Source of the DNA: Podarcis melisellensis
Lineage: Eukaryota
Direction: 5' to 3' (one strand)
NCBI GenBank assembly: GCA_964234715.1
Contig: OZ174289.1
DNA: 64,000 nt
Made by a program: the position numbers and the translations under genes. The notes under the pieces were generated by a model, which did not search any database, had not been told where the DNA came from, and was given only the letters and a program-made list of their open reading frames with translations. This document shows, piece after piece, positions 1 to 64,000 of the stretch (its first letter is position 1; every line of letters begins with the position of its first letter).

Positions 1-1642
1 GCAGAGGAAAAATTTCTCAAAACTACACAGGCAATCAGGGCACAGCACAGATATATATATATAGATAGATATATAGATATACCCAATGCATATAATATAA
101 AAAATATGCTGAAGAAATATACTACAGAATGGGACTTCATTTTCGCATATTATATGTAGAGAAAACATACTATTTTTAATATAATTTTATATAAAATTAA
201 AGAGCTTTACATATTTTTACTAGAATTTTACACTTTGCCTGCAATCTACCCATGATGGCTCAAATCTAGGGGAGATCAAGTTGATCCACCCCAGGTCAAT
301 TTGATGACCATCATCCTTCCTAGAATCCCATACTGAACAAGTTCAGGTGTGGAGCTAATGTTTAATTAGGGTGTTTGAACCCCAACATACTGCCAGGAGA
401 AGTGTGAGGCAAAATATTTTGTGACTTCATTCTTTTATTTGGGCTTCTTTGGGGGGGGGATACTCTAACATGAAACTCTCACGTGCTTTTAATTCCCTTT
501 GGTATCATCTGAATTAGCTCGCAAACCAATCTTCTTGCTGCTGCTTGTTGCAGAGATGGTGATAGGTCAATATGTACCTTAATTGAAATGCTCTTCTCAG
601 TCTTCATTCAGACATCCCCATTTCATTCTTCTTCACTAAATGATGATGAAATGAGCGTGTGAACTCTCGCCATATTGTGTTTTGAGATGACTTGAAGTGA
701 TGTGAAAAATCCCTGGGTGGTGACCTTCTGTTCTTGCACTTGCATCTTACAGTCAATTAGTGATGAACTTCTTTGGGTAAAACAGCCTCCAGTCTTGTTT
801 ATATTTTTGACTCTGTGCTGGCAGTGAGTTTGCTTTTCATTGTTTGTGGGCTTTTCTGCAGATGAATAGGCTTCAGTATCAGAAATGTTCAGCAGTGTTC
901 CAGCATCATCATCCCCTGCCAAGCTCAGCCTGTGCTTCCTTTTCTCCCTTTTGTACCACATAAAAGGCATTGTCATGTAACACAACCTAGACATAGACAT
1001 TTTGGAAAGCTAGCTCAGCTGCAAGGGTGTTTTTGCCAAGCCTAAAAAAGAGCAGTTATAAAAATGCATCAGAGCCAAAACTAAACATGTCAGTGTGCAT
1101 GCAAAACACCAAACTAATCAGAAATGTTTCCAGTTGCAAGAAGAAAATCCGGTGGCCCTGCCTGGGGATGGTTTTAACAGAATGGGTGCCACTGCAAAGA
1201 CAGCCCTAACTTAAATCTTTACCAGTTCTGCATCAAGGCTGGATTAATGTTCATGTGTGGAAGACCTTTTCAGAGATAAAATGCCTGAAGGGCTGTGAAG
1301 TGCATCACATACTTTCACCAACACCTTGAATTGTTCCTAGAAAAGATGAAAAATTCTGAACTGGTGTAACTTCGTATCTCATGTCTACTGCCTAGCTCTC
1401 TGATCTATTTGTCTTTGAATGATTTTGGTGCTTGTGGTATTATATGTTTGCATGCTTGTGGGGGGCAGTGGTGGGAGAAATGTGTGTAACATTTAGACTT
1501 CCTAGAGTTATAATGGTTATTTATTGGGAGTTGGTTTGAGTTGCTTTTGCAAGAAAAGTGACTGATAAGTTTAATACATAATAATTTCACTATGCAACAT
1601 TTTGATGCTAGATTTGATGTTTTATACATGGTTTGCATTTCT

Positions 1643-2840
1643 TTTTTAAAAATATTTTTAATTAACAGGCCAATCAAATTACATTAATTCCAAATCACAA
1701 TAATTCCAAATTACACAGCCAATTTTTTAAATTTTTTGTTGGGGGTACCCAAGCTTCGAGCTCCGAAAGGGATCCAATCATCTCTCTTGCTGCTGCTTTA
1801 ATTACACAGTTCTGTCAAAATAGTATTCACAGTTCTGTTCAATCTTCTCTTTGTTGTTTTCCTCATCTTCTTGTTGTTATCATATATTCCTTTCTTTGTG
1901 ATCTCTGATAGTCTCCACAAGCGGGTTGAAGACAAACATTGTTATATCCTGTGTGGATTTTACACTCATTCAAGAGCCATAAAAATAGACAGACCCCATT
2001 TCAACACCTCCATACAAAGCATTCCGACAGTCTGTCCTGATCTCCCCAGGCCCGCCGCTCCCTCATAAATTTTCTCAGGGGGCCCTGCTAGGCCGAACCC
2101 ACATTCCAAAATAGTAACAGCAATAGTCCTCCTCCCCCTGAATCCTCCTGCGGGCGGGCCTGCCATAGTAAATCTCTTTATGACTGCGTCACAAAGAACT
2201 TACTTTCGTTTTCAGATGATCCCATAAGCCACATCCTTGCTCATTCATTCATTCATTCATTCTTGCCTAGTAATTAATTTCCACACAGTTCTTAATTCTC
2301 CTGCTTGTGATCAGTAATTGCAACTATTTTTTTTTGGGGGGGGGTGTTATTGGGTACTCACATAAGACAAAAAAGAAAAGTTTTTCTTCCCCCTCCTTTT
2401 CAGTCTCACTCCGACATACCGATCCTTTGATGAATCTTCTTCTTGATTTATTCGTCTTCTTGATTTATTGTTAAGTCCAGCCTGTCGCTCCACTTCCCAG
2501 AGATCCCTTTAGTTAGCAGTATTTACTCTCGATCTTCGCTTGAAGTATGTGTGTTTGCTTCTTTCTAATTGTTTATTTTGAGCTCCCGCAACTAGCTGGG
2601 CAGATCAGAGACAGCGTCCAGGAGAGCCAACCCACACGAGGGCTTTTGAGCCTAGTGCCCTCACCCCCTTCTTTCAAATCCGGGGGTGAATTATGGGCAC
2701 AGCAGGCAAGGCAGTGTTCCCCATTTGCTTGGGGTAACGAGGGAGGCTGCATACTCACATAACAGCCTCTTAATTACCTAGTGTGGGCCGGAGAGATGGT
2801 ATTGTCGGCCATCTTCCAATGCGCCCCCTAGCGGCCCCCC
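1643..2840 (-). mobile_element. Non-autonomous, internally deleted L1-like retroelement (~1.2 kb) with intact 5' end
   Basis: Direct repeat TGCATTTCT at 1634-1642 and 2841-2849. On the element strand the target reads TT|AGAA, like the L1 endonuclease site TT|AAAA. The 5' end is GC-rich (GGGGGGCCGCTAGGGGGCGCATTGGAAGATGGCCG) and the 3' end is A-rich. No long ORF. Confidence 0.8.
2807..2836 (-). promoter_or_regulatory. Adjacent CTCF-like (GGCCGCTAGGGGGCGC) and YY1-like (AAGATGGCCG) motifs at the L1-like 5' terminus
   Basis: Motif matches read directly from the sequence; YY1 sites at L1 5' termini are established. Binding is not shown. Confidence 0.6.
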
Positions 2841-3289
2841 TGCATTTCTAATTCTTATTTATTTTACTTACACATTGTGCTGAGATATATACTATTGCTT
2901 GCATTACTTAAGATGTGGATTGATGATGGTTAGTGGTCCTAGCAGTTGTAGCAACGAACAGTTCTAGTAGTATTGATTAGTATGGAATGTATGATTCCCA
3001 GAAATGCTTGCAGCATCCTTATTCAGAGTATAGTAGTAATTTCAAGAAGCTGAAAAGTATATGAACAGAGTCCAGAGCATAGCCTAAGATTACTGTATCA
3101 TGTGCCTTTGGTTAATATTCCAAGATCTTCAGTAACATTCAGGTAATATGTGTCTTTTTCACCTTCTGCATTGCTGATATGTGCATGAACATTTATAGGA
3201 CACTGCTAAATGACTGCAGAAAGAGATAATTCAATTTCCTCTTATGTCACAGTAGCCTCCACTGACATTCAGGAGGGCATACCCATATC

Positions 3290-3830
3290 TGTAAAACATT
3301 GCGGATGTGGGTGCTAGACACCATAAATCCCCGGGTCCAGTAAGTGGTAGAATTTAATCAAAGCAAGTGTTAAAATATAAGCTAGGCCAGTTTTTTGAGC
3401 AGGAAATCGCCTTGGGTCATAGCTATTTGGAAGACAAAAGGAAGGTCATGAGCCATTAGGAAAGCCAAAACAGAGGGGACCCCTTTTGCTTACAGAAGAA
3501 CAAAAGCCAGAGTTTAGAGTTGACTGGAATGTGACTAGGAGGGAAAAGGTTGCAGTCTGGTAAAGGTGGCAAGGTAGAGAGAGTGTGAGAGCCATGGCTG
3601 ATGTCTGTTTGAATCCAGAGCTATGCCTATGGGAGAAGCAAGAACCTCTTGGGGTGTTGTTGCTGTGAACTCCTCCATCAGGTTGTATTGATGTGTAAAT
3701 ACAATATATATCATAAAGACACCACAGTCTCCTCTGTGCTTCTTTCCCAAAAGGAAACACGGACCCTGGGTAAGTGCACCTAGAACTCCTGAAAACTTGC
3801 ACCACTCAGAGATGAAAGTGGTCTGCAACT
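3290..3830 (+). mobile_element. Solo LTR-like element, family A
   Basis: Begins TGTAAAAC and ends TGCAAC(T). Shares ATAAAGACACCACAGTCTCC and the downstream block with the inverted copy at 62573-63162. Flanks ATATC/ATATA may be a decayed TSD. Confidence 0.6.
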
Positions 3831-4534
3831 ATATACATAAATGTTTGTGCGTGTATAGCTTTTGTAGTGTTTTATCAATACACGCTTTGGCAACAGTAAA
3901 GCAATGCAAATGAATGCAGGAACTGAAGCATTCTGAAAACGATGCACACTCTAATTATGGATTTATTTATTTTTTAAATGACTAGTTGTCAGGTGGATGC
4001 CAGCAACTCCCACGGCCAGTTGCCCAGGAAAGCACAAAGACAAGGAATGTTTCTTACCATCTGCTTTTTATTCAGTATTTACAGAGAGAGGCTTTGGAAC
4101 CCAGCCTCTTGGATAATGTCATTGTCTTGAGTGACTCTCCACCCCCTCAGTCTCTCCTACATCCTCACGCATCATCCCTATGGGTACTGATAAGTGCCCT
4201 CTGCTTTTGAGCTCTTTGCTCTCCTACTTTCAAGGTTCGCCATGTTCTGGGAGAGGAGGGATCTGGAATGCTTTCTAAAGACACTGTGTCTGTCAGCTGT
4301 CACCCCCCTGGTGCTTCCTCTTTCTCCTTCTCCTCATCCTCTCCCATTATTTCCCAGCTTCTCCCCTCATCTGCTTCTGAACTGTGACCTCACTCAAACC
4401 CCTGTTGTAATTCTGAACTGTCTTCCTCTTCTCTGGAAGGGTCAGGTTGGGGAGGCAGTCTCCAGCATTCTTCCTCAGCCCAGTCCCTGATACTAGTAAA
4501 CCCAGTGTTTAGGAACGGTGCAGGGAATTTGGGA

Positions 4535-4660
4535 AGCTTCCTTAGACTGAGTCAGACCATTGGACCATTTAGCTCAGTGTTATCTGCATTGACTGGCAGT
4601 GGCACTACAATATTTCAGAAAGGGAGGCATCTCCAACTCTAGCTGGAGATTCCATTGCTC
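4535..4660 (-). mobile_element. Decayed tRNA-derived SINE
   Basis: Reverse-complement similarity (GACTGAGTCAGACCATTGG...TAGCTCAGT) to copies at 44863-45030 and 55935-55998. Confidence 0.55.
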
Positions 4661-5014
4661 TTTGATTGAGCTCTGGCTTTTCCCTAAGTAAGGGAAGAAG
4701 AGTGAAGCTGCAGAGCAAAAAAGGAACAGAACAAGGGAAATCTACCCATTGATAATGTCACATAAAAGAAACTATGATATTTTATATTAACTTTCTTTTT
4801 TTTTTTCTTTTGTAAACCTGATAACCTTTGTGCCTTTTCTATATGCTTTGTACAAATTCAGGAGCCTAGTAAAAAAAAAGTCACAGTAACTTTCAGTTCT
4901 GAACACAGTGGGGCACTTTCATGCGGCTGTTTTAATACTGAATATTGAGAGAGTCAAAATTTCTTAGTGATTTTCTTCTGCATGAATACTGTTTATGTGA
5001 AATTGTCCGTAGAC

Positions 5015-5142
5015 TGGGGCAGCCACAGGGGTGGCCTTGGACTACAACTCCCATGAAACCTAGTCAGCATGGCCAGCAGTCAGGGACTGTGGGAGTTGTA
5101 GTCCAACAAAATTGGGAGAGCACTATGTTAGCTATTCCTGTC
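5015..5142. mobile_element. Palindromic MITE
   Basis: Perfect 17-bp inverted arms TTGGACTACAACTCCCA (5037-5053) and TGGGAGTTGTAGTCCAA (5090-5106); a related decayed copy lies near 53715-53815. Confidence 0.65.
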
Positions 5143-6214
5143 TTAGATGAATGAGAAAGTGGTATGGCTTGGGAAGGGGTAGGATTTACTGTTCTGTGTT
5201 AAGTATGCTAAAGGTAGATACAACATTTTTTAAATAATATTTTGTTGTTTTCTGGTTCCTACTCTACATATGCACCAGCACTCCAGGAAAGGCATAAATC
5301 TGTGTGTAGATGGAACATGGACATGATGCACACACCACAATGCATTAAGGGCTGTGTTGAAGGAACAACATGAGGGAAAGGCCTCTTCTTTCTCATTGTA
5401 AGCAAAACGTGCTCGAACAAAACTGACGACCTTGAAAGATAAGACTGTAATGAAGCAGAAACACTTTTCCTTTTCAAGCTGATGGCTGATTTTTATCAGA
5501 TGCTTTTGGAAATGGTATCAGAGTGCCGATGTGGACACTTATTGCACTTGTGCAATTCCAGTTTCCCAGGCAAGCCATTTTATTTTTATTTCATTTTTTT
5601 TTACTGGGCTTATCTTCTGTCATTCTTTGAAACTGAAGCTTTGCTTAGAACATTAATTTCGATAGACATTCATGCCTCAAATGCCCATATGCATTGTGTG
5701 CGTATTTTCGTTAAAAGAGACTGATATATAATTGGCTTTTCTTACTGGAATCATAGAGAACATATAAATTATTGATTGTGCCTACACTCCTCGCATAAAG
5801 ATACGGGATACAGTAATTGGGTTTAACTATGGGGCACTTATTCTACTTCATGTCTGATCTGCAACATAGGAAGCAGTTCCGCCAACTTCTCCCAACTGAA
5901 AACTGCATACAATATTTTCCCACTTGTAAAGACTGTGAGGTTGAACCCTCCAAACCCTGGATCATTAATGACATTGGGTTTTGCTCTTCATTGCTCACAC
6001 ACCTTAAAGGTGTACAGGACCATAACAGGATCTTCAGCCACTACTTAGTGAGCACTAGAGCCAAGGAGGTCATCATACTCTGTCCCAGAACCTCACTAGG
6101 CAATTGGCTGGTGAGAGGTGAATTTGGGTAAGTTTTTGTTTACCAGCCTGATGTATTAGGATGGTCACATCCATACCATATATTTAAACCACCCTTATAC
6201 CACTTTAACAATTG

Positions 6215-6345
6215 AGGCTTCTCCCAAAGAATCCGGGGAACTCTAGCTTGTTAAGGGTGCTGCAGACTGTATCTAATAAGACTCCTACCAACCCTCAGCT
6301 CCCTTATCAAACTACAGTTCCCAAGATTCTTTTGGGGAAGACATG
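6215..6345. mobile_element. Palindromic MITE
   Basis: Imperfect inverted arms CTTCTCCCAAAGAATCCGGGGAACTCTAG and CTACAGTTCCCAAGATTCTTTTGGGGAAG. Confidence 0.55.
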
Positions 6346-6613
6346 GCTGTTCATGTGCTACATGTGTGAAAGGGTGTGTGAAGAAGCCAGCTTACTATAG
6401 GAAGGTAAAATTCACAATCATTTTTCCATGCTTTCTTCACTTCTTTCTCTGGTCTCCCCCACCAACAGCTTATGTGCCCTGAAAGATCGCCCAGAGGGCA
6501 ATGTAACCTGAACACTAACAGCAGTCCCCCGCCCCCAGATGTATAGGGTTGATGCTGCTTCTCTTTCCTTTAAAGACAGCTTAGTTCTGAAGTAAGAGCT
6601 AAGATGAAATTTA

Positions 6614-6828
6614 CAGTGGTACCTCGGGTTAAGAACTTAATTCATTCCAGAGGTCCGTTCTTAAGCTGAAACTGTTCTTAACCTGAAGCACCACTTTAGC
6701 TAATGGGGCCTCCTGCTGCCACCGCTCCATTTCTGTTCTTATCCTGAAGCAAAGTTCTTAACCCAAGGTACTACTTCTGGGTTGGCGGAGTCTGTAACCT
6801 GAAGTGTCTGTAACCCGAGGTACCACTG
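6614..6828 (+). mobile_element. Tc1/mariner-superfamily (pogo/Tigger-like) MITE, copy 1
   Basis: TA|CAGTGGTACCTCGGGTTA...TAACCCGAGGTACCACTG|TA: TIRs plus TA target duplication; four copies in the window. Confidence 0.9.
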
Positions 6829-6930
6829 TAATTGTCAAGAGTTCTGGCTGGGAATCTGGGCAGGAGAAGTATCTTTCACCCCAGTGAGCAAACTTAGCAA
6901 CCCTGTGATCCCACTTGCTGTATCATGAAA

Positions 6931-7192
6931 CAGGGGTGAGCAAACTTTTTCAGCAGGGGGCCAGTCCACTGTCCCTCAGACCTTGTTGGGGGCCAGAATA
7001 TATTTGAGGCGGGTGGGAAATGAACAAATTCCTGTGCCCCACAAATAACCCAGAGATGCATTTTAAATAAAAGGACACATTCTACTCATGTAAAAACTGT
7101 AAAAACACACTGATTCCTGGACCATCCGTGGGCCAGATTTAGATGGTGATTGGGCCACATCTGGCCCCCGGGACTTAGTTTGCCTACCCATG
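6931..7192. mobile_element. hAT-like MITE
   Basis: Termini CAGGGGTGAGCAAACT and AGTTTGCCTACCCATG with GGGCC-rich subterminal repeats; no clean 8-bp TSD. Confidence 0.65.
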
Positions 7193-7520
7193 ATCAGAGC
7201 ATGAGTTTTTGGTCAATGCACCCAGCCGTACGCAAGGCACTGCCACTATTTTGTGTCTTGTTTCTGTCTTCTGCAGCTACAAACTGTCTATCAGGATCTG
7301 GATCTGGCAGCTCTATTGGCCCAGTATCTAATGATTTTCTAGTATGCAGTTTTGAAATCTGGAACATGGACTAATATTCGGAAGCCTGGCCATATGGCAC
7401 ACTGAGAACAACAGGCAGGTTTCAAATTACACCCTTAACTTAGCTTAAACATCTACTGTGAGATAACATGAATCTCCCCTGGCTTCACTTCTATGCTGCT
7501 GTCCAGGTTCATCTCCTTTA

Positions 7521-7762
7521 CAGTGGTACCTCTGGTTACATACGCTTCAGGTTACATACGCTTCAGGTTACAGACTCTGCTAACCCAGAAATACTACCTA
7601 GGGTTAAGTACTTTGCTTCAGGATAAGAACAGAAATTGGGCTCTGGCGGTGCGGCAGCAGCAGGAGGCCCCATTAGCTAAAGTGGTGCTTCAGGTTAAAG
7701 ACAGTTTCAGATTAAGTACAGACCTCCAGAACAAATTAAGTACTTAACCTGAGGTACCACTG
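7521..7762 (-). mobile_element. pogo/Tigger-like MITE, copy 2 (inverted relative to copy 1)
   Basis: TA|CAGTGGTACCTC...GAGGTACCACTG|TA, 242 bp. Confidence 0.9.
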
Positions 7763-8433
7763 TATTCTATTTCTGTTTCTCATTCATGCCTTGCTGCTCT
7801 CTGGAGCCACTTGCAGCCACTTGTTCATGCCTTGATTCCAGCCTTGTTCCTGAGCTTCCCAATCTTTATCCCAAAGCAGCAACTTCTTAGCTTTGGACTC
7901 ACTCTTTGATTCCATATTTAGGATTATTCTAGCTTTATTTTTCTGCCCCATTATTAAGTGCACCCTGCGCACTTATCTACAGGCTCTAATCAAATTACTG
8001 CCTGGCTGCTTATTGGAAGGTCTAACTGAAATGCTGAACTTCCCAAGTGAAGTTGGAGAGTGTTCATCTAAATATAAATCTGAAGGAAAACTCAACTGGC
8101 CTATCTGATCAAAGAAGCTAGCTTGCAAAATATATAGGTATTGTTATGTACTGAAGTTCTCACCCTGGGCCAGCAGGCGGATACTGCAGATAGTTATGCA
8201 AATAAGGGATTGAAAGTGACGTTCAGTGATTGGATAGTTTTAGAAAATTGTTACAGTTACATTGTACTGGAGCTCTATATAAGCAGGCTGACTGAACCCT
8301 TCAGTTCAGTTCAGTTCTGTCCTGGCGTGTGAATAAACAAGAGCTGTTTGAAGAGTCGCTGTGTCATCTGATATGTTCACCCACAACTTAACAGGTATTG
8401 TTCCCCATTTACTCACTAATGAAATTGAAGAGG

Positions 8434-8659
8434 CAGTGGCGGTGCCCCCTCCGACACTTGGCGTGGAGCTTGGCGTGGTTGGCCGCAGCTTGGCGTGGAG
8501 GTGGAGCTGCCACCTCTCCAACACTTCCACTCCAGAGCCAGCCTCAGCGCTGAAGTAGCAGGCACCAGGGGGTGACTGCACCGCCCCCGCCCACCCCTGG
8601 TGCACCCACCCCAGCGCGCTTGCCCACCCTCCCCAGGCGACAGTGACACAACACCCCTG
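8434..8659. mobile_element. GC-rich hAT-like MITE remnant
   Basis: Abrupt GC/CpG-rich block starting CAGTGGCG and ending ACACCCCTG, like the termini at 14084-14411 and 29509-29655; internal CTTGGCGTGG x3. Confidence 0.45.
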
Positions 8660-8959
8660 TGCAGTCCTGCTTTAAAATGCCATTTCCCGAAATGTCAAGC
8701 TGCTCGTGTGACTGTGTTTCTCTCTCACCAGCATTTGAGTCATCACTTTGCAAAGTTTGTCTCCTAACAGGAACCTCTTACTGCTTTGTCATAGGCTCAT
8801 TTCCATTCAGAAGCCTTTTGCTTTTTCAAGAGACTATGTTGTTTTGTTTATTCAGCTTAGATTTCAAACAATGCCTGCACAATAGCTGTTTGGTAAATTA
8901 TTTAATAGGCCAATACAAGGCTATCTTTGCGTTCATGGATTAAGCCAGATTGAATACAT

Positions 8960-9196
8960 TGTGGTGTAGTGGTTAAGAGCGATAGACTCGTAATCTGGTG
9001 AACCGGGTTCGCTTCTCCACTCCTCCACATGCAGCTGCTGGGTGACCTGGGGCCAGTCACACTTCTCTGAAGTCTCTCAGGCCCACTTACCTCACAGAGT
9101 GTTTGTTGTGGGGAAGTAAGGGAAAGGAGATTGTTAGCCGCTTTGAGACTCCTTAGGGTAGTGATAAAGCGGGATATCAAATCCAAACTCTTCTTC
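8960..9196 (+). mobile_element. Squam3-like tRNA-derived SINE
   Basis: A box TGGTGTAGTGG, B box GGGTTCGCTTC, (CTT)n tail; closely similar copy at 15043-15301. Confidence 0.85.
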
Positions 9197-10309
9197 ACTG
9201 TATTGTCCCATATTGCCCTTTTACAACTCACCTGGGAATATATTCCTCTATTCATTTTTGAATATTCTAGAAAGTCAATCTGATGTTTTCATAATTAAAT
9301 AGATGTTGGTCATTGTCAACAAGGGTAGCCTTATACATGTGCTACCAACAAGAAAGTTACAAACTACTTTCCTTTCCTTCCCCGCCCCCCTTTCTTTTTG
9401 CTCCAAACAGTGACTGCCCATGTTATTTTTCTTCTTCTTCTAAATGATTTAGGAAAACTTTACCATTTTAAGTTTTAATAACTTTCTCTCGAATCTGATT
9501 CACTTACTTTGGATAACAATAAAAGTTATTTGTAATACTATTTCTGTCAGTGGAAGAATACTACACATTTTAACCAATTAAAAAGACCCATGAAGACCCT
9601 TCTTGGGTGGGACAGTTTCATTTTGTAAACCTCAACTATTTGCTATGATGTAGTTTGTGTTGTGTATAAATGCTTGAAAAAGTAATGCTGTGTGTGCCAG
9701 AAGGGGATTTCATGTCAGGAAGACTTGATGTTTTTGAAGCAGATCTGAGAGTGTGTGAGAGAGATTTGCTAAACCATCTCTCTCCTCTCTGATTTGGAAC
9801 TCATCCATCCTTTCAACATTATATGTGTCTTACTCTTAATAATAGCCTTTGTTAATCAGGAAAAGAAATGACCCATCTAGTTCAATAACCAGTATCACAC
9901 ACTGCAGGGAAAATTTACTGTGGAATGGGACAATAATGAAGCATCCCATCTGTGGCATTCATTCTCAGGTGATGGCTTTTTGATGATTTGGGACACCATT
10001 ACTGTCTTATACTGTTTTGTACTTGCCATTTCCTTGATGACTTGGAAGTTTCATGAGGTTTTGTTCTTCTTCCCCAGGCTTAGTTTCTTTGTGAGGGAAA
10101 GCACTGAAGATACCTGGTGCATTTTGTAAAATCTGTTGACAAAGAAGTTGGGGGCAGGGGGAGAGAAGGCAGATACACAGAAGAGACAGCAGTAGTCTCC
10201 AAAGTATCAGTGGTTTTTTCTTTTTTTTAAAAAAGCATACTTTTGGGTGTGCCACAAGACTTCTTTTTGTCAACCATCTGTAAAGCTAAGATTTCTTTTC
10301 TCATCACAG

Positions 10310-10745
10310 ACTGCTAAGGCGTAGACCCTATACAAATCTGGAGTGGAGTCCTAAGATGTTTGGATGCTGCCTTATATGCCTCCTTCTGGCAACTCCTGCA
10401 GCCAAGCTGGTGTCAAATGTATTGCTCTGCTTTCCTTTGGACCACATCAGCAAGGACGGGAGAAGGGCGTCTTGTTGTCTGGGCAGTCCAGGACCTCCAT
10501 ACACACTGCCCTGGCTTGCACCCTGGGGAGGTCACTTCTCCTTAGCCTTTTCTTCTCCTGAAGATGTCCTGCTAGGCAGTGGGTATGGCTCTTTTCCTCG
10601 GGGTTTGCCCCCAAAGCATTTCTCACAATAGTCGCAAGGCAGCAGAGGTTTAGGATCAAAGTTTTCCTTCTCCCAGATGGACTACCTTCCCTGGTGGACG
10701 AGCCCCATCTGCTCCTCATTTCCCTCTACAGCAGGTGCAGAAAGA
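10310..10745 (-). mobile_element. Non-autonomous retroelement fragment, possibly derived from an RTE 5' UTR
   Basis: Clear homology to 54260-54435 (GGACCTCCATACACACTGCCC.GGCTTG); the minus strand carries GGAGAAGGAAAACT, which I recall from RTE-type 5' UTRs. Confidence 0.5.
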
Positions 10746-13700
10746 GCCCTTTTGACCATTGGACTTACTGTTGTTCTCATCCACTCAATCCGCTGGAGCC
10801 TGTTTTTGCATGCAAGGGAATTCCCAACTCACTGAGGGTTGGTTACAATTTATCAGTTGCAAAATTATTATTTGCAATAACTGTGGATTATTGAAACAGT
10901 TAAACAACAGCAAAAGCCTTAAAATAAACAGCAGTAGATTTTTTAAAAAGCACACGTTAAAACACAACACTTTTGCAGTGTTCATAAATAAGGCTATTCC
11001 ATTCCATGTCCTTATTAATGTGCCCATTTAAAAACAACAACAACGCTGCATGAATATTTGAGAGAGAATGCATATTTACAATGTAAAGAGATGATTGGGA
11101 AAGTGCCTTTTTAAAACAAAAACAAAAAAAAACCACTCATCTTGTTTTCATGTAATAGCATTCCAGCCAGCTAGAAAACTCAGTGATGCTCTTAATGACC
11201 ATGCTCAAAATGGGTTGCAAACGTCCTTGGGAATGCTGGAGTGTGATCATGTGCCATGTATGGAAAAACCATCTTCCCCCTGTCCCCATGCAAGATCTCT
11301 GGGAAGGAGGGCACATTGCTTCATTGCTTCTGTGGCAGTCCCATTGGCAGTCAAGTGTTCTGGTCACTGGAGCAGCTGTAACCTGTAAAACAAGACAGGA
11401 AAAGCACAACCATAAGCTGACCTAGTTTTGGAAGACTGCATGACAAAGTTTGGCAAAGTGAGAAATTGAAAGTATCGCTATGTTCCTATTTGTACAGTAG
11501 GTCACGAGGAGACGAACAGGTCAGTTCAGTTCAGAATAAGGATCAATGAAGTTCCATGAGCATCCATACTGTATGGACGATGGCATCAGATTAATGCTGT
11601 GGCAAAAAATTATCCTCCTTAAATAATTCTCCAATTAATAAGAAAAGAAATTGGATTAAAAATTATCGAAGAGGAGAGAAAATGTAGCTAAAATCCTCAT
11701 GGGTTGGATGAGGAATTTTTGTTGCCCTTACCTTATGTTTGAAATGGCCATGGGGTGCTTTCTTTCATTCTACAAATAATCTCACCAGTGGCTTGCACCC
11801 TACAGCTTTCCCAGGCACATGCACTTCAATTAAAGCCCAAGCATGTGACAACTCCTCCCATGGGGCTTTGACAGATCAGATGTGTGGGCTGCTATCAAGG
11901 CCACAGAGTCCTGGACAAATGTTTGTTTGGAATGAAACACACACACACACACCAGCACCACCCTTGGCCACCTGCCCTTGAAGCTGTGAAGGAAGCTCAG
12001 AACTCTGCAACAACCAAAATTCTAAATAATTTCTCAGGTGCCATGAGAATGAGTCTGATGAAATGGAAGCCTCTTTTGCACAGGAAAGACAGAATTTTGA
12101 CACTGAAATACAGTGCCTTCCTTTGTGTGGTGTTTTAATAAATTGTACGAAAATATTCTATTTAAAACAAAACAAAACAATGAAAACAAAGGAATCTTGA
12201 TGCAATTGTATGTATGACTATTAGAGCATGATTTATTTTATTTTATGTGCAGTGCTTTTTCAATATATGGGAATGCATAGGGAATATGGCGTGGAGGAGG
12301 AGAAGAGATGCAAAAGTGAAGAAAATCACAGCAAAGTAGGCATGGTTCAGGAATGACTTGCAAGGAGGGGTGGCATGCAGACCTAGCCTCCTGGCAGCAG
12401 TGTCCTGGCAGCAATGTCAATGTGACATCAGGGCAGGGAAGCAGTGAGGTCAGAGAGGTTCAGGTGCACCTGTGCCACCAATCCAGTTCACCTGAACCTC
12501 CTCAAACTTGGTGCTACCTTGCTGTGATGCCAGGTTGCATGAAATCGACTGCTCCCCACCAGCCATTCCTGCATGCTCCAATTCCATAATTAATGTTAGA
12601 AGTAATGCTTCTTAAACCACAATTTGGAAGAACTTGGGGGAGGGGCATCACAGCACACCAGAGAAATTACTGAGGGACAGAACTCAGGAAACACTCTTAT
12701 CCCTAGGCTGAATGCTTGCAGGTTTTATTTTAATGCAAGGTAGTCCTGAAAAGTTTCTTGCAGCAGCTAGAAATATTTTGAGTTGTAAACTCATCCAATT
12801 AATTAAAAGGGATAAATATTCAACTAAAGTGACAATTTTGCTATCAATTTTTTTTAACATAGTGCCACAATTAACAGGATAAATGGTTCCACTTTATCTT
12901 CTTTAAGGCATAATAAAAAGCAAAGTGAATTAAAACTTGGAAATTGATATTTCAACCCACTGACATGTTTTTATCTCAAGGAGGAAGAGCTGCAAGTCAG
13001 GCTGAAACAAATAGGGCTGCTCAGATTCTCTAATACAGTGTTTTTAGTTTTGTTTTTTTGCTTTGAACCTTTTATGCATCTTTGGTTCGGGTTCAAGATA
13101 GCCAAATCAGGAAGCATCAAAGTAGCCAATCTTTTACCTGCTTTATTCACAATACAAGGAGGTAATTGAGAACATAAGGTTCCAGAAAAACTGCACCACA
13201 GATTGCAGACCTAGCCAAGGCAGAGAGTACTCTTTGCTATCCAGGATCCTGCCTTGATGAAAAATTGGAAAAAAATACATGCTCCTGGTGCAATAGCAAG
13301 TGTAGGGCCCCGGTCAGTATTGCAACCATGAAGAGACACTTTAACTGCTGTGACATTAATAGAGATCACCTCCTGATGATGCTATTTGCATTGGGAGGAA
13401 AAAGCTTTATCCCATGTGCTATATTTTAAAGTGCCAAACTAATCATAGTTTGTCAGGTTTTTTAAAACAAAAAACAAAAACCAGAAAGTGCTGAAAAGTG
13501 CTCCTGTGTGTGCATTCATAGATCAGAGATATAACTGTGGTTTGAAGCATATGTCTGAGAACTAGAAATAAGCCGGCAAAAGTGGGACAATAATCCATGG
13601 GAGCCAATTATTTTCTCTCTCTGAGTGCTGCTTCAGAGAAATTATTGTTGTCCAAGAAAACAGACCTGACCACCCTCTGGAAATATTCACCTCCACGGAC

Positions 13701-14034
13701 AAACATTATGTATTCTTTTTGTTCATATCTGTGATTGTTCTTGGAATGAAAAGGTGGGACACATTGATAGGACTGGAATTGACAGATTTGTAAATCCCTA
13801 GATTTTGTTGAACTCAATAGTGCTGAGCAACTGATCTAAGGAATCCCTTCAACCTGTAATAAATGCCTCAAGGTTCTCATTACCATCCAGATTCATAAAC
13901 CACCCTTCTAACAGAGAGGTAAACATAAATTTCTCTAGGACAGTGCCCCGGAATAATGAGAGAAACTTTCATTTATGATGCAACCCACTTTTTAAATAAG
14001 AGATGGTACCAGGGATATGTAACATTTTCAAAGA

Positions 14035-14720
14035 CTCATAGAATTGTAGAGTTGGAAGGGAGGGATCCTGAGTGTCATCTAGTCAGAGGCGTACCTAGGA
14101 CCCCTTTCACTCTTGGGAATGAGACGTATCAGTCTCACTCCACTGTCCCTTGCACCCTTGGCAAGGAGATATATTAACACCTCCAAAGCATGGACCAGAA
14201 ACTCAAAAATTTTGCTTTGCATTGCCTTTCATGCTCCACCAGCAATTACCTTTGGGGCCATCAGGGTTGGGTCTGCTCTGCTATACCTTCCCCTTCTTCT
14301 TCCTTTATTGGTCCAACTCTCAGGGTAGAGAGGCGTGATTTTTGTGTGCCCCTCCCCCCAAGCCTGCACCCTTGGCAGGGCCAACCTAGCCAACCCCTTG
14401 GTACACCCCTGCAATGCAGGAATCTCCACTAAAGCATCCATGACAGATGGCCATGCAACCTCTGCTTAAAAACCTCCAATAAATGAGGATCCACCACCTC
14501 CCTACAGAGCTCTTACTGTCAGAAAGTTCCTCTGGATGTTTACTTGAAATCTCCTTTTTTGTAATTGGAATCCATTGTTTCAGGTTCTACCCTCTGGAGC
14601 AGGAATAAACACGCTTGCACCATCTTTGAAGATCTTTGAAAATGGCTATCATATCTCCTCTCAGTCTCCTCTTATTCAGACTAAACAGACTTAATTCCCA
14701 CAACATATGCCTTCAAGGGA
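14035..14720 (-). mobile_element. CR1 LINE 3' end, interrupted by a MITE
   Basis: CATAGAATTGTAGAGTTGGAAGGG...CATCCATGACAGATGGCCAT matches the uninterrupted copy at 63619-63760. Confidence 0.8.
14084..14411. mobile_element. hAT-like MITE nested in CR1
   Basis: Imperfect TIRs CAGAGGCGTACCTAGG and CCTTGGTACACCCCTG; CR1 sequence resumes immediately after. Confidence 0.7.
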
Positions 14721-15042
14721 AAGTGATCTGGGACATCATATTGGCGGTGGATATGGGTCTAAAGGCCAGAATCCCCTTCCTTCATTGTCTTTCTCTCTTT
14801 CTTTGTGCACATACTCAAAGCACATTCAAGTACAGATGTGTAGAATGTTGGAGTGTGTGTTTTTTAAAACTGTTTTAAGTTTATCATTTTTAAAATGTTT
14901 TAAATAGTTGTTTTTAACTGTGCTTACCAATAATTTTATTGATTCATTATTTTTGTAAATCACTTGAGGTTTGTTTTTTTACAATCAAGTGATGTATACA
15001 TTTTATGAAATAAATTCACAACTGTCCACCCATGCCTCATCA

Positions 15043-15301
15043 GAGAGCCAGTGTGGTGCAGTGGTTAAGAATGGTGGACTCATAATCTGGTGAACCGGGT
15101 TCGCATCTCTGCTCCTCCACTTGCAGCTGCTGGGTGACCTTGGGCTAGCCACACTTCTCTGAAGTCTCTCATCCTCACTCACCTCACAGAGTGTTTGTTG
15201 TGGGGGAGGAAGGGAAAGGAGAATGTTAGCCACTTTGAGGCTCCTTAAAGGGAGTGAAAGGCGGGATATCAAATCCAAACTCTTCTTCTCTTCTTCTTCT
15301 T
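15043..15301 (+). mobile_element. Squam3-like tRNA-derived SINE
   Basis: GAGAGCCAGTGTGGTGCAGTGGTTAAGA head, B box, (CTT)n tail. Confidence 0.85.
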
Positions 15302-16071
15302 CATCCCTGTCCCTTCCTTCCATCCACATTAACAGCCTGCCCTTCCCCATTCAAGCACATCTTCCATTCAACTAGCTGAGAAGCAAAAGGTGAGCTGCTA
15401 CATCAGGAACAGAGTGATCTTTTCTTGCACTGGAAGCTCTCTTTTCATTCTGTGAAGAACAGTCTTTAATTCAAGTGAGATTTGGGAGATGGTGAGAGAT
15501 GAGTGCAGGGGGCACACAGAGTGAGACTAATCTAGACACACTTGAATGCATTGAAATTAATCTACCTAATAAGCAGCAATAAGAAATAAAGGATCCAGAT
15601 GCTGAACCTCAGGGCATATTTCAACACTGCTCTACAAAGCGAAACCTGATGCCGAAGCATTTGTTCTATGGGTCTCTTTGTTGGCAAGTCAATTTGTCCA
15701 TCAGGAGAACTCCACAGTCGTTTATTGGCCATCATCTGCCTGCTTTGGCTTTTTAGTTCTAGTGCAATTATAGCCCCACAGGAAGGAAAATGACTTGAAA
15801 GAGTCGGTGGTGAGCATTGAATTTGCAATCAGTGCATAGGGTTCCTCCTGCTAAAGTCCCCCTAATTGCTAGGGGTACCTTGAAAGAGAATATGTGCCGC
15901 ATGCTGCTTCCAAAATTAAGCAGGCAGGCCTTCTCAGTGTTGCTATATAAAAAAAGTGTTCAGTTGCCTGTGTCACCATGATGAGATAAATGCTTGAGGC
16001 TTTCCAAATATGCTGCTCAATGTACTGGCTAACCAACCAAACTTCTCAAATTCACGAACTCAAAACAGACG

Positions 16072-16220
16072 TTATTAATTTATTAAATTTGTATACTGCC
16101 CTTCTTCCAAAGATCCCAGGGTGGTTCACAACAAAAAAATACAAAATGAGAATACAAAATACGTAATGAAATGTAACTAAACAAAAACCAATAACCCTCC
16201 CATGGAGAAAGCATTCCACA
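16072..16220 (-). mobile_element. L2-type LINE 3' tail
   Basis: Minus strand GTGAACCACCCTGGGATCTTTGGAAGAAGGGCAGTATACAAATTTAATAAA, similar to the L2 tail at ~46375-46420. Confidence 0.6.
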
Positions 16221-19200
16221 AACAGGGAGCCATCACATAAAAGCCCTGATCTCATGTTGCCAAAGGAAATAACCTTCCTAGGGTAAAAGTTTGCTGAGCA
16301 AGGTATGTATGTTTATCACAGAAGGATCCAAGCAAGCACTAACATGCTGCCACCAGCAGATAAAGAGGGACTGTAAAGAAATTGGGGGCATGGTGAACTT
16401 TGTGGAATATGTATTCCCAATTTATCTGATCACAGGTTTTTGTTATATAAAAGTGCACAATGGACTTGGAGTGTTAGCAGTGCATTTGAGAATCTTATGT
16501 CAGTGCAAGGAAAAAGTAGACATAAATGGAGAATTCCCTGGATGCCAGGATCCAGGTTTGGGGCAAGTACTCATTGGTGAAAGAACCCCAGCAGAGATTT
16601 CAAATCACAAAATACGCAACAAATCAAAGCATGGAAATATAGTCTGTTAAACTTTTAAAATATGCCCTTCCAAGCTCCTTCCAAAGTTACCCTCTTCATC
16701 TGGCATAGGAAAAGACCACACGTTTGGTAAGAAAGGCTTACCTACAAACCCACCAAATATCAGATTCATGTGCTTTTCCATATAGCATTCAGAAGAAGTT
16801 GCATAGGCAGTAAAACTTAACTTAGTTACAGTGGTGAAAGTTCCTAAATGATGGGTATAGGAAGTCAAGAGAAGCTTGTTAGAGCCCTGGTTTCAGAGAT
16901 CAGACTTTCTCACACATTGAGCTGCTCAGGCAGACTGGAGGAGAAAAATAGACTCCATTTCCCTTTTCCTTCCAAGGTAAGAGGTAGTGCATAGCTAAGC
17001 CTTGCAGGACAGCTTACTCTATGGTGTTAACTCTTTCATGCATTAATTAGACTACAGCATGTTGGTTACACAAGGCTGGTTCTCCCACATCTTAAAGTTA
17101 AAAACATCACCAGTTTTATGAATCAACTGACGTTTCTAAGTGTGGCCTGACTCCAACAGAAATACGGCAATAACTGAATACCCATAGTGTATGCTTCCAG
17201 TGCTTTAACAAAAACTGAGTATCAATGGGTTATGCCTAAGTGCATCTGCACTTTCCAGGAACAGTCCACATTTTTAAGCTCTGTGTCTGAGTACCTTTTT
17301 GTTGTTGTTGTTCTGGAGCTTTATGGGCAAAAACACACAGAAGCTGAATCAGAGCAAACAGCAATTCAGGTTTTCTGCATATCACCATTTGCCTGGAAAG
17401 AGCAGGGCAAAAGGTAACTATGGATAAGCCCCTAGCCTGAACCCGAGTTTTTGGTTAACCTTTCTTCTTGGTACCCATAAGCTGTAGCTAGGAATGGAGG
17501 AGAAATTCTATTCCTGTTCAATAAAGTTCAAACTCAGCATTCTTTCTCTGTATATCAAAATTATCCATACCACACAATAAATTAATTAAGTTATTATAGG
17601 GTGCTCAGAATTCATTATGAACTTGCTTTGTGTCTTCCATGTAAAATCGCTACTTTCTACTTAGTCATATCTCCAAAATTATTTCTCATTAGGTATTTTT
17701 GGTTGCTTTTGGCTTGTCCCTTTAGAAAAATAATAAATAACTGTATTCCTTGTTCGGAGATCAATTAGCACTATGCTCAGTAGAATTTCTTGGCAAATCA
17801 AGAGAAGCAGAAGCGACTATTCTCTAAAATCTTTAACACATTGTGTGGTTGGTCTCTCTGAGAATAACTTCCAGAGCATCTGCTAGAAGAGCATCTGCTC
17901 TCGGAAGAGAGAAAGGAAGAAAGAAAATACCTTAAAGCCCACCAGGTAGAGTGCCAAGTAGATGCTCTACAATACACAGTCTGTGGTTGGAAGCAGGAAA
18001 TAGCATTGACTGTCTCAGTTAGGCTGCAAAATGCTAGCAATTAGCACTAATCAAATTTTAATGAGGCATCTTTCAAAGTAGAAGTTCCTTTAAAAAAAAA
18101 GGGAGAGTTGGACATAAGCACCATTTAACACAATGAAGCAGAAGGGGCTCAGTGAGTGGGTCATAGCTGCTAAGCAAGTATCTCAGCAGGTGGGATAATG
18201 CTGAAGATCAGGAAGAGGGAGTGACAAGGTGATGCAGGGTTAATACAGTGCAAATGCACAGTCAGTAGCGTTGGATTAGCTCTGCTCAGGGCTGACCCAA
18301 GGGCTGAAACCACAAAAGGGGGAGTAGGAATCAAATCAACCTTACCAAACCATTGAACTGTGAATCAAATGCCATTGCAGAGGGAGAAGAACCCCACTCT
18401 GAATCACACTGGGTGGGAACAGACTCAGGATACCTGAAAGGGCAGCCCCCACCATTTCCTTTCTATGGGTGGAAGGAAGCCAGCAAAATCTCTTGTTCAC
18501 CAAGATGCCCAAGAAGTGAGTATTGTATTCCTTGGAGTCTGGATCTGCTGGCCCTGTAGATCCTGCCACCTGAGGCAGTCGCCAAACCTTGCCTCATGGC
18601 TGACCCAGCTCTGGCCTTTTTTAAAAAGTGCATTTCCTGTATGCTAACTTCCCCATTGCCTTGACCTTCCCTCCCTGGTAAGCAACAACACCCTACCTGC
18701 CGGGAAGCTAGCATAGCAGCTCTGCCTCCCCACTTTTGCAATAAAGTAAACATGTGCAGAGTCAGAATACATGTCTTTATAACACCTCCTCCACTCTGAT
18801 GAGGAGTCTTGTGAAACACAAAAGCTTACTCGCTGCTTGGTGATTGTTTAGTTGATCCTATTAGCAGTATCGTCTGACTGTTACTTTCAGATTTTCCTAC
18901 TGGACCAATGCAGTGCCACACAGAATTTGAGTACAAGTTTTCAGGAAGAAAACTCAATCCAAAGAACAGTTCCCATTGCTGAGAATGAGCTGCTGGGAGG
19001 AATAATGAATAAAATATATGAAGGACCATTTCTAGGAATAACCAGGATGAATTAAAATAAGATGAACATGAAGAATTTGTGCAGATATAACCCGAGTTTG
19101 GTTTCCACTTCAAAGCAGGAGCTAAGCTTTATTCTGCCCAAACTTCAGAACTTTTCAAGCATTCACAACTACTGCCTATTTAATTACTGCCTATTTAAAA

Positions 19201-21654
19201 TTTGGTTTCATCTGAGTAATGCTATGTTATGCTATGTGTCTGCAGAATTGACATTTTAAATGCTTGCACTCTTCAAGTGCTTAAAGATGATCTATCATGC
19301 ATGTATTCTGGAGTGTTTGTCAGAATTAATGGGAAAGGTTGCTTTTACTCACAGATGAGTCATTTACCATACTTACTGTATACGTAGGCAGGGCATTTTT
19401 CAGTATCCACACATTTCTTTAGCTGTGATACTATAGTGTTCTGCAACACAACCTCTTTAACTCCGTTGTGGGAGTGCCTTGCACGCTCTGGATTTGCAAA
19501 ATTCATATTAAATGGTAACAGAGACATCATATTGATTTGTATCTTTCTTTTAGGGATTTCCTTGGACAACATCCTAAATTGTGCATTGTGCTCTTTGACA
19601 CTTCTGCCAATTTGATACAAATGAAGAATTGGTTCTTTCTTTTATTTCCCACAGTCTCTGTGTTTATTGCATTACTACAGGTCACTTTTGAGGAGAAGGG
19701 GGAATGAATTCCGCATCACAAAAAAGAGGGCAAAAGATAGCATTTTTTCCACAATTAATCTGTGCAAAGGCCCCCCTGCTCCCGATCCAAGGTCACACAG
19801 GGAAGGTGCTTCTGAAGGGGGAAGCTGTGACCAGTACAACTGAATACTCAATTCGCCTACTGAATCAATCACACAGGGTGCTGATTTTCAAACACTATCC
19901 CTGCAAGGAAGACACTTGCAAAGGAGCATCCACAGCAGCCTTTCTACTCAATGTCATGTCCCAAAATAACTCCAGATTGCTCTGGGCAGCCCAAATCACC
20001 CTGCGGTAATCTGGGGCTGTCTTAACCTGACATGTCCCCTGAATTGGCCTGATTCAGTTCAGGTTTCAGCCTAACCCTATTCACAGCCCTAATACAGACA
20101 CACACACAAATCTAGAAATAATTGCTTATAATTTATACAAAAAGATTATACATCTCACTGTAGTAGGAATGACTATGACCAGGTGAACTTTGTGCCTGCT
20201 CAGTTTGCTGCCAGGTGCTCACTGCTGATGGACAGCTTCAAAGGTCTTGCCTCATTTTTTTTGGCTCTTTATCTCTGGACTGGATTTGGAACAGTCAGCT
20301 CTTCAGACAGAGGATGTCTTCACATAGATGACACTGCTCCATACATAGGACACAAAACTACCCTACTGTGGTGTACAAGTTTGCTTAACCAGCAGAAATG
20401 GGCCAGTAACACATAATTGATATGAGATACTAGAACATTCATTGTGGTGTCACTAGATAGTTTTGGTCTGAGTCTTAGCAAGATAAATGTTCCTATCAGT
20501 GCTATGCTGAATCTTTTGCCCCAATCTGTTTTTGGCAATTCAAAGAGGTGGGAGTGAATTGGCTTGTGAAGAGGTAGGGGGTGGGGTAAATTTTGATTAT
20601 TATTATTTTTTTGGGGGGGAGTTCCACTTACCATATGTAATATACCAGGTTGTCAAGTGACCTGGATTTGTTTTTGTTTTAAAAAACTCATATTGCAGTG
20701 TGGTACCCTTCTTTCAAAACTTACCATCTGAACATGTGACACACATCTTTGAAATACGGAATTTCAACTGGGACTCATATGCTCAATGTGAGAAGTTCAA
20801 GCACCCCACCAAAACGTCTCCAAATCTGTTCTCTCTGCAAGAGGCAATAAAAACAAACAAAGACTCTTTTGCAGAGAGCGGAGACTTATGTGAAAGCAGT
20901 ATGTGGGCTTTAGCACAGTACTAGTTCCAGCTATAATGTAGCAAGGCCCTCACATTTTTTTAAATAGAGTAAGGTCAGATCAATGTTATAAGGAACCTAA
21001 AACAAAGTCTCTTGTGGTGTGCCCCCTACCCACAGCCATGCACTTATATCTCCACACTGGCTGAGAATGGAAATTCACCCATCACTTAAATTCCGCAGTA
21101 TTCCCTGTCTTCTGCCCATGTTCTGTGGAATAACGTTGCTTTTGAGATATGAGGGTGCTCGCTATCTGTACTTTCCAGAAACAATTGCAGACATTTTTTG
21201 TTTTGAAAAGCCTTTTAAGGTGGACAAAAAGGTCTGTGCTTCAGATGTTCATTCTGTATTGTTTCTAAACCAATCTTTAGTTACTTTTTGTTTTGGTTTC
21301 AAAACAATTTGAAGCTGTTTATAAATCACCTTGTTGTTGTCGGCATTCACCTGTCTTGGAAGACAATGGAAGAGTGCATCTTCAGGGGTAAAGTTGGAGT
21401 GTTGCAGAGATTTGTAGAGATTATAGGAGAGACATGTTTTGTTGCAGCTGGTGAAAGATAAAGGTGTCTGGTTGTGCTGCTACAGTCATGCCATGGCATT
21501 TCTTTCCCCTGTGCTCCTCCCAGCAGTTATTCCTTCTCTGATCACTGCTATGGATACACGACCTGACTGTCTGCCTAGACATGTATAAAATGTTATTCAT
21601 AAATAACAATACATTAATAATACATTATGTCTGGTTTTCCAGGGCACCCATCAC

Positions 21655-21830
21655 AATGGGTGGCTTCCGCTATCACTGAAAGCCAGTTGCTGGAAATCAC
21701 AAGTGGGGAGAGGGCTGTTGCACCCAGGTCCTGCTTGTGGGCTTCCCATTGGCATGTGGTTGGACACAGTGAGAATAGGATGATGGACTAGATGGGACAC
21801 TGGGCTTATCCAAGACAGCTTATGTTCTTA
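21655..21830 (+). mobile_element. Old CR1-like 3' end
   Basis: CTTGTGGGCTTCCCATTGGCATGTGGTTGG...GGACTAGATGG...TTATGTTCTTA; related decayed copies at ~26120-26490 (-), 33690-33850 and 47580-47850. Confidence 0.6.
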
Positions 21831-23009
21831 AACAGGTAAGAGGAACGTCCTAAATCAGGGAAGGAAAAGACTAGAAGCAGGAACTCAGTCAGAGCCCAGA
21901 GTGCAGAAGATATGAGAAAAGAACAACAGGAAGAAAAGAGATGAACCTAGATGTGGCAGGGAGAACACATAGAGAAATGTTCCCAAGGAATCCTACCTAT
22001 TGTCAGGGCAGTTTGCCATCTTTGATCATGATCTCCTATATGTTTATCTTCCCTGCTCTACACAGGTTTGTGATAGGGCTGATTCTGTGGGATTGTCATA
22101 GACATTATAGGTGTGCTATCAAAAAATAGGCACATCCTTTTGTTCCTGTGTATTATGCTAATTTTGGTTTAGGGAGAAAAGAAGCCACAGTGTGATATTT
22201 TTGAAAGACATGCTGCATTCCTTTCTCTGTACCCTGTGATGGTTGCTTGCGTGTGATCCAGCTGCAAATTCCCTGAAAACTTCACCTACTCATTCTGTTT
22301 TATTATAATAAGTGATTGCTGGTAAGTCATATTAGCCTTTGGCTCTGTGTGTGTATTGCTGTTTTTCAAATCTCCCATTTTAGATTTTGCTTCAACGCCA
22401 AACAGGTGCCAACCTGTTCCTGCTGATTCTAAGATTTCATCCCACTGTACCCTGTGATGCTTCAACTTCCCAAGTGTGCATGTTTACAATTTTATATCCC
22501 ACTAAAAAGAGAAAAGAAAAAAAATCACAACTTGTATGAGATAGAAAAAGAATATGAGACAGACATATGCTGCATTATATCAAACTTCTTGCATTATAAT
22601 AAACTGTGGACAGACAAAAGGAAGTATTTTTTGGGGGCATCAAGCAAACCTAATTTAAGGAATTGGCTGCCACAATGTATTGCAGTGCCTACTAGCTTAG
22701 ATTACATTAAATTCATGGAAGGAAAACATATCAGTGGCTTGGTGGAGACTGGTACATTAGGGCAAATGAGGCACTGCACCATCAGCTTCCATCATTCCTC
22801 ACCTGCCTTCCTTCTAACTTACATCCAGTCTAGGGAGTGGCACTGGCTGTCAGGTTCCTCCTCTTCAGTGTCAGTGTTGCAGTTGTAGGACTCAGCAGTG
22901 ATGTTGGGACAAACCTAGAATTAGTTGGTTTAGCCTGACATTGGTTCTGGCTCCACTTACTGTTGGCCTCTCTGCCTTCTGCCCATCCAGGTCCAAATGG
23001 GCACCAACC

Positions 23010-23330
23010 ACAACTGTGCTATCTGCTATCTGCAGTGAATCAACGGCACTGGATACTGAATAGCTTATGGGCTCCATTCAAAGTGCTGGTTTTGACCTTT
23101 AAAGCCCTCAAAAACTCAAGAGCCATTCTCCCCCATGTAAAGCAGACCCTTTATCAGAGGTCCTTCTGTGAGTGCGTCCCTTGAGTGATGTGTGAGAGTT
23201 GGTTACACAAGAATGGGCCTTTTCAGTGGTGGCTGTTATCTGTGCAATGCTTTCCTGGGGAGATGTGCCTGGAACCTTCCTTGTCTGTCTTTCAGTGCCC
23301 GGCTAATCCTTTTTTGTCCACAGAAGCCTT
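23010..23330 (+). mobile_element. Decayed L2 LINE fragment (ORF2 C-terminal region)
   Basis: CATTCAAAGTGCTGGTTTTGACCTTTAAAGCCC and GGGCCTTTTCAGTGGTGG, homologous to 45830-46420. Confidence 0.65.
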
Positions 23331-23916
23331 TGGTTAATTTGGTTGCTTCCTATGATGGTGCACATCTTTTAGTGGGGTGGGTAGGGCTTGTTCTTATTGA
23401 TATGTTGCTGGATAGGCTTTTTTCTATTGCTCATTGTCCAAGCAGGAGACCAAATGGTATGTCCCAACTCGTCAAAATTTACACTATCCAAAGCTAGGCA
23501 AGTTATTTTGGCTCCTGAGAAAGGAAATCCCACAAGCACCTCTTCCTAGACATTAAAAGATAAAATACAATAAAAAACATTGATTAAAGAACTGACAAGT
23601 TGCTATTCCGCCCTTTCATGACACCAAAAATGAGTTTCCTGAAGCACCCACCTTACTTTGCCTTAGGATAGGGATGGATCTGCCTGCATGTAGGCAACCT
23701 GGATGCATAAACCACTCCGGGTAAAAAGATAGTAAACTTGATGAAGCCTTTATCTAATCCAGAAAGGTTCTTTGGCATAGAAAATAGATGTGATAGTCAT
23801 GCCTAATAAATTGATTTAATAGTCATAATGAGTGTTTTCAAAAACAGGAGGAGTGGGTGGTTGGCAGGCAGAGCTCAGTTTGTTCATTTCCATATCGTAT
23901 GCTGTTGTTAAAAGTA

Positions 23917-24283
23917 AAAGGTAAAGGTAAAGGACCCCTGACAGTTAAGTCCAGTCACAAACGACTCTGGGGTTGCGGCGCTCATCTTGTTTTACTGGCC
24001 GAGGGAGCTGAAGTTTGTCCGCAGACAGTTTTTCCGGGTCATGTGGCCAGCATGACTAAGCCACTTCTAGCGAACCAGAGCAGCGCACGGATACGCCGTT
24101 TACCTTCCCACGGAGCGATACCTATTTATCTACTTGCACTTTGACGTGCTTTCGAACTGCTAGGTTGGCTGGAGCTGGGATCAAGCAACGGGAGCTCACC
24201 CTGTTGTGGGAATTTGAACCGCCAACCTTCTGATCAGCAAGCCCTAGGCTCAGTGGTTTAGACCACAGCGCCACCCGCATCCC
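23917..24283 (-). mobile_element. Sauria SINE, full length
   Basis: (ACCTTT)n tail and GGGATGCGGGTGGCGCTGTGGTCTAAACCACTGAGC head; 14-bp TSD TGTTGTTAAAAGTA at 23903-23916 and 24284-24297. Confidence 0.92.
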
Positions 24284-24453
24284 TGTTGTTAAAAGTAGAC
24301 TTATGCAAAAGACTGATGCAGCAGGAGAAGTGCTAAACACCTGTGGATTTTTAGCTGCCTGGGTTTTAAGTCTAGAACCAGCATTAACCCTTCTATCATC
24401 TGATTCTAGTTTATATGTCCATCTCCTCTGCAAAGAATTTTAAGACTGACTGT

Positions 24454-24799
24454 TAGGGATGGGAAAGAAATTTGATTCAGTTCACATTTAAAGGTGAACT
24501 TACCTAAATTTCACTTTCTGAAACAATATTCAAACTAAAATTAACACATTTTTTCAGTGCAGTTCTTCAACCAAATAATGTGTACCAAAATATATTTACT
24601 AGTATAAAGTGTGCATATAAATGAAAATAACATATAAAACTGCATTTTTATTAAGGGGAAATTTCTGTACATATAATTGTACATATAATTGTGTGCATAT
24701 AAACAATTAGGTTATCACAACAACAACAGTTATCACCAGCATACAATTAGTTTATTAGGAGAAATTCACAGAAAAAAATGCTGATGAATTTTCATTAGG

Positions 24800-24847
<48 letters not shown>

Positions 24848-24943
24848 GCAGCAAAACTGATGTGGAAATGTGAAGAACTGAACTTAGGGTCGGAAAATTG
24901 AGAAACTGAAAGAAGCTGAGATTGACGTATTTGCCCATCTCTT
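24454..24943. mobile_element. AT-rich non-autonomous DNA transposon containing an (AAT)n expansion
   Basis: Termini TAGGGATGGGAAAGA and ATTTGCCCATCTCTT; a related decayed copy may lie near 55327-55700. Confidence 0.45.
24801..24847. repeat. (TAA)n microsatellite, ~15 units
   Basis: Read directly. Confidence 0.95.
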
Positions 24944-25949
24944 GCAGCAGCACAAATGGAGCTGGAAATCTCAAACAGGTTTTACATCTCAGGTCTTACA
25001 AATTACAGCATGGGAGTTAACATTATCAGAGTTGCTACCACGTCATAGTTAAGGTCTGGGTGGAACGGTAAAATGAGATTATTTCCTTGATAGATGGTTT
25101 CCATTTATAGGCTACACAAACAAAGACAGCCAAGGCCTTCCACAACTCATTATATTTTGCTTTTTTTTTTGGAAGAGTTTACTGAGGTAAATGGCAGGAT
25201 TGGAGGATTCAGGGTTCTTTGCTATGCTAGTAAGTAGTGATTGCTCACACATCTCAGGGTGAAGACAGGTGGAGACAGAAATATGGCAAAAAAGGTCACA
25301 ACTTTATTATCTATTTAATAGCTCAGTATTTGCAGTAATAGGTAAACAATATTTGCAGTAATATGTAAACATTTGCTGTGGGCATTCACTTGGAAGGTAT
25401 AGTAAGGGTGCAATACAATTCCCTTTGTCTCTTCCCCTGGTTCAAAACCCAGGACCAGCCCATAAACTAGTGTGGACTTTTCATTGGCATACAGGGCCAG
25501 CCCAAGTTGAGGTGACCGCCTCACTGCCACAGTGACAGCAGCAGCTGTGGTGTGCTCTTTAGAGGCCATATCTGCTGCCACCTTGTCAGCCCTGCCCCAA
25601 TGCTGCCTCTGCAACAGTCTCCTGGCGACTAGAAGGTGCTGCTGGTTTCCTCCTATCTTTGTCCCCAATGTTGATCTTCACTCACTCCCTCTTGTTCTGG
25701 TGTGTGTGTATGTGTGTGGTGGTGGGGAGACACCACTTTGCAGTTTGTCTCAGGTGCCAAAATATATTGGGCCAGCCCAGTTGATATGTTACTATGGAGA
25801 TGAACTTAGGGGGCACCTGTTTTCCCTGTTCTGCCCTTAGGGCCCAACATTTCACAGGGGCATATCCTTCAAGTCCCAAGGCAAGATTCCCTGGATGCCT
25901 CCAGGTGCTTACCAGTGATTGCTATGGGAAACTAGTCCTAGTTTGCATT

Positions 25950-26085
25950 GAGGAAGTCTGGGATATCTCACTTAATCTCAGGGTTGTAGGTCTGAGCCCC
26001 ATGTCGGGCAAAAGATTCCTGCATTTCAGGGGATTGGACTAGATGACCCATGTTGTCCCTTCCAACTCAACAGTTCTATAGTTCT
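25950..26085 (+). mobile_element. tRNA-derived SINE with CR1-type tail
   Basis: Decayed B box, then AGATTCCTGCATT.CAGGGGATTGGACTAGATGACC...CCCTTCCAACTC, shared with CR1 3' ends in the window. Confidence 0.65.
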
Positions 26086-27426
26086 CACAATGCTAGCATT
26101 GTGACCAAAAAAGCTGCTATCGAAACACAGTCAGCCACACAGGGCCATCTAGTGCAGCATCCTGTTATCACAGTGGCCAACCAGATATCTGTTGGAAGCT
26201 TAGAAGCAGATCCCGAGCCCAATGATACCCTATCAACCAGCATTCAGAGGCAGATTGCCTCTGACAGAGGAGGCAGAACATAGCCACAATGGTTTGTGGC
26301 TATTGGTAGCCTTATCACCCATGAATTTGTCTAACCCTCTTTAAAAACCCATCAGGTTTTTGGCCAACACTATCTCTTGTGGGAGCAAATTCCATAGCAC
26401 CACATTTCTCTGCATGTACTGTCCTGAATCTTCCAACATTCAGCTTCACCGAATGGTCTCAAGTTCCAGTATATGAGAGATGGAGAAAAACTCCTCAGTG
26501 CATGAAATTGTTACTGCCTTGCTCTGTGTAGTAATCCAAGCAACAGTAGCTGAAGAATCAGAAAGTCTAAGCCACACTCAGAATGGCTGCTCGACAGCGA
26601 CATTGCTGTTTCAAATCAATTACTACGCCTGCAGATAGGCTTCGTATTTTTTACAGAACTGAACATCAGCCTACATTTCAAAATAATTTGACTTAAAGGT
26701 CTCAGGAAAAACTGTAAAATACCTAGAGAGCAGTGTGATGAGAATAACCAAGGCTGTGTGATTAAAGGGAACAATGAAAAAAAAATAGAGGAGGAAAAGG
26801 TCAATTGTAAGGAGAAATTACTAGCTTCACTTGCTGTTCTGTCTCCTATTTGTTGCCCACATCAAATTGACATATAGAGACTACGTACTGGGAATATAGT
26901 TTAATTGCACTGTAAGCTAGTAATTTCTCTTTACAGTCACATTGTGAAAGTGATCCATGAGGCATTTCCCCCCATATGATGTGGTGCCTCTGAGAAAGCT
27001 GGAGAGCAAAGAGCAAAGCTTATTCCACAGGTGCTGGGCACTTTGGACACCACACCCTTGAAGCCTTATGCATATGCATATACTAGAGTGCACTGAGAAG
27101 TACCTAACTGGAAGGATGAGCTGCTTCACAAGTACACTCACTTTTGCCCTCTTCAGGCATTTTTAAAGTATGTTAGGTTAAAGCACAAGGGAGGCGTACA
27201 ATAGGTGAATGTGCCATACCTCTGTCCCTGCTGCCATTTATATCGCCTTCCAGCTCATGGGTACTATTCATACTCAGAGATGCCCCCCCCCCTTATATTT
27301 TAGAACCCTGGAAATTCAAGGTGTCAAATTACACAGGGAGCACTCGTGGAATACACACAGTTCCCCTTTTGGAAGATTATAGATAACTGCAAGAGATTAA
27401 TGTTTGCTAAAAATATATATTTAATA

Positions 27427-27668
27427 CAGTGGTACCTCGGGTTAAGTGCTTAATTCGTTCCAGGGGTCCATTCTTAAGCTGAAACTGTTCTTAACCTGAA
27501 GCACCACTTTAGCTAACGGGGCCTCCTGCTGCTGCTGCACCGCTGGAGCACGATTTCTGTTCTCATCCTGAAGCAAAGTTCTTAACCTGAGGTACTATTT
27601 CTGGGTTAGCAGAGTTTGTAACCTGAAGCGTATGTAACCTGAAGCATATGTAACCCGAGGTACCACTG
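27427..27668 (+). mobile_element. pogo/Tigger-like MITE, copy 3
   Basis: TIRs plus TA duplication, 242 bp. Confidence 0.9.
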
Positions 27669-28813
27669 TATTAAGCTTTGTATTTCTTTTTATAAACCCT
27701 AATAAAATGCATTTTTTTAAAAAAAGGATAGTTAGGTGCTCTTGAAGAAATGGAATAAAATATTAGTGACTTGTATAGAACTGGATTTCTTCATCTGTTC
27801 CATTCCCCTCCACCTTTTACAGTGTGAAATTTGGCTTGACTGAGCAAGTGATGTCATCTTCTCATCAAGCTATCCTAGAGAAAGAAATCATTACACTAAT
27901 AAAAGGAAGCATCTTGGGATCTTTTGCTTTTTGTTCTGCTTTTCTCATCCCACCGAGATGTCTGTAATCATAGATGAAAGCAGAAACAATGCTCCATATG
28001 CTTGACAGCGACTGTAGGTTTGTGATATTCCTTGAAGAATAGCTTCTTCATCTCACCTTATTGACATCACTCATGCCCTGTTAAGCCCTCCAACCCTGTA
28101 TTTTACAGGGGCCGGGGGGGGGGGAAATCCTAGTCTCCTAGGTGTTGAAAAATAGTGTGAGTGTGTGGGACACACACACACACACATATTGTTCAGTGTT
28201 CATATCAGGAACCTAATTCTTCCTCCATCTTTTTCCAGCCTTGATTCATTTGCAGTCTTTATTATATGTTCTGAACATATACATAAGCATCTGCCTTGCT
28301 GCATTATTTCCCGTAGGAAAGAAAGGCTTCTGAGTTAATGTCCATGTATGTGAAGGGAGATTGTGTGACACATTCCAGGCAGGCAAATGTGCATAACCTA
28401 ATTGTTGGACTGTTTAGTGAAGGGTGTAGCCCTAAGATAGGGCATGGTCCTGAGCACCAACTAGAGAGGCCTGGAGGCCCAGCCCAAGGCCTAAGTTTCC
28501 CCATCCCTGCCCTACATATTTACTGTGTCCTCAGTTTGTACTGTGCGTGGACCAGAGATGACCCTGAGAATCTCTTATGACAACACAAGGTCACTGCTTC
28601 TGGTGTTTTGTTTTTTTCCCCCTCCTGTGGTGAGCCATGGCCTGCATTGACAATATTTGATTGGAGCATTTATCAACAGACACTTTTTAAAAATAAAGTG
28701 ATAAACTGCGCCAGGGGCGGGGGGATGCAGAGAACTGTTAAGACCCAAGAGAGCTTTGCTTACATAATGCCACTATTTAAGTCTCTTCAGACACAGTTTA
28801 AAATAAACAAGTA

Positions 28814-29055
28814 CAGTGGTACCTCAGGTTAAGTACTTAATTCGTTCCAGAGGTCCATTCTTAACCTGAAACTGTTCTTAACCTGAAGCACCACTTTAGC
28901 TAATGGGACCTCCTGCTGCCGCTGCGCCGCCGGAGCACAATTTCTGTTCTCATCCTGAAGCAAAGTTCTTAACCTGAAGCACTATTTCTGGGTTAGTGGA
29001 GTCTGTAACCTGAAGTGTATGTAACCTGAAGCATATGTGACCTGAGGTACCACTG
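28814..29055 (+). mobile_element. pogo/Tigger-like MITE, copy 4
   Basis: TIRs present; left TA intact, right TA reads CA; 242 bp. Confidence 0.9.
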
Positions 29056-29093
29056 CATGGAAGATGTGGATGACCAACAGCTGCACTTTTGTT

Positions 29094-30067
29094 TGTGAAG
29101 ACCCTCTAAACCACTCCCAAAAAATAAAAAACAAAAGACACATAATTTTAGTTTAAGGTTTTTGGCAATAATTTTGGCCACAACTTTATTGATTACAGCA
29201 TGTGAGTGGTTGCTTAGGCATGGTTCCAGACTACCTGAACCTGCACAGTGGCAGGAACAGGACAACTGGGCACCACCAGAAGTCAGTAAGGGAAAGCATT
29301 CTGGGGGAACATGAAGCTGACTTCAGTCTCTCAGCTCACCCCAGATGCTCCCAGGGACTCTGGTGTGGCCCTAGCCCCTTGACAGGGTTTGGATAAAAGC
29401 AAGGCGAGCCCCTGAATTCCTTTAACGGAATCCCCTAGCAGCAGCAGTGCAGGGGCAGGCAAAGCCAACCACTTCCCCTCCGTAAAACATTGAGCCAATG
29501 CCTAACCGCAGTGGCGTAGTGTGGGTTGTCAGCACCCGGGGCAAGGCAAGTAATTTGCACCCCCTAATCTGTGGATTTGCGCCCCCTAACCCTAACCCCC
29601 AGATGTTGCGCCCAGTGCAGCCGGCCCCCCCTGCACCCCCCACGCTACGCCACTGCCTAACCGCTGACCTTACAAAGTTGTGATGATCTGCTACACGGTA
29701 GACAAAAACCAAATGGCACCAGCCAATCAGCCAAATGGCTAAATTCCTACCGGGCCCCTGCTCCAAAAACAGGTGACCCCTAGACAGGCATAGCAAGGTC
29801 ATAAGAACAGCTCTAAAAATAGGGAAGGAGGGCAGGTGATCTGGTGCACGTCATGAAAAAGAGAAAGCTCCACCTGACGTGCAGCAGCTTAAATAGCCCC
29901 TTGGTTGCCAATCAGAGTCCCCAAACAGGCAAATTCTACCCCAGCAACCAAGGAGTAACCAATGGGGTGCTGAGGCTATCCAAACAGTCCCGCCCCAGCA
30001 ACAAGGAGGCAGTTTAGGTGATCTCACCACAACATGTGCCCTCCATGATGGAGGACATGATTAATCA
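29094..30067 (-). mobile_element. LTR-like element, family B, copy 1
   Basis: Collinear with 41808-42593 (AATTTTGGCCACAACTTTATTGATTACA; CCTTACAA.GTTGTGA.GAT.TGCTAC.CGG; CAGCCAATCAGCCAA). The minus strand has CCAAT boxes, TATTTAA and AATAAA, and ends in ACA. Confidence 0.7.
29509..29655. mobile_element. 147-bp hAT MITE nested in the LTR-like element
   Basis: TIR CAGTGGCGTAGTGTGGG / CCCACGCTACGCCACTG (1 mismatch); perfect 8-bp TSD CCTAACCG at 29501-29508 and 29656-29663. Confidence 0.92.
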
Positions 30068-31180
30068 TATTTAGTGCATTGGAGCTATAGCTTCATAGTT
30101 TCTATCGTTTCTGTTTTTGGAATGCTTGTTATTTGTTGGGAGATTTCTAAAGTCAAGCTTCTGTTTGCCTTGCAGATCTGAAAGAATTCTTCCTTCTACT
30201 TACATCACATTTTTGGGATGGTGGTTTCTAGGACGTTACCCCTAGCTGCACACCTACAATCTTGGGATGGCAGAAAATGACCCAAGAGGCTCGCAGAATT
30301 TTTAATTATGTAAGTTTACCAGAATTGGCAACAAGTTATTCTCTAAACTATAAGATCCATTTTGGGGACTATATTAAGCAAAGGTTACATGTGTATTTTG
30401 TCCAAATTAAATGCAAAGGAGAACCATAAAGTCTGTTATGAAATATCCATATATTGGCTAAACTCTTCATTTTATTTGCTGTAGGGGAAGGTCAAGAACT
30501 GTGAAGTTTTTGTTGGAAGTGCAAAGATTGTTCCATGTCCAATTTAAGGATTAATCCTGTTAATTTTCAAGTCAGCTAGCCAAGAGGGGGCAGGTGGAGG
30601 TTTTGCTTAGCAACCATAAAATTTGGTATCATGTGTCATGATTGGCTGTGTTGTTCTGAGGGAGTTCTCTGTATGTTTGGTTTTACCCCCTGCTATGTAA
30701 AAGGCAAAACTTCTCTGTGCATTTCTCTTCAGATTGCACATTGTTTGTTTAGTTTTGCTCAGTAAAGTGTTATCAGGATTCCATGTTCCCCTGTCCCCAG
30801 TCTGTAATCCATCTGTGTGTTTTTAAGGTATCTTGCTAACAATTTTCACCCAGCACCCCTTGAAACTGCGTTTATAGTCCTCTGAGATTTCTCAATAGAT
30901 AATACAGCAAATGACCATTCCTAGATCGTTTTCTTTGGACATGTAAAACCTCTGCCAAAGGTCTTTCACAGCAGTGCAGGGGAAGGCCTGTGCATGAGAG
31001 TTTGGAAAGTCAGTCATAATAGAAAATAGAGCACACTCCATCACACAAAAAGGAAAATTGAAATTCACGGAATGCTCAAAGCCACCCCTAGAAGCAAATT
31101 CTAATTTTGAGAATGGATGCATAGAATACACACAAAGGTGGATATAATTTTCATATGCTAACAATTTACCAATGATTAAA

Positions 31181-31337
31181 GTGGCACAGTGGGTCAGTTC
31201 CTCTAGCAGTTTACCAGAAGGTTGGTGGTTCGAACCCCCCCAGAGATGGCTCTGGGCAGGATTCCTGCATTGCAAAGGGTTGGACTAGTTGACCCTTGGT
31301 GTCCCTGCCAATGGTACAATTCCATGATTCTATGATT
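31181..31337 (+). mobile_element. tRNA-derived SINE with CR1-type tail
   Basis: A box GTGGCACAGTGG, B box GGTTCGAACCC, CR1-like tail ending in (ATTCTATG)-type repeats. Confidence 0.7.
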
Positions 31338-31887
31338 GTCACTGAGTTATGGGATTATATGCAAAGCGCTCTTTCTCTGTATATATCACTGTTTATATCT
31401 ATTATATCTATTGTAATTTTTTATGTTTTTAAACTATGATAGGCTTGTAACTTTTCTCAAACTGCATTATTTATTAATGCATTATATACTAGGGTTTTAG
31501 TTGATGTGTAAAATATCGACTTTATGATAAATATGGCATGTTAGCCATTTCATAATTTGTTTACTCTTGATGGCCCAAAAGGTTTCCACTATTGGAGGAA
31601 AGGGTTCTAAAAATAAGATTGTACATCAATATACAAACACAAATTATACCTCAAGATTATACATGCTATTCCTCACTCTCCTGCTGCCTAAATTTAGTTG
31701 ACAAATATCTACTTTTAAACTTCAATATCCTCATGTTAATTTTCTCTCTCTTCTAAAACTTAATAGCTTTCCTGTTCTCCTGATGGATGTCTTCTGTTAG
31801 CAAAATGACATCTATCCCATCCCACCCATTCTGTCTTACTGTTGCTGTTTATTTTTCGGCTGATCTTCATGCATTTTAAAACTTATT

Positions 31888-31933
31888 TGTGTGTGTGTGT
31901 GTTTTGTGTTGTGTTGTGTTGTGTTGTGTTGTG
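31888..31933. repeat. Compound (TG)n/(TTGTG)n microsatellite
   Basis: Read directly. Confidence 0.9.
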
Positions 31934-34024
31934 AAGTGTGTTTGAATGACATTTAAAATTTATTGTGGCCTTTTAAAAACAAATCATTGTTTTGGCTCTT
32001 TTGATTACGATTTTGCCAACCACCTTGGGTGTATATATACTCAGAATACAAATAATTTCAATAAATAAGAAATAATAGTGTGCCTGGAGACATGGGGAGC
32101 CTTAGCACCCTGCTGTTCCACATGAACTCGGCATCTGCAGAACCATGCCTCATTGCTCCTGATGATGCTTTGCAATTTTTCAGATTACTAAATTTCCCAT
32201 CTTCTGCTGGCATCAGAAGAGAAAACAACAACAAAAACCCCCAAACCTTTCATTTTCAGTCAGATCTAACTTTCCAGCTTAAAAAGAGAGAGAGAATAAG
32301 AAGTGGAGAGTCTATCTTATCATTGATACATGGGAAAGTGGAGCCACTGCAAGTAATTTCAATTAGTACTAATGGCCATCACCTCTGTAACTTCTTGAAG
32401 GACTGACGGAATAATAGACTCCAGGCTGCATTCAACAAAATCTCTTAACTTTTGATAAAATTGCAGACTGTCTCTCTCCAGTTTATCCATTTTCTCTGAC
32501 AGCTCATCCTTCTTTGTTGTGCTTTTTCCTCCCTCTTCCCCTCTCTCTTTCTGTTACTGTGTAATGCACTGAGTGTCTAGAGAGAGATTGTAAATGTTGA
32601 CCAATTCCATTTGCAGGTGTGCTTCTTCCATTCTCCCTTTTCTCCCTTATTATTGATTAGGTACACAATTCTACTCTCCCCCCATGCTTTCTTCTCCATC
32701 ACTGTTTTCAGTATATATAAACCTCCATCTGCTTGAATTTTGTCCGCTACTTTCCTCATTTATGGAGTTGTGCAATTTCAGTATTTAGAAGGATGCCATG
32801 ACAACAGGCTATCAAAATGATCCTAATGAAATCTCCTGCAAAGTTAGTTACTGTGTGTTGAACAAAGTATGTTTATCTAAATGCACCCCGCTTCAAAATG
32901 AGCACCGTACCCAAAGTCACGTTGCATAAGCAAAGAACCATATAACAGTATTTTATGGGCAAAATAAAAAGCAAATAGTAGAAGGAAGGTATGGTGGGCT
33001 GGGAGATAGGTACCAACTTTATCTTCCCCAGCCCTTTTCTTTAGCACATGAAAAACAATAGCCTGTTGAAGAAACCAGAAAGCTATCTGTGCCAATGAAG
33101 GACCACATCTGTAGCTGTTTTACAGAATGGAAGCCTATTTGTTTGGAGGACAACATTATCAATGGGTCAGTGGTGATAAGCCAGCCTCAGTGGGATGGCC
33201 TCAAAGGGGATGACACCAAAAGCAGGAAACCTCATTGGGTTGCTCCTTCAGGGTGGACTAGGGCACTCCCTGTGGGTGATTGGTTGCGGATGGCTTTGCT
33301 CTGAGATGAGACTGGAGCAGCATAGGAATGGGAACATGAATTAGCCCGGCTTCCAAGTCAAAAGTGAAATGCTGAGAAGCTGTATCTTTCATGAGAGCCT
33401 GAATGCAGCTTACGAAAACATACCCAGTGTGACTTGTGAATATTTGGTGGTTTTACTATTTATATTGTTTTGATTCATTTATTCTACTTCTACTGTATCT
33501 TTCTTTTGCATTAATATGCTGTTCATGCTTTTTGGTCCCCAAAGCAGTATATAAATAAATTATAACACAACAACAACAAAAACAACAAGTGAGATTAATG
33601 TGATTGAAACATCCCAGGCCCTGCATTCTAACAATGCCTGTATCTGAAACTTCTTGTGGGGAATAAAAAAATCGAACAGCATGTTGTACCAGTATTGTAG
33701 GGAGAACGCCTTGTGAATACCAGCTGCTGGGGGTCATGAATAAGAGAGTGTTATTGCATATAGGCCTTTCTTGTGGGCTTTCCAGAGACATTTGGTTGGC
33801 TACCTGCAAGATCATTTCCCCAAAACCAACAAGGCTGTTCTATTCTGATATGAAATAGATCATGGATAGTCAACATTATGCTCTCTCTATATTTTTGGAT
33901 TCCAGCTCCCACCATTCTTAGTCAGAATGGAAATAGTCTAGGATGTTGTATTCCTACTGCACCTAGAAGATACCATATTGGCTATTCCTGCTATAGATTA
34001 TCTGAGTCTTCCAAAAACAATATA

Positions 34025-34210
34025 ACATGTTGCAAAGCAGGAAAGAAGATTCTGACTAAACATCAGGAAGGGATTTCTGACTGTAAGAGCTATTTCACAG
34101 TGAATTGGACTATTTTGGAAGCTGGTGGACTCTACTTCATTCAGGTTTTTTAAACAGATGTTGGATGACCATCCGTCTCTGATTCCTGCATTGCAGGGGG
34201 TTGGACTAGA
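34025..34210 (+). mobile_element. CR1 LINE 3' end, running into the assembly gap
   Basis: GGTGGACTCTACTTCATTCAGGTTTTTAAACAGATGTTGGATGACCATC...GGGGTTGGACTAGA. Confidence 0.75.
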
Positions 34211-34353
34211 NNNNNNNNNNNNNNNNNNNNNNNNNNNNNNNNNNNNNNNNNNNNNNNNNNNNNNNNNNNNNNNNNNNNNNNNNNNNNNNNNNNNNNNNNN
34301 NNNNNNNNNNNNNNNNNNNNNNNNNNNNNNNNNNNNNNNNNNNNNNNNNNNNN
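34211..34353. other. Assembly gap (143 N)
   Basis: Run of N. Confidence 1.
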
Positions 34354-36563
34354 ATGAAAGCTGTGGGCATTTCAGTGATACCATACTTGCAGTCAAAGTT
34401 GTTATCCAAATAACTGAAGCATGCATTTATTTTTGGACACATGGTTACCCAAACATGATTCTACAGCATGAGCTGCAAAGCAGTTTGACAGCAGGGATGA
34501 GTAGATTGCATGAGAAATTAGCATTTTCCAGCTGAATCCAAGATTATCTCATCATCAAATATGTTTTCTAAAACTTTCAGCAACGTTGGCTTTGAGGATA
34601 CATAATTAATGCCATGCAATTGAGCATGCTTTCCTGATTAAATCAAGGTTTGAAATTTCATATTGGACAAATTACAGAAGAGTGGTCATGTTAGTTTGAT
34701 GTACTAACGCCTGACAACAGCAAGAACTGTCCTGTTGCACCTAAATGGCTATTGTTTACTGCAGAAGAAGCTTTGGAAAACAAGAAGACACCAAGAGGTA
34801 GGGAATTTCCAGCCCATGGGGGATCACAAGCTGATCTGCAAGATCATTTCCCCCAAACCAATGCCACCTGCCCATCAGCTGACATCACTTCTGACATCTA
34901 CTTCTGGGCAGGAAGTCAATCCTGAATTGACTGCACACTCCTGTTTCCAGTAGGGAACAGGAAGGCACAGCCAAACAGAGAAGAATTTAATGCCAGCCAT
35001 TCATCAGCTGATGAGTGGGGGTTAAATCCTGCTCCCTTCAGTAAGATTCCGTGGAAATCCCTTTATGATACAAGGAAGGGTTTTTGCATGGAATCCCCTG
35101 CTAAAGTGGCAAGGAAAACATTGATTTTAGCAGTGCTTTTGCAGGATGATTTGATGTCCTGACTTTATCTGTCCAGTTTGGCCCAGGAGGCCAATTCTGA
35201 TAAGGATTTGGCCTGTGGTGACAAAAAGATCATCCACCCTTCATCGACATGGAATCAGCCTAGAAATCTCACTGGTAAATTGTGACGAAGGGGCTCTATC
35301 ATGCACCACAGTGAGGAGTGAATAAGGGGCTGCATTATTGTCCACTTGTTTGAACTTGCACTTGTAAGCCTGATCACATTGCTTTCAGAAATCAGTATGG
35401 CTCAATGTCATTAGCTTGTGACCTACTAGTTAATGGAGCCTCTGTACCCACAATCTTCCCACACCCTTGTCATGGTGAGTGGGCTTGCATGTTCCTATGA
35501 CCCTTATGAGCGAAGCTGTCAGGAATCTTGTACTCTCAGCAGGGTCACCCAAGGTGGTACGGTCAAGGGGAAGGAGCTAGACAAAGAATGATCCAAGAAG
35601 TCCTCAACGGCAGAACCGGTGGATAATAACAAGTGGTACGTTACAACGGCTGTGAAGGCGGATGAAGGCTGCAGCAGATAGGAATCTACCAGTTTGTTGT
35701 GACTACTTCATGCCATCAGAACAGAACTCTACTGCGAAGACTGTGCATTGGTCAGCGTGCACTGATCTACACACATAAAACAAATCCACACACAAGCGTC
35801 TTCCAAAAACCCAGCCCAAAGTCCCATGGCGATTGGCAAATGGTAACGGGGGCAGGATCGTGAAATCTGGAAGCCCCTAGTCATGAACCGGCACATGGGT
35901 GGTGGATACAGATTCAGTCATTCTGACTCAAGGAATGAGGCAGTTGAGCAGCTTGGCAGCTGTATCCATGACTGAGCAGCCCTTTTTAGGATCCACTCTG
36001 CTCACCCCGAAAAGGTGGAGGGGTTAGAAAAGATGCCCTAAACATAGTCTGCCTCCCCTTTTCCCTGACTGGATCACTGTGCCCAGTGAGGTCACCCAGC
36101 GGTCATAAAAGACAATTGAACTTTGGAACATGGAATATACAGACTTTGTCAGATAACACAGACTGCAAGCATCCTGAACGCAGAACTGCCATCATTGCAA
36201 GAGAGCTGTGACATTTTAACATCGATATTGCAGTGCTTCAAAGGACTCAAAGAGCAAGCGAGGGACAACTGAAGGAAGAAAAAGGAGGCTACACTTTCTT
36301 CTAGAAAGGTCTATCTGAACAAGAACATCAAATACATGGGGTAGGCTTTGCTATCAAAAACCATCTTGTGAAGCTCCTGTCAGAAGTCCCTACAGGCATT
36401 AATGAGCGACTCACAACCCTTCGAATAAAAGTCACCAAAACCCAACAGGATACTATTATAAGCACTTATGCACCGACACTGAATGCCGATGAAGTCATTA
36501 AAGAAAAAATTTACTCTCAGCTGGATACCGTCCTATCAGAGACGCCTAAGGAAGATAAAATTA

Positions 36564-37530
36564 GCCCTGTCACTCATGTGACCCCGCAGAGGCAGGGGTG
36601 GGATGCAGCGGCAGCTCGGACTCTGAACCTCCTCAGGCTCGCCTGTGTTTCCCGCAAGGAGGCGGTGGCCATGGAGGCGGAGGAGAGGCCCAATCCCACA
36701 TGTTTGCCATCGGATGCAGCATGGGCCCGCTAATGCACTTCTGGTATCTGTGGCTTGACTGCACCTTCCCCGCTGCCAGCTTCAGCGGGATCCGCAGCAT
36801 CCTCAAGAAGGTTTTCATCGACCAGATAGTGGCCTCCCCAGCGCTGGGAGTTTGGTACTTCTTGGGGATGGGTTCTCTGGCAGGGCAGAAGCTGGACCAG
36901 AGCTGGCAAGAGTTGGAGGACAATTTCTGGGAGTTCTGTTAGATGGACTGGCACGTGTGGCCCCCGGTGCAGCTGATCAACTTCTTCTTCCTGCCCGCCG
37001 CATACCGGGTGCTCTACATGAACGTCATCACCCTCGGCTGGAACACCTACCTGTCGTACCTGAAGCACCGGCCTAAGCACCCATCACTCAGTGTGGAGGA
37101 AAAGAAGAAACCGACACAGTCGAGATCGAAATGACCGGGTGAACAAGGGCCACTCACTTCCACCAAGGTTGGATCCAGGACTCCGTGGGTGCCGGAGCCA
37201 GCTTTGCGCTCCACCATATTGGTGGCTGGATCTGGGAAGCAGCAGCCCTCTCTATTCCCAGCCGAGGCTTTGACTCCCTCTTCCAGCAGTGCCTTGCATC
37301 CCGAAACAGAGCCAGAGAACTTCAGGGTTGGGGGGCAGATTTGGCATGGGTGTGGGCATCTCCTGACTGCGAACCCCGGTCCTTCCCAATTCATTTGAAA
37401 GTGCTAGATCTTTTTGCGCTTCCCAATTGAAGAAAAAGCAGGTTGCCTTTTTTTGGATGCTGCTGCCAAGACAGGTGCTTCTCTCTGCCGCTAGCACCTC
37501 TGGTTGCTGTTGGGTCAAGGTGGTTTGTCC
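36564..37530 (+). pseudogene. MPV17L2: Processed pseudogene (retrocopy) of Mpv17-like protein 2; coding homology ~36695-37134, then 3' UTR
   Basis: Intronless [20 protein letters not shown]...[21 protein letters not shown]...[23 protein letters not shown]...[22 protein letters not shown] matches recalled MPV17L2 (Mpv17/PMP22 family). In-frame TAG at 36940-36942; the N-terminal ~60 aa are missing. Confidence 0.92.
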
Positions 37531-37652
37531 TTTTAATGACTGGTGTTTTAATGTATTTTTAATTTCCTATTGGAAGCCGCCCAGAGTGGCTGGGAAAACT
37601 CAGCCAGATGGGTGGGTTATAAGTAATAAATTATTATTATTATTATTATTAT
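37530..37652 (+). mobile_element. L2-type LINE 3' tail ending in (ATT)n
   Basis: GGAAGCCGCCCAGAGTGGCTGGG...CAGATGGGTGGGTTATAAGTAATAAA then ~8 ATT units; the same motif occurs inverted at ~40065-40150. Confidence 0.75.
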
Positions 37653-40000
37653 TACTCCTGGGTTATTTTTATGCAGGAGTTGGGTGAGATTTTGATCTGT
37701 GGCCTGGGACTACTGGGAAAGAAGGAGTTGGCAACAGCAACCAGAACGGAATCTTACTTTTGACAATATGTGCAGCACACAACCTTTTTATTACCAACAC
37801 ACTCTTTCAACAGAAAAATAAATTTAGAACTTCATGGAGGCATCCTTGGTCAAACCACTGGCACCTCTAAGACTATGTTATTGTCCGTGCTAAAGATCAA
37901 CGTAATGTGCTCCTTGCCAGAGCTATGACAAGCGCCGATGACTGCTGGACTAATCTTACTCAGCTACGAGTGATCGCCAAAGAAGAAGACCCACAATCTT
38001 TCATCACGCAATGGTTCCAGTCTTTTCAAACCTTCCTTTGATTAAGGAGGCTTGACAAAGGAGTCATTATGAGTGAATATCATGTTAGTGTGCGTTCTGA
38101 ATTGCACTATTTTGCCATTGAAGTGGATCAACTATGTAACAAGTTTCCACTATGCCTCTCTGCTTGTAGGGTCTATTGCATGCTGCATGTGGAATTCCTA
38201 TAGGCATATTGTTGGCCACTGTGAGAACACAATGCTGGAATTAAAGCAGTCTTTGGGCTGCTTTAATTTTACTCTATTGAGTTTGGAATGCTTGACAGAG
38301 GAATCTCTACTGACCAAAGGCGAAATTGCGTCACATTTTGCTCTTAATTGCTGCTTCCCTGACAACGAAACCTATGAGAGTAAGCCAATTAATTTCTCCT
38401 CCCTGCTAATCTCTGATTTTTGTACACCTCCATAAAAAATATGTTTCCCTACTTTCACACAGGCAGACAGAGCTAGAAATATATATTTATATCCTGGAAG
38501 TGACACTCTGAACCTGAAGTGTCAAGATTCCTTTTCTTATTTTAACTCCAATTTTTAATTTTGATTAGATATTTTCTATGGGATGGCAGGGTGACCTCAA
38601 ATTATTCTGTATCAACCTTGTAAGCAAGCTGAGAAAAAATTGCTATGCCGAAAATGTTTACCTGCCTGCTCAGAGTGTACTAGCTTGCGTTTTTATTCTG
38701 GCAGTGAGCAGGCCATTTTCTTATTTAGATAAGTCCAAAAATGGTAAAGGAAATAGAAGAAATAGCACTGTAGGATTCTTTCAGAGTCCCACATCTATCC
38801 ATATTTAATTTGGTTAGTTCCCTTACGAAGGAAGTCTGGAACCCTTGTCATCCTCAAAACCCCTGGCAAACACAGACAATATGACCAAGGTTAAACTCTT
38901 CACCTCCTCCAACCAATTAAGTCCTTATGTACAGCACTGTAATTTCATTCCTCAAAGCTTTGCCTATTATCTGATCCCCTCCTTGCTGTCTCCCGCACGC
39001 CTTATTCTGTTATCATTCTGCCTGGAACAAACACGGCTGTTCCTGTCTACCTGTCTCATTATATGATAGTATAAGAAGCACAGGCTTCCACCAACCCCTC
39101 TTGTTGCCACCTGATTCCAGCTTCTGGTCCACGGTGCTTACTTTTGACAAGTGAGTTGGTAGGGAGAAATTTCTCTATTTCCCCTCCCACTTCCATCCTT
39201 CTGCTATATTTTCAGGCCAGTCATTGAGGAGGAGGCTTTCCTCGATATCTCTTCAAACAAGTGGGGTGGTAGAAGAGTTAGGAGTGAGCCACCCTTTCGC
39301 CTTCTGCCTACCCATGGTTTTAAAAAAACATACCTCCAAATCTGTACATTCATGCTTACCTGCTTGGCTAAATAAATGAACCATTTACAAAATTCTAGCT
39401 CAAGCCAATTGTCAAAGTACTACATATTTGCTATCAGATATTGTCACATGTTGGTCACTGCTGAGTATCAGCTGCCAAATACTGTCACCGCTCATATCAT
39501 ATACCATTAGATTTAGAGCTCTGATAAAATCTTTGAATGCCAAATGCTGGCCATGATGAGCAGAAGTTTGGAGAATATTCTCCAGTGAGTCATATAATGG
39601 GAGAATATTTAATTGTCTATTTGGAGGGGAAGAACAAATGTGTTTGGTCTAGGAACAAAATGAAAAATACATATTTAGTTGAGGCAGTATCCAGTTCAGC
39701 GCAAGAGTTTCTTTTTCATCATCTACCCCCCAGAGTTCCCAAATCTCTTCCAGAAGGTTGGGAAAACCTCTAGAACAGATTTAAGGGGTGCATGGGGGCA
39801 AAGGACAAAATCCTATTGCACAAACACAAATCCTTGCACATACCCAGCTACAGTGGCCTCTATGGTATTTGTGAAGTACAGGAGGTGACCATTTTGAACA
39901 TGCAACCGCTGACCTGCAGGTCTTTTTGGACCCGGATGAAGGTAGAATGGGGGTGAAACAGGGATGGAGGGAAATGGGGAGTAAAAGGGAGGGGCAAGAT

Positions 40001-40762
40001 CATACCCTCCAACATTTCTTCGATGAAAATAGGGACGTCCTATTCCATAACGATAATTTTACTATATATACCCTACACATCTTACTAGGTTGCCCAGCCA
40101 CTCTGGGCAGCTTCCAACATAGTATATAAAAACATAATAAAACATTAAACATTTTTTAAAAAACAAAACCAAAACAAAAACCCTTTCTTTTACTGGATTG
40201 CATTTAGACAGCTTGGGTGTCGGATAACTCCATACTCTCCAACATTTCTCCAATGAAAATAGGGATGTCCTAAGGAAAAGTGGTGGGACGCGGGTGGCAC
40301 TGTGGTCTAAACCACTGAGCCTCTTGGGCTTGCCAATCAAAAGGTCGGCAGTTTGAATCCCCGTGATGGGGTGAGCTCCTGTTGCTCGGTCCCAGCTCCT
40401 GCCAACCTAGCAGTTCGAAAGCACGCCAAAAAGTGCAAGTAGATAAATAGGTACTGCTCCAGCAGGAAGGTAAACGGCATTTCCATGCACTGCTCTGGTT
40501 TTGGTGTTCTGTTGCGCCTGAAGCGGCTTAGTCGTGCTGGCCACATTACCTGGAAAAACTTTCTGCGGAGAAATGCTGGCTCCCTTGGCCTGTAAAGTGA
40601 GATGAGCGCCGCAACCCCAGAGTTGTCTGTGACTGGACTTAACTGTCAGGCGCCCTTTACCTTTTTAAGGAAAAGTGAGACATTCCAAGACCAAATCAGA
40701 AACTGGGATGGCTTTTCTCAATCAGGGACATCCCTGGAAAATAGGGACACTTGGAGAGCCTG
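40001..40762 (+). mobile_element. Composite TIR element with duplicated left end, captured L2 tail and nested Sauria SINE
   Basis: CATAC(C/T)CTCCAACATTTCT...ATGAAAATAGGGA.GTCCTA occurs at 40001 and 40231; right end CACTTGGAGAGCCTG; inverted partial copy at 45445-45605. Confidence 0.7.
40283..40665 (+). mobile_element. Sauria SINE, full length
   Basis: GGGACGCGGGTGGCACTGTGGTCTAAACC head and CCTTTACCTTT tail; 12-bp TSD TAAGGAAAAGTG at 40271-40282 and 40666-40677. Confidence 0.92.
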
Positions 40763-41807
40763 CAAGCTTCTGCACGTTCCACTGATATGCATGGGGGGGC
40801 GGAGTTAGGAACGGAACTCCTGTGCAAAATGGTCTTTGCCTGTACTTCATTGGTACCCCTTGCAGGGACCCTAGGCTCTGAGCTTTAACTTTTGTTTAGA
40901 AAGTCTCTAGCCCACCTAGAAAGAGAGCTGTGGAGCAAAATGTGTCAGTACCTCTGAAATGTTCCAGGATGGTTTTAATCATTGAGTAAAGTCAGAGCTG
41001 TCATTGATAAGTGAGCCGGGATTCTAAATACCTGCTTCCTCCCTCTCATTTTCCTTCTTCTTTCTTCTTTCCCAGTCCTTGGATCCACTTGCTTGCTGCT
41101 CTAATTGTATCTTGCTGTTAACCAAACCCATGGCACAACTGGCAGGTAGTTACTTCAGAAGGTTTTATTAAGATGTGTGTGAGTTTAGGTGGTGGGAGGA
41201 ACACGTTTTGCTGCCTGCAGGCCACATGTCACAGTTGGCAGACAGATACTTTTCAGACATAAACATTTCGAAAAGGTAGGCTGGGGTAAAAAATGCAGGA
41301 ATTATTGCTGTGTTTGTTCCTGCTGGCATGTGGATCAGCCTGCTACTTGAGACAAGCTTCAAGTTGAATATGGCTTGAGGTCCTCTTAGTTGTTTCTGAT
41401 GGATGTCCTACAGCATTAATTGTTCCAGAAACCCAGGGCAGAGGCATCATAATAATTATGGCAATAATAATGATCAGTTTTTTCTTGGTTGCTCCCAAAC
41501 TTTTGTTTTGTCTTGTTTTGTTTGGTGGGGAGAGGGAGAGGACCTAGTGCAGAGATATCATTATTATTACCACTTTTCCCTTGCTTGGTTCCAAATTGCT
41601 CAGGGAAAGGATAGTGTAGAGGCATTATCATCATTCTTAGTATCACATTTTTCCTTATTGTTCCAAAGTTTTTTTGGGGGGGTGGGGACACATTTCAAAG
41701 GCACCATCACCATCTACTCCCCCCCCCAACCTGGTCAACGAAAGGGAGGTTCTGGGGAGTTTTCTGGGAAGGGAAGAGTGCCATGCAAAGGCAGAAACAT
41801 TATTGCG

Positions 41808-42593
41808 TGTTCAGACCCAGAAACCTACCCCCTAAATAAATTCACACATGACTCAAATTTTGGTTTTGGTTTTTGGCAGAATTTTGGCCACAACTTTATT
41901 GATTACAAAAAGTGACTGGTTGCATAGGCTCTGGTTCGACTAGCTCTCTGCCATGCAGGTAGCGCTGACCTAGGGTTCCAGCATAGGTCAGCCACTTGGA
42001 TAAGCAGAAATCCGGGAACGGGCTATCTCCGACACCCAAATGTCCCCCTGGACTCAGGCACGGGCACAACCCCCTCTCAGGGGTTGACCAAGCCATCAAG
42101 TCCCTGGATTCCTTTAACAGAATACCCTTCACATAGGGATGGCGAGAGCATTCCCCCATCCCATTGCCTGAACCAGAGCCTATCCGCAACCTTACAAGTT
42201 GTGACGATTTGCTACGCGGCAGGTGAAACCCAAATGGCAACAGCCAATCAGCCAAGTGGGGAAAATTCCTGCCATGCCCCTTTCCCAACGACACATGACA
42301 CACAACGGCATAGCAAGATCAAGCGCAAAGCCCTAAAGTAGGGAGAGGTGGGTGGGTGTTCCGAATGCACGCACCAAAAGAGGAAGCTATGGGTCACATG
42401 CATGGGCATAAATAGGTCCTTCAAACCGTTTGGTCTGCATCCCGTTGGCCAGATTGCACCCAGCTATGAGGGACCTACCAATCAGGTGTTGTGGCTGACC
42501 AATTTTACCCACCCACAACACAGGGTGTCGGTTTTCAGGTCTCACCGCAATACATGCCCTCTTTAAGGGAGGACCCGATTTATCATCATCTCA
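41808..42593 (-). mobile_element. LTR-like element, family B, copy 2
   Basis: Collinear with 29094-30067 but lacks the MITE; possible 5-bp TSD TTGCG/TTGTG (CpG decay). Confidence 0.7.
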
Positions 42594-43834
42594 TTGTGCA
42601 CCCCTAATTTTCATAAGCTTGCAGATGAGAATCAGCCTCAAACATCACACTAACTTGAGCCAATATTTTTCAACTATTACTTGGGTGAGTTTTTAATATA
42701 TTTTCTGTGTGTTTAGCTTGTGTTTTTATTCTGTAAAGATCGCATGTGAGTGTGTGTGGAGCAAGGAGAATATTTGCCTGCCAGCCCTGTCTTTTTATTT
42801 CTTTCTATATAGGTGCATGTATGGCTGGCTGTCATAATTCAAAATAATTCCTGCATTCAGATATCTTTTATTGACTAGCTGTAATCTTCAGCAGAACAAG
42901 AGGCAACAGGCAGCAAAACAACTAAGTGCCTGGAAAAGAAGAAAGCTTTTCAAACATTTTTTTGTTAGCAAAGCAACAATGATGATGATGATTTGATGAT
43001 GATTTGAAGAGTCTCCCCATCTTAGCTCTATTAAATTAAAAGGATCTTCTTGAAGCGAAACTTAATTGAATACTACCTTACATCCCATTTTCTGCAGTAG
43101 AACTCAAGGTGGCATTCTGCCTTCCAGAAGACTGAGCATTTCCAGACATTCTTAATTCCAGCAAGTTATGCCTTCAAACCACGTCAAACAAAGCAGCTCT
43201 TTAAGTTCCTGCTAGGATGATGAGGGGAGGACACTGAGGACTTGTGTGTTAGTCAATACCAGTTACATAAAACATTGTTTTCTCATGCTACAGGCAGTAA
43301 TGGGGGGGGGGGCTGATTCTGTGATTTAATGCAGCATATGCAGGTAGAGATAAGAGATCCTGTTTCTTTAACACTTCATCATATTATGACATTTTAATTT
43401 CCAGGTGAATATGATTAATACCCCTGGAGAAATAATTTATCATCAATACTAATTCAAATGGCAGAGGGTCTCTAAAAATCAGCTGGTGGTAATACTGATA
43501 TCCTGCTGGTATTTTTGCTTTGCTTTGATAAATTAACACCGTATCTCATTAATAGTAAATTAATTTTTCATTGTACTAACAAAGTCCTTGGTTTCAGGGG
43601 TGGAGGGGGGATGAATATGTCTCCTAGTGCCAAATGATATTCTTTTCATCACAAGTTGAAAATATCACTGTGCAATTCTATGCAGTTCTGTGAGTTGCTG
43701 CTTTTTAGTAACATAGTTTTTATTCGCTGTTGTCTTTATACTGTTCAACTTGGTTGCAACAAGATACATTTTTGTTTACACTATTGCATATGAGCCACAG
43801 TTACATAAAATTAAAATTAGAAACAATAAACACT

Positions 43835-44305
43835 CAGAATTTGCTGAGACGTCCACTCCTGAGAAGATTGGCAGCTGTCTTGAATGTTTTCAACTTTTAA
43901 ACAATCTTTCTCATTGTAGAATGATAGACTTTACATTGGTTGGAGATGACCTTATAATCCTTCCCAGTTGCATGGGCACTTGCTTCTCTAAGAGCATCGT
44001 GTGGTCTTTCCTCCTTGACGTTGTGATAAAACATACCTGAATGCTCCAGACCAGCAAACTGCTAAAACTTCAGCTTTTATACAGGTGGGCACACTTGCTG
44101 ATGATCAATTAAGCAAGAGCATTTGATTAGAAGTCCCTGTCTGCTACTTAGCCTCTTAATTCCAGTAAGGGTGTACTTTGTTTTTCACACATGATTTCTC
44201 CATTTTGGCTTTATTTCTGTTAAATAAATCATCTGAGGTTGTATTTACCTAATTTTAAGACCTGCTAAGGAACAAATTATTCCTATTATGTCCTGATATG
44301 TAAAG
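43835..44305 (-). mobile_element. Decayed Tc1-family transposon, 5' part with transposase N-terminus
   Basis: Minus strand translates LREA.AHATGKDYKVISNQCKVYHSTMRKIV*KLKTFKTAANLLRSGRLSKF, a paired-like HTH plus GRP-type linker, followed by upstream non-coding/TIR-like sequence. Confidence 0.8.
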
Positions 44306-44862
44306 CCAAGCAGCAGCCCCAAGCAAAAGAAGGCCAATCAATTTATTTATTTATTACTTCCAATTTTTGAAAATCTAGCTTAAGTCCAGTTACATTTTAT
44401 AAAAAGGTATCCCATTCTATAACCAGTAACCTTCCAGCATTAACCAGTTCTGATAAAACAATATTTTCAGCAAAAAGTGCCAGAATATATTTGGCATAAT
44501 CTAATTGTCTTTCCACAACAACATGTCACATTGAACTATCAATATTTACTTTGTAAGCATAAATAGTGCTAGTTTAATAAATTTGCTTTGTGTGGTGTAT
44601 TTGGAAGTTTCCATAATTTGGAGCATGCTGGGGAAGAAAAAAGAAATTGGATTGAAGCATTGAAAAACTGGAGCAAGGAGAGAGATAGTACATATTGCCA
44701 AGGTATATCAGCACAAGGAACATTAAAAACAGCCAGGGAACAACAGAGTGGAATGAAAATGCTACATCCTAGGGTTACTGAAATCCTCACATAGAGGTGA
44801 TCTGACACATTACCAATTATTTGCTATTTTAATTGTGGTTTCTCAATGGGTTCTCAGGTGGA

Positions 44863-45030
44863 AGGGCCACAGCTCTGTGTTAGATCATCTGCAAGCATGA
44901 GGTCCAAGATTCAATCCCCACATTTCTGTGTATGATTGGGAATGTCCCCTTTCTGATACCCCGGAGATCCATTGCCAGGCCACCTGCAGACAGTACTAAA
45001 CTAGATAAACCAATTGGCGTGACATGGTAT
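44863..45030 (+). mobile_element. Decayed tRNA-derived SINE
   Basis: GGGCCACAGCTCTGTGTTAGA head, B-box-like GATTCAATCCC, tail AGACAGTACTAAACTAGATAAACCAAT. Confidence 0.55.
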
Positions 45031-45444
45031 GAATGCCACTGTATTTTCTAAAACAACAACATTATTAAAGATGTTTTGGTTTACAAAAGTATGTGCAATG
45101 TCTCTTTTTTCAAGTTACATTTTCTACAGATCAGTTTCATTTGTTGAGACATTAGTTTTGACTCCTTATTACAAAAAGAAACATTGTACAAAATAATGTT
45201 TGCATTATGTAAGAACAGAGTAGAAAGTTTTAAAAATGGCATTGAGCCCACGGGGGAACCATTGGATCCCAACTTCCATTACCCCCAGCCAGCATTATTA
45301 TTATTGATATTATTAATTGATTGAATAATTAATTGCCCACCCTTCATCCTAAGGTTCCAGGGTAGGTTGCCCTACTGAATTGCAGTATTAAGAAAAGTTT
45401 GGAAAAGCTTACAATCACAAAAAATAAGGTGGATTCTAAAAATA

Positions 45445-45605
45445 CAGACCCTCCCAGTGTCCCTATTTTCTGGGTGTGTCCCTGATTTAGAGAGGCTATC
45501 CCAGTTTCTGATTTGATCCTGGAATGTCCCACTTTTACTTAAGGTGTACCTATTTTCATTGGAGAATTGTTGGAGGGTATGGAGTTATCCAATCCCAGAA
45601 ACTGC
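45445..45605 (-). mobile_element. Partial copy of the composite TIR element at 40001-40762, without the SINE
   Basis: CAGACCCTCCCAGTGTCCCTATTTT...TGTTGGAGGGTATGGAGTTATCC. Confidence 0.7.
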
Positions 45606-45829
45606 ATTGGTCACCGTGTATGACAAGGAGAAAACGGCGGAAATGTGTCTCTTCTAATTTACTTCCACTTCTCAGTGGCTTTCAAAAATATTAACCATGG
45701 TATCTGGACCATTTGTCTAGGTTGGGGTTGGGTGGCACTGCTTTATGGTGTTTCCAGTCCTACTTGGATAGTCATTTCCAGAGAGTGATGCTTGAAGGAA
45801 TGCTTTCAGCTCTCTTCAGCCTTCAACAT

Positions 45830-46420
45830 GGGGTTCTCAGAGTTCGATTTCATCCTCCATGCAACCTCATCTGAAGACAGTTCAGAAACTTTAGCTGGTG
45901 GTGAATTCAGTGGCCAGGTTGCTCACCAAAAGAAGATGGTTTAAGAATGTAACACCAATCCTGCCCTGACTGTATTGGCTGCAAATTAGTTTCTGAACCC
46001 AATTCAAAGTGCTGGTTTTTATTTATAAAGGTTAAAATGGCTCAGGACCTCAACACCTCAAATATAGCCTCTCACCATATGAACGGACCTGGGCCCTGTG
46101 GTCATGATCTGAGGCCCTTTTTCGTATGCCTCCTCCAGGAAAGGTCTGGAGGGCAGCAACATGAGAATGGACCTTTTCTGTGGTGGTTCCCCATTTGTGG
46201 AATGCTTTCCCCAGGAAAGCTTGCCTGGCACCTTTATCGCATATCTTTAGGTACCAGGCAAAAACATTCCTCTTCTCCCAGGCCTTTGGCTAATTAAGCA
46301 ATCTGTGTTTTTTAAAACCAGGAGAGTATTGTTTTTGTCTGTTATTATGCAATGTATTTTTGTGTTTTTATATTCTAAACCAACCTGTAATCCTTGTTTG
46401 AAGGGCAGCATGGGCATTCA
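45830..46420 (+). mobile_element. L2 LINE 3' portion, decayed
   Basis: TCAGAAACTTTAGCTGGTG..., AATTCAAAGTGCTGGTTTT, CCTTTTCTGTGGTGG..., CCCAGGCCTTTGG, tail stem-loop. Confidence 0.75.
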
Positions 46421-46464
46421 CTAACTAAATAACTAAATAAAACAAACAAAGTATATAACACCTA

Positions 46465-46570
46465 AATAGAATCCCAGACAGAAATCTGGCTGCTCCATTT
46501 TTGACCACTTGCAGTTTCTGTGTCATCTTCAACAGCAGCCTCATGCAGATTGCATTGCACAAATCTAACA
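46465..46570 (-). mobile_element. L2 ORF2 fragment in inverted orientation
   Basis: LDLCNAICMRLLLKMTQKLQVVKNGAARFLSG resembles the L2 motif RLDYCNALY.GLP.K...KLQLVQNAAARLL. Confidence 0.7.
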
Positions 46571-49500
46571 GTCGGGGCCAATGGGATTCGTTGTCCAAAA
46601 ACATCTGGAGGGCCATGTGCTCCTTGTTCCTTTGCTATGGAGAACTGCACTGAGGTGAGCAAATGGTAGTTTTAGGAGGTGCAAACTCTGGTAACTGGTA
46701 TGCAGTGATTGCAACCTCCATCCTGTTTCCAAAATGCTGGTGGCTGATTAGTAGGGTCTTCTGGCTTGCTAAATTTGCCTCTGGAGCCCTCTCTCCATAG
46801 CACAGTGTATGCCTCAAAGAACGTAACTGCAATTCTCTACAGGTGTGGGTCAGAGGAGAAACAGCAGCCAAGAGCCGAAGGTTGGAGTGCCGCTACAGCA
46901 AAGTTGTTAAGCCAAGGAGGAGTTGTTGGCACCACATATTCATAGGGCAATGAAATTCTGGCATTTAATCAGTAACTGCTGTAACCTTGCATGCAACAAT
47001 CCTGCGAAATGTGTTTTTTTTTTTTTTACATGGCAGACCTTGAGCTTTGTATGCTCAGCGAGAAAATGTTCTTCTGTATTGTTAAGAAACATTCGTGCTT
47101 TCTTATAAAATACTTCATTGTCTGGAGACACTGAACATCTTTCCTAACAAAGGAAGAATGATGCTCTTTGAGATCTTTGTAAATGAATGTTCTGTGGATG
47201 TTAACATTCTATGCAATTTCCATCATTGTTGGTAGACAAGTGTTTATGTACAGACAGACTGTTATATAAAAAGGGGATAATCATAAGTTAACCTTAAATT
47301 TTTGGTGAGCTAACTACACCTGTTTAAAATTAAATTTCATTTAAACTCTCCTATATGATCATGTCTTTGCTTCTGTTTGATTCACATGGTCTTAAGAGGT
47401 CTGTTGCCCTGAGAACATTTAGATTTTTAAAAAATAAGAAATAGATGCTTAAAGTCCTTCTGAGAACATGCATACACACACCATGAGCAACTGCTATCTA
47501 TCATCTGACAAATGAGTAACAGAGCAGAATTGCATCTTGAAATTCATGTCTACAAGACTTGGAGACAATCCCCAACTTGGATTTCCTTAAAAAGGGATTG
47601 GACAAATTAATAGAGGATGAAACCATTGGTGGTTACAAGACAGGCTAGCTATATAAGACCTCTAGAATTTGATGCTAGAATTTGATGGCATTCACGCTTC
47701 TGAATGCCAATCACCAGGAAAAAAACCCACAGGAGAAAGCTCTTGCAACCCACTTTATGGGCTTCCCATAGGCATCTAATTAGCCACTGTGGGAAACAGG
47801 ATATAAGCAGAAGTAGATGGACCTTTTTACTGATCTGGCAGATATATTTGCTTATACTCATGGGTGAGTGAGAAAACTGCATGTGTGTACACCAGTGGGA
47901 AGAAGACTGGCTGTATGTGCATCCATGAATATAGCCCTCATTTGTTTGTAATTTTTCTGATAAAAATTAGATAATTTCTGCTACTCTGACCCTTATTTTA
48001 GGTTTATTTAAAATATTTGTATACAATTGTCATAGGTAATGATAAAATCACATTCTGAGGCAGGTGATATTGTTGTTACACACTAGGAGGCTGTGTAAAA
48101 AAACCGGAACAAGAACTCTAGAAGTTCATGTGACTTATTTCCAAGTAAACAAGCATATACTGTAATTGGAGTGGATGTTTCCAAGATCTAACTAATCAGA
48201 GAACAAGTGATCTACTCAGTGACAGTAGCATAACTGCTCAATAAGTGACTGGGGCAGTTCACATGAGTTCCCATCACTAGAAACAGGCCCCACCTGAATA
48301 AAAAATAATTGGGGGGGGGGACTTTCACCCAAAGCCTTATGCCTATCTAAACACAGATGGTAAAAATCAGACTAATTCACATCTCCTGGGAAAATCCAGA
48401 TCCAGATGTAATTATCCATTTGATTTCTTACTTCTCAAGTAAGAGAAGTAAGAGCATGTATAGGAACTAGCCATCTGCACCAAGATAAATTTTACATGCA
48501 TTGCTCCATCCAGTTTTCTCTCTAGCCCTGCCCAGCACTGACATGTGACCCCTGGAAGGTTACCCAGAAGGAAATGAGACCATTGAGCTGAAAAAGGTTC
48601 CCCGTTCTTGATGTCTTTCATGATAAAATACATACTCAATATGAATTTTCATCACAAATTAATTCAGAAATGGAACAAAATGATCCCATGAATGACCACA
48701 TAGAAACCTGACATGGACTGGAAATCTACCCATCACTAAGTGCAAGGTATCCCATTGTTCTGTCCCAGCTGGGTACACAAAAAACTATCCCACTCATATT
48801 TTAATTTTCCCAAGCATAGGCAAAAACTGTTGTGAGTGTATTCACAAATGTTTTGCCCTGGAAGTGCTGTTTTAATTGGACCAGCTTTTGATAAGAAAGT
48901 GTTATTTCAATCACCTGTGCACTCGCAAAAACAACAATCCAAGCGCCATACCAAAAACGCAAGTCTTCTTGTAACAATATCTAATATAATTATCTGTTTA
49001 ATTGGAAAAGGAGATAACAGCTAATGGCATTCTGAATTCAAGAAATGCCTGCATCAGATTTCTGGATCCTGATTAACCCAAGAAAACCCCATTTATACAC
49101 ACACATTTCCCTGTATTCTGAAAAAATAGTTAAAAGAATAACTGTTCCTTCCTTTCGAAATAATTTCATGGTGTTATATTTACATTTGGGGAAGTGGCGT
49201 GGGTCGCAACAAGACTGCAATGCCAACATGTGCTGTAAGCAACCTTTCTCTTTAGCAACTCCACATGGCTCCATGATGGACTGTTTTCTTTTCTTTTTAA
49301 AAAATGTATATAGTGGGAAGGATCAAGTCAATTGGATTTGAGATGTTTAATTAAGTCAGTTCCCAGACAAATGGACTTGATGATTGGCAGGTTAGTGTGG
49401 TGGAGTCCATAAGGAAAAGCAGCAATTAGAATGAATCTGCAGGCATCCTGTTAAGATCTTTTCAAGGTCAAGCCACTGAACTAATTTGGAAAAGAGCTAA

Positions 49501-49789
49501 CAGAATGCTGACAAGAATCGATAATCAAGTTTGCCACAGGATAGACAAATACAAAGCTTCCCTTACTATCCCAGCTGCCGACACCTTACCCATTCTTAGT
49601 TACTATTTTGCCCTATACCATTTCTAGCAGATATGTACTATGTGCTATATGTACAACACCTTGCACAACATCAACAGAGAGCCCCTTTCAAGTCTCAGAC
49701 TACAAAACCACGAAATTCATTGGGCTACCTTAGGTCATTTAAATCTTCCCAAAGATTTAAGTCTTGGGGAAGATACAAGGGGAGAGAGG

Positions 49790-50057
49790 TTTCTCAAAAA
49801 CAGTCATACCAGACAAATCTCATTTACAAGCCTGATGGATCAGGGGAATGCTGTGGATGTAATGCATCTTGATTTCAGTATGGCTTTTGACCAAGTCCTC
49901 CATGATATTCTTGTGGAGAAGCTGGTAAAATGTGGACTGGGTGAGGTAACTGTTAGGTGGATTTGTAGCTGGTTGACCTCTCATAACCAAAGAGTGCTCA
50001 CTAATGGTTTCTCTTCATCCTGGATAAAAATGACAAGTTGGGTGCCACAGGGTTCTG
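49790..50057 (+). mobile_element. CR1 reverse transcriptase fragment
   Basis: DQGNAVDVMHLDFSMAFDQVLHDILVEKLVKCGL...WICSWL...QRV...SWVPQGS. Confidence 0.9.
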
Positions 50058-51723
50058 CAACATGTTCTAGTGCACAGCACTGGAACTATTTCAGATGCAG
50101 GTATCAAAGAGATGTTAGTGGGGGGGGGGGAGACAAATTACAGTCAAGTTCACAAGACCCACTCTTTGCTATACTCAAACATTCAAGCTTTCGTTTTTTG
50201 GTAACTTTTCTTCCATTGATGGAACAGAATTCATGTTAATGAGAATGGGATATTCTTGTCCCATCCAGTCCCACCTGGCTTTCTGTGCCTTCCAAAAAAC
50301 TTCCTCCATGGGTAGGGTGACTGTTGAGAATAGTGTGGGGCATGCATGGTGGGTGGAGGGGCTCAGATGGCCGGGGCAATTGATGGATATTGTCCTCCTC
50401 TAGTTAAAGAAAAAGGAACACCATATAAAATAATTTTCACTCACATAGAAGTGGTTAATTACTACCTACATCTTCCTCCTTAAACACTGGTATATTATTA
50501 TTATTAGTAGTAGTAGTAGTAGTATTAGTACAGTTTATTATCCACTGTAAGGCCACAGGGTGGATTACAACAATTAAAACACAGTTTTACACAATGTTAA
50601 AAACAACTTAAAACAACCTAATTTTGATAGTTTAATTCTATTTGTATTTGTTATTGCAGTTTTTATGCTAACAATTTGATATATAATTCAACCCAATTAT
50701 AATGTAATAATTATAATTATATATAATATAATAATTACAATACAATTTTAGCTGCCTTCTGGGGAAGAAGTAAGATATAAAGTTATTAAATATATTAATG
50801 ACCATAATATGAAGCAATACATTATTCTCTCTAATCTCCTGTCCTGCCCCAGCCCATTTATAGGATTCCCAAAGAATTAACACCTACTTTTGAAAGCCCC
50901 ATCATTATTACTACGAAAAGAACTTCAGTATTATCAATGAAGCTAACCTAGTAAGGAGGTAGCTAGATTGAACATGGTTAGGTGGAATGTAAATGACTCA
51001 AGGCACAAGTTTATAATTAAATTTTTAAAATTGAATTTATTTAAGGCTATCTAAGTTTACAAAGTGTTTTAAAATATAAGGAAGAAAACTTCTAAAAATG
51101 ACAAAGACATAGTAAATGGGAAACTACAGTTTTATAGGCTAGGTTGAAACCTGCCCTAGATAGCCTAAGATATCTTCATTATCAGAAATTTCCCAGGGAA
51201 AAAAATTTGAATTGCAAAAGTTCATTATTTAAGCAATTTCAAAATGGAACCAGCTATATCTCCCCTCATTTCTTGTATCAGAAGAGCTTTCTAATTAGAG
51301 AGACCATGTTAAAAAAAGGTCTCAAAATGTGATCATGTATGTTTTCTAAAGCAACTTCCAATGATGTAGCCAGTTATATAAAGAAAACATGTAAAGCCGC
51401 CCTTCACAATGGACCTTAGATAGAGCCACCTGAAATTTGCAGGAGTTTCTTTGTCTACAAATTTCATTCACTTATGTGACTATATATATATCACCATTGT
51501 GGTCAATGTGGGCAAAACAGGGCTGAGGAATTAACAGATCAGGTTCACCAGAGTTGTCAAATGGGAGGAGAAATTATCCAACAGATTCTCAGGGGTAGGG
51601 TTCACCACTGACAGTGGCAGTAGTACAGGGCTTTTTTTCTTGGGCTGTTGTGAGAATTTTGAATGGCAGCTGTGCCATGTTGCATCCTCCATAATTCCAC
51701 AGATATAGCATTGTTCCAGAGCA

Positions 51724-51750
51724 GTGTGTGTGTGTGTGTGTGTGTGTGTG
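51724..51750. repeat. (GT)n microsatellite
   Basis: Read directly. Confidence 0.95.
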
Positions 51751-52086
51751 ATGGTGACTGACATAAAAATCAGTATATGATTTGCAGAATTTTTTTTGCC
51801 AAATGGCTTTCTTTTACTAGGATGGGTGGCAAAGGGGGCCAGGGGAACCTCAGGCATTTTCTCAGAAAAGCCTTCTGAGAAATTTTGACTTTAATAGTTG
51901 CGTTAGGGAGAAAATACTGTGGATGACAATTACAAGTTGTCTGTGTGAACTAGTCCATACTGTCTGGGCTAACTTATAGGTGTAGACTTAGTTAGTTATA
52001 CAACAGATTTTACCTTTCTCCCAATGAAGTGATGCAATGTGTCAAAATATTAATCTAAAAATACGTTGAGAGAAAGCACACATATA

Positions 52087-52561
52087 TAAATATTTATATT
52101 TATGTATGTCACAACAGCAGCTAGGATTTTACTAGCCCAAATGGAAAACTGATAAAATACCAACAAAGAAACAATGGCAAGAAAAACTGATGGAATATGC
52201 TGAAATGGCAAAGCTAACTGGAAGACTTAAAGACAAGGACAATAGAGACTTTTAAAAAGACTGGGAAACTTTTATGTTGTACTTACAGAAACAATGTAAG
52301 GAAATGGACTCACTTGCAGGGTGACCAATAACCAACAAAACAACTATAGAAAATATAAAGATGAGGTTAAAATGATAAGAATATAATAATGGTTAATTTA
52401 AAGATTATTATACTTAGGGTTAGATAATAAGCAGGACAAGTTAATATCTTATAAACCAGAAAGGGAAGTTGGGGGAATTTGGTGGGGAATTATTTTGTGA
52501 TTATATTATAAGATGTTATTTTGTTAAAGATGAAAAATCTAATAATTTTTTTTTCCAAAAA
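52087..52561 (+). mobile_element. 5'-truncated L1 (ORF2 C-terminus plus 3' UTR)
   Basis: 19-bp TSD GAGAGAAAGCACACATATA at 52068-52086 and 52562-52580, preceded by TT; decayed FMYVTTAARILLAQ/WKTDKIPTKKQWQEKLMEYAEMAKLT. Confidence 0.9.
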
Positions 52562-54259
52562 GAGAGAAAGCACACATATAAATGCATGTTTCAAGAGAAA
52601 ATGCACACTTCAGTATTGTTTTGAGAAACTGGGGGTAGTATTCAACATTGCCGTTTTCCTGTTTTTGCATAACCAGCTCAAAACATTCAGAATTCAGAGC
52701 TGCAGGGGTAAGAAAATGTAACCATGTTGTTGCACTTTATGGGCACAAAGGCTTGCTAAGGGCAGATTTTCCAGCACAGCAAGCCTTGCAAGAGCAGGTT
52801 CTACCAATAGGCAGAGTGAGGCAATTGCCTCAAGCAGCAGGTGCTGTGGGACAGTGAGTGGTGGATGGTGGGATGCTTGTATGTGCCAAGCACACTATCC
52901 TTCATTTCCTAAGCTGCTGTCAATAGCAATGGATGATGTTGAAGATTCCACTACCATTCCAGACCCAGGAAGTGGAGAGGGTGTGCCATCATCTTTGCTT
53001 TGCATTAGGGCCCACATTGCTTTGGAACAGCCCTGAAAGTTTACAATCTCTTGTCAATTATGTAATTGTATGTGTGTGTAGGGGGAGGTCATTATTTTCT
53101 CTTATGCACTCCCAATTACAATCTAGCAACATCATTCTTTTTAAGATTCCAATGTGCTTCTGGAATTCTACATCCTCTGGAAGATCCTTGTCCTTTGAAC
53201 AACCACTCATACTTGAAAGGAAGCCTAACTGTTACAAATCAGCCATTCCCTTGCCTCAGCTCTCTTCCTTAGCAGCATAGCGCTGGCATTCTGCCTGGAC
53301 CGTAACTGTGTTCAAATATTCTTAACAGCTGGGCTTTTGTCACTGTCAGACGGGCACACTGCACCAGGGACAGCTGACATCATCTCGAAGGATGGGAGAG
53401 AGGAGAGTCCAGATGGACCAGCTCACAAACACTAACATTTTAACACCTGGTTGGTATCCCCCTTGGTAACTTCATATGGGAAAGGAAAATAAAGGACTTA
53501 CGTCAGCTTTATTCCAGTCACTCTAGAAATGAAGACTTCCCCGTGTCCCATCCTTTCTCCAAAAAGTTATCATCATGGTAACATAATGTTGATCAGTAAC
53601 CCTTTTTAGGCTGCAGATTCTGAACTGCTAGAGCAAAATAAATCCTTTTTTAAGCAAAAGATGAGTAAATTTAAGGCAGAAAGTAATATTAAGGCAGAGA
53701 GTAATTTTAACACAAGTGTTGTTGGACTCAGTCCCCATCAGCCCTAGCCAGCATGGTGAGAAATGATGGGGCTTGAAGTTCAACAGAATATCAAGGGTCA
53801 CAGTTTCCCCATCCCTATTTAAAAGGAAAATCAACATGAGCATACAAAAAATAAACTGCAGAGCATCATTTACTAGCCACCATATTGCACAATAGCTATA
53901 CTGGAAGAGGAGAGGATTCAGCATGTGGCTGGCCTTTGGAGTGTGTGTATCGAGTATGAAGTATGGCATTCTTTTGTGTTAGAAGTTAATTTCTCTATTG
54001 ACAGCAAAAACAAGTGTCAAAACAAAGGGACCAAAATGCCAGGCAGTTTCAGCTTCAAGATTTTGTTCCCGGATTTTTTGCGTGGGTGGGGAAGTCTTGA
54101 AAAAAATGCATGTGTAGCCTCACTTCCATCTTACTGTTGCTGCACTGGCTCTCAGGGTCCAATATGGAGCTGTGAGGGAGAGGCATGTGGAGGCTGCTTC
54201 TGCTTCTTGCTTTTACCTCTGATAACACCCTAGGAGAAGGCAGGTGAATGGGTGTTTGA

Positions 54260-54435
54260 ATGGTGCCTTGTGCACCTCCCCAGGGCAACTTCTTCAGCAA
54301 AGCTGGTGCCAGACACATTGCTCTGCTTTCCTCTGGACTACATCAGTGCGGCTGAGAGTGGGGTCTTGTTGTCTAGGCACACCAGGACCTCCATACACAC
54401 TGCCCAGGCTTGTGCCCTGTGGAGTTCACCTAGGT
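54260..54435 (-). mobile_element. Second copy of the 10310-10745 repeat
   Basis: Shared AAGCTGGTG.CA.A...ATTGCTCTGCTTTCCT.TGGAC.ACATCAG and GGACCTCCATACACACTGCCC. Confidence 0.7.
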
Positions 54436-56990
54436 GCTGCAAACACCATGGTTTGACTTTAACCTGTCCGTAGGTGCACATAGACGGATGCCGACAATAA
54501 GTGAATGCAGTAATATGAAGCTTTTGCCAGGGATGGTTATAACTAGAAAAAAGAAACAGAATGGAAACCAAGTTTTCTGTAGTTAGTATATATCCACCAC
54601 ATGTTATTGTGTTTTTAATAGCTATTGTGGCTTGTTCTTTGCCTGATCAATATGAGAAGCTCTCTCTCTCTCTCATATTCTCTCTCTGATTACTTAAGGC
54701 TGTGTGCTGGCTATGCACAGCCCCTGCCACCTCCCAAATGGGCTTTTCAAATGCAGTGTAATCACAGTTGCATTTTTGCTTGTTTACCACAATATTTACA
54801 AAGGGCACTGTAGTGACAAGAGATAGCATTAATGCCTGTGGAATAAGAAGCCATCTACCAAGAAAAGAGAAGCACCCTGAACTTCTGCCACTGCAGTAGT
54901 AATCAGTGGCAAGGACAAAGATCTGTAGTTCTGTGGGGCAGACTGGACTTAAGAGGTACAAACCAGCAACCATAGGAGGAGGAAGGCATGAGAAGATCAG
55001 CAGATGTGTTGTACAAAGCTGTTGCTTGGGAGATTTTAAGAAGACAGGAACAGATTTCTCTGGTTCCACCTGCTAGTGAGGGTTTGCTTTGACCTAGCAT
55101 TCCCCTCTGAATTCCTTGAACTAATTATGGAACTGGCAAATGCATACTTTGCTACTTATTTAATTTCCTCCTTAATTTTAATTTCTAACATAAACACCTT
55201 ACCAATTCATACAAGCATTTTCAAATACTATATAAAAATATCAGATTTTTAAAAAATCAGCTTTTATGGTACATTTTGTATTTGGGATTTACAGTTTTGA
55301 TTTATGTTTTATTTTTATTTTGCATCTAGGGATGGATTAATCAGTCTGTTTTCAGGTCCTGTCCATTTCACATGGATTCATAAGATGCTTCTGTCCTGTT
55401 TCTGCATTAACTTTGGATTTCTTTGTAAAGTCAGTACCAAAAAAAGTCTATTTAAACAAGCACCTAAATGTGTATTACATCACAAAATGCTAATTATATG
55501 CTTTGAGTAAATGGATATATTTCTAAATGTATTTTATCCAGAAGTAGACATTCTAAACACATTTTGGTACTTCTGTAATGTAAAATTTGGAGAAATGCAA
55601 GATTGGAAAGACATATAATCCGTGTTAGTTTGCCAGTAGGTGTGAATTAGGTCAGTTGGCTTAAATATCCAGACCAAAATGGAACTCACCTCCAGTTCTA
55701 ATTGGAAGTAGCCCAGAGAATGCCTCTCTCACTCTTCAGTGGGGACAAATTTCCTATGCCTATATACTAAGAAGGTTTGAGTGATTTCTCCCACGGAAGG
55801 ATCTGCAGAAAGACTCATTGAGCTTTTCAGACCAATTGCAAAGGTGTGATCCAGATGAATTAAAATTGTGTCATCTCTCAAAACTGGTTTTGCTAGCAAC
55901 AACATATGGAGAGCACTATGTTGACTACCCCTGGCATAGACAATACTGAGCTAGATAAACCAATGGTCCCACTCTGCAAAAGGCAGCTTCCTATGTTACT
56001 AAACAAAAAACACTGTTGTGTTGGGAACTGCAAGTTCTATGACTTAACTTCTTTTTAGTTTGTTGGCATTAATTTAATATTCTTAACCTAAGGAATAAGT
56101 TACCGTTGCAGCTATTGCTTTAGATGGAAGACACCTTGGGAGTTAGCATCTGTTCTTGAAATTCAAATGTAAAAATGGGGGCAAATTAAAAGTTTTCTCT
56201 TACTGTGCAGAAGTTTTTATGGTTTCATCCAAAGTCAGGCTTCTAAGCATTGCTGACCTGGCATTCAGAGTGTGTTCTCCATAGGACAGCATATCTTTAA
56301 ATCTTTTCCATTCATTAGCTTGCACTTCATTTGCTTCTTAGCTGTCATTCCTGAGAAGTCTCTTACTGAACTTAGGTGTTATCCGAGTTCACTTTCTCTT
56401 AGGTATATGTTACATTTGTGCAAGGAACTGTTTATAAGAGTCATGGCTCAAAGCGATTTCTAACCTCAGTATTCACGAAGTTTTAAATACCAGGCATTTT
56501 TATGTAATATCTTATAGGAATAAATATTTATATAAAGTGCTATAGCATCAAAGTATTATATTAAGGTAAAGTTTATTTGGCATAATTAGCGAAGGCTGCC
56601 TCAAAGTACCTTCAAATAGACAGACTTATTCACATTATCATTATCAATAGCCAAAATGCAATTTTGGACCATATTTACACAAAGGAATACTGTAGGTGAA
56701 AATCCTTTAAGCCTTTTGGAAGTATTGAAAGGATTACCCAAATCCTTAAAGTTCTCATAGGCTTAAAAGAATGACTCAGTCATTGGATTGTATACATTAT
56801 GTAACTAACCATAGTAGAATACCGTATTTCACTGTGTTATGGTTGTCACCGCATAATAATCGCACACACACCCCTTCAGCCATGACATTGAAATGGCTGC
56901 ATGGGGAAAGTTGTGGAATGTATATTTTAAGTTTACAACATGTTATACGCTGAAATAGAACCGCATGAAAATGATGCATAGATAGTATTT

Positions 56991-57287
56991 ATGGCAAAAA
57001 TGTATAAATCAAAATCAAACACATGCTGGAAATGTATAGAAAACGAAGGTACTTTTTACCATATGTGGTGGTCTTGTAAGAGAGCAAAATCTTTCTGGGA
57101 AATGATTTATAACGAATTGATAAAAAACCAGAAGTGTTTCTTCTAGGGATACCAAGATTCCAAAAGACAAAAATAAAAATAAAAATAAATGTTTATGTAT
57201 GCTATAACTGCAGCTAGAATGGTTTTAGCCCAGAGATGGGAAGAAGATGTAGTACCAACCAAGGAAGAATGGCTAACTAAATTAATT
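56991..57287 (+). mobile_element. L1 ORF2 C-terminal zinc-knuckle fragment
   Basis: [43 protein letters not shown] (CX2CX8HX4C), then MFMYAITAARMVLAQRW. Confidence 0.88.
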
Positions 57288-58582
57288 CAAACTCCCATTC
57301 ATTTTACTGGAAAAACAGATGAACCAAACTGGGATTAATCCGTTGGTTTTGTTTTTCATTCTTTTCTCTCTCTTAAATGAATGTGGGCCACTGAATTTCC
57401 TTCAATACATCAGGAACAAGGGAGGAATAAAGATCAACATTAGGAACAAGAACTTCATTGGGAAATAGGGTGGGAGGAGACTTAGCAGTTCCTCCTATTT
57501 GCAAAGAAATCACTGTAGAGGTGGCATGATTGGGGGTGCTGCTGCTGAAGAGGTACACATCTGGCCTCTAAGGAGTGTGCTGTAGCTGTCAATGTGGCTG
57601 TGGCAGCAGCAGTGGGTGATGCATTCCTGGAACAGAGGTGGTTTCCTCACCTCGCCTCATGGGTGGGCAGCCCAGCTTGTTTAGTATTTGGTTTCACTGT
57701 CAACAACCCCTCCCAAAATTTGATCATCAGTATGTGCATAGCAAACCCAGAATGTGAGGCACTGTGTCAAATCAGTTCATTAGCAGTTTCCCTTATTATT
57801 TCTTTCACCCCACCCCCCAAGTTTTTCTCTCTATTGCTGCTGCCAGCTGTGGCCTCATTACAAATCTGGATCCGACAGTATAAAACAGCTTGGAACACTG
57901 AGATAGATTTCAACAGATTAAAGACTGCACCGTAATGTACTAGACTTAATCCTAGCACCGGTAAACTCCTTATATGCTATCCTTCCCTCAAGATTACAAA
58001 GATTTATGTAACCATTTTTTTTCGCTCTTCCACATTCAAAGCAGCTTAGGGGAATCAACATAGATTGTTCTGGGTGTTGAATAAAAGCTGTAAACCCAGA
58101 TCAGGCATTGCTTTTCTTCAGATACTATATTACACGGTAGCACTTTAAAAACTGAGTGGTCATAAGAGACCTGAATGAATAGCAAAAAAATAGCAAGAAT
58201 AATTATTCCTGGCGGGGATATTACAAATTGCTGTCCATGTACTATAATAGCTCAGAACATTACTTTTTTTAAAAAAATGTGCTGCAAAGAAAAGCATTAA
58301 CTTTTCTTTTTTTCTCCTTTTTTAAAGATTTGGATTTAATGAAGCTGTAGGGATGGTTTAAAGGCATTGCTATTTGCTGTTGTTAAAAAAACATTGTGAT
58401 ATACTAATTTCCTCATGGAAAAAATCAGCAAGAAGGGACATGAATAAAAAGCTAGCAACAATGACTACATTTTGGAAAGCGAGAGTGTCAAAGCGAGAGG
58501 GCAAGGCACCTCCATTCAGCTGTAAAAGCAAGGTGTGAACATCTCTGCCATGGCTTCTTCCTTTTCCGTTTTGTGCCTTGAC

Positions 58583-58748
58583 ATGAAGATTAAAGGGAGA
58601 CATGATAGCTGTCTTCAAATATCTGAAGGGCTGTCATGCAGATGATGAAGCAGATCTGTTCTCTGTTGCTCTGGAGGCCAAGAATAGATCTGATGGCTAT
58701 AAATTGCAAGGAAGCAGATTTCAGCTAAATGTGGGGAGAAACATCCTA
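58583..58748 (+). mobile_element. CR1 ORF2 C-terminal fragment
   Basis: RLKGDMIAVFKYLKGCHADDEADLFSVALE. Confidence 0.8.
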
Positions 58749-59114
58749 ATGAACTGATATCAGAGTCTGTCTCCCTGTGAGCAATTGAACAAGGACACTT
58801 GACTCTGGTATCCCGAAGTAGAATGCTTGCAACATCCCTAAAAGCAGAGGCTTTTGTGATAGCACTCATTGTTACAGAGTAGCATCACCTCTTTCTTTAT
58901 TTATTTCTGTCTGTTCTTCTTTCTCTTTTTGCTGTCCATGGCAGCCATTTATTTCCAGCACCCATGATGCTGATAGTGCTCATATTTGGGGATTCTGTTT
59001 ATTTGTTTGTTGAGGGGGCAGGGGAGAAATCCAAACATGGAGAGAAGGGGCTGACATACATAGATTTTTGAATTTATTTTTACATTGGCAGCCTTTTTTT
59101 TTTTTAAAGGAACT

Positions 59115-59940
59115 TGTCAGAGCTGCCCAAGGTCCCAGCTCACAAAGGACCAACGCCAGTTCGTTACTATTTACAAAGGTCTTTATTGCAGTTCAGTTTC
59201 GATTTCCAAGCCGCGGCGCGCAGCTCTACGTCTCAAACTCTAGACCGCTGAAGCTCCGTCTGAATCTCCTCCCCCCAGACACCAGTTTAAGACTCTAGCC
59301 TTGCTCCACCTCTTCCTTTGCTCTTTCCTCCTCTGGGTCCGCCTGTCCGCTGGGGCCTCGCTCCTTCTACACTCTTCTGACGCTGATTCCCCTGAGTCTT
59401 CCCCCTCTCTCCGGCGGGCTTTAGGACCTGGTTCCCAATCCGTGTTTCCTGCTGTGCCGCGCGCCTGCACATTCGAACTTGGCGCGCGCGCCCAGCCGGC
59501 AACCTTCCTCCTGACCGTTACAATGCTCCTGCCACTGCTTTCCCCTTCGGGGAGGCTAGCTGAAACAGACTTCCCCTCCGTTCCCTCACTCTGCGATGGA
59601 GGCATGGCCAGCTCTGACTCATCTTCTCTCCCTGCTGGGGGAGACACTGGCCCTGATCCATGGGACCCTTCCCCCCCCACTACGCTCTGGTGGGGAAGCT
59701 GGTCCTGATCTCCAGCTGCTGCTTTGGGAGTCCCCACTGGCCTTTTGTTTCTGGTGCGTCCCCCCTGGCACTTCCCTTGCCCTGGCCATCGGCGCCCCCT
59801 TCTGGGAATCTTCTGATTCGCCGGAGAAGCTCATGGAATCTCTTGGGTCACTGTCATACTCCCCTACGCTTCCCTCAGATTCTTCCCCTTCGCTCTCCAT
59901 TCCCTCTCTCCCCTGTGCCTCTGCTCCTGAGCCCCTGACA
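59115..59940 (-). mobile_element. Young solo LTR (826 bp), family C
   Basis: TGTCAG...CTGACA termini; perfect 5-bp TSD GAACT at 59110-59114 and 59941-59945; AATAAA on the minus strand near 59182-59187; CpG-rich. Confidence 0.9.
59240..59900 (-). pseudogene. Putative LTR-encoded low-complexity protein (~220 codons) broken by a 1-bp frameshift
   Basis: ORFs 59619-60041(-) and 59240-59737(-) join into one frame if the G8 run (59671-59678) is G7; repeated SGP.SPP motif; basic C-terminus. Confidence 0.4.
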
Positions 59941-61291
59941 GAACTGTTTCCATCACATTGTGGCCTCTTCTTCCCAGCTGTCCCAGCTGCCATCACAGGG
60001 GTATTTGAAGGTCCATCTTGCCTTGCTAGGAGGGAAAACATAGTAGCAACTGTTTCTAAACAAACAAGTTGCCATATCCATTCTATTGTAACTTGTTCTT
60101 TTTTAAAGCAATGCTTATGGTTGTAATGGTCTTATGTGCACTTCTTTGTGAGGCCCACCTTAAAAGTCATACATAAATAGTGAAAAGAAGTAAGCAAAAA
60201 ACTAGGGGGGACGGAAGCAAGGTGTCATAAAATTAGAGGTGTACATTGGATTTAAATAAATTCTAAATTCTGAGGTGGTCAGGTGCCTCAGAGGGATTGT
60301 TGGCTTGTCAAAAGGTGAAACAAGAACTCTACAAGGTGGCCCAAGTTAAAGCAGGGACCCTGAAAGTGCCTCGTGATGCCTTGGTGATATAGACATTACA
60401 AAATACTGTAAACAGGCATCTGCTGAGAAACACTATGCTGGGGTCATGAGTAAAGGGAGAGCAAACATCAGATTGGTGAGAGAGTGGAGGAAGAACTGCA
60501 TTGTACCTCACAGGTGAATACTATGTCTAGAGGGAATGGTTTCACCTGGAAAGCAGATTCCTTTCTGTTGTTTCCTTTCCAATATCAACCTTAAATATAT
60601 GGTAACACAAAAATAATCCCCTGGACTTCTTTTTCTGCAACTGAGCATACTTTTTATGCCTCTCTGATGTATGAATTTTTCAGAACAATTGCCCATAAAA
60701 CTCTAGAGGGGAGTTGAAGTAATGCCCACCCCCAGAACTAAGCTTTTTTTTAGGAAAGTTGTTGACAGATGCTGATTCCGCCATTGAAATCCCGGATGTG
60801 TCTGAGAAAATCCAGACATATGGCAACCCTATGTTGCTCTTGCGGGAAAATCCTTGCATCCTCTGGAATTTTGCAAGATTAAATCCCTCAAATGGTTCTA
60901 GGTATTTCCTTTAAATAAACAAACAAATATAAAGATTTCCAGCACAGAAATCCCTGGGCTTATTTGTCTGTAATTTGGCATGCTTTGTCCACTTTGGAGA
61001 AGCTACTCTGTCTGCAAATTTTATAAACATCTGTCAAAAGGAAAAATTCAGGTTGTTGTTTTTAAGGTCCCAGTAGTAGATGGGAGAAACAAAGCAGACT
61101 AAAAAGGCAGGGTGTTTTCTGAAGCTCCATACTAATATCTGAATGGCCTGTTATGGTCAGTGCAAACCCATACTTACAAAGGTGGCAGTGGGAGTATTGC
61201 TTCCTCACCTTTTTTGGTAACTTTTTAAAGCTTCCAGCTTTACCCTGTCATCATCTGTTTCTTCTCAGAATGCCTGTAGCTCTACTAGAGT

Positions 61292-61745
61292 GGATACGAT
61301 ACGATATCTTTATTGTCGTTGTCCCATACAGAACAAGAAAATTGAAAAATCTACATAAGACATTCAAAACCCAACAAGCCTGTTATCCCAGCTATCCCAA
61401 CTTGGTTGGCCCCCTAAAAACTCTGATACCCCATTTTTAAATACAATATACTCCCATACAGACTCCTTACAATGCGTTTAAAACCAAAATCACATTTGGG
61501 TAGAAGCTGTTTCTCAGGCGGCTAGTCTTAGTCTTTATAACCCTGTACCTTCTTCCAGGAAGCTGAAAGAGATCATTTCCGGGGTGCACACTATCCTGCA
61601 CTATCTCTGCAGCTTTCTTATGGCACCTGGAAGCATAGATTTGATCCAAGGTGGAAAGAGTGCACCCAATTATTTTCTCCTCAGTCTTTACAACCCTGAC
61701 AGCATTGTTTTTTCCCTGACTGTGCAGCTCCCAAACCACACACCA
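61292..61745 (-). mobile_element. Rex1/Babar-clade LINE 3' end
   Basis: RVVKTEEKIIGCTL...DSVHPGNDLFQLPGRRYRVIKTKTSRLRNSFYP; 3' AATAAA followed by (TATCG)n tail. Confidence 0.85.
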
Positions 61746-62572
61746 TTAGCCTATGGTAGTGCTATGCATCTGAAGCTGACAGAGATGATAACTCCCCCCC
61801 CCAAAAAAAAATAACCAAGAAAGGGTTAGAAGCTTCCCCAAGCTATAGTAAACCCCCTCTCTTAAACAGGAAGAAGCCTCCCCATACTGCCACTGTAAGC
61901 CTTCTCTCCTAGAAACCATTTCAATCCCAGTTTGACTGCTAACAGGGCAGTGAATTTGGGACTCATATTTTGATCCACCCATAATATTCTCCCTGTATTT
62001 CAAACGCTGCCAAGACAGCATGGCACGGATCCATGCTCCCCATTCTGGCAATGTTAAGTAGTGCCCTTGTGCTATTTAGATTCTCTCCTCTTTTATTTCT
62101 TTCTGCCCGTCTGCTCTTTCTGGAAGTTTGACCGGTTCATTTTCTCTAAATATTTATTTTTGTTAGAATAGCAATATTTTAAAATGTAGCATAGTCTCCA
62201 GAGAGTTTGAGTTTCACTGGTCTGAAAAGCACTTCACATCAGTCCTTCAGATGACATTTATCATTGTCTAGAATTCTGGTTATTTTCCTGCTGATGTAAA
62301 TTTAACATTATCTGGCTGTTAAAGGGAAATATCATGGAACACTCTCTCTCTCTCCCGCCCCCCACCAACAAATGCTAGACAAGACAAAGTAGGCAGCTGA
62401 TCTAAAAAGCCCATTGTCTTCTTATTGAATAAAAACTTATCATAATCAACAACAACAACCCAACTCGTTTTTTAAAAGCTTGGGATGGCATACGAATGTA
62501 AATATTTTCTGTTGTCCATACCTAGATAAAGAGAAGAAAGAGACTGTACTGTATCCCTCCTCTGATTAATAA

Positions 62573-63162
62573 TGTTGCATGTCCCCCTCGCCATTTTCTG
62601 AGTGGTATGAGATTCCAGGGGTTCCAGGTGCTTACTTAGGGTTCATGTTTCCTTCAGAATGAGGAACAGCGGAGACTGTGGTGTCTTTATGATATAGGGC
62701 TTATTTACACATATATACAACCCTAGTTTGCAGTGGAAGGGTTCACAGCATTAACACCCCAAATGTTTCTTGCTGTACCCATAGCCGCAGCTTAAGATTC
62801 AAACAGAAATCAAACATTGCTCTCTCTCACTCCCTGCCCCGCCTCCAGCTTTTTGCTTTTCTTCTCACTCACATTACTGCAAACTCTCAACCCTCGTCTT
62901 TGTCCTTTTCAAACTACCAGCCAGTAGGCTCTGAGCCTTCTTCCCTTGGGAGTTCCTCAGCTGGTGCCCTACCACCACTCCTCCACATCCAGCCAGTCCA
63001 TGAAACCATGTCAGATATGCCCAAGGAGCACAAGATTAGCAACAATATGCTGCTTGAACAGCTGAAACAGGACAGCTGAAATGGGGAGGAAGTAGGTGAA
63101 ACAGATGATGCTTATACCCTTTCAATCCATGGCTACACCTGTTGGTGGTACAGTTTTATACA
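62573..63162 (-). mobile_element. Solo LTR-like element, family A, copy 2
   Basis: Minus strand starts TGTATAAAAC and ends TGCAACA; homologous to 3290-3830; no TSD seen. Confidence 0.6.
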
Positions 63163-63618
63163 GCCCAAGAGATATGGCAAGCCATTTCCCTCCCATTGAC
63201 TTTAATGGACATTTCTTCTTGGTCATTGAAAGGGGAGTGATCTATTGACTGTGTCAGCCATGAAGCTCACAACCAATGCAACAAATAAATTTGCAGCTGG
63301 GTCATTTGTTCCATTGAAATGTGTTTTGTCATTATTTTATAAGGCTCTAAATTGTGTGTTTTTATTTTATTTTGAATTTATTATATATATATTTAAAATA
63401 AAAAAACCAAGATTCTCTTCTGAAGCTTTCTGAAGCTTTCAGTATCCATATCAGTGGTAACAACAAATGAGCTGCAGTCTAGCTGAGTTAGAAATGAATT
63501 TAATCCAGGTACATCTTCTTTATAAACAGAGTGTCAAGCATGACTCACGGGTGTTAAGGTGTGGGCATTTTAATAACATGAGAGATAGCATGACAGCTCC
63601 TGTGTATGAGCTAATATA

Positions 63619-63760
63619 TCATAGAATCATAGAACTGTAGAGTTGGAAGGGGGCCCAAGGGTCATCTAGTCCAGCTCTTTGCAGTGCATGAATCTCAACT
63701 AAAGCGTCCATGACAGATGGCCATCCAACCTCTGCTAAAAACCTCCAAGGAAGGAGAGCA
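63619..63760 (-). mobile_element. CR1 LINE 3' end
   Basis: (CATAGAAT)x2 tail, then GTAGAGTTGGAAGGG...GTCATCTAGTCC...GACAGATGGCCATCCAACCTCTG. Confidence 0.85.
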
Positions 63761-64000
63761 CACAGCAATAAATATATCCTATATAATATAAATGCAATAA
63801 ATAAAAAATAATAATAATAGTAAAGACGTTGGTGATTTCAATGGGTCTAAAAATGTTTTTCTTAAATCACCTCTCTCCCTCAATTGGACACTTGAACTCC
63901 TCCTCCCCAAAATTTGAGCTGAAAATGATCAAGCAATGATTTTTTGCTTAGTCTTACAGTTAAATTAACAGTGAAACCAAGAACCATTGCCCTATTCTGA

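Follow-up and report, generated by a model that had tools for sequence, protein, structure and literature searches.

The window analysed here is the whole 64,000-nt stretch of contig OZ174289.1 of the Podarcis melisellensis assembly GCA_964234715.1, and all positions refer to it. On reading the window, an intron-free copy of MPV17L2 together with its 3' UTR was located at 36564–37654, i.e. 1,091 bases that are foreign to the LINE in which they lie. The features of the locus, with the evidence used to define them in brackets, are the following:

36086–36563, plus strand: host LINE endonuclease ORF, 5' part, the insertion target, ending in ...SETPKEDKI (translation; multi-copy in reads)
36564–36694, plus strand: GC-rich 5' piece of the retrocopy, which is not the canonical MPV17L2 exon 1 and meets the exon 2 acceptor exactly
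36695–37142, plus strand: MPV17L2 coding exons 2–5, spliced (Pfam PF04117, protein matches, introns in L002/L004, P. lilfordi alignment)
37143–37530, plus strand: MPV17L2 3' UTR, unique sequence (covered by the spliced contigs X15 record 8 and X17 record 16, uninterruptedly, and by the genomic X1 records 4–6, all of parent type)
37531–37629, plus strand: putative 5'-truncated L2-type LINE/SINE 3' tail (contig depth, fold, published layout)
37630–37654, plus strand: (ATT)8.3 terminal microsatellite, adjoining the target with ATTA microhomology (TRF; same array in P. lilfordi)
37655–38040, plus strand: host LINE endonuclease ORF, 3' part, resuming with LLGYFYAGVG... (translation; intact-copy consensus)

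A processed MPV17L2 copy inside a LINE

The coding part carries a premature in-frame TAG at 36940–36942, and the sequence on either side of it was searched as separate pieces, the protein being neither joined nor stop-repaired. Downstream of the TAG, 36943–37131 matched PF04117 (Mpv17_PMP22) in the Pfam search (E 3.9e-17); upstream of it, 36700–36939 was found by protein search to resemble the MPV17L2 proteins of reptiles and birds, the identity being up to 81% with gecko sequences and, for the P. lilfordi copy, 91%. Residues 63–202 of Gekko MPV17L2 align with the retrocopy at 75% identity, in an alignment that crosses the TAG. In addition, a 1-nt deletion near 37104, as compared with P. lilfordi, has moved the stop from 37140–37142 to 37132–37134. 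With a premature stop and a frameshift, the MPV17L2 copy in the P. melisellensis genome is a pseudogene.

Three genomic contigs from more distant squamates (L002, L003 and L004), which are informative for introns and contain no usable 3' UTR, align exon by exon with the window and have GT-AG introns exactly at 36694/5, 36866/7, 36942/3 and 37071/2; comparison with them showed that all four of these exon junctions are without an intron in the retrocopy. Contigs of four runs were also compared with 36500–37720 at 80% likeness, with 37619–37720 masked, so that this comparison is silent on the 3' junction. The runs were X1 (same species), X4 (a DNA run under another species label), and X15 and X17 (from two other species, with 82 and 49 million letters, the size of transcriptomes, and presumed to be RNA). 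A 636-nt contig of X1 showing parent-type differences matches 36695–36866 and 36941–37032, with about 293 extra letters between the two matches. Because introns are missing exactly at the exon junctions of related squamates and of this same-species parent contig, the copy is a true retrocopy, and the combination of MPV17L2 homology, introns absent at the parent junctions and a parent 3' UTR carried along is that of a processed pseudogene. The preliminary description of this DNA, according to which a spliced MPV17L2 copy and its 3' UTR run into a LINE-type tail, is therefore confirmed by homology, by the missing introns and by the contigs.

The 5' end of the retrocopy is unusual. Residues 1–62 of Gekko MPV17L2 have no counterpart in the first 131 nt, and these find no match in L002–L004; their only match is the P. 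lilfordi ortholog (L001), at 79%. At 80% likeness, 36564–36694 is covered in X1 only by the retrocopy's own contig, and the mRNA contigs of X15 and X17 have 322 and 111 nt, respectively, of other sequence upstream of 36695 and 36699. Since the join falls at a splice acceptor, the simplest reading of the sequence is that 36564–36694 represents an alternative first exon.

The reading frame of the host LINE, as seen in translation, is interrupted after 36563 and resumes at 37655, with LLGYFYAGVG here as against LLGDFNARV in intact copies of the element. An atlas feature search placed the host LINE nearest to endonuclease/exonuclease/phosphatase clusters (0.92–0.96); a Pfam search of its stop-free fragments gave no match. 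The loose-end consensus of contigs gives GATAAAATTA followed by TCCTCCYGGGTGATTTTAATGCAAGAGTT for the insertion point in those host LINE copies that are intact, and the insert is flanked by ...AAAATTA and CTCCTGGG. Accordingly, either 0–2 bp of the target were lost or up to 4 bp (ATTA) are hidden as microhomology with the tail. The pre-insertion site had been rebuilt in the preliminary description as ...ATTATACTCC, with ATTA microhomology to the tail; the microhomology stands, at a maximum of 4 bp, but the rebuilt letters do not, as the intact sequence is ...GATAAAATTA followed by TCCTCCYGGG.

The same insertion was found in Podarcis lilfordi, whose locus L001 is collinear with window positions 26548–46928 at 91–98% identity. 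In pairwise alignment, L001 has the same 5' junction (GATAAAATTA followed by GCCCTGT), the same tail with (ATT)8, and no poly(A). The insertion is old enough to be common to two Podarcis species. The 3' junction differs only by an (ACT)n array, in which the target ACTCCT (37655–37660) has grown to about 10 units (L001:11096–11130); a second microsatellite has been born at the insertion junction in P. lilfordi. About 19 extra bases are present after 37242 in P. lilfordi and in X4, and are absent here and in the parent-type mRNA contigs; this insertion is derived and might be of use as a lineage marker. Near-identical pieces of the retrocopy were also seen in X4.

The P. lilfordi copy is annotated as an intron-free gene ('mpv17 2', P0027; L001:10001–10561) with an intact 186-aa ORF, and the P. 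muralis UniProt model P0051 represents the same retrocopy locus, with host-LINE sequence spliced on at the N-terminus. In the protein collection searched, no lacertid MPV17L2 protein with a canonical N-terminus was found, and the only Podarcis matches were P0027 and P0051. It may be that assemblies or annotations lack the true lacertid parent. It should be kept in mind by users of these annotations that, in the P. lilfordi and P. muralis protein sets searched, the MPV17L2 name is borne by the retrocopy locus.

The 3' tail and the parent transcript

The unique 3' UTR, about 390 nt long, starts after the ancestral stop (37140–37142) and leads into a repeat part of about 124 nt overall, including a hairpin and the terminal (ATT)8. 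Across 37525–37647, the summed contig depth rises from about 30–190 to 10^5–4x10^6, and thousands of contigs match. The tail is a member of a very abundant repeat family. Many contigs begin to match at 37531, with an upstream consensus different from the MPV17L2 UTR; because of this, the tail in the UTR is regarded as a 5'-truncated member of the family. According to the contig tables, another copy of the tail family ends in ...GGGGTATAAATTATTATTATTA, that is, again in (ATT)n.

RNA folding gave a hairpin at 37577–37615 consisting of a 7-bp outer and an 8-bp inner stem (15 bp, interrupted) with an AAAA loop, and with a z-score of -2.99 against shuffles. The hairpin lies directly 5' of TTATAAGTAATAAATT(ATT)n, an AATAAA occurs within the tail at 37625–37630, and the terminal (ATT)8.3 array at 37630–37654 has a purity of 100% in TRF. 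The 3' end therefore shows what is expected of an L2-clade tail, namely a stable stem-loop just 5' of a short terminal repeat. In P. melisellensis no A-run separates the tail from the flank, the (ATT)8 directly adjoining the target, and no target-site duplication of at least 5 bp is present here or in the P. lilfordi ortholog. Neither of the two marks of L1-type insertions, a 3' poly(A) and a target-site duplication of about 7–20 bp, is found in the retrocopy. As first described, the 3' end thus has some eight ATT units, no poly(A) and no long target-site duplication, and this was borne out by TRF, by reading of the window and by the P. lilfordi ortholog.

A second, more diverged copy of the tail is present in the window at about 40043–40230, on the minus strand. 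It is flanked (window 40001–40272) by a 42-nt direct repeat with 90% identity, suggestive of a target-site duplication of unusual length. Beside it, 40290–40500 on the minus strand resembles a tRNA-headed SINE of the Sauria type. Because of the 42-nt repeat around this second copy, the lack of a duplication at the retrocopy fits the tail family without being diagnostic of it.

The tail was compared by eye with published L2-derived CORE-SINE tails (Ther1/MIR, tuaMIRc, AFC and Squam3; PMC7983390, Fig. S2B), with which it shares the order of blocks: AAGC.GC, YNGAG, the inner hairpin, the closing GCGS/GTGG arm, TATAA, an AT-rich spacer and, often, (ATT)n. The label 'L2-type', given by inspection of this published alignment rather than by a classifier, fits this layout. 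For Squam3, a squamate SINE with an L2-type tail, very few target-site duplications have been reported (PMC7983390). A permissive Rfam scan of 37450–37700 returned chance-level matches only and no LINE 3' element, and no full-length element bearing this tail is present within the window.

The comparison with the four runs also provided information on the parent gene. Two spliced, parent-type contigs run from the CDS through the 3' UTR into the repeat, one (X15 record 8) spanning 36695–37606 and the other (X17 record 16) 36699–37560, and a 103-nt genomic contig of the same species (X1 record 6), separate from the retrocopy's own contig, spans 37464–37559. The X15 and X17 contigs bear variants of the intron-containing parent contig, and they share with X1 record 6 the letters 37495T, 37496G and 37508C as well as an inserted CTT at 37477. 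The evidence consists of contigs, not raw reads, and all three bridging contigs end inside the repeat, reaching 29–76 nt past 37531 (two of the three only 29–30 nt, and the furthest to 37606). With X15 and X17 presumed to be RNA, these contigs show that the tail is already part of the parent MPV17L2 mRNA, at the corresponding position of its 3' UTR. It had been proposed that a tail in the parent's 3' UTR licensed the mRNA for copying, and that this could be recognized by a tail at the same UTR position; such a tail was indeed found in three data sets.

Two further contigs of X1 (records 4 and 5) cover 37300–37482 with parent-like 3' UTR sequence that is about 14% and 7% off the retrocopy, and their depth exceeds that of the retrocopy. 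They may represent two haplotypes, or else two copies that resemble the parent.

Origin of the retrocopy

In our opinion, the locus is probably a processed pseudogene that arose when the reverse transcriptase (RT) of an L2-clade, stringent-type LINE copied, in trans, an MPV17L2 transcript with the tail. That the copying enzyme was an L2, as well as the details of priming, we infer. The 3' UTR of the parent would end in a 5'-truncated L2-type tail, in which the hairpin is followed by a spacer rich in TATAA/AATAAA and by an (AUU)n run. The L2-clade enzyme would recognize the hairpin, a nick in an older LINE copy, at the AT-rich site ATTA, would allow priming on the AUU repeats, and the spliced RNA would then be copied to its 5' end; the template would have been a non-canonical isoform, with the 131-nt 5' exon in place of exon 1. 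Hairpin recognition and priming on AUU would yield a product ending in (ATT)n, without poly(A) and without appreciable duplication. Stringent L2 LINEs depend on their cognate 3' stem-loop, to which they bind (PMC4176376), and this need limits which cellular RNAs can be copied by stringent LINEs (reviewed in PMC3747384 and PMC5470649). An mRNA with an L2-type tail at the end of its 3' UTR would qualify for such copying, and the product observed fits the prediction. This is one case only, tail-ended retrocopies having been considered within this window.

Other routes to the same structure can be envisaged. The retrocopy may have arisen by tailless retroposition through L1 or another relaxed RT, the TAAT end of the nicked target annealing by chance to the AUU run, in which case the hairpin would be irrelevant. 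The ATTA microhomology at the 3' junction suits such chance annealing, and tailless retropseudogenes driven by L1, some of them derived from mRNAs, are reported to arise by internal priming and complementarity to the integration site (PMC5322556). However, the perfect tailless copies analysed in that study were chosen for discernible duplications, and none of at least 5 bp is present here. In addition, the retrocopy ends precisely where members of the L2-type tail family naturally end. L1 nicking leaves T-rich primer ends, and the nick site deduced for the retrocopy is unlike this type. Taken together, we regard tailless retroposition as unlikely.

The remaining two explanations concern the way in which UTR and tail came together. 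An L2 RT may have begun on an L2 or SINE RNA and jumped to the MPV17L2 mRNA after about 124 nt, producing a chimera, and chimeric retrocopies formed by template switching are indeed well known (PMC5470649; PMC5729268). Nevertheless, three data sets show the tail joined to this very UTR position in the parent gene and its transcripts, and template switching, which had been put forward at the outset as the alternative to tail licensing, is very improbable. The other explanation invokes two events, an L1-made retrocopy followed by insertion of an L2 or a SINE at its 3' end that removed the poly(A). Nested insertions are common in the region, but neither species has retained an A-run or a duplication, the frame of the host LINE is continuous across the whole insert, and in the parent UTR and tail meet just as they do here. 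The preliminary description had named orthologous alleles with a poly(A) and no L2 tail, the sign of a later, independent L2 insertion, as a finding that would overturn its reading; the P. lilfordi ortholog, with its tail and no poly(A), is not of this kind, and hardly any credence can be given to two events. Because the repeat begins in the parent 3' UTR where it begins in the retrocopy, a later insertion is effectively ruled out and a template switch is unneeded.

Relation to known systems and significance

If copied by an L2-clade enzyme, the MPV17L2 retrocopy has its closest analogy in the mobilization of SINEs by stringent L2-clade LINEs (UnaL2/UnaSINE, ZfL2, Squam3). In these systems, as here, a LINE-derived hairpin and short repeats end the RNA, and the product ends in repeats and has no poly(A); few target-site duplications are reported for Squam3. 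As in SINE-like trans-mobilization, the tail was present on the template RNA before retroposition, judging from X15 record 8, X17 record 16 and X1 record 6. In contrast to those systems, the passenger in the present case is a spliced pol II host mRNA with the tail within its 3' UTR rather than a pol III SINE, and there is a single retrocopy instead of a family of copies. With the processed pseudogenes that L1 makes in vertebrates, the retrocopy shares the intron-free cDNA and UTR decaying at a new site, but it differs from them in having no poly(A), no 7–20 bp duplication and a LINE tail at its end.

In hominids, exon trapping or 5' transduction by SVA elements results in host exons that are spliced upstream of the non-autonomous element and carried along by its partner LINE. 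Host exons travel with the RNA of a non-autonomous element in that system, too, but SVA relies on L1 and poly(A), whereas here a truncated tail fragment would provide the licence and the enzyme would be of the L2 type.

Reviews explain the small number of retrogenes in birds and monotremes by the poor ability of stringent LINEs such as CR1 to copy host mRNAs (PMC3747384; PMC5470649). In the form in which Suh (2015) is cited in PMC5470649 and PMC5729268, the scarcity of bird retrogenes is attributed to the need of CR1 for a hairpin plus a microsatellite. The idea, as far as these citations convey it, is the same as here, namely that a stringent LINE copies only RNAs that end like itself; unlike that proposal as cited, MPV17L2 would be a positive example, for L2 and in a lizard, and not an argument from scarcity. 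Tail-dependent trans-mobilization is already established for SINEs and in assays. A natural retrocopy of a spliced mRNA licensed by an embedded L2 tail was not described in the literature that we searched, to which Suh (2015) itself did not belong.

The MPV17L2 case makes the argument about stringent LINEs and scarce retrogenes testable. The genes that can be duplicated are predicted to be those with a cognate tail in their 3' UTR, and the products are predicted to be without poly(A), to end in a microsatellite and to have little or no target-site duplication. We put forward, tentatively and as a possibility that falls somewhat short of an even chance, that a gene is licensed for retroposition once its 3' UTR has taken up a tail from a stringent LINE that is active; in MPV17L2, the tail also supplies AATAAA. 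If this is true, L2-type elements would be a real source of gene retrocopies that has been overlooked, both in lizards and, extending the argument, in other vertebrates that are poor in L1 or rich in L2/CR1, and their products would form a recognizable class of copies, devoid of both poly(A) and duplications, that standard retrocopy screens would miss or misread.
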